64,000 nucleotides of DNA from Squalus acanthias (Eukaryota). Below, piece by piece: positions 1-64,000 of the stretch (position 1 is the stretch's first letter; every line of letters starts with the position of its first letter). The position numbers and the translations under genes are program-made. The stretch is from assembly GCA_030390025.1 (NCBI GenBank), contig CM059432.1, positions 58,344,001 through 58,408,000 on the forward strand. Reading direction: 5' to 3'. The notes beneath the pieces were generated by a model, which saw nothing but the letters and a program-made list of their open reading frames with translations, had not been told where the DNA came from and searched no databases.

Positions 1-56
1 GTCAGCTTTCTCCCCAAACAATCTGCAGCCCCTTTTGCACCATCAGCCACCCTTAC

Positions 57-105
57 ACCTCATTGTTTTCCCTGTCCTCAGCTGGATCTTGTCTTTATGT
101 TCTGC
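57..105 (-). pseudogene. Putative exon of decayed host gene (AEHKDKIQLRTGKTMR)
   Basis: Acceptor ttgttttaag, donor gtaagg; 49 nt, open in phase 0, matching the phase-0 end of the 546-717 exon. Confidence 0.45.
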
Positions 106-545
106 CTTAAAACAATAAGGCCTCTATTAGAGAGTTTGCCAACTTATACAATCTTTCAATAAACATAAATTTCCATGAACAAAAAGTACTTCATAGTAAT
201 CAGTGTATATGGAATTCCAGTTTTTAATTCAAAAAATCCATTAATTCTCAAAAATGGTTCAGAATAGAAAGATTTTTTAATTGAATTCTCAACCTTCTAA
301 TTGAAGAAAAGAAATCCATTTTTAATAAACAATCTTGTTGATAGTTAGAAAGGGAAAAAATACAAGCAAGAATGGTGCTAATAGGTATGGGTTTATCTTG
401 ACTGAACACTTCGTAATAGAAAAGTTAACATCTTAAATGACACCTGCTTGAAATACATTTTTGAAAATTCAATCTTCAGTTTGTATGCAAATATTATGGA
501 AAAAGCAAAGAAACTCACGAATCCTCACAGGCTGAACGGACATAC

Positions 546-717
546 CCTTCTACTCCTCAACTCTTGTTCATTCACAAATTGCATTCTAGGAAATTCTACT
601 AACTGCACATGCTCAAAATGCACAAATGTGGTTGGAAGCTCTGTGCAGCTTTTCTGAGGTAAAAATTTCTAGTCGAACCACAAGCTTTTGAGATTGGCTG
701 AGGTCTTGAAGGAAAAG
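546..717 (-). pseudogene. Putative exon of decayed host gene (FSFKTSANLKSLWFD*KFLPQKSCTELPTTFVHFEHVQLVEFPRMQFVNEQELRSRR)
   Basis: Acceptor gcctttaaag, donor gtatgt; 172 nt, 57 codons with one TAG, in the phase dictated by the 11248-11388 exon. Confidence 0.55.
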
Positions 718-821
718 CTTTAAAGGCATTATAAGACACAAAACATAATTTAATGGGTTAATTTAATCATGCTATTGTGAAATATGTAAATTTGTGATTC
801 TTTAATTTTGTTTAAAACTTT

Positions 822-1885
822 GGGCGCGATCTTGCCAGCTCTGGGGAGGCGGGTATGGAGGCGGGACTGCCGGGAAAATGGCAGAATTTGGGGGCGGGTG
901 CCAAACCCACCCCCAACCCGCCTCCGTGCCATCTTGCCAGGAGGCGGATAGCCGTCCCGCGCCGGGTCCCGTCTACCACAGAAGGCAGTAGAGGCCAATT
1001 CATTAAATATATTCAAGAAGGAGTTAGATATATTTCTTAAAGCTAAAGGGATCAAGGGATATGGGGAGAAGGCAGGGACAGGGTACTGAATTTGGATGAT
1101 CAGCCATGATCTCATTGAATGGCGGAGCAGGCTCGAGGGGCTGAATGGCCTGCTCCTGCTCCTATCTTCTATGATTCTATGTTTCTATGTTTCCTTGGAG
1201 GCGGGAAGGGGATTAGTGCCACTTAACTGCCTGTTAACAGGTAGTTAACAGGCAGATAAGAGGATTATCCCCATTTTGAGCCCTGAAATACGGGCTTCCT
1301 GAAGGCTCCAAACCCCGCCAGGGTCACTGAGGCGAGTAGTGGGTCTGCAGGGGTCGGAGGGGTCTAAAAGTGTGCTGTGGAGGTAAGTGATGGTGCAAGA
1401 GTGGAGAGGTGAGTATCTGAGGTAAGTGGAAAGTGTTAGTAAAAGTGTACTTACCTTTGTTTCTTCCTGCAGGCTTCAATCAGTGGGTTTGCGGAGAGCC
1501 TCGCACCTCCACATTGGAGATGACAGATGGCCGTTGCATTCTCCAATGCAACAAACATCTCATTTCTGCAAAAGAAAGAGGTTTGATGAGGTCTTGAATT
1601 CAAGAACTCATCAAACTACATAGATTGTCACTGTTTGACAGCTTCACAGAGCTGTCAAACAATGACAATTCATCTGTCAAAACTTTTTGACAGATGAAAC
1701 ATCATTCGTTGACGTTCTCTGCAACCAGCTTTCCCTTAATTGGCCTGCTAAGCCCGCCGGGCGGGCTTAACATTGTCAATCAAGGGAAAATAGCGTGGGT
1801 TGGCCAGAAGTTGATGGAGGCGGGACTGAAACCCGACAAGTGGGAGTCCCGCCTCCAAAAGCTCCCCATTGGCAAAATCACCCCC
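822..1885. mobile_element. Non-autonomous Harbinger-like element (family F, GGCGGG-rich ends)
   Basis: Imperfect 16-bp TIR GGGCGCGATCTTGCCA / TGGCAAAATCACCCCC; TTT on both flanks; inverted homolog at 33965-34758; carries a CR1 3' fragment. Confidence 0.8.
972..1192 (+). mobile_element. CR1 LINE 3' end fragment nested in the Harbinger-like element
   Basis: CR1 3'UTR (gaatggcctgctcctgctcct) ending in an (TTCTATG)-type microsatellite tail; absent from the 33965 copy. Confidence 0.8.
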
Positions 1886-2077
1886 TTTATTTCAGATATT
1901 ATGGCCGACTTTTTCCAATTGTATCATCACCAGTAAATCCCTAAAAATGAATGGGTTACTGCTAGCATTATATTTAGAAAAACTAGATCGATAAATTTCA
2001 GTTACTGAGAAGAAAATGGCACATGAAAGATTTTTGAAATTTCATTATTAAACTATGTCAAGCAATTTTAATTATAA

Positions 2078-2965
2078 GGGGGGAAAATTCAGTATCACCC
2101 ATTTGGGGCGCAATTATCAGCCGAGCGCAAAGATTAGCGCCTGGCGCTAATTATCGCCTCCGACTTCAACCTTGACTTTTATCGCCCCTGGAGGTGATTG
2201 GAGCGCTAAATCAGGCGCTTCACACCTGTCTTAAGGTGCAAAGGCCGAGGAGCGAGACGCTACCTCAGAGCGCTGGCGAAGCTCATGTGATGTCAGTCAG
2301 CAATGGAACACACACACAATGGCACCGGCTAGTTCTTAAAGGGGAGGGTTGATCTTGCTTTCCATCCACATCCTGCTCATTGCAGCCTTGAATCTCGGCC
2401 TGGAGAGACCTGTACATCAAATCTGCTGGAAAGAACAATGGAGAGGCCCAGGGAAAGAGCTCAGAGTGCAGCCCCCACAGTCTCTTCTAAATCAATACAA
2501 GGAAGGGCAAATCAAAATGAACCTGCAAAGTGCTGCTCAGTACCCAAAACTCCTTCACACAGCGGTGAATCTCTCCAGAAGTCTCTCTCTCTCTCAGAAT
2601 GCGTGGTTCAAAAATGTCACCAACAAAAAAAGGCAGGAAGCGGTCGCCTTTAAATAGCACTCCCCCAGTCCCTTCCTGACTGCAAAACGCTCCCCTCAAC
2701 CTGTCATTGCTAGCGGCAGGCGGTAAGGCAGGGGGCACCACTCAATATCCGCTCAGGGGCGCTACCGGGGTGTTGCGCACTCGACTGACGTCACGATCTG
2801 CCGGTGCAGGAGATCGTGGCGGTACTGTTTAGCGCCGCCGCAAAATGTCTAGTTAATTTCGCGAGCGGCGCAAACATCGCCATGCCCGGGCGTTAGTTGC
2901 TTTGTGCCCCATTAGTGCCCTCTTAAGGCGCTAACGGGAGGCGCAACCAACTGAATTTTTCCCCC
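2078..2965. mobile_element. Non-autonomous Harbinger, internal-deletion derivative of the 37409-41557 family
   Basis: TIR GGGGGGAAAATT / AATTTTTCCCCC; TAA TSD at 2075-77 and 2966-68; Myb start (MERPRERAQ, 2438) fused to the first bases of the transposase at ~2465. Confidence 0.9.
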
Positions 2966-3811
2966 TAAATGTTTACAAAGGCAGTTGCAAAGTTACTCTG
3001 TGAGCAGGATTTTGATTATGCAGTTTAAAAATGCTCAGTGAACCTCATTTTCCAGGATGTTTCAATACCATTCAGTTAGCTATACTGATGGAGTTTTCTA
3101 GCCGTTTCTGATCAAAAAAGTTTGATGAGTGGCTACATTGTCAGCATATGAAAATGATGGTAATTCATCCACCAATATATATATTCTATCATCTGCACCA
3201 TAGCAACGCTGCATTCAAAGGATGCCTGTTTAGTCTGTGGCATTCAGCATTTCTGTGGATGGAGATAGAGATTTAGAATTTAAAGATGAAATCGATTCAA
3301 TCCATCACAGAATTGTATTGGCTTAGGCAGAAAGTTAAAAAAAATTAACTGTTTTTAGTAAATGTTTAACTGGCAGCTGCTGTGGCACAGCTTTGCCAGC
3401 AGCTTCTGTAGATCAAGCCCCATTCCAAGTGAATTTCCAAACAGAAGCCAGGGAGTCTGCCTAAATTAGGCAAATGACCCTGAGGTGAGAAAATCAGCTG
3501 GGGTCAGGGCCCCATCCTCGTGGCAGACAGAAGCATTACCACGTTGGAGATGCAACCCAACTCTGTGGAAGCAAAAGATCTGGGCTTGCTTTATCACCCT
3601 ATTGGCAGATTATTCCAGACAATTTTTTTAATGAAGTGTCTTGTATCTGATCTAAATTTACTTTCATAGTTTATACTGATGACCTCGGACCCTATTATTC
3701 TGCCTTGTTTTAAAGTAATATTTTGCATACTTGAAAAGGTCCCAGCTTAACATTCTTTTCTCTAGCTTGTAGAGGCTGATTATTTTTAACCTCTCCTCAT
3801 AGTTCAACCTC

Positions 3812-4758
3812 CTTACATTTCCAATCACTCTGATGACAGGTCAACAACCTGAAATGTTGGGAGCTTTTGGAGGCGGGACTCCCACTTGTTGGGTTTTAGT
3901 CCCGCCTCCATCGACTTCTGGCCAACCCACGCTATTTCCCCTTGATTGACCTTGTTAAGCCCGCCCAGCGGGCTTAGCAGGCCAATTAAGGGAAAGCCAG
4001 TTACTGGTGACGTCAGTGAGTGACGTTTCATCTGTCAAGAGCTTTTGACAGATGAATTGTCATCGTTTGACAGCTCTGTGAAGCTGTCAAACACTGACAA
4101 TCTGTCTTCTAATTTGAGTCTTTACTCAAGACTCAATTAGAAAGCTTTCCTGAGCAGAAAGCAGAAGGCTACTGCATTTGAGAATGCAGCGGCCATTCTG
4201 CTTTCTCTGCCGGTGACATGAGGGACTCCCGAGACCTGAAGGGATGAAGCCTGGAGGAAGAAGCAAAGGTAAGTAAAGCTTTTAAAACACTCAACACTCA
4301 CCTCACACACTTACCTCTGCACACATGCACCAATCACTCACCTGCACACCGGACATCTCGGCCCCTCCGACCCCTGCAGACCCACGGCTCGCCTCGCTGA
4401 CCCTGGCAAAGTTCGGAGCCGTCGGGAAGCCCACACTTTAGGTGGCAAAATAGGGATTATCCAAAAAACTGCCTGTTAACTACCTGTTAACAGGCAGTTA
4501 ATTGGCACTAATCCCCTTCCTGCCTCGAGGAGGCGGCTCCCAGCGCAGGTCGGGTACCTGCCTCCTGGGAAGATGGCACGGAGGCGGGTTGGGGCCGGGA
4601 TGGGTACCCGCCCCCAGATTCTGCCATTTTCCTGGCAGTCCCGCCTCCATACCCGCCTCCCCAGGGCTGGCAAAATCGCCCCCGTTAACTCGGTTTCTCA
4701 CTACACAGATGCTGCCTGACCCGCTGAGTATTTCCAGCATTTTCTGCTTTTATTTCAG
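3812..4758 (+). mobile_element. Penelope-type 3' tail with hammerhead motif, split by a Harbinger insertion
   Basis: ctgatga..gaaa core at ~3829-3854, continuing at 4684 (aactcggtttctc..cagatgctgcctgac..tccagcattttctg); same tail as at 52390-52492. Confidence 0.7.
3859..4683. mobile_element. Non-autonomous Harbinger-like element (family F) with partly deleted left TIR
   Basis: Homologous to 33965-34758; right TIR TGGCAAAATCGCCCCC; GTT on both flanks. Confidence 0.8.
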
Positions 4759-5699
4759 ATTATCAACATCCACAGTATTTTGCTTTTGTCCAATCATTCT
4801 TGTTGTTTTTCTCTGTACCTTCTCCAATGCTTGCACATCCCTTGTATAGTGTGGTGAAAACATTTTTAAAAATTCGTTCCTGGGATGTGGGCGTCGCTGG
4901 CAAGGCCAGCATTTAAAAACTGTACACAATACTCCAAATGAGGCCTGACCAATGATTTGCATTGCCCCAGTATGACTTCAGCAAACTTGTATTTCACTGT
5001 TCTAACTAAATATCACAGTACTTTGAAAACTTCTTTTAACAATTCATCACTACATTGTCTTGATATTGATAGTCATTAGTCCACTTATGCTTCAAGGTTC
5101 TATTCTTAGTCTCCCTGTGCTAATTCTATTCAATTTTATTTTGTATTTAAGATTTGAATACTGCTTCCGTGTCCAGAGAGGCTCTTCAAGCATCTCTCTC
5201 ACAGTTCTGGACATAGCAATCTGTCTTATGCATTTTATGGATACTGCTATGGCCAGCGCTCCTCTCAACTGGGTGTAGACGTACCTTATTTAATTGGAGC
5301 AAATGATATTTTATTTAACTTTTATGTTTTTTAAAATTTTGCTCAGCTTGCTCACATTCCAGTGCCATTTTCCCACATGCACTGTCCTGGTGCAGAGCCT
5401 TGTTTTCTGGGAGTATAGGGGGCGATTTTCCCACTGGAGGCGAGGTGGAGGTGGGTTTCAGTTTGGGTGGGTTTGAAACTCGCCTCCACTGATAGGTTTC
5501 AAAAATTTGCGATTTTCCCCTGATTGGCCACTTGATTTCAGAGGTATGGGATGCCCTTGCTCAATTAGTGTTTTGGGACTGAAACTCGCCTCTGTTGACA
5601 ACACTTATCCAGTCTGATTTTATGGCTTCTTGCTCCCTTGGCTCATTCCACAGCATATCTGCGTCTCCTGCACCACCTCCAACATCTTTTGAGAAATCT

Positions 5700-5882
5700 A
5701 TGTCCAATTCCAAGACAAGAGCCTACCTGAGGCTCTTGGACGAGGCGCTGCAAATGTTGTTTGAGGGGGTGACAGCTAGCATGGAGGTGCTCTTCCACTC
5801 ATCTCGGGGGAAGAGGCCTGCCAAAGAAACCAAGGCTGTGTGGGTACAGCTGGCAAGGGATATAAGCGCCAGATCTGTGTGC
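5700..5882 (+). pseudogene. Truncated Myb/SANT-like gene of Harbinger element
   Basis: MSNSKTRAYLRLLDEALQMLFEGV..KAVWVQLARDISARSVC aligns by eye with the SANT N-terminus encoded at 13390. Confidence 0.7.
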
Positions 5883-6126
5883 AGATTGGGAGACTGTTTC
5901 TGTGTATTGATGAAATGCCATCCCTGTTGGAAAGCATTAAAATGATTTGAAGCCAAAATGTTGGCGTTATGCCATCTGTGCTTTCGCCTTAGGCAGCTCC
6001 ACATTGCGGCATCCGCCACACTTACGTTGTCAGGTTGGGGGCCTGAGTGAAAGGAGGCCAGAGAGTCATGTCCATTGTCAATGATATCCTAGGATGGAGC
6101 CAAGGACATGTGACAACTTGGGCAAC

Positions 6127-7472
6127 CTATGCAAATCTGGCCAGGATAAGTTCATCCCTTGCATCCCGGGCAGCCATGTGCTCGCGTGCTGCCGCGGCCG
6201 CTGGTCGATACACCGGCGCTCTGACATCCTCCTGCTCCTCCTCCTCCTCCTCCTCCTCCTCCTCCAGATCCTCCTCCTCCTCCTCCTCCAGATCCTCCTC
6301 CAGATCCTCATCCTCATTATCATCTGAGGAGGGCTGGAACTGAGCCACTTGCTCATCAGGAAGCTGCAAGCCACGACACTGTGCGATGTTGTGCAGTCTA
6401 CAGCAGACCATGACCATTCTGGAGACCCTGTATGGTGTATACTGCAGGGCTCCACCTCATCGGTCAAGGCAACGGAAGCGCATCTTCAACAACCCAATGG
6501 TTTGCTCTATGATGGACCTGGTCGAAGTGTGGCCTCGTTAGCTGGCCTTCTGATCGGCGTCATTAGCCACTTCTTCAGTAGCCTTTGTCACCAAGGAGCC
6601 ATCCGTTAAGTTGGTTTGGTGGATTGAAAAGCGGAGGAACACTAGAGTGCCGCAGGATGAAAGATTCATGGCAACTACCACAGAACTTGGTGCAAACATG
6701 CAATAACTCCTTCTTGTGGTTACACACCATCTGAACGTTGAGGGAGTGGAAGCCCTTTCAGTTGACAAAGATAGCTGGGTTGTGATGGGATGCCCTAAGG
6801 GCCACATGTGTGCACCATTGGCATGCCTGCCATATTTGCGAATCCAACCAAACAGGCGGTTATACTTGCTTGATCCCTTGTGAACTGGATGTAATTGTGG
6901 GCCTTAGCAAAAAGGGCATCGGTAACCTGGGTGATGCAACTGTGGGCGGCTGACTGGGAGATGCCGCTGATGTCTGCTGATGATCCCTGAAAGGAGCCTG
7001 AGGCAAAGAAGTTGAGTGCAGTGGTGACTTTGACAGCCACTGGTGAGGGGTGTCCACCCATTTCTCTGGGCACCAGGTCTTGCTGCAGCAGGCCGCAGGT
7101 CTCTCGGACAACCTCTCGCGAAAGTCTCAGCTTCCTTTGGCACTGCTGCTCACTCATGTTGAGGTAGCTCATCCTTTGTCTGTAAACCTTCTGTCGGGGG
7201 TATCTCCTGCAGCGAGGTGCCTCGATGCATTGGCGCCTTCTGCCCTGTGCAGCATCAGGTGGCTGAGATGGAGGTTGGGGCTCCTGCTGATGTTGCTACT
7301 GAGCTCCCTGGGCAGGAGGTTGGGGCTCCTGCTGATGTTGCTGCTGAGCTGCCTGGGCAGGAGGTTGGGGCTCCTCCTGATGTTGCTGCTGAGCTGCCTG
7401 GTTCTGCTGCTGCCCTGGATGGACCTCATCCTCATCTGAGGTCCATGCAGAAAGAAAACGAATGGTTCCCAT
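6127..7472 (-). pseudogene. Harbinger DDE transposase pseudogene (HARBI1-family), frameshifted
   Basis: Motifs [43 protein letters not shown] and an acidic tail; split over several frames; Q/P-rich 15-aa repeats at the N-terminus. Confidence 0.9.
7270..7400. repeat. 45-bp tandem repeat (~3 copies) encoding QAAQQQHQQEPQPPA
   Basis: Unit ggaggttggggctcctgctgatgttgctgctgagctgcctgggca repeated in tandem. Confidence 0.85.
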
Positions 7473-8212
7473 GCTGCTTGTAGATGCCTCCTTTGGGGAA
7501 GCGCACATTGCAAGCGGGGAGAGGGTCTTCACAGGAGGTCCCACAGTTGATTGGTTCAAGCTGCAGCACCTCTGACTTCGGAAGGCCTTCTAAAAGTGCT
7601 CAGAGACCTTTTAAAGCCAAGGTCTGGCACCTGCAAGTAATCCTTGATGCAATAAACGATGTCTTGTTAGACCTGCAGCAGTGAGGAGGCCACCCACGAG
7701 TCAACTCGCCAGGTTTACCTGGCGTGGTTTAGGAGGTGCGTGGATCACGCCGAAATGCTGGAAAAGTCACGAGGGCCTCTCAAAATAGGATTAGAGAGGC
7801 CCTTAACGAGCATTTAAGGCTGTTAAGTAGCGCAATGGCCAGCTGGAGGCGGGAGCGTTTCCCGACCTCCAAAACTGGCACCGGCAAAATCCCGCAGAGG
7901 CGGGTTGGAGGCGGGTTCCAAACCCGACCTCTTTGAATCTGATTTTCCCGCCTTTCCCGCCTCCAAACCCGCCTCCTCCGACGTCAGAAAATCACCCCCC
8001 ATGTATCAGGAATTCACATGTGCACCTCCTGTGTTCCTGTGGTTTTCTGTGCATTCGAAAAATAGGCCCTGACGCATCCATCCTTAACAATAAATATAAC
8101 CAAAATCTTTGATTATAATTGGCTGCCACATCATAAATTCCACAGATTAACAAAAGGTTCAGAGGGAAGAGGAACAAATAAATGGTTTTTACTATACTAT
8201 GGGCTAAATTTC

Positions 8213-10500
8213 ATCAGCCGCACTCACAAGACAGTCCAGAATGTCACCCGAGCACAACGCAACGCCATCCACGCTCTCAAGACCAACCGCAACATCGTCA
8301 TCAAACCAGCGACAAAGGAGGAGCCATCGTCATACAGAACAGAATGGACTATTGTAAAGAAGCATACCGACAACTGGACAACCAGGAACACTACAGACAG
8401 CTACCCGCAGATCCGACCAAAGAACACACCCGCCAACTCAATAGACTGATCAAGACCTTCGATCCAGACCTTCAAAACATCCTACGCGCTCTCATCCCAC
8501 GTACTCCCCGCGTGGGAGACTTCTACTGCCTCCCAAAGATACACAAAGCCAACACACCCGGACGTCCTATCGTATCAGGCAATGGAACCCTGTGTGAGAA
8601 CCTCTCTGGATACGTCGAGGGCATTCTGAAACCCATCGTACAGGGAACCCCCAGCTTCTGTCGCGACACTACAGACTTCTTACAGAAACTCAGCACCCAC
8701 GGACCAGTTGAACCAGGAACACTCCTCGCCACGATGGACGTATCGGCACTCTACACCAGTATCCCCCACGATGACGGCATCGCTGCGACAGCCTCAGTAC
8801 TCAACACCAACAACAGCCAATCTCCAGACGCCATCCTACAACTCATCCGCTTCATCCTTGACCACAATGTCTTCACCTTCGACAACCATTTTTTTACCCA
8901 AACACACGGAACAGCCATGGGGACCAAATTCGCACCCCAATACGCCAACATCTTCATGCACAAGTTCGAGCAAGACTTCTTCGCTGCACAGGACCTCCAG
9001 CCAACGCTGTACACCAGATACATCAACGACATTTTCTTCCTTTGGAGCCATGGCGAAGGATCACTGAAAAGACTACACGATAACATAAACAAGTTCCATC
9101 CCACCATCAAACTCACCATGGACTACTCCTCAGAATCGGTTTCATTCCTGGACACACGAATCTCCATCAAAGACGGACACCTCAGCACTTCACTCTACCG
9201 CAAGCCCACGGACAACCTCACGATGCTCCACTTCTCCAGCTTCCACCCTAACCACGTTAAAGAAGCCATCCCCTATGGACAAGCCCTGCGAATACACAGG
9301 ATCTGCTCAGACGAGGAGGAACGCGATGGACACCTATGGACGCTGAAAAACGCCCTCGTAAGAACGAGATATGACGCTCGACTCATCGATCGACAGTTCT
9401 GACGGGCCACAGCGAAAAATCGCATAGACCTCCTCAGAAGGCAAACACGGGACACAACCAACAGGGTACCCTACGTCGTCCAGTACTTCCCCGGAGCGGA
9501 GAAACTACGCCATGTTCTTCGCAGCCTTCAACATGTCATCGATGACGACAAACACCTCACTAAGGCCATCCCCACGCCTCCACTACTTGCCTTCAAACAG
9601 CCGCCTAACCTCAGAAGTACCATCGTTCGCAGCAAATTACCCAGCTTTCAGGATAACAGCGACCACGACACCACACAACCCTGCCACGGCAAACTCTGCA
9701 AGACATGCCAGATCATCAACACAGATACCACCATCATACGTGAGGACACTACCCACCAGGCACATGGTACATACTCATGTGACTCGGCCAACGTTGTCTA
9801 CCTCATACGTTGCAGGAAAGAATGCACCGCGGCATGGTACATCGGCGAGACCATGCAGACACTGAGACAACGTATGAACGAGCACCGCGCAACAATCGCC
9901 AGGCAGGATTGTTACCTCCCAGTCGGGGAACACTTCAGCAGTCAAGGACATTCAGCCTCGTATCTGCGGGTAAGCGTTCTCCAAGGCGACCTTAGGAACA
10001 CACGACAACGCAAAATCATCGAGCAGAAACTGATAGCCAAGTTCCGCACTCATGAAGACGGTCTCAACCGGGATCTTGGGTTTATGTCACGATACATGAC
10101 GTGATCCGGACTCGAGTCGTCGTTGGCTTGTTCACAGATGTGATTCCCAGTAAAAAAGTAAAAATTTTAAAGCTTATCGTTTTACATACAGACGGCAGTT
10201 TTTGACACGTTAGACCCCCTGCGACTCCACCTCATTGTCTCAGTTGTATCTTGCTATGTCTTTGATGTGGTACCTTCCTGGCTGACCTGATTAACTTTAT
10301 CACACCTCAGCAGATAAACAGTCAGGATGATTTAATTTAGTTGTCTGCAATTGTAAGGTACACATGCATTGTTCTCTATCTATATATGCTTTGGCGATTC
10401 TGTATCTCTTTACTTCACCCAACGAAGGAGTAGTAAGCTCCGAAAGCTTGTGATTTCTAATAAAACTGTTGGACTATAACCTGGTGTTGTGCGACCTCTA
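8213..10500 (+). mobile_element. Penelope-like retroelement (RT + GIY-YIG), 5'-truncated and disabled
   Basis: DKGGA, FYCLPKIHK, GRPIVS, MDVSALYT, GTAMG, YIND (for YIDD), TGA at 9400, GIY-YIG NVVYLIRC..WYIGET; 3' tail with degenerate hammerhead at ~10415-10452. Confidence 0.92.
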
Positions 10501-11247
10501 AATTTAATTGCCTCAGACTTGACCCATATTAAAATGTGTGGTACTTAGTTTTGCAGTCGCTGAGCTGTTTCAGAATGATTATTTCAAGCAGCTGATGGAT
10601 AGCCCATTAAAATTCTAATTCACCAATTAACTGTATGAAAGAATCATAGTGAGACAATTCAGTTACTGCAAAACTAAGCTCCATGCATTTTAACATGGTC
10701 AGATCATACTTAAAATACCCGTTGATCTATCACTGCTCTTCAGACTTTTCCATGCATAATGAGTTCCAAACTTTTCATGTTGCAGTTTGAAAAAGCTAAA
10801 TAAAACAGGTTAAATCATTGCTTAATGTTTTGGGAGCAAAGTAAAAATAGGACATTAACTAGAAGTTGAATGGGGTGATGATGACTACCTTTTTCCTTTA
10901 TTAAGCTCACATTTAAAATATTCAAATTTGCTACAGAATACCCTCATTATTCAAATAATCAGTACAACTTTAAAAAATAATGGCTAGTCTACTCTCTGTC
11001 TTTTTCTGTGCTCTTCTCCAAATTGCACAACTATGGGAAATTAAGCTGGTTGGATTGCATAGCTTTGTACAGGTAAAGCCAGTGGATGTTTTCACCCAGC
11101 CTAGTATGTCAGAATGAAAAGTGTTTCACATTCATCTTATTCAGTTTCAGGTCAGTCTTTGAACCTTCTCTGTTTCAGCGCTGCCTGCTTATGTTTCTGT
11201 CCTTGAGTGCTCTTTGATTGGAGGCATCAAAAGAAGCAGCAGCTTAC

Positions 11248-11388
11248 ACGTGTCACAGGGCCTACATGTGAGGTTGCAGCTGAATGCAAGCAACTAAAGC
11301 TACAGCAGACAAGGTTATGGTACAACAATTTACAGCAAGACCTTTATCCAAGGCCAGGCAGTGACTATGAGAACTGCAAGCAGTGACA
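11248..11388 (-). pseudogene. Putative exon of decayed host gene (VTACSSHSHCLALDKGLAVNCCTITLSAVALVACIQLQPHM*AL*H)
   Basis: Strong acceptor ctttgtttctcctatag, donor gtaagc; 141 nt, phase 2 to phase 2, compatible with both neighbours. Confidence 0.55.
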
Positions 11389-11847
11389 CTATAGGAGAAA
11401 CAAAGAGGAATACACTCACAAGCCCAAATAACATGCATCATTCTGCAACGCCAAAATTTAAACTCTCAATTCAATCTTTCTATGACGTTATTTATCTATG
11501 AGCTGTATTGTAGGATGCCCCATTCCCCATCTGTCAAGGCATCAGGATCTTTGCTGCACTAGGGCTATAGTGTGTTTGGTGATGATTCTGGTGGATGAAT
11601 ACCTCTCGTGATGAGCAATTGTATAAGAGGTGTCATAGAGGTTGCATGAACCATGCCTGGAGAGGTTTGCTTGGTCTCCTGGAAGACAACCTTGCACTTT
11701 CAGCCTTGAGATGGAATTGGACAGGAGTTTATTTCTATAATTAGTACTTGTGCAAAGTGAGTAAGCAGAGATTGATTCTTGCCGAAGTTTGGTGCTAGCA
11801 GGAGTTAAGGCAAACAGTATCTACATTTTAAAGTTTTATACAGAGGG

Positions 11848-12130
11848 ATGACAGTACAGGGAATCCCTGTGATGTGTGTGGAGTGCAATGTATGGATTAT
11901 CATGGATTCTCAATGTATCTAGGGGCAACATATTTGCACAAAATAGCAGAACATTGAGTATCTGGAAGAGAATCTCTGCTCGAGCACCAATTGGCCACAC
12001 TCTACAGCATTTCAGAGAATGACGGTTTCTGGATCATACTATCCAGAATGTGGTTACCCCAGAGGCAGTGTGAGAAAGTTCAGCACACCGGGATAATGTA
12101 GAAAGAGAGAAGTGGGTAATTATCCACTAG
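11848..12130 (+). mobile_element. Decayed CR1 ORF1 zinc-finger remnant
   Basis: VMCVECNVW..QHICTK resembles VMCCSCSMW..DHVCSKC at 44090. Confidence 0.5.
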
Positions 12131-12186
12131 GGCAGCAGAGGGAGACAGGACTCACAGGTCAAGGACACCCTGAGTTATTATCCAAT

Positions 12187-12445
12187 CTTAAGCAGTCCCT
12201 TGGAACCGAGGATGACTGGCTTCCACATTAAAAATGAGTTCTCAGGTGACTGATGAGTCCAATGCGGGACCTACAGTCTCTGTCACAGGTGGGGCAGACG
12301 GTGGTTGAAGGGGCGGGTGCTTGGTTGACGTGCGCTGCTTGCGCTTGGCTTCCGCTTGCTCCCGGCGAAGAGACTCGAGGTGTTCGGCGCCTTCCCGGAT
12401 GCTTCTCCTCCACTTTGTGCGGTCTTGGGCCAGGGATTCCAATAG
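12187..12445 (-). mobile_element. RTE-clade LINE 3' end
   Basis: LAQDRTKWRRSIREG and C-terminal CPTCDRDCRSRIGLISHLRTH zinc finger typical of RTE ORF ends. Confidence 0.75.
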
Positions 12446-13389
12446 ATACTTAAGGGCCTGCTCCTCTGGGGCCCACAAAATAATTTGACACGTACCTTTG
12501 GTGGGCCTCTTTGGTTTTACCACCCATGGAACTGATCAGAGTGTGCAATGCGCAGGTTCTGACCAGTTGTGACCTAAAATGGCAATCGGAGTCCTATTTA
12601 AAACATAGGACCTCAATTTCCATATTAAAAGGGGCCTATCACCTGAAACACCCGTGGTAGGCCCCTTTCCGAATGGAACAGGCCGCATCACTGGTGTTAA
12701 TGGCCCAGTAAGGCTACCGACCCCATTTTGAGGCTGTTACCATGAAAGGATATTTACTAGTCCTAGCCCCTTTGGGGCTATCCCGGATCAGGCATATTTC
12801 TCAGACGTTCACTTTCAACTAAAGTTTGAGGTAGCCGAATCCTAAAGACGCTTAACTGGGTCTAAAGGTCTGGGCTATCTCTCCCTAAAGGAAAGGAACA
12901 ACCCGAGAATGTTACCATCCTCCAGATAGCGCTTTTAATAAGTTTAGCTAGACTGTAACGTCCCGGATATTATGAGGATCCGGAAAACTCCCCTCAGATA
13001 TGTAACTCTCCACCAAAGAGTGTAAAGAGATTGGGGTAGAAATTAGGTCGCACCCCATTTGGGGCGCAAATATTGTCCGAGCGCAAATATTAGCGCCTGG
13101 CGCTAATTATCGGCACTGACAGGAAACTTCACTTTTACCGCCCCGGGAGGTGAGTGGAGCGCTAAATTAGGCGCTGCACACCTCTCTTAAGGCGCAAAGG
13201 CCTAGGAGTGAGGCGCTACCTCAGCGCACGAGCGCAGCGCAGCTGCTGCCAGTTAGCGAGGGAACACAGACACACTGGCGCCGGACACTTCTTAAAGTGG
13301 GGGGGGCCACTTGCTCCCCAGCCACACCCTGCTCATTGCAGCCTTGAATCTCAGCCTGGAGAGACCTGTAATCCATTTTGCTGCCAAGC

Positions 13390-15212
13390 ATGGAGAGGGT
13401 GAGAGAACGCGCTCATCGCTTCACCGAGCGGGCCTTGGATGCTCTGGTTGACGCAGTGGAGCGCAGACGATGCATGCTGTTCCCGGAGAGTGGCAGGAGG
13501 CCTTTGCCACGCGAGTTCAGAAGAGTGTGGAGGGAGGTGGCTCAGAGCGTCTCCTCCAGGAGCATGGTGCCCAGGACCCATGTTCAGTGCCGCAAAAAGT
13601 TCAACGACCTCACTCGGGTCGTCAGGGTGAGTGGCTTTTTCTCAATACCTCTCCATCCCTCCATCTCAACCTCACTCTATGGCCAGAGGGTCTTAAAACC
13701 CCAATGCACAACACTCATGCAACACCTATGGCCCTTTCATCAAACACACACACACATTCCACACTTTGCATACAGTAAGGGCTATTCACCTATGGGAGGC
13801 ACATCAGGCAAGACCATGGCTGCATATTGTAAGGGCTATTCACCTATGGGAGGCACATCAGGCAAGACCATGGCTGTATATTTACTCAGATGCTGTCCTT
13901 TTTCTTGCAGGCTAAGCTGGCTCATAATCGGAGACAGCAGCAACGGACGGGTGGAGGGCGGCTTCAGCTGCAACCCCTCAGCGATCTGGAGGAGCGCGTC
14001 CACAGGATTGTGGCAAGCCGGGTGATCGGTCCCGTCGCCACTGGGGACGCCGACCCCGTTGTGGACAGCAATGGTAAGGTCATCACCTTTTTGTCCTCTG
14101 TCCTTCCACTTGTCCCTCACAATACCAGCCTTTGACACTTTCAATCCAACTTGCTAACTCGCTGCACTTATTCCTCCCTTACTGCCACCCTGTCCTCACG
14201 CTAAAGCCACTCTTGTACCTCCCTGCTTTCAGATGGTGATTCACCAGCTGAGGAGACGGGCCCTGAAGCTGCCACTGGGAGTGATGCTGCAGCTGAGGAG
14301 GAAGAGGAAGCCGGAGCATCAGTGCCACCCTCTCCCGAGGAAGCCCATGGCCACACTGGGAACACGCCTTCCCCGGAGGGGAGCAGGGGGGAAGGGGCTG
14401 ATGATGGTGAAGCTCCAGGACCCAGCGGGCTGCAGCAACGCCATGGGGGGGGGAGGGAAGAACGGGAGCCTTCTCCCCAGAGGGAGAGTATGCCAGACAC
14501 TCCTACTGCAATGGACGCAGAGGAGGAGCGGCTGATTGCAGAAATGAACAGCCAGGCGGTGGGCATGCACACTGAGCTCATGGGTGCAGTGGGAAGGGTG
14601 CCCGAATGCATTGAGGCACTGGCAAGGAGTGTGGAGCACTTCGCTGTAGCACAGGCGGATGCCACACTAAAGCTTAGTGCTGCAATTCAGTCACTGGCTG
14701 CCAGGAACCCATCTGAGACTGCTCTCATGCAGACTCAGATTGAGGCCACGCGAGCACTGACTGCTGCCATCCTCGATGGTTCGTGCACATGTCCCCGGGG
14801 CTGTCACCGCGCCGCAGCAGGCCAGCAATCTGTTCTCCGGCAAATTGCTCCGGATGCTGAAGTGCTGCCCCGTGGGAGTGCCAGTGTGTCGGGCGAGCAG
14901 GGAGTTGCTGTCCTCTCTCACGATGACAGCATTCCTGCTGCCAACACTGTCACTTCTCCACTGCACTTGCCACCGCCTGTAGGACAGACTGCTGCCGCCC
15001 ATGCAGAGTTGGTGCAGTCTGCAGCCGGGCCCTCCAGGCCCAGAAGTGGTCGAGGCCGTCCTTCAGGGACATCTGCAGTGTCAGGGTCTGACGAGCAGCA
15101 GCCTTCCACCAGCCTTGCTGCAGCCACTGAGGTCCCATTACGGAGGAGCAGTAGGGTTAGAAGGGGGGAAGTGCGCAAGGGAAGGAGATCACCCTCGAAG
15201 GGCAAAAAGTAG
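13390..15212 (+). CDS. Harbinger Myb/SANT-like DNA-binding protein, 3 exons (13390-13626, 13911-14073, 14233-15212), 459 aa, apparently intact
   Basis: GT-AG introns in phases 0 and 1; SANT motif RFTERALDALV..WREVA..QCRKKFNDL; same exon lengths (237, 163) in the copy at 41197. Confidence 0.88.
13768..13875. repeat. 54-bp tandem repeat x2 in Myb intron 1
   Basis: Unit gcatacagtaagggctattcacctatgggaggcacatcaggcaagaccatggct. Confidence 0.9.
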
Positions 15213-15506
15213 GAGGTGTGCCAAAATGCTGGTCATTTTTTTATTAAAGGCCGAGGTTCATGGTCCAACTTTTGTTTAGTGTTTTGGACATTATCTCCAG
15301 GTTGTGAGAACCAGTTATGTTATTGACTGTTTTTTTGTGGTTATTTCTATGAGTTTGTCATGAGGAATTGACACACACAGAGTTTGTAAAATAAATAAGT
15401 TTCTGTATTCAAAATATACATGGCTGGTGGTTGGAATTATTGGTGCCTTGGCCGGCTTAGGGGTTGCGTGCTGGGTTGATTAGTGTTTGTAGCAATGGCA
15501 GGGGCC

Positions 15507-16666
15507 CTAGAAGCGGCTTGCTATTAGTCGTTGACGGACGGCCCTTGCAGTTTGACCATTGTGGGCCGCCCTCCTGCCTTGGTGCTGCTGATGATCATCG
15601 TCCTCATCCTGTTCCTCCTCTTCCTCCTCCTCCTCTGGTGGTGCTACAAGGCCTGGTGGCATTGGCTGGGTCCTGAGGATTGCCATGTTGTGCAACATGC
15701 AGCACACAACTACGAAGTTCGAAACTTGCTCAGGCGAGTACTGCAGGGCTCCTCCGGAATGGTCCAGACAGCGGAACCGTTGTTTCAGCACGCCGATTGT
15801 GCGCTCAATAATGTTCCTGGTTGCTTGATGGCTTTCCTGGTACCGCAGCTCAGCAGGGGTGTTTGGCGTACGGAGCGGTGTCATCAGCCAGGTGCTCAAT
15901 GCGTACCCCTTGTCCCCCAGAAGCCAACCAACTGGCTGATGCGTGCCTCGAAAAGTTCTGCCACAGTAGTCTGGCGCAGGATGAAAGCATCGTGGCAGCT
16001 GCCCGGATAGTGGGCATTGACAGCGAGAATCACCTGTCTGTGGTCACAGACCAACTGCACATTCAAGGAATGGAACCCCTTTCTGTTCCTGAATTCCTCT
16101 GCATTCTCTCGCGGAGCACGCAAAGCCACATGCGTGCAGTCAATGGCGCCCTGCACCATGGGGAAGCCCGCTACCCTCGCAAAGCCCATAGCACGGTCAT
16201 GCTGCTTGTCTGGGGTCATAGGGAAAGAGATGAAGTCTCGTCTCCTTCTGAAGAGGGCATTGGTGACCTGCCGGATGCAGCGATGCACCGCAAACTGGGA
16301 GATATTGGCGAGGTCCCCAACAGCAGCTTGGAATGAGCCAGTGGCGTAGAAGTTCAAAGCCACTGTGACCTTCACTGCCACCGACAGAGACGTCCTGGAC
16401 CTCAGCTGAGGCTGCAGATCTGGCTGCAGCAGGTGGCAGAGCTCAGTGACCACCTCCTTGCTGAATCGCAGCCTTCGCAAACACAGCTCCTCGGACATAT
16501 GGATGTAGAAGAGCTGTTCACGATATACCCTGGGAGGGTAAGCTCTCCTGTACATGCGCCTGATGGCCCTCCTCCGTCTGGCCATCATTGCCACTCTCTG
16601 TCTGCGTCTCACTATCCTCCGATTCAGCTGGAGCAGGACGACGCCCCCAATCATTGCAGCCCCCAT
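15507..16666 (-). pseudogene. Harbinger DDE transposase with a single 1-bp deletion (~15943)
   Basis: GAIDCTH, HDAFI, GDKGY, IERTIG motifs; gcac-gcat versus gcaccgcat in the 62207 copy; restoring one base gives 386 aa. Confidence 0.93.
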
Positions 16667-16861
16667 ATTCTCTTTGCCAGAAAAGTAATGAGGTACAGCA
16701 ACTAAAGTAGCAACAAAGTTAGGATGAACTAGGCCAAACTACCTCACAAAACGTTGAGTCAATGTAGAAGTCTCTCTCTCTCTCTCTCCGAATCTCTCTC
16801 TCTCTCTCAGAACGAGTGGTGCATAAATGTCGACCACAGAAAAAGACAGGAAGAGGCCCCC

Positions 16862-17006
16862 TTTAAATAGCGCCCCCCCCAGCCCCACACCGATTGATAA
16901 CGTTCCAGTCTTCCGGTCGTTGGAAGCGCCAGGCGGTAAGGCAGGGGGCGCCACTCAATTTCTGCTCCGGGGCGCCCCAAGGGCGTTGCACCATGGAATG
17001 ACGTCA
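16862..17006 (-). promoter_or_regulatory. Putative transposase promoter: CRE palindrome (16999-17006) and TATTTAAA box (16862-16869)
   Basis: Same motifs at equivalent positions in the copies at 2078, 46516 and 61691. Confidence 0.5.
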
Positions 17007-17256
17007 CAATCTGCGCGCGCAGGTGGTCGCAGCGGTAAGTTTTAGCGCCGCCGCACAATCTCAAGTTAAGTTCTCGAGCGGCGCAAACAGCGCTGCGCCC
17101 GGGCGTTAGCGGCTTAACGCCCCATTAGCGCCCTCTTAAGGCGCTAACGGAGGCGCAACCAAGTGAATTTTTACCCCTTACTTTTAAATCTTAACTTCAC
17201 TACAGTATTGCAGTTCTTAAAGTTTTCTATACAGGATATCCATCAATATCAAATAC

Positions 17257-18514
17257 CTTTGATCCCCGAGGTACAAAGAGTGGAAGACCACAGAGCCGCC
17301 TCTGTAATCGAGAATCGCTTTGCCCAATTAAAGCGAATCTGCTATCTCATTTGAGACTTCAATATTTATACCCTTTTTCAGTTGTATTTCCTTTAAAGTT
17401 TCTGCTGATGCAAGTTAATTATCCCTATTCCTCTTTCTGCTGACCTCTGCAATTCTTTACTGCTACATCAGCTTGTAATATTCCAGAATCTTGTCTCATC
17501 TCCAGGTGTTCTGGGTTCACCATATAAAATGGTGTGAAGGGCAGGTGTCCCTTATTTATGTCATCTTTACAAGGGCAGATGTTCCTTCTCTTATGTGCCA
17601 TCTTTACGAAGTTTAAATTAAAACACCTTATCCAGGGTGGACCATTGTTTTTGTTCCCAAAAGTCAGCCTCTCGGAGCCATGCACCTTCTGTTTCAATAA
17701 GATTATTTATTCAGGATCAATAACTTGTCCTGTTTCAATAAGGCCAGAATTCTTTCATAAGATAGTGTATTTTTCTAAAAAGGCTATAGTATATTCCTTC
17801 ATAACCACCCCATTAATGCCAGACAAAGGCAGCAAAAATCGACCCCCTAGTTTCTTGTGATTTCCCTCAGTCTGCAGTCAGCACAAGCACAAGCTCCAGC
17901 CACCCGTATTCTGGCCTCTTACCTCACTTTTGAGGGAAAATCTCAACAGATGTTTTTAGGGGCAAGGATGCATCACAGTCTTATTTTCCTCTTTTCACTG
18001 CCCCAAAACTGCCGCAAACTGGGCAGTAAAATAGAGGAAAGTCCAGTACTAGAAGTCAGGAAGCCTTTAACAGTACTTTAAACAATTTGGACCATGAACC
18101 TTCATGAAAACATTTACATGAGAAATTAAGCCAAGAGAGTCCTTTGTTAGTCTTTAACCATATAGCAGTACAAAGAGAACACTTAAAAACAATACTATCA
18201 CTTTGGGCTAGGATCTTTCTCTTTCCACTTGATATTAAACAAGATAAAAAAGAACAAGTCAAAACTGTCAGTCAAAGTAGATTTCCAAAACATAAAGGTT
18301 GCCTGACAGGTTCCCTCATTCAATTTTTAATATCTATTGAACAAAGTAACATGACCACAATGGCATGTCTGCAATATTTGTTGAACAATCTAGATGAACA
18401 AAGGTCAGACAATGTCTCTTTGAAGCAGCATCTATGTAATAATCAAGGATGTGGATTTGCTTCCACTTGTGCTTTTTATGCCAAGCCTCTGAGACAATAG
18501 TTTTTCTGAGGAAC
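17257..18514 (-). pseudogene. Heavily decayed large exon(s) of host gene
   Basis: Acceptor ttctctgcag at 18515, donor gtattt at 17256; protein-like stretches (..GHLPFTPFYMVNPEHLE.., ..LGKAILDYRGGSVVFHSLYLGDQ) with stops and indels; internal limits uncertain. Confidence 0.4.
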
Positions 18515-18962
18515 CTGCAGAGAATCCATTTAAAAAAGACAAGGCATTAGATTAAGTTAAACAGTCATTTATAAATATACAATATGATCTGAAACTGGAC
18601 AATCTCTGATCTGTCCATTTCTTTTGAGGCCATATGTTCCAGTGAAAGTGTATTATAGAGAGGGAGCTTCATGCATTTCCTCTGTTAGCAGTTGGGCTAT
18701 GAAACAACATCTGCTGTAAGCCATCACAGCACTGCTGGCCAATCAAGTGCACCTTATCCAAAGTAAGGAAATATTCTCAACCAGAGATTGTTGCATTGCC
18801 ATGGCAGCTCTAACTAGACTGTTCAGCATTGAATTCTAATAGAAACTTTTTTTAACAAAACATTAAAATAAAAGGTAATTATTTAGTTTAAATAATTATT
18901 TTGAAATATAGTACTTCTGGACAATTGATACAAATTTTAGAATGATATCTGGAGGTACTTAC

Positions 18963-19463
18963 ATCTATCTTGTTTCACTTCTCTTATTTTCTTCTCCCAT
19001 GCAGTAAAATATGCTTGGCTAACATCTTGCACTCAGAGTTTGGCAGGGAGTCTCAAGAACATATTTGCAACGAGGAGGCAAGTACTTCCATTCAGTGTCA
19101 TCAAGTGATTTTATATCAGACCGTGTTGTAATGAGCTAGCAATGTGTTCAATGCACAGCATCCAGTTACATGGGGCCAGTTACACGAAATATAAAAGATA
19201 TTTGTTCTGCGGAAGCGTAAAGGTTCTTTGATCCTTCATAGATTTCTACCCTTCAGATCTGCCGGTGATAGTTAATGGGTATAATATTGACTGTGTTGCA
19301 GTGGTTTTGTGCATATTACAGCAGATGGGGAAACCTGTGTAGGATTTAGGGAAGTAATGACAGATATTTCATTGATAAAACAGCCACTGGGTAATTCCTC
19401 CAATCCACTACTTTGACCATTAGAGAGGCTTAGAGGAAAACCGTGAAGCCAAAACATTTTGTT
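18963..19463 (-). pseudogene. Heavily decayed putative exon of host gene
   Basis: Acceptor ctgtttag, donor gtaagt; first 63 codons open, then stops and frameshifts. Confidence 0.35.
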
Positions 19464-20019
19464 CTAAACAGATTACAAAGATAAATTTATACTTTTGATT
19501 TTATATGCAAGATCTTTAATATGACACTTCAATGAGTTTGCATATTTCCTCTGCTGAATCAAGTAGGTGGCATTTGAATCTTTATTGTAGCAAAGCTAAT
19601 AAAGTGCTGTACTAAAGAGAGATTTTGGATCTGTGTTAACAATTTGAACACTGAACATCTATTGCACTTGAATTCTAATATGCAATGTGTATAATGCAAT
19701 GGTTCTCTATTGATCTCGACGAATTCTATTGTTTTGTAGGGTGGAATTTTGGTGCAGGCTTGGTGGAGGAAGTGGAAGCAAAATGGAATTTGGAACAGAG
19801 GCGGGCTCTTCTGGGTTTCCACCATTTCAGAGAATCACTGGCAAATTCACCTTAACCAAGTACTGTGGGCACGAAATTGGGTTCGGTAGGGACACCCCGC
19901 GCCTGTTTTCGGGGGCTATCCAATTTAGTCCCCTCTGACTCTGCACCCTCACAATAAAGTATTTCCCATTCTCTTGTCTTAACCCTCCACTTGATAGAAT
20001 CTCTCGCTTTCCCCCTTTT

Positions 20020-20390
20020 CATAGAATCATAGAAAGTTACAGCACGGAAGGAGGCCATTTCGGCCCATCGTGTCCGCGCCGGCAAACAAAGAGCTATCCA
20101 GTCTAATCCCACTTCCCAGCTCTTGGTCCGTAGCCCTGCAGGTTAGAGCATCCCAAGTGCACATCCAAGTACTTTTTAAATGTGGTTAGGGTTCCTGCCT
20201 CTACCACCCTTTCAGGCAGTGAGTTCCAGACCCCCACAACCCTCTGGGTGAAGACATTTCCCCTCAAATCCCCTCTAAACCTTCCCCCAATTACTTTAAA
20301 TCTGTGTCCCCTGGTTTTTGACCCCTCTGCTAAGGAAAATAGGTCCTTTCTATCCACTTTATCTATGCCCCTCATAATTTTATACACCTC
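20020..20390 (-). mobile_element. CR1 LINE 3' end
   Basis: EVYKIMRGID..TRGHRFKV..FTQRVVGVWNSLP plus microsatellite tail. Confidence 0.9.
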
Positions 20391-21459
20391 ACCTTTTCCT
20401 GGTGAACCCCCTTTCCTCCACACAAAGTGTCTCTCTCGTTATTTTGTTTTCCCCTCAGAGCATCTCTCTCCTTCTCCCTTCCTGCTTCAAGAATCTCTCT
20501 CCGTTATCCTACGCCACATCATCTGTTTGTCTATCTCTCTCATCTTTGCATATTCTAGGCACAAAAATAAATAAAGTTTGTTCAGAAAGTTTGTTCACCA
20601 GTGAAGGCTACCTGTGCATGTATATAATGTGACTGTTCCTGATTATAGGAAGAAAAAGTGCTTAGTTTTGCACATGTATTGCAACCTCAAGTCAGTAGTG
20701 CCTTTGACATACTCCAGCATATGTGCATTTTATTTGAAGAAGCACAATCCTTTGTACAAGTGCTGTATCCCTGGGCATGCAGTGGCCTCTGGGAAATGTA
20801 GGGGCCAAGCCCTTCCTTCTCTGCATACTTGAAGTGTATTCCACCTAACATGTCCTCAACCTGTCTGTATTTCCAGGTTAGATCACTTATCCATAACAGA
20901 CACTCCCTCTGGTGCAGCCTGGAAATGGCTTGGACTTGTAAGTGTGGGAGGAAGGTCAGTCTTATATATTAGGAGTACATCCTCATAATAACTTATTGAT
21001 AAGCAGCCTCCACCAAACAACTGGCTTGGAGTTGCTGACGTATGCAAGTTTGCATGTCAGTGATTGTGCAACTGAATAAGATGAAATGTAAAGGCAGGAT
21101 GAGTGTTGTACCAACTTGAGCTGGACCGTGCCTCTCACCCCTCCACCTCCTGCATCCTCCTCCTCCTCCTCCTACTACTCCATGTCCCGGTCCTGAATTT
21201 GGAGCACCCACTGCGCGAGGTGTGAAAGGTTGCAAGGTTGCTGCTCCTCTTCCATTTGCAGGTGTCAACCTCCTGTTGTGCACTGCCTTCTCCTACAGAA
21301 GCAGAAACTTGCAATGATCATGTAACATTGGTGGCATGGAATCTTCCCCCCACTACCGTGTGTGTGAATGTGCTGTCCATAGGTGCTGTGGAGACAGAAA
21401 CGTGCAGCATACAGGTGCAAACCTTGGCGCTCTATTCAACTCTGAACTGAACTTTAAAT

Positions 21460-22380
21460 CCTCCCACATCCCATTCTTCGCCATGACTGCCTATTTCCAC
21501 CCCTGTGACACTGCTTGCCTTTGCTCCTATCTCAGTCCCTCCGTCGCTGAATCCCTTATTTTTGCTTTTGTCATCTTCAGACTTGATGGGCTCGATTTTG
21601 CCAGGCCCGAGGAGGCGGGAATGGAGGCATGTTGGGTGTTAAAATTGCAAAAAATGGCGGGCGGGCCTGACCCCGCCTCCGAGCAATTTTCCCAAATGCG
21701 TGGTTTCTGATCCCGTCTCCGTCCCGCCTCCAAGAGGTGGGATAGGCATTTAAGGCCCTTAACAACCACTTAATTGCCTCTATAATCCCATTTTGAGAGG
21801 CCTTTCTGATTTTAACACTTTTCCGACGTGATGCACGTCTCCTCTGAAACACGACGGTGAAACCTGGTGGTAGCACACTTGGATTGCTGACTATCAGCTG
21901 CAGGTCCACCATTAAGAAGGAGATTTGATCAATCATCATTCTGGGGGAACTTTTAGCAGTCATAACCATTGTTGTGGAAGTTTGGAGCCTGTAGTAGTAG
22001 TGGTGGTGGTGGTCAAAAAATCTGGGAGCAGACTTAGGTCTCCTGCTGCTCATTTTGCCTCCAGGTCCCTCTCACAGCAAAGGCCAAAAGCGTCCCAGTC
22101 TTTGCAGACCTTAAATGCAGCAGCAATGATGACATCATCAGAGGCAACTTTCAGACTGAAAACACTAATTGGGTCATGGGTTCCCACATGCTGGAACTCA
22201 ATTGCCCAATTAGGGGAAAATCGAATAATTCTCCCACATCCAATTGGAGTCGGGTGGCTAACACGAAAAGCGGATGACACGACCCCAGCCCGCCCCAATG
22301 ACAAAATTGAGCCCGATGGCTCCAATAATCTTGTTGGCATTTTCTCATCCTCCACCCTCAATAAACTTCAATTTGCAAGC
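21460..22380 (+). mobile_element. Old L2-like LINE remnant interrupted by a Harbinger element
   Basis: AESLIFAFVIFRLD|GSNNLVG resembles the L2 RT C-terminal LIHAFVTSRLDYSN motif. Confidence 0.5.
21588..22314. mobile_element. Non-autonomous Harbinger-like element (family F-related)
   Basis: TIR GGGCTCGATTTTGCCA / TGACAAAATTGAGCCC; GAT TSD. Confidence 0.8.
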
Positions 22381-22989
22381 TCCGACTAGAGGAACAAATT
22401 TAGGGTCCGGGTCTGAAATGAGTGCAGGGGCCTCATTTCAATATTGAAATGATGCCTGCGCTCATTTCAGGCAGTTGCCAAGGCCTCCAAAAAAAAGCCC
22501 CAACCAATTTAGCAGTGGCCCAAGCTCCTACACAGATCAGCCGTGGGCCTCTGCACTGCTAAATTGGTTATCGTTGAATCCATTTTAGGCCCATAAAACA
22601 GCTGTAGGAATGTTAAATTTAGACCCCACTGGGTTTAATTTTGGCATAATCACCAGAATGTCTATTGGTGTGTTTTAGACAGACTAAAGGCATCTCAACT
22701 CTTTTGCAGCCTTTTCCGAGGCTGAAAGGGCATACAATTAAGAGATAAGCAAAAATGAATGGAGCGGAACCCTAGGTGCAAGCATGACTCTGCAGATGAA
22801 TGACAACTGACCATTACTATCACTGCCCATGTCAGCTCTATGCTGCATGGTAGTCACAGGTGCTCTTGCAGCAGATAGTGCAAATCTGCATCTGCCTTTC
22901 TCTTGAGAAGACAGTTTCCCAGTGTCATTGCCATATGATGTGCAGGGCCCACAAAAATGATTGTTGACATCTTGGTGGGTGCAGGCAAT

Positions 22990-24338
22990 CACAGAATCAC
23001 AGAAACATAGAAATTTATGGCACAGAAGGAGGCCATTCGGCACATCATGTCTGTGCAGGTCGAAAAAGAGCTATCTAGCCTAATCCCACTTTCCAGCTCT
23101 TGGTCCGTAGCCTTGTAGATTACTGCACTTCAAGTGCATATCCAAGTACTTTTTAAATGTGATGAGGGTCTCTGCCTCTGCCACCCTTTCAGGCAGTGAG
23201 TTCCAGACCCCCACCACCCTCTGGGTGAAAAAAGTTCTCCTCAACTCCCCTCTAATCCTTCTATCAATTACTTGAAATCTATGTCCCCTGGTTATTGGCC
23301 TCCCTGCTAAGGGAAATAGGTGCTTCCTATCCACTCTATCTAGGCCCCTCAATTTTATACATCTCAATTAAATCTCCCTCAGCCTCCTCTGTTCCAAATA
23401 AAATAAACCCAGCCTATCCAATCTTTCCTCATAGCTAAAATTCTCCAGTCCTGGCAACATCCTCGCCAATATCCTCTGTACCCTCTATACTGCAGTCACA
23501 TCTTTCCAGTAATGTGATGACCAGAACTGTACGCAATACTCCAGCTGTGGCCTAACTAGTGTTTTATACAGTTCAAGCATAACCTCCCTGCTCTTCTATT
23601 CTATGCATCAGCTAATAAAGGAAAGTATCCCGTATGCCTTCTTAGCCACCTTATCTACCTGTCCTGCTACCTTCAAGGATCTGTGGACATACACTTGTGC
23701 ATTCTCTTGCCTTGTTAGCCCTCCCCAAATGCATTACCTCACACTTCTCCGAACTAAATTCCATTTGCCTCTTTTCTGCCCACCTGACCAGTCCATTGAT
23801 ATCTTCCTGCAGTCTACAGCTTTCTTCCTCACTATCAACCACATGGCAATTTTTGTGTCATCTGCAAACTTCTTAATCATGCCCCCTACATTGAAGTCTA
23901 AATCATTGATATATACCACAAAAAGCAAGGGACCTAGTACTGAGCCCTGCGGAACCCCACTGGAAACAGCCTTCCAGTCACAAAAACACCCTTCGACCAT
24001 TCCCCTTTGCTTCCTACCACTGAGCCAATTTTGGACCCAACTTGCCACTTTACCTTGGATCCCACGTCATGCCATGTGGGACCTTGTCAAAAGCCTTGCT
24101 AAAATCCATGTAGACTACATCAAACGCGCTATCCTCATCGACTCTCCGTGTTACCTCCTCAAAAATTCAATCAAGTTAGTCAGACACGACCTTCCTTTAA
24201 CAAATCCATGCTGACTGTCCTTGATTAATCCGTGCTTTTCTAAATTACAATTAATACTGTCCCTCAGAATTTTTTCCAATAATTTCCCAGCACCAAGGTT
24301 AGGCTGACTGGCCTGTAATTATTCTGTCTATCCCTTTC
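22990..24338 (-). mobile_element. CR1 LINE, 5'-truncated, with internal deletions
   Basis: GVPQGSVLGPLLF, KFADDTK, FFTQRVVGVWNSLP and 3' tail. Confidence 0.9.
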
Positions 24339-24789
24339 TTGCAGATTCAGATGGTGGCCCAAAAAATAGCAAACAGATGGTTAGATTTCAAGCAATGTTG
24401 GCTGTTCATCACCCTGGCCCTCCTTTCATGCAGTGTCATTGAAAACATGACATACTGTGATTGGAGTGTCTCTGAGGAAGCCACAAAACGCAAGGGGCCT
24501 AGTTCAGAGATGTGGAACCCCATTGGAAACAGCCTTCCAGTCACAAAAACACCCTTCGACCAGAGGAAGCATCCAACATTACACTTAGCCAGGCATTTAC
24601 TCATCTCTGTGATGCTTTGAGGGGACATGGCAAATCTTCCTTTGGGAAGAAAAGCCTTCACCAGCACTATGTCTGGAGGGAGTGGCTCCTAGGAGTCCAG
24701 GTCTAATCTCTGCATCTGTGGCTTCTGAGCTAACTGACAAAGTTCCTAACAGCAGAAGAACACCTTGGGTTTGAAATCTAACCATCTGT

Positions 24790-25225
24790 TTGCTATTCCT
24801 GGGCCGCCATCTGCATCTGCAAGAAAAGTGTACCATTAGCTTTGGCACAATGTAAGACTGCGTGCAAAAAGGGCAATGATTGTGTACAATGCTTGAAATG
24901 GTACCCCCCAAGGGGGGAGGTGAGAGTTCTGAACTTAAGTTTGTGCCATTCCTGATGGACCCAACAAAAGGTGTGTGCTAACCTGTGAAGCACACTTAGC
25001 TTTACCCTCCTTCTGATACCAGCAAACTCCTTTGTCATTTGCAGCCAGGTGCAAGAGTTCTGGGTAAGTGCATTGGCTTGATTGGCAACCTCATTCCATG
25101 CAGCTTGCACCTGTGCTTTTGCTGGAGGGTGGCCCTTAGCCCCAGAAAGTGCCACCCCTCCTTTGGTGTGCTTTCTGCAACATTTCCTGCAATTCTTCAG
25201 CATTGAAGAATAGTGTTGCCCCCAT
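24790..25225 (-). pseudogene. Decayed Harbinger Myb/SANT remnant (element limits unclear)
   Basis: QVQAAWNEVANQANALTQNSCTWLQMTKEF resembles SANT helices 2-3. Confidence 0.5.
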
Positions 25226-25499
25226 GTCTACACTGTTCCACCGTGAACTATTAGTCCACTTTTCTACCACACAACCTCCCAGTTAATGCAGAGCTACAGC
25301 CCTTGAAAGCCCCACCAAAGTTTACACTCCCCTGCCAAGTGCGCCAGTAGCCTATTCAAATCAGGGGGCATCGCAGAATTTGGCATGGCCTGCTCTTTGA
25401 GCTGCAGGTGAACATGTGACATGAGTCAGCTAAGACCCCATTTTTGCCATTTGTGCAAAATTGGGGCTCCTGTTCCATCTTGGAGGGAGGGGAAAATAC

Positions 25500-25620
25500 A
25501 AAGAGCAAGTTTCACTTCACAAAACATTCTTTCTGTTGTGGAATGAGATTAATGGCGGTGATGAAGCCTATGGTTGTCTCATTCTCCCAATTCAAGGAGA
25601 AAAGCAAGTTCATCAAGGTT
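25500..25620 (-). pseudogene. Possible exon of decayed host gene
   Basis: Strong acceptor tctttgcttccag; frame and donor uncertain. Confidence 0.3.
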
Positions 25621-27079
25621 CTGGAAGCAAAGATATGATAGAAGCAAATAGGAACAAAAGGACAAGCATAAATGAGAATGATGTCAAAATATGACAATAA
25701 ATATTGCCTCAAAACAGTAGGTCTCCAGTGAAATCAGTGAGCATTTCCCACATTCAGCTATACCACTGGGCCATGACATTTATAATAATTTGAATTTAAT
25801 TGAATGCACCACAACCAAGCTGAAAGCACAAGCACTGAATACACATGATGCTAATTTGAATACAAAAATTAACTGTAAAAACTGCTAACTATCAAAATGC
25901 CACTGCACTCTTACAGTTTGAAAAATTCATGCCAAATTATACTTCTGAAGCCACAAGCAATCCCATAGCATGTAAATCTATTTGTTTCTACAAATCCTTT
26001 GTGAGCAGTGTCACAGATGATTGACTTGATTCTGAACTTCAATCACCTGACCTGTCATGTTGGAGCCACCTCAATCCAAAGGAGGCCCTACTTTGACCAT
26101 GGGGGTTAAATTGGCTAAACCCCAAAAACGGACTTGGTGATCGTGGTACGTGATTAACCAGCACCTGTTCATTGCGTTGCACAATAAATTCAGGCTGCCT
26201 GCTGTTTTAAATGATTGCTGCATGCAGCCAACGCACTGTTCATTGGCTGCACGCATCAGCTGGGGGCCCGATAGCACAAGTGGCTAGCACTACTTAAAGG
26301 GAGCCTGCACCTCTTAAAGGGGAGGTGCATTGTGGCTGTAAGAAGTGGTGGGAGTTTTTTCAAACGTCAATCTGGGCTGTGATACTTTGAGGAATGACTC
26401 ACCATGCGAGAGAGCAAGCACCAAGGTTTTCTGACAATGCACTGGAGGTCTTGATGCAAGATGTGAAGAGAAGGAGAGACTTCCTGTATCCACAGAGGGA
26501 CAGGAGGTCCTCCAGACATATGCTCAGGACGTAGTGGGAAGAAGTAATGGCGGAGGTCAATGCCAGGAGTGTTGCTCCAAGAACATGGATGTAGTGAAGG
26601 AAGAAGTTTAATGATCGGACACGAGTTGTCAAGGTGGGTGAATTCATCTTCAAATGGCATGTCCTATCAACTGCACCACTAGCTTGGTCCACTGCTCAAT
26701 TCACTACACTCCTAACACCCACCTACCAACAATCTCTATTAAAAAGTACTCAACCCTTCAATTCATATGCTTTACCTCACCCTCACACACTGTTGCAAGC
26801 TTCACACCCACAACTCACAACTCACACACACTGCCAGCTATTCAACCATGACAGCCACATCATCTAAACATATTGCAGGTCACTCACTAGCACACTTCCC
26901 TCTTTCTTGCAGGAGAAGGTAGCGCATAACAGGAGATAGCAGGGAAGAACTGGAGGAGGACAAGCGCACCTGCATATTTTAACCCCCATGGAGGAGACAG
27001 TGCTGGCCGTCATAGGTAGGGGCATCGCTGAGGTCATGGCCACTGGCAGGGCTGGAGGGATCGATGATGAGGATATCTG

Positions 27080-27294
27080 TGTCATAAATCGCAAGTAACA
27101 ACTCAGGAAGTACTACTGGGCGGCCAGCTGGGGCGCCGTCCAGGGAGTATAAATACTCAGGCATGGGCCCACCTTGGGCAGAGACAATCTGGAAACAGGA
27201 AGCTAGTGACTGCTAACTAGACCTCCATGTTTTGTTACAAGTTGATTAAAGCCTTGCTTTATGTTCAAGTGCGTAGTGAGTCTTTATTACGTCA
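27080..27294 (+). repeat. 5' LTR
   Basis: TATAAATA at 27148, ATTAAA at 27245; identical to 30872-31086. Confidence 0.96.
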
Positions 27295-27394
27295 ATTTAA
27301 TCAACTTGATATCGTCTCCACGCTTTGGGTGATTCGGAACAACCAGCTGCAACTCGAACCACAGAAGGGAACTTGGGCAAGAAACTGATCCATC

Positions 27395-29272
27395 ATGGAA
27401 AAACTCCTTAGACCCGCTCGTCTCGACCTGGACCCGAATGCACCTGCGGCAGCAAAGGTATGGAAGCATTGGTTTCGTACCTTTAGCAACTTTCTTGAAG
27501 AATGTGGGGCGGATGTCCCTAATAAGTTACGAATGCTTATCAACTACGTGTCTCCTCATGTGTATGATTATATTGAGGACTGTATAGACTATGACACTGC
27601 TATCGAAATCTTACAGCAGCTATATGTCAAGTCCCCAAATGAAATCTTTGCTCGACACCTACTGGCCACAACTCGGCAGCAGCCTGGGGAATCACTCGAT
27701 GAATTTCTCCAGAAACTTCGCAGGCTCAGCAAGGATTGTAACCTTAAAGCAGTTTCAGCTGAACAGTATCAAGAGGAACTAATCCGCGATTCCTTTATCA
27801 ATGGAATCGCGTCCCCTTTTATACGTCAGCGCCTGCTGGAAAATAAAACCCTCAATTTACGGGCTGCTTATGACCAGGCGTGTTCCTTGGACTTGGCCAA
27901 GAAAAATGCAGACACTTATCTCCCACCACGTGCATGGGCGGCGGCTATCTCCTTTAATGAGTCTTTCGGTAGGTCTCGGGCGGATGCCCCCACTGATGTT
28001 GACTCTACTCTAACAGACGACGACCCTACCCTAGAGGCCTTCGCTGATGACGACCCCACCCTAGCAGCATCCTGGCAATCAGGAAGAAAGTGTTTCTTTT
28101 GTGGAGGGGCGTGCCATCACAGAAAATTTTGCCCGGCTCGTAATGTGACCTGCAATCATTGCAGCAAGAAAGGACACTTTTCCAAGGTATGCCAGTCACG
28201 GGCCTTTGCTAACAAGAAAGGCCGCTCCTCTAAAGTATACCGGTCGAGAGCTCCTGTTAGCTTCACAGCTGCTATCTATGGAGCTGCTCCTCCCCCAAGA
28301 ACTACTGTTAAGGCTACAGTTGCCGAAGGGAAAATTGCCCCTCCTCCCATCACGGCTGTTTTTCCCCAAAGTTTGTCCCATGCAGCCACGAAGGTTTCAG
28401 TAAATGGGCACACTCTAAGCGCGCTAATCGACTCCTGCAGCTCTGACAGCTTCATTAGTAAGCGGGCTGTCAACAGGTTAAAACTGCACATTTATCCCTC
28501 GGACAGGGAGATTGCAATGGCTCTGACGACTCTGACCACCAATTCTTCTGGCTTCTGTCTGGTCAACCTCATCCTCAACGGCCGCACGTATCTCTCCACC
28601 CGGCTCGGAGTACTCGCAAACTTATGCAGCGATGTGCTTCTGGGACAGGACTTCCAGAAGCAGCACAAGAAGATCACTTTTGAGTTTGGAGGGTCAAGGC
28701 CGGAGCTTACCATTTCTAAGGTGCCGTTTTGTGCACTCTCGGCGGCCTTACTCGGTGAACCCTCCCTGTTTGCCAATCTTCCCCCCCGCTGTAAACCCAT
28801 AGCCACCAAATCGCGGCGCTTTAGCCAAGATGATCGAGCGTTTATTGAGGCGGAAATCTCTCGCCTTTTAGTCGACGGTATTATCGAGCCATGTTCATCT
28901 CCCTGGCGGGCTCAGGTCGTCATCGTGAGGAATCCCTTAAAACAACATAAAAAACGTCTGTGTATCGATTATTCGCAGACTATTAATCTATATACCGATC
29001 TGGATGCCTACCTGCTGCCACGCATAGATGACATGGTCAACAACCTTGCCAAATACAAGGTATTCTCGACCTTCGATTTAAAAAGCGCGTACCATCAGGT
29101 GCCACTGCAAGACTCCGACAAGAAGTATACGGCCTTTGAGGCCAATGGTCGGCTTTTCCAGTTTCGCCGCCTTCCATTCGGGGTCACCAATGGGGTGGCC
29201 GTCTTCCAACGGGCCATGGATGGATCAAGGTGGCCGACCCGTGGCATTCCTATCCAGAACCTTGCAGGGTAG
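27395..29272 (+). CDS. Gag (two Cys/His knuckles), protease and N-terminal part of RT; ends in a frameshift at the deletion junction
   Basis: CNHCSKKGHFSKVC, ALIDSCS, RLCIDY, FDLKSAYHQ, LPFGVTN..FQRAMD; no YxDD. Confidence 0.85.
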   Translation: MEKLLRPARLDLDPNAPAAAKVWKHWFRTFSNFLEECGADVPNKLRMLINYVSPHVYDYIEDCIDYDTAIEILQQLYVKSPNEIFARHLLATTRQQPGESLDEFLQKLRRLSKDCNLKAVSAEQYQEELIRDSFINGIASPFIRQRLLENKTLNLRAAYDQACSLDLAKKNADTYLPPRAWAAAISFNESFGRSRADAPTDVDSTLTDDDPTLEAFADDDPTLAASWQSGRKCFFCGGACHHRKFCPARNVTCNHCSKKGHFSKVCQSRAFANKKGRSSKVYRSRAPVSFTAAIYGAAPPPRTTVKATVAEGKIAPPPITAVFPQSLSHAATKVSVNGHTLSALIDSCSSDSFISKRAVNRLKLHIYPSDREIAMALTTLTTNSSGFCLVNLILNGRTYLSTRLGVLANLCSDVLLGQDFQKQHKKITFEFGGSRPELTISKVPFCALSAALLGEPSLFANLPPRCKPIATKSRRFSQDDRAFIEAEISRLLVDGIIEPCSSPWRAQVVIVRNPLKQHKKRLCIDYSQTINLYTDLDAYLLPRIDDMVNNLAKYKVFSTFDLKSAYHQVPLQDSDKKYTAFEANGRLFQFRRLPFGVTNGVAVFQRAMDGSRWPTRGIPIQNLAG

Positions 29273-30833
29273 CGAGCTCCATTACCCCCCCGTCGAGAAG
29301 GAGGCTACGGCCATCATCGAGGCTGTACGCCAATGGGGTCATTTTCTTGCTCGGCGTCATTTTACGCTTATAACTGACCAGCGCTCTGTGGCCTTCATGT
29401 TGGATAACCGGAGGCGCACGAAAATCAAAAATAATAAAATTCAACTCTGGAGGATGGAGCTGGCTGCCTTTGGATATACTATCTGTTACCGACCCGGCAA
29501 ACAGAACGTGGCCCCAGATACCTTCACACGGGCATTTTGCTCCTCAATGTCAACGTCGACTCTGGCGGATTTGCATATGGACTTATGCCATCCTGGTGTG
29601 ACCCGCATGTTGCACTTTGTGCGCTCCAAAAATCTACCATTTTCAACCGAGGACGTAAAGAAAACATGCTCCTCCTGTAGGATTTGTGCAGAATTGAAAC
29701 CACAATTCTTTCGCCCATCAGATGGCTTACTCATACATGCAATGCAGCCTATGCAGAGGCTCAGCATAGACTTTAAAGGGCCATTGCCTTCGTCGACAAG
29801 GAACACCTACCTACTTACGATGGTGGACGAGTATTCACGCTTTCCCTTCGCCTTCCCCTGCCCTAATATGCTTACCTCTACGGTAATTAAATGCCTCGAT
29901 CAGGTCTTTTCCCTTTGCGGGACGGCCAATTTTATCCACACTGATCGGGGTCCCTCCTTTATGTCGAGTGAACTTAAAAGTTATCTCTCCCAACGGGGAA
30001 TCGCCTCAAGTAGGACGACACCATATCACCCAATCGGTAACGGACAGGTTGAACGATACAATGCCATCATCTGGAACGCTGTCCGTCTGGCACTAAGGTC
30101 ACGCAACCTGCCGGACCAGCAGTGGGAAACGGTGCTCCCCGACGCGTTACACTCTATCAGGTCTCTTCTCTCCACATCTACTAATGTCACGCCTCATGAG
30201 CGATTCTTCAAATTCCGGCGTCACTCTACACATGGGACGTCTCTACCGTCATGGTTGGTGGCTCCAGGCCCGGTACTACTCCGGAGGTTCGCCCGGTCTG
30301 CCAAAAACGACCCTCTCGTTGACGAGGTGGAGTTAACGGAGGTAAACTCCACGTATGCGCACGTACGGTACCCTGATGGCCGGGAGACCACCGTCTCGCT
30401 CCGAGATCTGGCTCCCTGCCCAACCGGTCACACGGGCCCGAATGATGAAGGATCCCCCGACAATGATATCAACACTCCGCACCCCTATGAAAATGACGCC
30501 CCGCCTGGGACATCGGGGGATCTGCCGGCAACGCTACCGGATCAACTCAGGGAGCTGGACGCTCCCCGTAGGATGGCCACCCGAAACCAGGACGCCGGAC
30601 AATCTCCAGCCACGACCCGGGATGAGGCCAGCTCAGCACCTGTGGGGACCCGCACCCGGAGTCATGATATTCCCAGTCCTCCACAGGATGATCAAGATGA
30701 CGCGGACTCTACTGACTTACCGGTACGGGCCAAGCGACTCAGGGACCAGGACACGGTCCGGGGAGACGTGCCTTCCAGTCACAAGCAGAGAGCTAAACGT
30801 CTGCGGCTATTTCTGGTCCGCCTAGTCCGTTAA
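29225..30833 (+). CDS. RNase H C-terminal part and integrase (out of frame with gag-RT)
   Basis: RPVAFLSRTL, EKEATAI, ITDQRS; HHCC (LCHPG..CRIC), SIDFKG, HTDRG, GQVER. Confidence 0.85.
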
Positions 30834-30871
30834 AGGAAGACTGGACTTCCAAACCTTTTAGGGAGGAAGAA

Positions 30872-31086
30872 TGTCATAAATCGCAAGTAACAACTCAGGA
30901 AGTACTACTGGGCGGCCAGCTGGGGCGCCGTCCAGGGAGTATAAATACTCAGGCATGGGCCCACCTTGGGCAGAGACAATCTGGAAACAGGAAGCTAGTG
31001 ACTGCTAACTAGACCTCCATGTTTTGTTACAAGTTGATTAAAGCCTTGCTTTATGTTCAAGTGCGTAGTGAGTCTTTATTACGTCA
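30872..31086 (+). repeat. 3' LTR
   Basis: Preceded by PPT, followed by ATCTG TSD. Confidence 0.96.
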
Positions 31087-31282
31087 ATCTGCATACCTAA
31101 TCCTCTTTCTCTCATCCCATTTCTTCTTCATCCCACAATCTCTTCTGACTCAAAAGCTGCAGATAGTTTAAACATGCACTTTCTTTTCTCCCCTCACCTC
31201 AACCCAACCCTTGTCCCTTTTTTATTTCAGATACTCAAGAACTGGAAACTTCCCAGTCAGAGGAGGAAGAGGAAGAACACAG

Positions 31283-33963
31283 TGAAGGGAGGTGGGGTGG
31301 CAGTGCTGATTAAGGAAGACATTGTAGTGTTGGAAAGGGAGGATGTTCTTGAGGGGACAAGGACAGAATCCATTTGGTTAGAGTTGAGGAGAAAAAAGGG
31401 TATGATCACGCTATTGGGGGTATTGTATAGGCCTCCAAATAGTGAGAGGGAGGTAGAGGAGCAAATCTGCAGGGAAATCGCAGAGATATGCAAGAGCTAT
31501 AGAGTGGTGATATTGGGGGACTTTAATTACCCAAATATCGATTGGAATAATGCTAGGGTAAAGGGAAAGGAGTGGGAGGAATTTCTGAAATGTGTTCAGG
31601 AGAATTTCCTTGACCAGTATGTTCTTGGCCCAACTAGGAAGGAGGCATTGCTGGATCTGGTGCTGGGGAATGAGGTGGGTCAATTCGACCAAGTGTCTGT
31701 GGGTGATCATCGTATCATAAGATTTAGATTAGCAATGGAGAGGAGCAAGGAACAATCTAGAGTGGAACTTCTAAACTGGAATAGGGCTAACTTCAATGGA
31801 ATGCGAAAGGATCTAGCCAGGGCAAAATGGAACCAAAGATTGACAGGAAAAACTGTAATGGAATAGTGGGTGATCTTTAAGGAGGAGATGTTCCAAGTAC
31901 AGGCTAGGTACATTCCAGCAAGAGGGAAGGGTAAGGGAACCAAAGTAAGGGCTCCTTGGATGGTGAGGGAGATTGAGAAGATGATGAAACAATAAAAGAG
32001 GTATGATGCGTGTCAGGTGAATTCTTCAAGGGAGAACCAGACCAAATACAATAAGTTGAGAGGGGAAGTGAAGATGAAAATAAGATTGGCGAAGAGAGAA
32101 TATGAGAAGAGAATGGCGGTTAACATAAAAGGGAACCCAAAAATCTTCTACCGGCATGTAAACAGTAAGCGGGTAGTAAGAGGCGGGGTGGGGCCTATTA
32201 GCGACAAAGAAGGTGTTATATGCGTAGAGACGCAGGGCAAGGCTAGAATACTCAATGAGTACTTTGTATCGGTGTTTACTAAGGAGGTGGATGCTAACAA
32301 AATATCGGTAGCAGTGGAAAAGGTAGAAGCAATGGAAGGGTTGAAAATTGATAGACAGAATGTACTAGAAAGGCTGGGTATGCTTAGAGTGGATAAGTCG
32401 CCTGGTCCAGATAGCTTGCATCCCAGATTGCTAAGGGAATTGGGGGAGGAGATAGCAGAAGGGCTTGCCATAATTTTCCAATCTTCCCTAGAAGCTGGGG
32501 AGGTTCTTGAGGATTGGAAAGTGGCAACTGTGACACCATTGTTCAAGAAAGGGTGTAAGAACAATCCTAGTAACTACAGGCCGGTCAGTTTAACATCAGT
32601 GGTGGGTAAAGTTTTAGAAACAATAATCAAGGATAAAATTAACGGGCACTTGGAGAGGTTTAAGCTAATTAAGGAGAGCCAACATGGATTTGTAAAAGGC
32701 AGATCATGTTTGACTAATCTAATTGAATGTTTTGATGAGGTAACAGGGAGGATCGATTAAGGGAATGCAATGGATGTTGTCTACATGGATTTTAGGAAGG
32801 CGTTTGACAAAGTACCATATAGAAGGCTGGTTAATAAAATTGAGGCTCATAGAATAGGTGGGTCAGTGGCAGTTTGGATAAGGAATCGGCTTAAGGACAG
32901 AAAACAGCAAGTTGTGGTAAATGGCTGTTTTTCAGACTGGGGGATGGTAGACAGTGGTGTTCCCCAAGGGTCAGTGCTGGGCCACTGCTTTTTTGATATA
33001 TATAAATGACCTGGATATTGGAATACAGAGTAGAATTTCTAAATTTGCCGATGACACCAAACTTGGGGGTATGGCGAACAGTGAGGATGATACCAATCGA
33101 CTGGAACAGGACATAGAAAGGCTAGCAGAATGGGCAGATAAGTGGCAGATGGAATTTAATACAGAGAAGTGTGAGGTGATGCATTTTGGCAGAAGGAACA
33201 GGGAGAGGCAATATACACTTAATGGCACAGTTTTAGAGTTTGCAGGGACAGAGGGTCCTGGGAGTTAATGTGCATAGGTCCCTGAAAGTGGCAGGAAATG
33301 TTGAGAGAGTGGTTAACAAATCATATGGAATCTTGGTTTCATAAATAGAGATATTGAGTACCGTACAAAAGTAGAGAAGTTATGCTGAATCTTTATAAAG
33401 CGCTGGTTAGGCCACAACTGGAGTATTGCGTCCAGTTCTGGTCACCATACTTTAGGAAGGATGTGAAGGCCCTTGATAGGTTGCCGAGGAGATTAACTAG
33501 AATGGTTCCGGGGATGGGGGATCTTAGCGACAAGGACAAGTTGGAGAAGCTGGATTTGTTTTCATTAGAGCAAAGAAGGTTGAGGGGTGATTTGATAGAC
33601 GTGTACAAGATTATGACGGGTTTGGATAGGCTAGACGGGGAAAGGCTGTTCTCACTAGTTGATGGTACAAGGACTAGGGGACACAGATTTAAGGTTTTGG
33701 GCAAGAGATACAGGGGGGATGTGAGGAAAAACTTTTTTACGCAGCGAGTTCCAGGTGAGGACCTGGAACTCGCTGCCGACGAAAGTGGTGGAAGCGGAGA
33801 CACTCAATATTTTCAAGGGGAGACTGGATAGGTACTTGAGGGAAATAAACTTGCAGGGCTACAGGGATAGTGCGGGGCAATGGGACTGACTTGATTGCTC
33901 TGTAGAGAGCTGGCACGGACTTGATGGGCCGAATGGCCTCCTTCTGTGCCGTTATGACTCTAT
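31283..33963 (+). mobile_element. CR1 LINE (APE endonuclease + RT, disrupted) inserted in element E Myb exon 3
   Basis: GGGVAVLIK, YRPP, GDFN, SPGPD, NYRPVSLTS, KFADDTKL, (ATGACTCT)n tail. Confidence 0.92.
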
Positions 33964-33964
33964 G

Positions 33965-34758
33965 GGGGTGATTTTGCCAATGGGGAGCTTTTGGAGGCGG
34001 GACTCCCACTTGTCGGGTTTTAGTCCCGCCTCCATCGACTTCTGGCCAACCCACGCTATTTTCCCTTGATTGACCTTGTTAAGCCTGCCCAGCGGGCTTA
34101 GCAGGCCAATTAAGGGAAAGCCGGTTGCAGAGAACGTCAACGTATGACATTTCATTAGATGAATTATCATCGTTTGACAGCTCTGTGAAGCTGTCAAACA
34201 GTGACATTCTCTGTAGTTTGATGAGGTCTTGAATCAAACATCTTTCTTTTGCAGAAATGAGATGGTTGTTGCATTGGAGAATGCAACGGCCATCTGTCAT
34301 CTCCAACGCGGAGGTCCGAGACTCTCCGCATACCCGCCGACTGAAGCCTGCAGGAAGAAACAAAGGTAAGTACACTTTTTCTAACATTTTCCACTTACCT
34401 TAGATACTCACCTCTCCACATCACTTACCTTCACAGCGCACGTTTGCACCCCCCCGACCCCCGCAGACCCACTACTCGCCTCGGTGACCCTGGCGGGGTT
34501 CGGAGCCTTCGGGAAGCCCGCACGTGTGGGCAAAATGGTGATAAGCCTATTTTCTGCCTGTTATCTACCTGTTAACAAGCAATTAATAGGCTTTAATTCC
34601 CTTCCCGCCTCCAAGGAGGCGGAACCCAGCACAGGACGGCTACCCACCTCCTGGCAAGATGGCATGGAGGCGGGTTGGGCACCCGCCCCCAAATTCTGCC
34701 ATTTTCCCGGCAGTCCTGCTTCCATGCCCGCCTCCGCAGAGCTGGCAAGATCGCGCCC
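33965..34758. mobile_element. Non-autonomous Harbinger-like element (family F) inserted in CR1 tail
   Basis: Ends GGGGTGATTTTGCCA / TGGCAAGATCGCGCCC; probable ATG TSD; inverted homolog of 822-1885. Confidence 0.85.
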
Positions 34759-35748
34759 ATGACTCTATGAAGATGGAGAGACACCATCGCTCAATCTTAC
34801 ACTAATAGCCAGCAGCTCAGAGAATGAAACTGGGCGTATTTTAGAGGCTAGGATAGAGGAGGGATCTGCAGATGGTGAGACACCAGGCATAAGTGCGCAG
34901 GAGCCAGGGCGGGGGGCAAAGTGAGTGCAGGTGCCAGCTCACCGGAGGGCGAGGTAGCAAACTAGTTTTGCTGCAGAGGAGTTAGACAAGGACTTTGATG
35001 GGCCAGGCTACAGCTTTCTCTCCTAGGCACAATCTAGTGACTCTCGGAAGGAACAGCACAAACAGCTTCCATCAAATGTCTGAGTGCTGCAGTGGAAGCT
35101 CAGATTGCTGACTTGCAAGCTGACACTGCTGCCCTCATGGCTCTGGATACCACTGTTCAAAGGAGCTTCCAGGGCATCGCAGCAGTCCATCAATCTGTTC
35201 TCCAACAGATCAGTAGGATTGCTGAGGCGCCGCCCCGGGGGAGTGGCAGCGGCTCCATGGAACACGAAGCTGCTGTCCTCTCTCAGGATGACAGCATTCT
35301 TGCTCCCACCTCCGCCTGTGCCCTTACTGTTGCCTGTCAGCCAACCAGCCTAGAATGCTGCAGCCCAGGCCAAGATGGTGCAGTCTGAAGCCGAGCTGCT
35401 CAAGGTCGCCCTCCAAGTCCATCGGCAGTCTCCTCAGTTTAGGTCAGCAGCCTTCCAGCACCCATGCTGCAGCCATTGGGGAAACACTTCATAGGAGCAA
35501 TAGAACAGGCAAAGACATAAGGAAGACAGACACTAAGGGAATGCACAAGGGTGATTAGTATATTTTTGTATGCATTATGTAATGATTGAAGTGATAACAT
35601 TGGATTGGAATGTGCATTTTCTGGTGGGTTTATTTTTGTGTTGTCGGAAAGAGGATGATGTGATGGTCAGTGATAGAGGAAAGGTAAGGAGTGTGGGACT
35701 GTTGGTGAATGAGGAGGTGCAGTTGAGGTTACTGGTATTGCTCATGAA

Positions 35749-36943
35749 TTATTTGATCATGTAGAGCCCGGGCAGAAAGAAGCTTCTACATTGTATCCCC
35801 CCTTCCTCTTCCTGTTTCTGCACTCCCTGTTGCACTTCCTCCATTTCCTCCTCCTGCTCCTCCTCCTCTTCCTCGCGCTCCTGCTCCTCAGCTTCTCGTC
35901 TGATAGGTGGTGACAAGGGCTGTTCCCTCTTGATGGTGAGGTTGTGCAGCATACAGCATACCACCACAAATCTTGATACTCGCTCAGCTGAGTACTGCAG
36001 GGCTCCTCCAGAGTGGTCCAGGCAGCGGAAGCATTGCTTGATGATGCCAGTGGTGTGCTCTTTCATGTTCCTTGTGGCAGCATGGCTCTCATTGTATGTC
36101 TGCTGTGCACATGTGCGTGGGTTCCGGACCGGCGTCATGAGCCATGTCATGAGGTGGATAACTCTTGTCGCCCAATAGCCAGCCTTTGACTTGCCGTGGT
36201 GGTTGAAATACAGGTGACAGAGAGGACTGCTGCAGAATGAAGAAATTGTGACTGCTGCCAGGATAACGAGCATTCACCTGCATGATGCACTGTCTGTGGT
36301 CGCACACCAGCTGCACATTGAGGGAGTGGAATCCCTCTTGGTTCAAGAAAATGGCCGAGTTCACATGAGGCACACACAAGGCAACGTGCATGCAGTCAAT
36401 GGCACCCTGCAACATGGGGAATCTTACAATCTGTGCAAACCCTCGTGCTCGCTCTGCCTTTTCGTCTCTAGCAAGAGGGAATGAGATTAAACTGTTTCTC
36501 TGTGTATAGAGAGCCTCAGTGACCTCCCTTATGCAGCAGTGCACTGCAAACTGCGAGATGTTGCTTATAGCTCTCACAGCAGCCTGGAAGGAGTCAGACA
36601 CATAAAAGTTAAGAGCCATGGTCACCTTGACAGCCACAGGCAATGCTGTCCTTTCCCTACTTTGAGGCCGCAGTTGTAGCTGCAGCAGTTGTCATATTTC
36701 AGTCAAGACCTCTTTTGTGAAGTAAAGATATCTCATGCATTGGTCCTCGCTGAAGTTGAGGTAAGAGAATCGCTCCCTAAAGACCCTTGCCGCATATGGC
36801 CTCCTGCTGAGAGCCCTTCTCCCCCTCCTCCCCCTCCTCCCCCTCCTCCTCCCTCTTCTAGCAGCTTGTCCTGCTCTGCATAACCTCTGCTCATTCTCCC
36901 AGTCATGCTCAATTTCAAGAGGAAGACCTACCAGGCCACCCAT
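35749..36943 (-). pseudogene. Harbinger transposase pseudogene of element E
   Basis: [43 protein letters not shown]; frameshifts. Confidence 0.9.
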
Positions 36944-37981
36944 GTCTGGAAGCCACTTGTTTCAGCACAAGCTTTTACACCACCAAAAAAGTACTTCAGC
37001 ACCAGCCAGAGCACTCCCTGTAGACTATTCTAACTTTAGCCAAGTATAGGAAAGCTCCAAGAACACATACAATTGCATCAGCAGCCAGAGGAAATGATCC
37101 AGCAACTAACATGTAAGTAGTTCCTGATCCCTTTAAATAGCACTGGTGGGGGTCCTTCCTTCCATTTAACATCGTGTTCAGCTGTGCGAGGTTAAGGCAG
37201 GGCGTTGGCTGGAGTGTGCAGTTGGAAAATGGCAACGCTGGCGTCAAATCAGCATTGCACACAGATTTGCGTCATTAGGTGTGTGCACGCAAATTCCTTC
37301 ACCAAGATGGCGATCTGCCCACTTCTCATCAGACCCGTCAGAAGTGTGCGCACACATTTGGGTAGCGATTTGGGTAAAGATAAGCAGAGTGTGACAGGAA
37401 GGGACAGAGGGGGAAAAATTCGGTGATTAGCGCCTCCCGTTTGTGCCCTAAGAGGGCGCTAACAGGGCACAAAGCAACTAGTGCCCGGGCGTGGCGATGC
37501 TTGCGACGCTCGTGAAATTGACCAGACATTTTGCGGTGGCGCTAAACACTACTGCCACGATCTCCTGTGCCTGCAGATCGTAATGTCAGTCGAGCGTGCA
37601 ACGCCCCGGTAGCGCCCCGGACCGGATATTGAGTGGCGCCCCCTGCCTTTCTGCCTGCCGCTAGCAACGACAGGTAGAGGGGAACGTTTTGCAGTCGGGA
37701 AGGGACTGGGGGAGCGCTATTTAAAGGCGGCCTCTTCCTGCCTTTTTTTGTTGGCGACATTTTTGCACCACGCATTCTGAGAGAGCGAGAGAGAGAGAGA
37801 CTTCTGGAGAGATTCAACGCTTTGTGAAGCAGTTTTGGGTACTGAGCAGCACTTTGCAGGTTCTTTTTGATTTGACCTTCCTTGCATCGATTTAGAAGAG
37901 ACTCGGGGGGCTGCACTGAATCAGGGCGTCCTGCACCTGCAGAATCGGAGGCAGCAGAGACGCAGAGAGAGAGTGGCAAAC

Positions 37982-39064
37982 ATGGCCAGAGGGAGGAGTC
38001 CCAACAGGCCACTGTACAGGAGACCTTACCCTCCCAGGGTATTCCGGGAGCAATTCTCCAGCATTCATTTGTCTGAGGAGCAGTGTTTGCGCAGGCTGCG
38101 GTTCAGCAAGGAGGTGGTCACTGAGCTCTGCCAGCTGCTGCAACCAGATCTGCAGCCTCAACTGAAGACCAGGACGTCTCTGTCGGTGGCAGTGAAGGTC
38201 ACAGTGGCTCTGAATTTTTATGCCAGCGGCTCCTTTCAAGCTTCTACTGAGGACATTGCCAATATCTCCCAGTTCGCTGTCCATTGTTGTATCCGAGAGG
38301 TGAAAAATGCCCTCTATAAAAGGAGACATCAGTACATCTCTTTCCCCATGACCCGGGCCAAACAGCATGAACGCGCATGTGTCTTTGCTAGGATAGCGGG
38401 CTTCCCCTTGGTGCAGGGCGCCATTGACTGCACGCATGTGGCATTGCAGGCACCGCATGAAAATGCAGAGGTATTCCGAAACCGCAAGGGCTACCACTCC
38501 TTAAACGTGCAGTTGGTCTGTGACCACAGACAGCTCATACTCGCCGTCAATGCCCGCTATCCTGGCAGCAGCCACGATGCTTTCATCCTGCGCCAGACTG
38601 GTGTGCCAGACCTTTTCCAGGCACCGCATCACCCAAGTGGTTGGCTCCTCGGGGACAAGGGTTATCCACTCTGCACCTGGCTGATGACACCACACCGTAA
38701 CCCCAACACTCCTGCTGAGCTGCGGTATAATGAGAGCCATATCGCCACCAGGAACATAATTGAGCAGACGATCGGCGTGCTCAAGCAACAGTTCCGCTGT
38801 CTGGACCACTCAGGAGGAGCCCTGCAGTACTCGCCTGAGCGAGTCTCCCTGTTCATAGTTGTGTGCTGCATTCTTCACAACCTGGCAATCCTGAGGACCC
38901 AGCCAATGCCACCAGGGATTGGTGCACCACCTGAGGAGGAGGAGGAGGAGGAAGAGGAGGAGGAGGATGAGGAGGATGATCAGCAGCACCAAGGTGGGAG
39001 GGAGTTCCACAATGATGCCACTGCAAGGGCTGTCCGTCAACGGCTGATAACAAGCTGCTTCTAG
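37982..39064 (+). CDS. Harbinger DDE transposase, open frame (360 aa from first ATG)
   Basis: GAIDCTH, HDAFI, GDKGY, IEQTIG all present with no stops; the homologous upstream start codon is degenerate. Confidence 0.88.
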   Translation: MARGRSPNRPLYRRPYPPRVFREQFSSIHLSEEQCLRRLRFSKEVVTELCQLLQPDLQPQLKTRTSLSVAVKVTVALNFYASGSFQASTEDIANISQFAVHCCIREVKNALYKRRHQYISFPMTRAKQHERACVFARIAGFPLVQGAIDCTHVALQAPHENAEVFRNRKGYHSLNVQLVCDHRQLILAVNARYPGSSHDAFILRQTGVPDLFQAPHHPSGWLLGDKGYPLCTWLMTPHRNPNTPAELRYNESHIATRNIIEQTIGVLKQQFRCLDHSGGALQYSPERVSLFIVVCCILHNLAILRTQPMPPGIGAPPEEEEEEEEEEEDEEDDQQHQGGREFHNDATARAVRQRLITSCF

Positions 39065-39343
39065 GCCCCTACTCAGAAGATGGCTTCTGGCATGGAGAAC
39101 AACATCACGGAAAGCAACCCACACCCCCTATTGCCAGCCAAAGCTGCAATTATTCCAAAGGCAAAACATGTAAATTTGAATACAACAACTTTTTTCTTTA
39201 ACAAACTCTGTGTGTGTCATTTATTCAGGACAAACAATTAGAAACAAACATAACAAATCATGAATTAACAGAACTGGTTCTCACAAGCTGGAGAAAAACG
39301 CCAAAACAGTAAACAGATGTAATCAGACAAACCTCGACCTTTA

Positions 39344-41197
39344 CTACAAACATACCCAGCATTTATTTAGACCTCCTACTGTTTGCCCTTCGAGGGTGAT
39401 CTCCAGCCCCTGCGTACTTCCCCCCCTTCCCACCCTACTGCTCCTCCATAATGGGGCCCCAGTGGCTGCAGCAAGGCTGGTGGAAGGCTGCTGAATGTCA
39501 GATGCTGAGACTACAGATGCCCTTGAAGGACGCCCTCGACCAGCTCTGGGCCTGGAGGCCCCGGCTGCAAACTGCACCAACTCTGCCTGGGCAGCATCAG
39601 TCTGGGCTACAGGCGGTGGCAAATGCAATGGGGAAGTGACAGTGGTAGGAGCAGGAATGCTGTCATCCTGAGAGAGGACAGCACCTTCCTGCTCGACCGA
39701 CACACTGGCACTCCCACGGGACAGTACCTCAGCATCCAAAGCAATCTGCTCGAGCACAGATTGCTGGCCTGCTGAGGCACCATGAGAACTCCAGGGCAAT
39801 GTGGCCGACCCAGCAAGGATGGCAGTAGTCAGTGCTTGTGTGACATCAATCTGAGACTGCATGAGAGCAGTCTGAGATTGGATCGCAGCAGCCAGTGACT
39901 GAATTGCAGCACTAAGCCGTTGCGTTGCGTCGGCCTGTGCTGCAGCGGAGTGCTCCACACTCCTTGCCAGTCAATCAATGCTTTCGGACACCCTTGCCAT
40001 TGCACCCATGAGCTCAGTGTGCATGCTCAAGGCCTGGGTGTTCATTTTCACAATGACGTGCTCCTCCTCTGCGTCCAGCGCAGCAGGACTCGCTTGCCTA
40101 CTCACCCTCCGGGGAGATGGCCCCCGAGCTTCCCTACCCCCATGGCATTGCTGCAGCCCGCTGAGTCCCGGAGCTTCGTCCTAATCAGACCCTACCCCCC
40201 TGCTCCCCTCCAGGGAAGGCGTGGTCCCAGTGTCGGAATGGGCTCCCTTGGGAGACGCAGGCGGTGAGGCTCCGGCTTCCTCTTCCTCCTCACCTGGGCT
40301 GTCGCTCCCACTGCTTGGTTGAGGGACAGGCTGGTCAGCTGGTGGTTCACTATCTGAAAGCAGGGAGGTACAAGAGTGGCTTTAGCGTCAGGACAGTGGG
40401 GCAGTAAGGGAGCAAGGACTGGAGACATTTAGTAAGTTGGATTGAAAGTGTAAAAGGCTGGTGTTGTGAGGGGCAAGTGGAATGAGAGAGGAGAGAAAGC
40501 TGATGAACTTACCATTGCTGTCCCCAAGGGGATCAACCTCTCCAGCGGCCACAGCACCTATCACCTGGCTGGCAACGATCCTGTGCATGCGCGCCTCCAA
40601 ATCGCTGAGGGTCTGTAGGTCAGCCAGTCCTCCTCCCATGCATTGCTGCTGGCGCCTGTTGTGAGAGAGCTTGGCCTGCAAGAAAAAGGATGGCGTCTGA
40701 GTGAATGTGCAGCCATGTGCTTGCCTGATGTGCCTCCCATAGTTGAATAGCCCTTAATGTATGCAGCCATGTGCTTGCCTGATGTGCCTCCCATAGTTGA
40801 ATAGCCCTTAATGTATGCAAGGTGTGGAATGTGCGTGTGTGTTTTATGAGATGGCCATAGGTCTTAGATGAGTGTTGGGCATTTGGGGTTTTTAAACCCT
40901 CTGGGCACAGAGTGAAGTTGAGATGGAGGGATGTCGAGGTATTGAAATGCAGCCACTCACCCTGACCACCCGAGCGAGGTCGTTGAACTTCTTCCGACAT
41001 TGGGTGTGGATCCTGGGCACCATGCTCCTGGGTGAGACGTGCTGAGCCACCTCCCTCCACACTCTTCTATATTCGCGTGGCAATAGCCTCCTGCCACTCT
41101 GTGGGTAGAGTACTGACCTTCGGCACTCCACTGCACCAACCAGAGCCACCAAGGCCCAGTCACTGACGCGCTGAGCTAGTTCCCTGGGCCTCTCCAT
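39344..41197 (-). pseudogene. Myb/SANT gene of element C (exons 41197-40961, 40675-40513, 40353-~39344), exon 3 disrupted
   Basis: Exons 1-2 open; in-frame TAG at 40181-40183 and a downstream frameshift. Confidence 0.85.
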
Positions 41198-44089
41198 TGT
41201 TCTTTCCAGCAGATTGATGTACAGGTCTGTCCAGGCCGAGATTCCAGGCTGCAATGAGCAGGTTGTGGCTGGAGAGCAAGATTGACCCTTCCCTTTAAGA
41301 ACTGGCCGGTGCCAGTGTGTCTGTGTTCCATTGCTAACTGACATCACCTGAGCTTCGCCAGCACTCTGAGGTAGCGCCTCGCTCCTCGGCGTTAGCGCCT
41401 TAAGACAGGTGTGTAGCGCCTGATTTAGCGCTCAAATCACCTCCAGGGGCAATAGAGGCCAAGTTTGCAGTCGGAGGTGATAATTAGCGCCAGGCACTAA
41501 ACTTTGCGCTCAGACCATAATTGCGCCCTGAACGGGGCGATACCGAATTTCTCCCCCAGAGAGTTTAACGGTAAAAGTGCATCAACGAATAAGGTGAAAG
41601 CAGGGAATAATGGTAAAAAGTTAAAATTAAAGGCTTTTTATCTGAATGCTTGAAGAATTCATAACAAGATAGATGAATTAGTGGCATAAATAGAGATAAA
41701 TGGCTTTGATGACATAAGGACATAAGGACAGTAGTGAGAAAGGATCTTGGCTCAGTGGATCAGGAAGTAGAATCAGTATGGGTGGAGATAAGAAATAACA
41801 AGGGGCAGAAAACACTGGTGGGATTAGTTTATAGGCCCCCAAATAGTAGCTACACCATTGGACAGAGTATTAATCAACAAATAAAAGGAGCTTGTAATAA
41901 AGGTAATACAGTAATCATGAGGGACTTTAATCTTCATATAGACTGGTCAAATCAAATTGGCAAAGGTAATCTGGAGGATGAGTTCATGGAATGCATTCGA
42001 GGCAGTTTCCTAGAACAATACATCATGGAACCAACCAGGGAACAGGCTATTTTAGATCTTGTATTGTGTAATGAGACAGGGTCAATTAGTAATCTCATAG
42101 TAAAAGATCCTCTGGGGAAGAGTGATCATAATATGATAAAATTACACCTTGAGTTTGAGAGTGAAATACTTCAGTCGGAAACGAGAGTCTTAAACTTAAA
42201 TGAAGCCAATTACACAGGTATAAGGGCAATTAAAAGGTATGACGGTAGATAAGCAGTGGCAAACATTTAAAGAAATATTCCAAAATTCTCAACTAATATA
42301 CATTCCATTGAAAAATAAAAACTCCATGCGAAAAGTGATCCATCCATGGCTAACTAAAGTAGTTCAGGGTAGTATTAGATTAAAAGAAGAGGCGTATAAT
42401 GTTGCAAAGAATGATAGTAAGTCTGAGGATTAGGAGAGCTTGAGAAACCAGCAAAGGATGACCAAAAAATTGATAAAAAGGGAGAAAACAGAATGAGACT
42501 AAACTAGCAAGAAATATAAAAACAGATTGTAAGAGCTTCTACAAGTATGTAAAAAGGAAGAGAGTAGTAAAAGTAAGTGTTGGTCCCTTAGAGGCTGTGA
42601 CAAGTGAAATTAAAATGGGGAATAAGGAAATGACAGAGACTTTAAACAAATATAATGGGGGGAATTTTCTGGTGGGTCAGCAGGCACGTTTGGTGGTGAG
42701 TCAGGTGGGAAAATTATTTTTGACAGCGGGTCGGGACTCCGCTGTCAACCCGCCGCCACACGACTTTCCCAGATTTCGGGTCTGTCAGCGCTGAACAGAC
42801 CTGACACGTAGTGGTGGGGGAGGCAATTCAGGTCATTATGACCTTGTTAAAAGCCCATTAAGAAGTATTTTGAGCTCACCTTTACATTTTACAAGGTCGC
42901 CCACGAGGTCCACACTGCTTGGGGATCAAGTCAGGTAAGGAGGTCGGGAGTTGTATGACCATGGAATCATCTCATTACTTGACAGCTGCAAATGTGCTAT
43001 AAAAGCTGCCATCTCACAGCTGTTCACTTTCCAAGCTCAGAAGCTGTTGCTTACTGCATTTGGAAGACAGATTGAGCTTTATCCAGGTTGCAAGTGTTTG
43101 GAGTAAATTCTCTATCCAGTGTCACCTCATTGGAACAACCTCTCTCACCATTGACAGATCGCTTCTGTCATCTCAAGTTCACCTGCCATCTATTACATCA
43201 GCATTGGTGCCCTTGAAACTATCTCACCTTGGTCATCAGAATCCCACCACAATCAGCACCAAAACCAGCAGCCCCAGGCACACCAGCAGCACCAACAACT
43301 ACACCAACCTTCTCCACAATCAACTGATGCTGCACAGGACAGAGGGCATCAACACCCAACCATATTGCTGCCCAGGAAACCAGGGATGGCCTCACCATGG
43401 CCACATTTACTTCACTTGACACTGTACACCCTGGCTGCCACATGATGCGCCAGGTTGGCACCACCCCACACTAACATCATAATGCAGCCCTACAATGCCC
43501 AAGCCATTCCTTTCACACTCATCACCATTGCTGGGGGGGGGGGGGGTCCGGAGGGATACCGTTATGTCTCACCATTCACTGCAACTCACTAAGCCACTTC
43601 CAAAGGTGCACACAGATCTGACCAAGAACGCAAAATGTTGAAAATAAAGGTTTCAATGTTTGACACCACATTAATATAAACTTTACATGAACATTGGCTA
43701 AAACACACAAGTGCCTTCCCTTGTGTGTTGTTAGTTGGTATGATTGGACTAGGATGAGGGTGAGTGTGAGGGGTGGCTATTGAGATGGGGAAGTGATAAT
43801 GTAGATAGAAAGGGATGGATGGAGGTGCAAGCTATGCTGGTGTGAGTAAGGATGTGCAGGAGTAGGGTAGGAAAGGCAGAGTGATGGGGATGTGATGAGA
43901 GCCACAGCAGGATGAGGTTGAGTGTGGCTTTGCAGTAGCGTTTCGTGATCTACTTAGATCATTGAAAGGTTTGCGCCACTGCAGCCTGGTCCTCCTGATG
44001 ACATCCCTGCTTGTGTCCTCCTGTGCAATGTGCAACCAGGCTGCATTGGTCTCCTGGGGAGGTCACATCCACCCTTTAATACAATAGAG

Positions 44090-45046
44090 ATGGCAAGGCA
44101 GGTGATGTGTTGCAGCTGTAGCATGTGGGAGCTGGTGGACACCAGTGTGATCCAGGGCGACCACGTCTGCAGTAAGTGTCTGCAGCTCGAGGAACTTCGG
44201 CTCAGAGTTGATGAGCTGGAGTCCGAGCTGCAGACATTGCGATACATCAGGGAGGGAGAAAGTTACCTGGAATCTTTGTTCCAGGAGGCAGTCACACCCC
44301 TTAGGTTAAATGCTTCAGATTTGGTCAGTGGTCAGGGACAGGAGGGTATGACTACGAGTGAGGCAGGTATGGGGATCCAGGAGGTAGCATTGGAGGAGCC
44401 TCAGCCCTTGCACTTGACTAACAGGTACAAGGTACTTGCTCCCTGTGTGGACGAGAGCAGGGACTGCAGGGAGGATAAGCAAACTGACCACAGCACCATG
44501 GTACAAGGGGCCATTCAAGTTGGGGGGGTAAAACGAAATGTTGTAGTAGTAGGGAACAGTATAGTTAGGGGGATAGATACTGTTCCCTGCAGCCGAGAGC
44601 GTGAGTCCCGAAGGCTGTGTTGCCTGTCCGGTGTCAGGGTTAAGGACATCTCCTCAGGGCTGGAGAGGAACTTGGAATGGGAGGGGAAAGATCCAGTTGT
44701 CGTGGTCCACGTAGGTACCAATGACATAGGTAGGACTAAGAAAGAGGTTCTGCTGAGGGAGTATGAGCAGCTTGGGGCCAAATTAAAATGCAGAACCACA
44801 AAGGTAATAATCTCTGGATTACTACCTGAGCCACGAGCAAATTGGCATAGGGTAAATAAGATCAGAGAGATGAATGCGTGGCTCAAAGATTGGTGTGGGA
44901 GAAATGGGTTTTGATTCATGGGGCACTGGCACCAGTACTGGGGAAAGAGAGAGCTGTTCCGTTGGGACGGCCTTCACTTGAACCATGCTGGGATCAGTGT
45001 CCTGGCGAATCGAATAACTAGGGCTGTAGATAGGGCTTTAAACTAA
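44090..45046 (+). pseudogene. CR1 ORF1 (zinc finger/coiled coil + SGNH esterase) with one internal TGA
   Basis: CCSCSMW..HVCSKC, VVVGNSIVRG, VHVGTND, DGLHLN; TGA at 44912-44914. Confidence 0.85.
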
Positions 45047-46872
45047 ATAGTGAGGGGGAGGGTTCAGGTGAGGGGAAATTTAAAAAGTCAAAGAGGAAGG
45101 AGAAGGCAATAGTGCAGGGTAGCGATAGGGGTAATGATAACCAGAGTGTGACAGGAAGGGACAGAGCGTATAAACATAAGAGTGCATCAGAAAGTAGAGT
45201 CAGAGTAGGGAAAAATGGTAAAAAGACAAAATTAAAAGCACTTTATCTGAATGCACGCAGCATTCATAACAAGATAGATGAGTTGACGGCACAAATAGAA
45301 ATAAATGGGTATGATCTGATAGCCATTACAGAGACGTGGTTGCAAGGTGACCAAGGCTGGGAACTGAATATTATGGGGTATTTGCCATTACGAAAGGATA
45401 GGCAGAAAGGAAAAGGTGGTGGGGTAGCTCTGTTAATAAAGGATGAGATCAGTGCAGTAGTGAGAAATGGAATTGGCTCAGAAGATCAAGATGTAGAATC
45501 AGTTTGGGTGGAGATAAGAAATAATAAGGGAAAGAAGTCACTGGTGGGAGTAGTCTATAGGCCCCCTAACAGTAGCTACACTGTAGGACAGAGTATAAAT
45601 CAAGAAATAATAGGGGCTTGTAAGAAAGGTACTGCAATAATCATGGGCGATTTTAATCTTCATATAGATTGGACAAATCAAATTGGCAAATGTAGCCTTG
45701 AGGAAGAGTTCATAAGAGTGTATTCGGGATGGTTTCTTAGAACAATATGTTATGGAACCAACCAGGGAGCAGGCTATTTTAGATCTGGTAATGTGTAATG
45801 AGATAGGATTAATTAATAATCTCATAGTAAAGGATCCTTTAGGGAAGAGCGATCATAGCATGATAGAATTTCAAATTAAGTTTGAGGGTGAGAAACTTGG
45901 GTCTCAAACTAGTGTCCTGAACTTAAATAAAGGCAATTACAAAGGTATGAAGACAAAGTTGGCTAAAGTGGACTGGGAAAATAGATTAAAGGGTAAGATG
46001 GTAGATAAGCAGTGGCAGACATTTAAAGAGATATTTCTTAACTCTCAGCAAAGATATATTGCAGTGAGAAAGAAAGACTCTAAGAGAAGAATGAACCATC
46101 CGTGGCTAACTAAGGAAGTTAAGGATGGTATCACATTGAAAACAAAGGCATACAATTATCCCAGAGGATTGGGAAATTTTTAGAAACCAGCAAAAAAAAT
46201 AGAGAGAAGATAGATTATGAGAGTAAACTAGCAAGAAATATAAAAAACAGACTGTAAGAGCTTCTACAGGTATATAAAAAGGAAGAGAGTAACTAAAGTA
46301 AACATTGGTCCATTAGAGAATAAGACTGGGGAATTAATAATAGGAAACAGGGAAATAGCAGAGACTTTGAACAAATATTTTGTATCGATCTTCATGGTAG
46401 AAGACACTAAAAGCATCCCGGTAATAATAGATAATCAAGGGGCTATAGGGAGGGGGGTAGCTTAAAACAATCACCATCACGAGAGAAAAAGTACTAGGCA
46501 AACTTATGGGACTAAGGGGTAGAAATTAGGTCGCGCCCCATTTGGGGCGCAAATATCGTCCGGACGCAAATATTAGCGCCTGGCGCTAATTATCGGCACT
46601 GACAGGAAACTTCACTTTTACCGCCCCGGGAGGTGAGTGGAGCGCTAAAGTAGGCGCTGCACACCTCTCTTAAGGCGCAAAGGCCAAGGAGTGAGGCGCT
46701 AACTCAGCGCGCGAGCGCAGCGCAGCTGCTGCCAGTTAGCGAGGGAACACAGACACAATGGCGCCGGACACTTCTTAAAGCGGGGGGGGCCACTTGCTCC
46801 CCAGCCACACCCTGCTCATTGCAGCCTTGAATCTCAGCCTGGAGAGACCTGTAATCCATTTTGCTGCCAAGC

Positions 46873-47894
46873 ATGGAGAGGGTGAGAGAACGCGCTCATC
46901 GCTTCACCGAGCGGGCCTTGGATGCTCTGGTTGACGCAGTGGAGCGCAGACGATGCATGCTGTTCCCGGAGAGTGGCAGGAGGCCTTTGCCACGCGAGTT
47001 CAGAAGAGTGTGGAGGGAGGTGGCTCAGAGCGTCTCCTCCAGGAGCATGGTGCCCAGGGCCCATGTTCAATGCCGCAAAAAGTTCAACGACCTCACTCGG
47101 GTCGTCAGGGTGAGTGGCTTTTTCTCAATACCTCTCCATCCCTCCATCTCAACCTCACTCTATGGCCAGAGGGTCTTATAACCCCAATGCACAACACTCA
47201 TCCAACACCTATGGCCCTTTCATCAAACACACACACACATTCCACACTTTGCATACAGTAAGGGCTATTCACCTATGGGAGGCACATCAGGCAAGACCAT
47301 GGCTGCACACAGTAAGGGCTATTCACCTATGGTAGGCACATCAGGCAAGACCATGGCTGCATACAGTAAGGGCTATTCACCTATGGGAGGCACATCAGGC
47401 AAGACCATGGCTGCATACAGTAAGGGCTATTCACCTATGGGAGGCACATCAGGCAAGACCATGGCTGTACATTTACTCAGATGCTGTCCTTTTTCTTGCA
47501 GGCTAAGCTGGCTCATAATCGGAGACAGCAGCAACGGACGGGTGGAGGGCGGCGTCAGCTGCAACCCCTCAGCGATCTGGAGGAGCGCGTCCACAGGATT
47601 GTGGCAAGCCGGGTGATCGGTCCCGTCGCCACTGGAGACGCCGACCCCGTTGTGGACAGCAATGGTAAGGTCATCACCTTTTTGTCCTCTGTCCTTCCAC
47701 TTGTCCCTCACAATACCAGCCTTTGACACTTTCAATCCAACTTGCTAACTCGCTGCACTTATTCCTCCCTTACTGCCACCCTGTCCTCACGCTAAAGCCA
47801 CTCTTGTACCTCCCTGCTTTCAGATGGTGATTCACCAGCTGAGGAGACGGGCCCTGTCATTGCAGCCCCCATATTCTCTTTGCCAGAAAAGTAA
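46873..47894 (+). CDS. Truncated Myb/SANT protein (exons 46873-47109, 47502-47664, 47824-47894; 156 aa)
   Basis: Splice sites intact; frame runs across the deletion junction to TAA. Confidence 0.55.
47251..47466. repeat. 54-bp tandem repeat x4 in Myb intron 1
   Basis: Same unit as 13768-13875. Confidence 0.92.
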
Positions 47895-50134
47895 TGAGGT
47901 ACAGCAACTAAAGTAGCAACAAAGTTAGGTTGAATAGGCAAAACTACCTCACAAAGCGTTGAGTCAATGTAGAAGTCTCTCTCTCTCTCTCTCTCCGAAT
48001 CTCTCTCTCTCTCTCAGAACGAGTGGTGCATAAATGTCGACCACAGAAAAAGACAGGAAGAGGCCCCCTTTAAATAGCGCCCCCCCCCCAGCCCCACACC
48101 GATTGATAACGTTCCAGTCTTCCGGTCGTTTGAAGCGCCAGGCGGTAAGGCAGGGGGCGCCACTCAATTTCCGCTCCGGGGCGCCCCAAGGGCGTTGCAC
48201 CATGGAATGACGTCACAATCTGCGCGCGCAGGTGGTCGCAGCGGTAAGTTTTAGTGCCGCCGCACAATCTCAAGTTAAGTTCTCGAGCGGCGCAAACAGC
48301 GCTGCGCCCGGGCGTTAGCGGCTTAACGCCCCATTAGCGCCCTCTTAAGGCGCTAACGGGAGGCGCAACCAAGTGAATTTTTACCCCTAAAGGTGGACAA
48401 GTCCCCTGGACCTGATGGCCTGCATCCTAGGGTCTTAAAAGAAGTGGATGCAGAGATAGTGGATGCATTGATTGTAATCTACCAAAATTCCCTGGATTCT
48501 GGAGAGGTCCCAGTGGATTGGAAAACCGCAAATGTAAAGCCCCAATTCAAGAAAGGAGGGAGACAGAAAGCAGGAATCTATAGACCAGTTAGCCTAACAT
48601 CTGTCATTGGGAAAATACTGGAGTCCATTATTAAGGAAGTAGTAGCAGGACATTTAGAAAATCATAATGCAGTCAAGCAGAGTTAGCATGGTTTTATGAA
48701 AGGGAAATCATGTTTGACAAATTTGCTAAAGTTCTTTGAGGATGTAACGAGCAGGGTGGATAAAGGGAGGGAGACTACAAAATGCTGCGGTACAGAGGGA
48801 TCTAGGGGTCCTTGTACATGAAACACAAAAAGTTAGCATAAAGGTAAATGGAATGTTGGCCTTTATTGCAAGGGGGATGGAGTATAAAAGTATGGAAGTC
48901 TTGCTGCAACTGAAGAGGGTGTTGGTGAGACCACACCTGGAGTACTGCGTACAGTTTTGGTCTCCTTATTTAAGGAGGGATCTCCTTGCATTGGAGGCAG
49001 TTCAGAGAAGGTTCACTAGGTTAATTCCTGAGATGAAGGGGTTAAGAACATAAGAAATAAGAGCAGGAGTAGGCCATACGGCCCCTTGAGCCTGCTCCGC
49101 CATTCAATAAGATCATGGCTGATCATCGACCTCAACTCTTATGAAGAAAGGTTGAGCAGGTTGGGCCTATACTCATTGGAGTTTAGAAGAATGAGAGGTG
49201 ATCTTATTGAAACGTACAAGATTCTGAGGGGCTTTGACAGGGTAGATGCAGAGAGGATGTTTCCCCTCGTGGGGGAATCTAGAAATAGGGGGTATAATTT
49301 CAGAATAAGGGGGTCACCCACTTAAAACGAAGAGGAGGAGGAATTTCTTCTCTCAGAGGGTCGTGAATCTTTGGAATTCTCTACCCCTTGAAGGAAACCG
49401 GCTGATGACGCGTCATCAAATGATGTCATTAGACCCGCTTCCTTCAATTGGCCGGCAAACGCGCTGGGCGGGCTTAACAAGCCCAATCAACGTAAAATCA
49501 TTCTACACAGCGGGCTGGAGCCAGCAGTGGGGTCGGGGCCTGCCACCAATGTCGTCCGTCACCTGCCGAGGTCGGGGAAATTGCAGCCTTTGTTTCTGTC
49601 TTGACAGTAGAAGACACAGAAAGCATACCAAAAATGAGGGGAACCAAGGGGCTAACACGAGTGAGGAACTTGAAGTAATTAATATCAGTAGAGAAAAAGT
49701 ACTTAAGAAACTAATGGGACTAAAAGCCAACAAATCCCTTGGACCTGATGGCCTACATCCTAGGGTTCTAAAAGAGGTGGCTGCAGAGACAGTGGAAGCA
49801 TTGGTTGTGATCTTCCAAAATTCCCTAGATTTGAGAATGGTCCCAGCAGATTGAAAGGTAGTAAATGTAACCCTGCCATTCAAGAAAGGAGGGAGAGAAA
49901 AAACAGGGAACTACAGGCCAGTTAGCCTCACATCAGTTGTCGGGAAAATGCTGGAATCCATTATTAAGGAAGTAGTAACAGGGCACTTAGAAAATCATAA
50001 TGGGTCGTATTTTGCGACCCCTACGGGTGCGTACAAGGTGCACACGCGCCCGTAGGGGCTGCACAAGTTCCGGGTTTAGGCATGTGAAGTGCATGCGCTA
50101 AACCCGAAACTTGCGATCTGTCAAGAATCATCTT

Positions 50135-50552
50135 GATGTGGAGATGCCGGCGTTGGACTGGGGTGGACAAAAATGAGAAGTCGCACAACACCAGGTTATA
50201 GTCCAACAGATTTATTTAATTTTACAAGCTTTCGGAGCTGTCGCTCCTTCCTCAGGTAAGTTAGCAGTGAGAGAATCTCCCAGAATTCACAATTTAAACA
50301 CAGACAAAATCTATTCAAATATTTCCCTACATCAAAGACACACTAAGAGCACAGCCAAGACAATGAGATGTGTCCCAGGGGGTCCAACGTGTCAAACCAC
50401 CTGCTGGCTGCATATCCTGTCAATTTGTGTTGGTTTCTTGTGTTAGTCTTTTTAAAAAAAAAAACACCTGGGATGACCGGCCATGATGTCAAGTCACGTT
50501 CTGTATCGTGACATGAACCCGATATCGCGATTGAGGCCATCCTCATGAGTGC
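50135..50552 (-). mobile_element. Penelope 3' end fragment
   Basis: Reverse complement matches the end of the 8213-10500 element (THEDGLNRD; ctgttggactataacctggtgttgtgcga). Confidence 0.8.
50222..50259 (-). ncRNA. Minimal type I hammerhead ribozyme motif (Penelope)
   Basis: ttac-CTGAGGA-aggagc-gaca-gctcc-GAAA-gctt-gtaa: core boxes, stems I and II, palindromic AAGCTT. Confidence 0.7.
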
Positions 50553-51110
50553 AGTATCATCTTGACAGATCCTCCGCATCCCCAGGAGAAGGGTCTCTGC
50601 GGGTGGAGAGTTGTGCGGCAACTTCCGCCCACTGAATGCCTGTCAAATTCTTACATACGGAACTCCAATAAGTATGAATGGCGATTCCCTTCTTTTATTG
50701 GTTGGGCCGGCCCACGTGATCCCAAGAACCACCTGTGCTCCTGGGATACGGGAGCCTCTGCCCGCGCAGAACCAAAGATGCCCAGGATCGCAAGGATCCC
50801 TATCTCCCAGGCCACCAGGTACAGTTGTAGAATTTTTGCAGGTAGGAGGCATCCGCCCGCGGGAAACCTCCGATCGCAAATGTTGGCCCAATATGATTAA
50901 TCAGAGTCAACATGGTTTTATGAAAGGGAAGTCATGTTTAATAAATTTATTAGAGTTTTTTGAGGATGTTACTAGCAGGGTAGATAAAGGGGAACCTGTG
51001 GATGTGGTATATTTGGATTTCCAAAAGGCATTCGATAAGGTGCCACATAAAAGGTTGCGACGCAAAATAAGGGCTCATGGGGTTGGTGGTAATATATTAG
51101 CAGGGATAGA

Positions 51111-52492
51111 GAATTTCATTTATTTGCTTCCAATTTCCACCCTTCCCTCACCTTCACATGGTCCATCTCCGACTCTTCCCTTCCCTTCCTCGACTTCTCT
51201 TTCTCCATCTCTGGGGATAGACTATTGACAAACATTCACTACAAGCCCACTGACTCCCACAGCTACCTGGACTACACTTCCTCCCACCCCGCTTCCTGTA
51301 AGGACTCTATTCCATTCTCCCAGTTTCTCCGTCTCCGCCGCATCTGCTCTGACGATGCCACCTTCCATACTAGTGCTTCCGACATGTCTTCCTTTTTCCT
51401 CAACTGAGGATTCCCCTCTACTGTGGTTGACATGGCCCTTGACTGTGTCTGTTCTATTTCCCGCACTTCTGCTCTCACCCCTTCCCCTCCCTCCCGGAAC
51501 CACGATAGGGTTCCCCTTGTCCTCACCTTTCACCCCACCAGCCTTCACATTCAACGGATCATCCTCCGCCATTTCCGCCATCTCCAGCGTGATCCCACCA
51601 CCAAATGCGTCTTCCCCTCACCTCCCCTTTCAGCATTCCGAAGGGACCGCTCCCTCCGCGACACCCTGGTCCACTCCTCTATCACCCCCAACACCCCTTC
51701 CCCTTCGCCCGGCACCTTTCCATGCAAACGCAGGAGATGCAACATCTGCCCTTTTACCTCCTCCCTTCCCACTGTCCAGGGCCCCAAACACCCCTTCCAG
51801 GTGAAACAGCGATTTACTTGTACTTCTTGCAATTTAGTATACTCTATTCGCTGCTCACGATGCGGTCTCATCTACATTGGGGAGACCAAACGCAGATTGG
51901 GTGACCGCTTTGCGGAACACCTCCATTCAGTCCATAAGGGTGACCCTGAGCTTCCGGTCGCCTGTCACTTTAATTCTCCGCTCCACTCCCACTCAGACCT
52001 CACCGTCCTCGGCCTCTTACACTGTTCCAATGAAGCTCAACGTAAGCTCGAGGAACAACACCTCATCTTTTGATTCGGCACTTTACAGCCTTCTGGACTC
52101 AACATCGAGTTCAACAATTTCAGACCATAACCTATGCCCCAATCTTTTTTTTCCTTTTTTTCCCCATTTTTTCTCTCTCTCTCACATGGCAGCTGTCTTT
52201 CATTCTGCCAGTGCCATTTACACTTCATCTAGAGCCATCTCCTTTTGCCTTGCACCATCATCCTTTTTGTCTCTTAATCTCTCCTGCCTTCCATCCTATC
52301 ACAGACCTTCCCTTTTGTTCTTTCCTCCCCTCCCCCCCTTTCCCTGCCCCTGCACTTGCTTAAAAAACTGTTCCATCTCCAGCTTTTTCCAGTTCTGACG
52401 AAGGGTCATCGACCTGAAACGTTAATGCTGTTTCTCTCTCCACAGATGCTGCCTGACCGGCTGAGTATTTCCAGCATTTTCTGTTTTTATTT
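51111..52492 (+). mobile_element. Penelope-like element (second family), 3' part with GIY-YIG and tail
   Basis: YKPTDSHSYLDYTSSHP, NLVYSIRCSRCGLIYIGETKRRLGDRFAEH. Confidence 0.9.
52390..52430 (+). ncRNA. Minimal hammerhead ribozyme motif (Penelope tail)
   Basis: cagtt-CTGACGA-agggtc-atc-gacct-GAAA-cgtta; palindromic AACGTT; stem I imperfect. Confidence 0.6.
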
Positions 52493-52564
52493 ATTATTAG
52501 AGGATTGTTTAAATGGACTGAAACAGAGAGTCGGGATAAATGGCTCTTTTTCCGGTTGGCAGGC

Positions 52565-52667
52565 TGAATCTCTCTGGCCTTCTGGAGGAACTTTTAGCCT
52601 AAGCAGTAAAAATGGTGGTTGCTGGTGTGCAAAAGCGCAAGTGGAGACAAGGCTGCTCAATAGCTGA
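52565..52667 (-). pseudogene. Putative host exon truncated at a CR1 junction (QLLSSLVSTCAFAHQQPPFLLLRLKVPPEGQRDS)
   Basis: Acceptor ttttgtgtag; open in phase 2 as required by the 19-nt exon; no donor, runs into CR1. Confidence 0.45.
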
Positions 52668-53182
52668 CTACACAAAATGTGCAATGTTGGCAACTATGCA
52701 AATAACATTTTGATCCTAGCTATTAGTAAGCTGATTTCCCTTTAGTGAAAGCAACTGGCCTGTTCTGTGCAGCCCTGAAATGCTCTTTGTGTGTGCTGAC
52801 TGCCAGCTGACTGTAGCTTCCAATAACCACAAGTCGAGATGCTCAGAACATGTGCTGAACACAGTAGTCAGTGATTACAGTGTTGACATACACTCTGTGC
52901 ACATGATTTACATTACTCACTCCTTGAAGAACTAACAAAAGGCTTTGGTCAGAACTAAATGCTAAATGCATTCTTCAGGTCAATGAAAATTAAATTGGGC
53001 AAGGTGTATAAGAGGCGGCCGATCCAATACCGCCAGTATTATGTCCCCGCTAAAGTTGAACGATCCGCCCACTATTTCAGTTGCCAGCACGTAAACAGCA
53101 ATTGAAAAAATGGAACATCTGCTCGTAAAGTGGGCAATTGGCAAATATATGACGGATGTAAATAAACTATCATTCTCCTTAC

Positions 53183-53201
53183 CAGAGTCACTAGACTGTA
53201 C
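53183..53201 (-). pseudogene. Putative 19-nt microexon of host gene
   Basis: ctttttctcctag|GTACAGTCTAGTGACTCTG|gtaagg; converts phase 1 to phase 2; contains two in-frame stops. Confidence 0.45.
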
Positions 53202-53264
53202 CTAGGAGAAAAAGTTGTTGAAGTCTTTTGTTTGGCTGGGCAAGGCTAAACCCGGTCACATATT

Positions 53265-53595
53265 AAAGATGATAGGCAAAAGAACTAGAGGCGACATGAG
53301 GATTTTTTTTATGCAGCGAGTTGTTGTGATATGGTAATACACATGTTTAATTTTTTAATTTAAAAACAAGTTATGCAGCGAGTTGTTGTGATCTGGAATG
53401 CACTGCCTGAAAGTGTGGTGGAAGCAGATTCAATAGTAACTTCCAAAAGGGAATTGGATATAAACTTGAAGGGAAAAGAATTACAGGGAAAAAGCAGGGG
53501 AGTGGGGCTAATTGGATATCTCTTTCAAAGAGCTGCCATGGGCGTGATGGTCTGAATGGCCTCCTTCTGTGCTGTATCATTCTATGATTCTATGA
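53265..53595 (+). mobile_element. CR1 3' end fragments
   Basis: QRVVVIWNALPESVVEA plus (ATTCTATG)n tail. Confidence 0.8.
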
Positions 53596-54204
53596 AATAT
53601 AATAATGTTTCTGCCAGAGCTTCCCTGCTGAGATGACAGTGTGAGTAAGAAGCTACTACTGGGTCTCCTATGGCATTGCTCACAGTAATTCACAAGATAT
53701 GATAGAAGTTTGGGAGTCATGTGGTGAGGATAGTGGTGATGTTGAAGATAATTATATTTATTTAGGACAATTTTATTTATTTAATTAATTGCCAGATGGT
53801 TTGATCCCGTCCACAAAGTGATATTGCATTTATTAATTTGTTCAATTGCTGGGTGATGTTGCCCAAGCTGTCGAAGCCCGAGTCCATGTACTGAGGGCAG
53901 ATTCATTTATTTACTTCATTTGTGGCTGGCATGCTCTCCCACCAAAGACTGAGGCTATGCGATGAGAGCTGATTCATTTATGTATTTAATTGCCAGCTGG
54001 CCCACTGCCTCTGAAGTCTAATTTCAATGAGATCTGCTCTCTGCAAAGACCAATTAAATTTATTGAGCCCACATTTATTAATATAATTAATAGCCATCTG
54101 GCTTGTTGCCCATAAACCTGATTCCATCTGTTGACACTACACTTCTCTGAAAATTAAAAGCTCCATTTATTATGAAAAGAATATAAAATTACAAAATATG
54201 TTAC

Positions 54205-54420
54205 TCTTAGACAAGAAGCTCTGCTGGCTGACATAGTTGGGAGATAGAGTGTTAAAGGCACAACAGTGCTGCCTATGGTGGGAGGACTGAAAGGTTAGTC
54301 TAATGGTCAGTATGGATAGATTAGTAATTATGGCAGCAAGCCTGTGCCTTATATCAATCACAAAGGATTCTCTTTCACTAGCAGGTGGTCTTGGACACCA
54401 CAACAGAATAACTCAGGTGA
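54205..54420 (-). pseudogene. Putative host exon (T*VILLWCPRPPASERESFVIDIRHRLAAIITN..SFLSK)
   Basis: Acceptor tattttgcag, donor gtaaca; 216 nt, phase 1-1; one TGA in 71 codons. Confidence 0.55.
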
Positions 54421-54431
54421 CTGCAAAATAC

Positions 54432-56690
54432 ATAAGAACATAAGAAATAAGAGCAGGAGTAGGTCATTCAGCAGTAAATCCTGCTCTGCTCTACTACTGA
54501 TGTCAGGCTAACTGGTGCATTGTCTTTTTTCTGTTTTCTCTCTCCTTCCTTTCTTGAATAGCAGGGTTACATTTGCTACCTTCCAATCCATTGGCACCAT
54601 TCTAGAATCTAGGGAATTCTGGAAGATCAAAACCAACGCATCCACTATCTCTGTAGCTACCTCTTTTAAACCTTAGAATGTAGGCTATCTGGTGTAGGGG
54701 ATTTGTTGACTTTTAGTCCCATTAATTTCTCCAGTATAATTTATTTACTAATACTAATTCCTTTACGTTCCTTATTCTCATTAGACCCTTGGTTCTCCAC
54801 TATTTCCAGAATGTTATTTGTGTCTTCTACCGTGAAGACAGATACCAAGTATTTGTTTAATGTCTCTCCCATTTTCTTATTCCCCAGTATATTTTCTACT
54901 GTCTCTGCCTATAAGGGACCCACATTTACTTTCAGTAATCTCTTCCTTGTTACATATCTATAGAAGCTTTTACAATCTGTTTTTTTTTCTAGTTTACTCT
55001 CATATTCTCTTTTCATTTTTTCTTATCAATTTCTTGGTCATCCTTTGCTTAATTCTAAAATCCTTCCAGTCCTCAGGCTTACTACGCTTTTTGGCAACAT
55101 TATAAGCTTCTTCCGAGTACTATCTTTAACTTCTCTTGTTAGCCACGGTTGGACCACTTTTCCCATGTGGTTTTTATTCCTTAGGGGAATGTATATTTGT
55201 TGCAAATTATGAATTAATTCTTTAATTGTTTGCCATTGCTTATCTACCATCATATCTTTTAATCTTCCTTAGCCAACTCGCCCCTCAAACCTATGTAGTT
55301 TGCTTTGTTCAGATTTAGTTTTGGATTTAACTAAATCACTCTCAAATTCAACAGAAAATTCTATCATATTATGATCACTCTTCCCCAGAGGCTCCTTTAC
55401 TACAAGATTATTAACTAACCCTTTCTCATTGCACAATACTAAATGTATAATCGCCTGTTGCCTCATTGGTTCCTCGACATACTGATCTCGAAAACTACCT
55501 TGAATGCATTTCATGATCTCGTCCTCCACACTATTACTACAAATTTGGTTTGCCCAGTCTATATGAAGATTAATGTCCCCCATAATTACTGTATTACCCT
55601 TGTTACATGCACCTCTAATTTTCTGATTTATACTCTGCCCAACACAACAACTACTGTTAGGGGGCCTATAAACTACTCCCACCATGTTTTCTGCCCCTTG
55701 TTGTTTCTTAACTCTACCCAAACTGATTCTACTTCTTGATTTTCGGAGCTAAGATCCTTTCTCTCTGCTGTCTTTAACCCATCCTTTATTATCAGGGCTC
55801 CCCCCCCCCCCCACCCCCACTCCACCTTTTCCATTTTGCCTATCTCTTCTAAAATTCAAGTATCCTGGAATATTTAGTTCCCAACCTTGGTTACTCTGCA
55901 ACCACGTCTCTGTAATGGCTAGTAGATCAAACCCATTTATTTCTATCTCTGCTATTAATTCATCTATTTTGTTGCGAATGCTTCACACATTGAGATATAG
56001 TGACTTTAGCTTTAACTTTTTTCTATTTTTCCATGATGTCACCTTAGTCTCTAATGCCCTATTACCTTTCTTAAACTCTCTTTCCCTTCCTGACCCACTC
56101 TGCTTATTTTAACCCAATTCGCTACTCTCCTCTACAGCCTGGACATTCCTCTTACTGTTTTTGAATTTACCCTTTCCTGAACCTCCCCCCCACCACCACC
56201 CCCCCCCCCCCCCCCCCCACACCCTTCATTAGTATAAAGCCCTATCTACCACCCTAGTTATTTGATTCACCAGGACACTGTTTCCACCCAGGTTTAAGTG
56301 GAGCCCATCTCAACAGAACAGCTCCCTCTTTCTCCAGTACTGGTGCCAGTGCCCCATGAATTGAAACCCCTGCCTCCCACACCACTCTTTCAGCCACGCA
56401 TTTAATGTTCTAATCTGTTTGTCCTTATTCCAATTTGCGGTGGCTCAAGTAACAATCCAGATTTTATTACCTGTGAGGTTCTGCGTTTTAATTTGGACCC
56501 TAGCTCCTCAAACTCTCTCAGCAGAACCTCATTCCTAGTTCTACCTATGTTGTTGGTTCCTACGTGGACCACGACAACTGGATTCTCCCCCTCCCGCTCC
56601 AAATTCCTCTCCAGCTGCGAGGAGATGTCCTTAACCCTGACACCAGGCAGGCAACACAACCTTTGGAACTCCCGGTCGCGGCTGCCCCAA
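54432..56690 (-). mobile_element. CR1 LINE fragments (ORF1 esterase + endonuclease region)
   Basis: VVVHVGTNN, VYRPPNS, LGKSDHN; inverted homolog of 44600-46500. Confidence 0.88.
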
Positions 56691-57099
56691 GTTTCCCCAA
56701 GATACCCCTAGAGCAGCCATGGTGCTTTCCTGGTGTTTATGAGCATTATGGCATAGAAGGGATGATTCCATGTTCTCACACTCTCAGCAGGGAGACACAC
56801 TCTGGGAGCATGTGTCAGAGATAGGGCTACAGCACTGTAACCTTGATTCTCCCACCCATGCATCCTGCAAGCATGCCTCCCACTGGGAGCATGGGATTGT
56901 GGAATTATTCCTGTAACTTGTTGGTATATCGGTCTACTATAGATTCAACTACTTCAAGTAAGAGAATATAACCTTCACCTGAGTCACCAGAAACTTCATC
57001 TATTGTGTGGAACTTCTGTTTGCTTTATCCTCAACCGCTGGACTCTGGATACTTGGTTGAGAGTCTATTCTCTGTTCTATTCTGATTACAAGCACAAGA

Positions 57100-57760
57100 A
57101 GCTTCTTTTATTCTGATATGATGGTTTCTACAGTACTTACAATCTACTTCAGCATCTTTCAAAAACTTCATGGGCTTCATATCTGGAGTCATTTTCTCCA
57201 ATTTCTTTGGTAAATATTACATTTCTTATCTTTTTCAGCTCCTTTACTGTCAATTCATTAGCTTTACACGTGTTAATGCAAGCTTTCCTGTCTTTGATTA
57301 CATTTTCTTCTAGAGTCCCATAGTTGTATATTCCAGCTATAGTGCCCACTACAAAGGATTCTGTTGTTTCATCAAGGCCTTGGTCTTCACTGGTGCAAGA
57401 TGTAGAATTGATAGTTTTAATGGGTTTCCCCAATGCATAATTATTCCATCTTGGTAAAAACACCATCAATGTCTGCCTTGTCTTCATCTGTTTGAAACTG
57501 GAGACCATTGTGTGTGTTCAGTGCCTCGCTGACTTTATTTGTCATCAGTGTTGTAGTCCTGACACCTTTTGGCTGCATAATGAGACATGATGCAATCTCA
57601 TTGCTGTCCCATATCTTTTTTAAGCTTTCCCAATTGCTTCTAGATTACCTGCCATTTCTAGTTTTGCTGAGAATTGCAGATTTTGAAAGGCTCAGAAGCC
57701 TATACAGAGGCTGCACTGTAGGTGCTCAATTACTCCACGGCTGATACAGAGAAAATTACC
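57100..57760 (-). mobile_element. Decayed Gypsy gag remnant
   Basis: QGLDETTESFV..NYGTLEENVIKDR resembles the Gypsy capsid region (cf. QQPGESLDEF..EELIRD at 27680). Confidence 0.5.
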
Positions 57761-57869
57761 GTATAAATAAAATGCAGGAACAGTTCTGAATCAATCTCAC
57801 ACTTTACAACCTTCAACATTGATTCCAATAACTTCACATCATAACCACAGCTCCTAGTTTTTCGGACAG

Positions 57870-58205
57870 CAGGTGCTGGTAATGATTCTGCTGTTGCCAT
57901 TTACAGCTCCTCTAGACCCATCTTTTATTTCTTAACTTGTCCTGTTACCACCCCCTTTTTCCTTGTACTATCATCCCTTTTGTCATTTAATTTCTCTTGA
58001 TTTCCACCCTATCACAGACCTTCTCTTTTATTCTTTCCTCCCCTCCTCCAGCCCTCCCCCCTTCCCCTGCCTCTGTACTTGCTTAAAAACTGTTACATCT
58101 TAACTTTTTCCAGTTCTGACGAAGGGTCATCAACCTGAAGCGTGAACTCTATTTCTCTCTCCACAGATGCTGCCTGACCTACTGAGTATTTTCTGTTTTT
58201 ATTCT
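57870..58205 (+). mobile_element. Penelope 3' tail with degenerate hammerhead (58111-58150)
   Basis: Homologous to 52190-52492. Confidence 0.8.
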
Positions 58206-59059
58206 ATCAACTTAGCTGAAAAGCACATGGGCTGCAGGAATTTGGCTTTAAATGTTGCTGGTTTCCATCTACATGTCCTTCTAAAGCATTCTGGTAGCAT
58301 CTGAGTGAGGTACTTCCATTCTGACACTATGTAGCTAGTTAAATGATAGTTAAATGATTAAAAATTTAGAGCTAAATGAATTTTCTCTTTAGTATGCAAC
58401 TGTGGCGGATCGCCACCTAAAACGGGCATAATCCACTCTTCCGTCTGTGGACAAATTTCCAGCCCCTCCCCTTTAAGGCACATTACCTTTAAGGCAGAAG
58501 GGGGCAGGGCCTCAGGTTTTACCCAGAGAATTCTGGGAGTTTTCCAGAGAATTCTGGGAGCAGTCTCGCAGCCATTTTGATATAGCATGCAGTGAATAAA
58601 AGTTTCTTGTTTTCCACACATGGATTCAGCCTCCATTCGTGTTTCGCGGCAGCCTCAACACAACCATCTTAATTCTGCACTGCAGCTGTCAATCATATAA
58701 ACAACTGCCAAGTTAGAGGGAACAGTCTGGGAACTGCCTGTGCTTCACTATTGCTACAATGTTTTACCTCAATATCAATACAATGCAGTGACGAGAAATA
58801 TTGAAGGGCTACCTGTAAATTAAGCAAGTGTTCTCTGGCAGATGCTGCACATGTAGCTCTTTTTCCTTGTTAGTGGATAAAACAGAGTTGTGTAAGTGTC
58901 CTTGGATTGTGTTTAGATAAGTTAATTTGATCTGCTGATCTAAGTAGGATTCTCCTAATTAATGCAGTTGTCCAGATAAGCACATCCTGAATGTGAAGCA
59001 GGATGTTTGGAGAAACAGAAATACCAAAACAAATTTTCAAATCAGTTCAATAATATTAC

Positions 59060-59173
59060 CAGAATAAAGAAAGGTGTTAAGAGTGTTCTCTTTCTTTGCA
59101 CAATTAAAAGCGTATCGACCATAAATTAAATTGTCTGTTTTGATAGTTCCAGGGTGGTATAGGCAGAAGAGAG
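59060..59173 (-). pseudogene. Putative host exon (LFCLYHPGTIKTDNLIYGRYAFNCAKKENTLNTFLYS)
   Basis: Acceptor tctttttag, donor gtaata; 114 nt; only the phase-1 frame is open. Confidence 0.6.
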
Positions 59174-59299
59174 CTAAAAAGATGAATAACTTCAGCCAAA
59201 CATCCTCCCCCCCAGGGATATTGCTGTTCTGGTTGCCCCTATTTCTGGGACTGCTGCATAGGATTGGTTCTGGTTTAAGCCAGATGCTTCCAACACAAG

Positions 59300-60113
59300 G
59301 GCCCAATCTACGCATTTACCTGGTGGCCTGGGGGGTACGGTGATTCTGTACTTGCGCAAAGCCCCTAGCACCCGGGCGCGGCTCCGCTAACGCCTCCCGC
59401 AAAATTCAGCGGGAGGCTAGTGGTAGCCGGTAGCGTTCCGCAGCATTGCACCACCACCGATGACATCATCGCCGTGCGCAGCGCCCCGCTTGCGCCCTGA
59501 CCACAAACTTCCCTTGCGCCCCCATGCCTATCGCTGGACGATATGTCCGACCGGTTCAGGGGGCATTTTGGCAGCAGTGGTGGTGCAAATTAAAGGGCAG
59601 GTGCCCAGCGGCCATTTTTCTTTTGGCCAACTCCCAGCACCTGCTCCTTCTTACCTCTATATGCGGGGTGCTGGCCACGATTGCTCAGCCCAGCACTCCT
59701 CTTGAGTGCTGGGCTGTTTTCCCGCACCCCGCTCCCCAGTGGTCCAGCAGGGCCCAGGTGCGTGAAGCACTAGGCCCCTCCCCTTTAATTGGGGGAGGAG
59801 GCCTGCAATGACGCAGAGCTACGTGCCGCTGCGTGTGGCGCTGTTACACGTAGCACCGCGAAATTTACTGGTAGCGCTCCAATTTCGGAAAGATGCCCTG
59901 AAACAAGTGTTAGGCCCCCTATCTGCATATGCAAAGGACCTACCACCTTTTTCAGGTGCGGCCCAAGGACACCTATATTTCAACCTTTGCGAATTTGGTG
60001 GACAGCACACTTCAAGCATAGAATGTATGCATGCACGCCGCCTGCCATATTGGACGCTTAGTTGCCCGTTATACGCCTGTAACAGGAGCGCAGCAGCAAT
60101 GAATTTCTAGGCC
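59300..60113. mobile_element. GC-rich Harbinger-like non-autonomous remnant
   Basis: CpG-rich island in AT-rich DNA, right end GAATTTCTAGGCC, repeated TAGCG/CGCTA motifs; left TIR and TSD unclear. Confidence 0.4.
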
Positions 60114-60609
60114 AATGAATTCCTACCCCGCCTATCCCCCCCACCCCATTGAATCACACCCAGGAAACAATGCCACCTATTCTCACTCAACCCATCATAG
60201 CTATACTTAATATTGGACATTGCCCCTTATTGTTTCCCTGTGTCCATTCAACATCTTGCTTTACATAGTAATGTAGTCAGTTTAGAGAGAGAGAGAGAGA
60301 AAGAAAGAGATAGCTATTGAATTGAATTAGAGGTTTTTTTTATCATTCTAATTCTCACTCTATGGGGTGCCTTGCCTTTGTGTATTTCGATAGCTCCCCT
60401 CCAATATCTGCTAATGAACCATGTTTTTGTTGGCACACAAGATTAAACAGAAGGAATGGGGGTGGTAGAGTTGCATAAACCTGCCTTCTCTCTTGCTGTT
60501 TGAAGTGGGTAGAACCCATTGTTATGGCAACCCCTGTAAGGACAAGAGGTGCCCAGCCTTTTTAGCTTCAGAGACTGATAATTTTTTATTATCAGGTGCA
60601 GGACATTAC

Positions 60610-60796
60610 CTTTGGGCTCCCTGAGGGCCTGCCAATCCTGATGCGATGCAGTGCTTTCTTTTATTTCTTGCTTAGCTTTTCCCAGCATGTTTACTGAGCA
60701 CCAGCCTACTTCCTGTGGTCTTGGCAAGGCTGTTTTTGAGATGAAATACGAGTAATTAATTTGCCACAGGAGTTCTTCCAACATTTCACTAATAAC
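60610..60796 (-). pseudogene. Putative host exon (VISEMLEELLWQINYSYFISKTALPRPQEVGW..WQALREPK)
   Basis: 62 open codons ending AAAG|gtaatg (phase 1); acceptor weak, so the 5' limit is uncertain. Confidence 0.55.
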
Positions 60797-61204
60797 CTAG
60801 TCAACACCTGCATCACATTGGCTGATTTGTAGGAAGCCAGGTCTGGGGCATATCATGTCTTAGATTCCATTTTGAAATAGAATGAATGTTTATCTAGAAG
60901 GGATTATGCCAGTTACATTTGATGGAACCCAGTTTACATACAGATTGGCCTTAATTGATTGTATATTCAGTTAAGAGAACTAACCTAATTTATTATGCTC
61001 ATGTTTGGATTTGAGTTTTTATCCTAAATTGATAAATTCAGTAAAGTTTGAACTTTTATATTGTATTCTTCAATATATATTCTCCCCTCGTCTGAAGTTC
61101 TCGTTCTTCTCCTAAAGGTGCTGACTGGCTGCAGTATGGTTTGACAATTGTCAGCCTCCCTCCAGTACCTCACCTGATTCTTTATGTGTGAGCCTGAATT
61201 GTAA

Positions 61205-61505
61205 CACCATCGGATGAGATATTAAACCGAGGCCCCGTCTGCTCTCTCAGGTGGACATAAATGATCACATGGCACTATTTGAAGAGGAGATGGGGGGATT
61301 TTCCTGGTGTCCTGGACAACATTTATCCCTTAACCAACTTCACTGAAAAACAGTTTGATTGGTCATTTATCTCCTTGCTGTTTGTGGTATCTTGCTGTGT
61401 GCTAATTGGCTGCCATGTTTCCTTACAGTACATTGACTGTAAAGCACCTTGGGATGTTCTGAGGTTGTGAAAGGTGCTCTATCAATTGCAATTTCTTTCT
61501 TTCTT
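61205..61505 (+). mobile_element. Deu-domain SINE remnant with L2-type tail
   Basis: gagatattaaaccgaggccccgtctgctctctcaggtggac (Deu domain); 3' ttgggatg..gaaaggtgctctat..tttctttc. Confidence 0.65.
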
Positions 61506-62206
61506 AACAAATTTCTACACTTTAAAATATATTAATTGATCTCTATTGGTATTGCTTATGGACACATTTCGTTAAAAACATTTCTTCCTTCTTGTAACTG
61601 TCTCTCTGCTTGTCTCCAGAGCCCCAATTTTAACCTCCATGTCCCATGGAAATGAATTGGGAAAGACTATTTTCTCTGTTTGGAGACAAGGGGGGAAAAA
61701 TTTAGTTGGTTGCGCCTCCCGTTAGCGCCTTAAGAGGGCGCTAATGGGGCGCAAAGCAACTAGCGCCCGGGCGCAGCGATGTTTGCGCCGCTCGCAAAAT
61801 TAACTAGACATTTTGCGGCGGCACTAAACTTTACCGCCGCGATCTCCTGCGCACACAGATCTTGACGTCATACGAGGGTGCAACGCCCTTGTGGCGCCCC
61901 GGAGCGGAAATTGAGTGGCGCCCCCATCCTTTCCGCCTGGCGCAACCAATGACCGGAAGACTGGTACGCTCCCCAGTCGCTGTGGGGCTGGGGGGTGCGC
62001 TATTTAAAGTGGGCTTCTTCCTGTCTTTCTCTGTGGTTGACATTTTTGCACCACTCGTTCTGAGAGAGAGAGAGAGAGAGATTCAGAGAGAGAGAAAGAG
62101 AGACTTCTGCATTGAGTCAACGCTGTGTGAGGTAGTTTTGGCTACTGATCGTAACTTTGCAGGTACTTTGGTTTTTGACCTTCATAACTTTGATTGCCAA
62201 GAGACT

Positions 62207-63367
62207 GTGGGGGCTGCACTGACTGGGGGCGTCGTCCTGCGCCAACAGAATCGGAGGACACAGAGACGCAGAGAGCGAGTGGCAATCATAGCCAGACGGA
62301 GGAGGGCCAACAGGCCTCTGTACAGGAGACCTTACCCTCCCAGGGTATATCGCCAACAATTCACATATATTAATATGTCTGAGGAGCAGTGTTTGCGAAG
62401 GCTGCGCTTCAGCAAGGAGGTAGTCACTGAGCTCTGCCACCTGCTGCAGCCAGATCTGCAGCCTCAACTGAGGTCCAGGACGTCTCTGTCGGTGGCAGTG
62501 AAGATCACAGTGGCTCTGAACTTTTATGCCGCTGGCTCATTTCAATCAGCTACTGGGGACATCGCCAATATCTCCCAGTTCGTGGTGCATTGCTGCATCC
62601 GTCAGGTCACAAATGCCCTCTTTAAAAGGAGACGAGAGTACATCTCTTTCCCCATGACCCCAGACAAGCAGCAAGAATGCGCAATGGGCTTTGCTAGGAT
62701 AGCGGGCTTCCCCAAGGTGCAGGGCGCCATTGACTGCACGCATGTGGCTTTGCGTGCTCCGCATGAGAATGCCGAGGATTTCCGCAACAGAAAGGGGTTC
62801 CATTCCTTAAACGTTCAGTTGGTCTGTGACCACAGACAGCTGATACTCGCTGTCAATGCTCACTATCCTGGCAGCTGCCACGATGCATTCATCCTGCGCC
62901 AGACTACTGTGGCAGAACTTTTCCAGGCACCGCATCAGCCAGTTGGTTGGCTTCTCAGGGACAAGGGATATCCACTGAGCACCTGGCTGATGACACCGCT
63001 TCGTACGCCCAACACCCCTGCTGAGCTGCGGTACAACGAGAGCCATCAAGCTACCAGGGACATCGTTGAGCACACAATCGGCGTGCTCAAGCAACGGTTC
63101 CGCTGTCTGGACTATTCTGGAGGAGCCCTGCAGTACTCGCCTGAGCGAGTTTCCCACTTCGTAGTTGTGTGCTGCATGCTGCATAACCTGGCAATCCTCA
63201 GGACCCAGCCAATGCCACCAGGCCTTGGAGCACCACCAGAGGGGAAGGAGGAAGAGGAGGAGGAAGAGGAGGAGGATAATCATCAGCAGCACCAAGGCGG
63301 GAGGGAGGCCCACAATGTAGAAACTGGAAGGGCCGTCCGTCAACGGCTGATAGCAAGCCGCTCCTAG
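62207..63367 (+). CDS. Harbinger DDE transposase, open frame, 386 aa from GTG
   Basis: GAIDCTH, HDAFI, RDKGY (G>R), VEHTIG; GTG aligns with the ATG of element A. Confidence 0.85.
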   Translation: MGAALTGGVVLRQQNRRTQRRRERVAIIARRRRANRPLYRRPYPPRVYRQQFTYINMSEEQCLRRLRFSKEVVTELCHLLQPDLQPQLRSRTSLSVAVKITVALNFYAAGSFQSATGDIANISQFVVHCCIRQVTNALFKRRREYISFPMTPDKQQECAMGFARIAGFPKVQGAIDCTHVALRAPHENAEDFRNRKGFHSLNVQLVCDHRQLILAVNAHYPGSCHDAFILRQTTVAELFQAPHQPVGWLLRDKGYPLSTWLMTPLRTPNTPAELRYNESHQATRDIVEHTIGVLKQRFRCLDYSGGALQYSPERVSHFVVVCCMLHNLAILRTQPMPPGLGAPPEGKEEEEEEEEEDNHQQHQGGREAHNVETGRAVRQRLIASRS

Positions 63368-63667
63368 GCCCCTGCTGAGGAAATGGCTTCTGCCATTGAG
63401 AACAACATGAATGAAACCAACCCGCAACCCCTAAGCCGGCCAAGGCAGCAATGATTCCAAAGACCAAACATGTACATTTTGAATACAAAAACTTATTTAT
63501 TTCACAAACTCTGTGTGTGTCATTTCCTCATGACAAACTAATAGAAAGAAACACAAAAACACAGTCATTAACATAACTGGTTCGCATAACCTGGAGATAA
63601 TGTTCAAAAGTTTGACCACGAACCTCGGCCTTTAATAAAAAAAATGACCAATATTTTGTCACACCTC

Positions 63668-64000
63668 CTACTTTTTGCCCTTCGAGGGTGATCTCCTTCC
63701 CTTGCGCACTTCCCCCCTTCCCACCCGACTGCTCCTCCGTAATGGGACCTCAGTGGCTGCAGCAAGGCTGGCGGAAGGCTGCTGATTGTCAGAACTTGAG
63801 ACTGCAGATGCCCTTGAAGGAAGGCCTCGACCAGCTCTGGGCCTGGAGGGCCCGGCTGCAGACTGCACCAACTCTGCATGGGCGGCAGCAGTCTGTCCTA
63901 CAGGCGGTGGCAAGTGCAGTGGAGAAGTGACAGTGGTGGCAGCAGGAATGCTGTCATCTTGAGAGAGGGCAGCAACTCCCTGCTCGCCCGACACACTGGC
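63668..64000 (-). CDS. 3' end of element D Myb/SANT gene (partial)
   Basis: Nearly identical to the element A C-terminus ..EVRKGRRSPSKGKK*. Confidence 0.8.
   Translation of the reverse strand, partial: ASVSGEQGVAALSQDDSIPAATTVTSPLHLPPPVGQTAAAHAELVQSAAGPSRPRAGRGLPSRASAVSSSDNQQPSASLAAATEVPLRRSSRVGRGEVRKGRRSPSKGKK

Follow-up and report, generated by a model that had tools for sequence, protein, structure and literature searches.

How does a Ty3/Gypsy element begin reverse transcription when the place of its tRNA primer binding site (PBS) is taken by a sequence complementary to its own LTR? This question is raised by an element at positions 27080-31086 of the 64,000-nucleotide stretch of Squalus acanthias DNA analysed here (the window). 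The original prediction for this locus was that the element primes itself with a stretch of LTR RNA that overlaps its own poly(A) signal. We examined this proposal by comparing the PBS and LTR among related elements and among the numerous copies of the family in the same genome.

The element and its primer binding site

Pfam matches to protease, reverse transcriptase (RT), Gypsy-type RNase H and integrase, in that order, together with the LTRs, a polypurine tract (PPT) and a 5-bp target site duplication (TSD), identify the element as Ty3/Gypsy, and the closest solved structure is that of the Ty3 RT (150 bits). The double CCHC arrangement of its Gag is presumably Mag-like. Compared with siblings of 4510 nt, the window copy is missing ~500 nt of the RT/RNase H region near 29221 and is therefore dead; a single frame of 1315 aa is present in three of the 12 siblings fetched. 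The family is young and abundant in the host genome of 3.7 Gb, with 1244 candidates in a first look and 1883 exact matches to a 27-nt word from the LTR. Copies of families A and B in this genome are recombinant mosaics of a few haplotypes over the whole element. Directly 3' of the window element there are LINE-like endonuclease and RT remnants (31072-33268), related copies of which are found elsewhere in the window.

Table 1. Features of the element in window coordinates.
Feature	Position	Strand	Remark
5' TSD, ATCTG	27075..27079	+	
5' LTR, 215 nt, TG...CA	27080..27294	+	Same sequence as 3' LTR
TATA box, TATAAATA	27148..27155	+	Retained in families A, B and C of the same genome
Putative U3/R border	27179..27180	+	C27179 with C>G cap-type scar; putative start at A27180
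R-region segment CAAGTTGATTAAA pairing with the PBS	27238..27250	+	Proposed self-primer; ATTAAA at 27245-27250
Hairpin TAAAGC-ctt-GCTTTA	27247..27261	+	Predicted mainly where the PBS is not downstream; not conserved
Putative cut TAA^AGC	27249..27250	+	±1 nt; would give primer 3' end and strong-stop template end
Primer-PBS loop	27251..27292	+	Predicted; stem from conserved RCC(T) motif and U5 hairpin (27271-27292)
PBS, TTTAATCAACTTG	27296..27308	+	Not TGG
Hypervariable base 3' of PBS	27309..27309	+	Putative plus-strand transfer scar
Gag, protease, N-terminal RT	27395..29272	+	Two CCHC knuckles in Gag, by sequence reading; truncated by internal deletion
Internal deletion junction	29221..29223	+	~500 nt; RT catalytic motif region gone
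RNase H remnant and integrase frame	29220..30833	+	Chromodomain absent
PPT, AGGGAGGAAGAA	30860..30871	+	
3' LTR	30872..31086	+	Second copy of primer segment at 31030-31042
3' TSD, ATCTG	31087..31091	+	

As originally described, no PBS starting with TGG follows the 5' LTR. A single A (27295) is found there instead, followed by a 13-nt PBS that is the exact reverse complement of a segment present in both LTRs (Table 1). The chance expectation for such a match to the LTR is ~2e-5. The segment had been placed ~85 nt downstream of the TATA box and said to end in ATTAAA; the ending stands, and the distance from the first base of the box is 90 nt.

Fold prediction gives a leader dominated by the duplex (p 0.92), in which the 5' copy of the segment is 45 nt from the PBS. 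The region overall is not unusually stable (z -1.2), and the stem from the RCCT motif reaches a predicted p of only 0.49 in the window family. The hairpin TAAAGC-ctt-GCTTTA, which the original prediction had pointed out as a competitor of the duplex, is indeed present and is predicted in the window family's 3' LTR with p 0.6-0.96.

Pairing between PBS and LTR in related elements

Protein relatives with 40-63% identity were found in cnidarians, crustaceans, tunicates, echinoderms, molluscs, insects and spiders, and the named homologues include those of Xenia, Macrobrachium and Clavelina; a search of IMG/VR returned no relatives. The sample for covariation consisted of metagenome loci with a gag start (51 of 80, of which 48 were long enough to scan) and of families from the same genome as the window. 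In 35 of the 48 loci the sequence immediately upstream of gag contains a perfect inverted repeat of 11 bp or more, whereas ORF controls reach at most 9 bp. Several more loci were gained when one mismatch was permitted, and under that setting the duplex was not found in seven of the 48 (L044, L052, L070, L100, L103, L117 and L118).

The pairing was then compared base by base in 27 families (24 metagenomic and three from the same genome). Among these families, which were selected for having the duplex, 319 of the 324 cells formed by 12 pairs in 27 families are Watson-Crick (98.5%), as opposed to a mean of 64% and a maximum of 77% when PBSs are shuffled among families. Several pair types are used across the 27 families at pairs 4-12. 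The covariation check suggested with the original prediction therefore came out in its favor, with pairing kept by compensatory change across families, and we conclude from these sequence comparisons that PBS-LTR pairing is a clade-wide property. At a finer scale, subfamily B of the same genome carries a matched double change, with 35 PBS matches, and its LTR mismatches are mostly attributable to CpG decay. One locus (L065) differs from its siblings by a change in the PBS and in both LTRs, and three other variant copies (L055, L058, L094) are unmatched. None of the 27 PBSs starts with TGG, and no Rfam family was matched at threshold.

The surroundings of the pairing segment are conserved to different degrees. 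In 14 of the 27 families its last six bases are AATAAA or ATTAAA, and the remaining 13 lack a canonical hexamer there; overlap with the poly(A) signal is thus common but not required. The suggestion that pairing masks the poly(A) signal of the 5' LTR is plausible for the window family, given the strongly predicted duplex, but such a hexamer ending is confined to 14 of the 27 families. The proposal that a competing hairpin acts as an RNA switch did not survive as a general feature: a hairpin sequestering the TAAA is predicted in only nine of the 27 families and not in sister family C. Directly after the segment, GCC or ACC is present in 21 of the 27 families, and a stem from the RCCT motif is predicted with p>0.5 in 21 of the 27 as well. 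In the LTRs of three families (L107, L114 and L115) there is a pyrimidine tract with TTTCAG, resembling a splice acceptor, shortly upstream of the primer segment.

Scars and aberrant junctions in genomic copies

The base directly 3' of the PBS is exceptionally variable among copies in the same genome. Position 27309 is A in 491 copies and another base in 110 (84 G, 16 C and no T among the 100 listed), while the other 31 positions of the PBS word together have 60 single variants. The corresponding base in subfamily B is A in 16 copies, G in five, C in four, T in two and a gap in two (n=29); in family C it is G in 16 and A in 12, with two T that belong to read-through structures (n=30). T is the base expected at 27309 had copying continued along the LTR. 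The presence of A, G or C and not T therefore indicates that plus-strand synthesis likely stops at the edge of the duplex and adds an untemplated base. Tf1 is described as copying its primer into the PBS with untemplated bases added (PMC11042837), and in the reported work with MMLV RT uncapped templates give +A, +C or +G and capped templates give +C (PMC6885630). The variability at 27309 likely reflects an uncapped primer 5' end at 27238. In one family C copy (L352) the base after the PBS is fused to the RNase H region, and this deletion starts at the plus-strand transfer point.

Another scar is found at 27179; the first T of the TATA box is 31 nt upstream. There, 101 LTRs vary (97 G, three T and no A among the 100 listed), whereas 26 other sites together account for 201 variants and 1883 matches are exact. 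Of the 27 copies in which both LTRs were read, 26 carry the change in both, and it thus arose during reverse transcription. A C>G change at -1 is the expected trace of a cap-templated C (PMC6885630), and the transcript would accordingly begin at A27180, with the primer segment 58 nt further downstream. In family C, variants of several kinds cluster at the matching distance from the TATA box (14 of 84 cells vs 92 of 3584 in the background, p 7e-8); they are not mainly G (one G among the 100 listed), and no 27179 variant was found in 29 ordinary copies of subfamily B. The cap-type scar and the same-place cluster in family C, both read from DNA, support the original view that the primer is probably not the 5' end of the transcript.

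Recurrence of the scars is not provable by haplotypes because recombination is pervasive; in the four-gamete test 97 of 105 background marker pairs fail too. The G at 27179 is linked to a 3' marker (1 of 28 vs 26 of 74 copies) and to 27121T (13 of 28 vs 15 of 73 copies), and it may descend from one or a few source copies. That a single inherited change would hit exactly this position and produce G by chance is, by our estimate, very unlikely. A +G error at the U3/R junction of MLV was reportedly observed by Kulpa in 1997. Contigs of eight runs guessed to be RNA cover the LTR, and no start, end or poly(A) junction is visible in them.

Several other peculiarities of the LTR were observed in the course of these comparisons. 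Two copies in the same genome (L391 and L393) carry, in the 5' LTR only, an insert of ~256 nt with a LINE-like repeated tail exactly at the equivalent of 27179|27180, the putative start site; these two inserts were left out of the evidence for that start. A T>G change at 27224 recurs in families A, B and C; in family A it is in one LTR of a copy only, and it is not of the CpG decay type. In the family C LTR, a site 5 nt ahead of the primer segment has three alleles (A/T/G), and these are found on several haplotype backgrounds. Inverted LTR pairs centered near the equivalent of 27212, at a hairpin in R, are probably fold-back products (for example C1:101167154-101167247, C19:19464712-19464805 and C27:8858153-8858246).

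Priming may also have left traces in junctions in which a PBS is followed by inverted R. A pattern search of the same genome gave 15 matches, corresponding to ~14 insertions; the pattern itself demands the junction, and the count of 15 is therefore not a rate. All 15 have, in LTR sense, ...GATTAAA joined to T-TGAC..., the first bases of minus-strand DNA, and U3 ahead of the junction, which in four of them is accompanied by the PPT and internal region. Perfect 5-bp TSDs are present at seven and near-perfect ones at three, which identifies these sequences as aberrant cDNAs that were integrated. Five junctions contain an insert of 18-28 nt (in one case with 104 nt of internal region in addition), after which the LTR resumes, mostly without homology. 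Resumption is at the A equivalent to 27250 in four of the five and 2 nt earlier (27248) in the other; one junction of this type (L383, family B) also has G at 27179. The insertion-type junctions are most simply read as end-to-end jumps, off a template terminating at 27250 and onto an extended primer that ended at 27249. Both ends likely came from one cut at TAA^AGC, as far as the junction sequences indicate, and 27249 is more likely than 27250 to be the 3' end of the primer. A cut at 27249|27250 leaves CA plus 2 nt, which is the usual integrase overhang. No variant hot spot was found at 27249-27251 in 88 5' LTRs and 54 3' LTRs, and in family C the U3 and R markers are largely linked, with no informative R/U5 recombinants.

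Not every junction has to derive from priming. Six of the 15 are full inverted LTRs (two palindromic ones and four situated as in a 3' LTR), and another four terminate at a cryptic CA located 10 nt before the segment. Both kinds could also form at the DNA level, and the palindromic junctions could come from plus strong-stop DNA folding back. Covariation and the priming-junction insertions nevertheless support tRNA-independent self-priming as originally proposed, and in some form we regard it as almost certain.

Candidate priming routes and known self-priming elements

With respect to the particular route, we propose that the element may prime with its own LTR stretch, likely the 5' copy, after an RNase H cut ~70 nt past a putative start at 27180, a reading to which we give about an even chance. 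Transcription would begin at A27180, and the segment would pair with the PBS, a pairing demonstrated by covariation, with the small stem from RCC(T) directly beside the duplex. A cut at 27249|27250, a site derived from the junctions, would free a 3'-OH from which RT would copy 2 nt and U5; by analogy with Tf1 (PMC7175516), the nuclease would be the element's own RNase H. In a particle with two RNAs, some minus strands would reach the cap by way of the uncut partner or of a capped fragment, resulting in C>G at 27179. This step is an added assumption, since a purely cis cut would end strong stop at 27250 and on its own would not lead one to expect a cap scar. The leader before the duplex would be trimmed and the plus strand would stop at 27238, with an untemplated A, G or C added and the PBS rewritten from the LTR. 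Rewriting of this kind would keep both sequences matched as families diverge. It is very probable, in our opinion, that the primer is something other than the first nucleotides of the mRNA.

The same segment in the 3' LTR could in principle be used instead. The tail would be cut at TAA^AGC and the new 3' end, still covalently attached to the RNA, would pair with the PBS of the looped genome; strong stop would reach the cap in every cycle, the first transfer would take place on the tethered loop, and RNase H would trim the primer to 13 nt in the course of it. We consider this unlikely, although it is the main rival. The 27179 scar would need no extra steps, the uncapped 5' end of the primer would be accounted for as well, and the U3 sequence ahead of every junction, with the PPT and internal region in four, would be expected, although U3 is also obtainable by ordinary later transfer. 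However, each of the five insertion-type junctions calls for a minus strand terminated at ~27250, and hence for cleavage of the 5' copy. The adjacent 5' copy should, moreover, take the PBS first, and the 3' copy is predicted to be sequestered in the TAAAGC hairpin in the window family. If true, tethered 3'-end priming would add a third mode of initiating LTR reverse transcription, carried out by an RT in which the third catalytic aspartate is mostly replaced by asparagine. Ordinary priming of the Tf1 type, in which a transcript from 27238 would supply its first 12-13 nt as primer, seems improbable. The plus-strand copy does halt exactly at 27238, 16% of the variants there are C and could be cap-templated, and the use of alternative starts by Tf2 (PMC5341516) speaks for such a transcript. 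On the other hand, a TATA box 25-35 nt before the segment is found in none of the 27 families (it is 88-90 nt before in A, B and C), the transcript would start with C in families A and C, the A/G/C spectrum is that of an uncapped end (PMC6885630), and the 27179 scar implies packaged RNA that starts at 27180.

Priming in trans by a separate short RNA is quite improbable. The source of such an RNA would be solo LTRs or transcripts terminated at the poly(A) signal of the 5' LTR and trimmed to TAA(A), and it would be packaged as a tRNA is. LTRs far outnumber full elements (1883 LTR matches vs ~660 PBS matches), recombination between copies is pervasive, and in one copy (L130/L392) a B-type PBS is combined with LTRs and flanks of type A, which trans priming would give, but in 600 copies chance alone should produce about one PBS change of this kind. 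Cleavage for polyadenylation takes place 10-30 nt downstream of the hexamer and not at it, and a canonical hexamer is absent in 13 of the 27 families; the poly(A) machinery was rejected as the source of the primer end on both position and conservation. The template end at 27250 would need a cut in any case. It has also to be considered that the duplex could be a regulatory fold only, serving as a poly(A) mask or switch, with a host RNA or a tRNA fragment as the actual primer. In the window family ATTAAA lies within the duplex, and the duplex would be formed at the 5' end only, which suits such a role. Yet the PBS varies with the LTR of each family, which no host RNA could track, TGG starts and Rfam families are lacking as described above, and in the junction insertions it is the segment itself that was extended. 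A host primer is thereby largely refuted, and we consider it extremely improbable.

The preferred reading, a primer released from the 5' LTR copy, has clear counterparts among the Tf1/sushi chromoviruses. Tf1 and Tf2 of Schizosaccharomyces pombe, Tj1, Tosmo1-3 and Tcry1 are likewise described as using no tRNA and as having a PBS that pairs with their own LTR RNA (PMC7175516, PMC4600332), and the shared features include the need for a cut that frees a 3'-OH, flanking helices, and a PBS copied from the primer with untemplated additions (PMC11042837, bioRxiv 2022.12.06.519325). The differences are of several kinds. In Tf1 the mRNA is reported to supply its first 11 nt as primer, whereas the DNA scars point, indirectly, to a primer ~58 nt inside R for the window element. 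Tf1 forms a three-duplex "pretzel" with sequence adjacent to the PBS (bioRxiv 2022.12.06.519325), while a loop of 31-68 nt with local hairpins is predicted for the window clade. The integrase of Tf1/sushi elements has a C-terminal chromodomain and that of the window clade has none: no match was obtained at E<=0.1 in a full-length sibling protein, and none in seven relatives, which may be C-terminally incomplete. Self-priming has likewise been predicted from PBS-LTR complementarity for plant Tcn1 (Gypsy) and TAR (Copia) elements, which belong to other lineages and hosts (PMC6317226).

In general build the window clade resembles the Mag lineage and other non-chromovirus metazoan Gypsy elements (CsRN1, Cigr-1, MolGy1-16), which likewise have a compact single ORF, short LTRs and no chromodomain and are found in hosts across marine phyla. 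Mag-type elements are generally tRNA-primed. The main text of PMC6238403 contains no PBS analysis, and a literature search that covered few subscription journals found neither self-priming in non-chromovirus animal Gypsy elements nor a Gypsy RT with YLDN. Within the sections available, the priming of this clade is not described in PMC3601003, PMC13524379, PMC4600332, PMC5341516, PMC6238403, PMC6088434 or bioRxiv 2023.05.22.541776. As for the scars, the copies share the template-end spectra that capped and uncapped templates give in strand-transfer errors of retroviral RT (PMC6885630); that work is biochemistry with MMLV enzymes and not with this RT, whereas the scars used here to map the primer were read from genomic copies.

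Self-priming of Gypsy elements, as treated in the portions of the literature cited here, is linked to the Tf1/sushi chromoviruses, with the first nucleotides of the mRNA serving as primer. The window clade represents a real, clade-wide and probably undescribed variant of self-priming with a likely internal primer, and as an animal clade that lacks a chromodomain it points to a separate design. This bears on how often independence from tRNA arose, on escape from silencing by tRNA fragments, and on PBS-based annotation, which labels such elements "no PBS". In a young family of high copy number the length of the primer, the start and the cut site are readable from copy variation alone, and this variation yields predictions at the level of single nucleotides (27180, 27238 and 27249|27250).

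Finally, the window clade differs from Tf1/sushi elements in its sequence motifs, as TAAA usually closes its pairing segment, with RCC(T) directly downstream, and its RT motif is mostly YLDN. YLDN, and not YxDD, is found in 112 of 113 loci of the same genome although the family was amplified recently, and the related proteins have an xxDN motif in 64 of 90 cases and the metagenome loci in 57 of 71.
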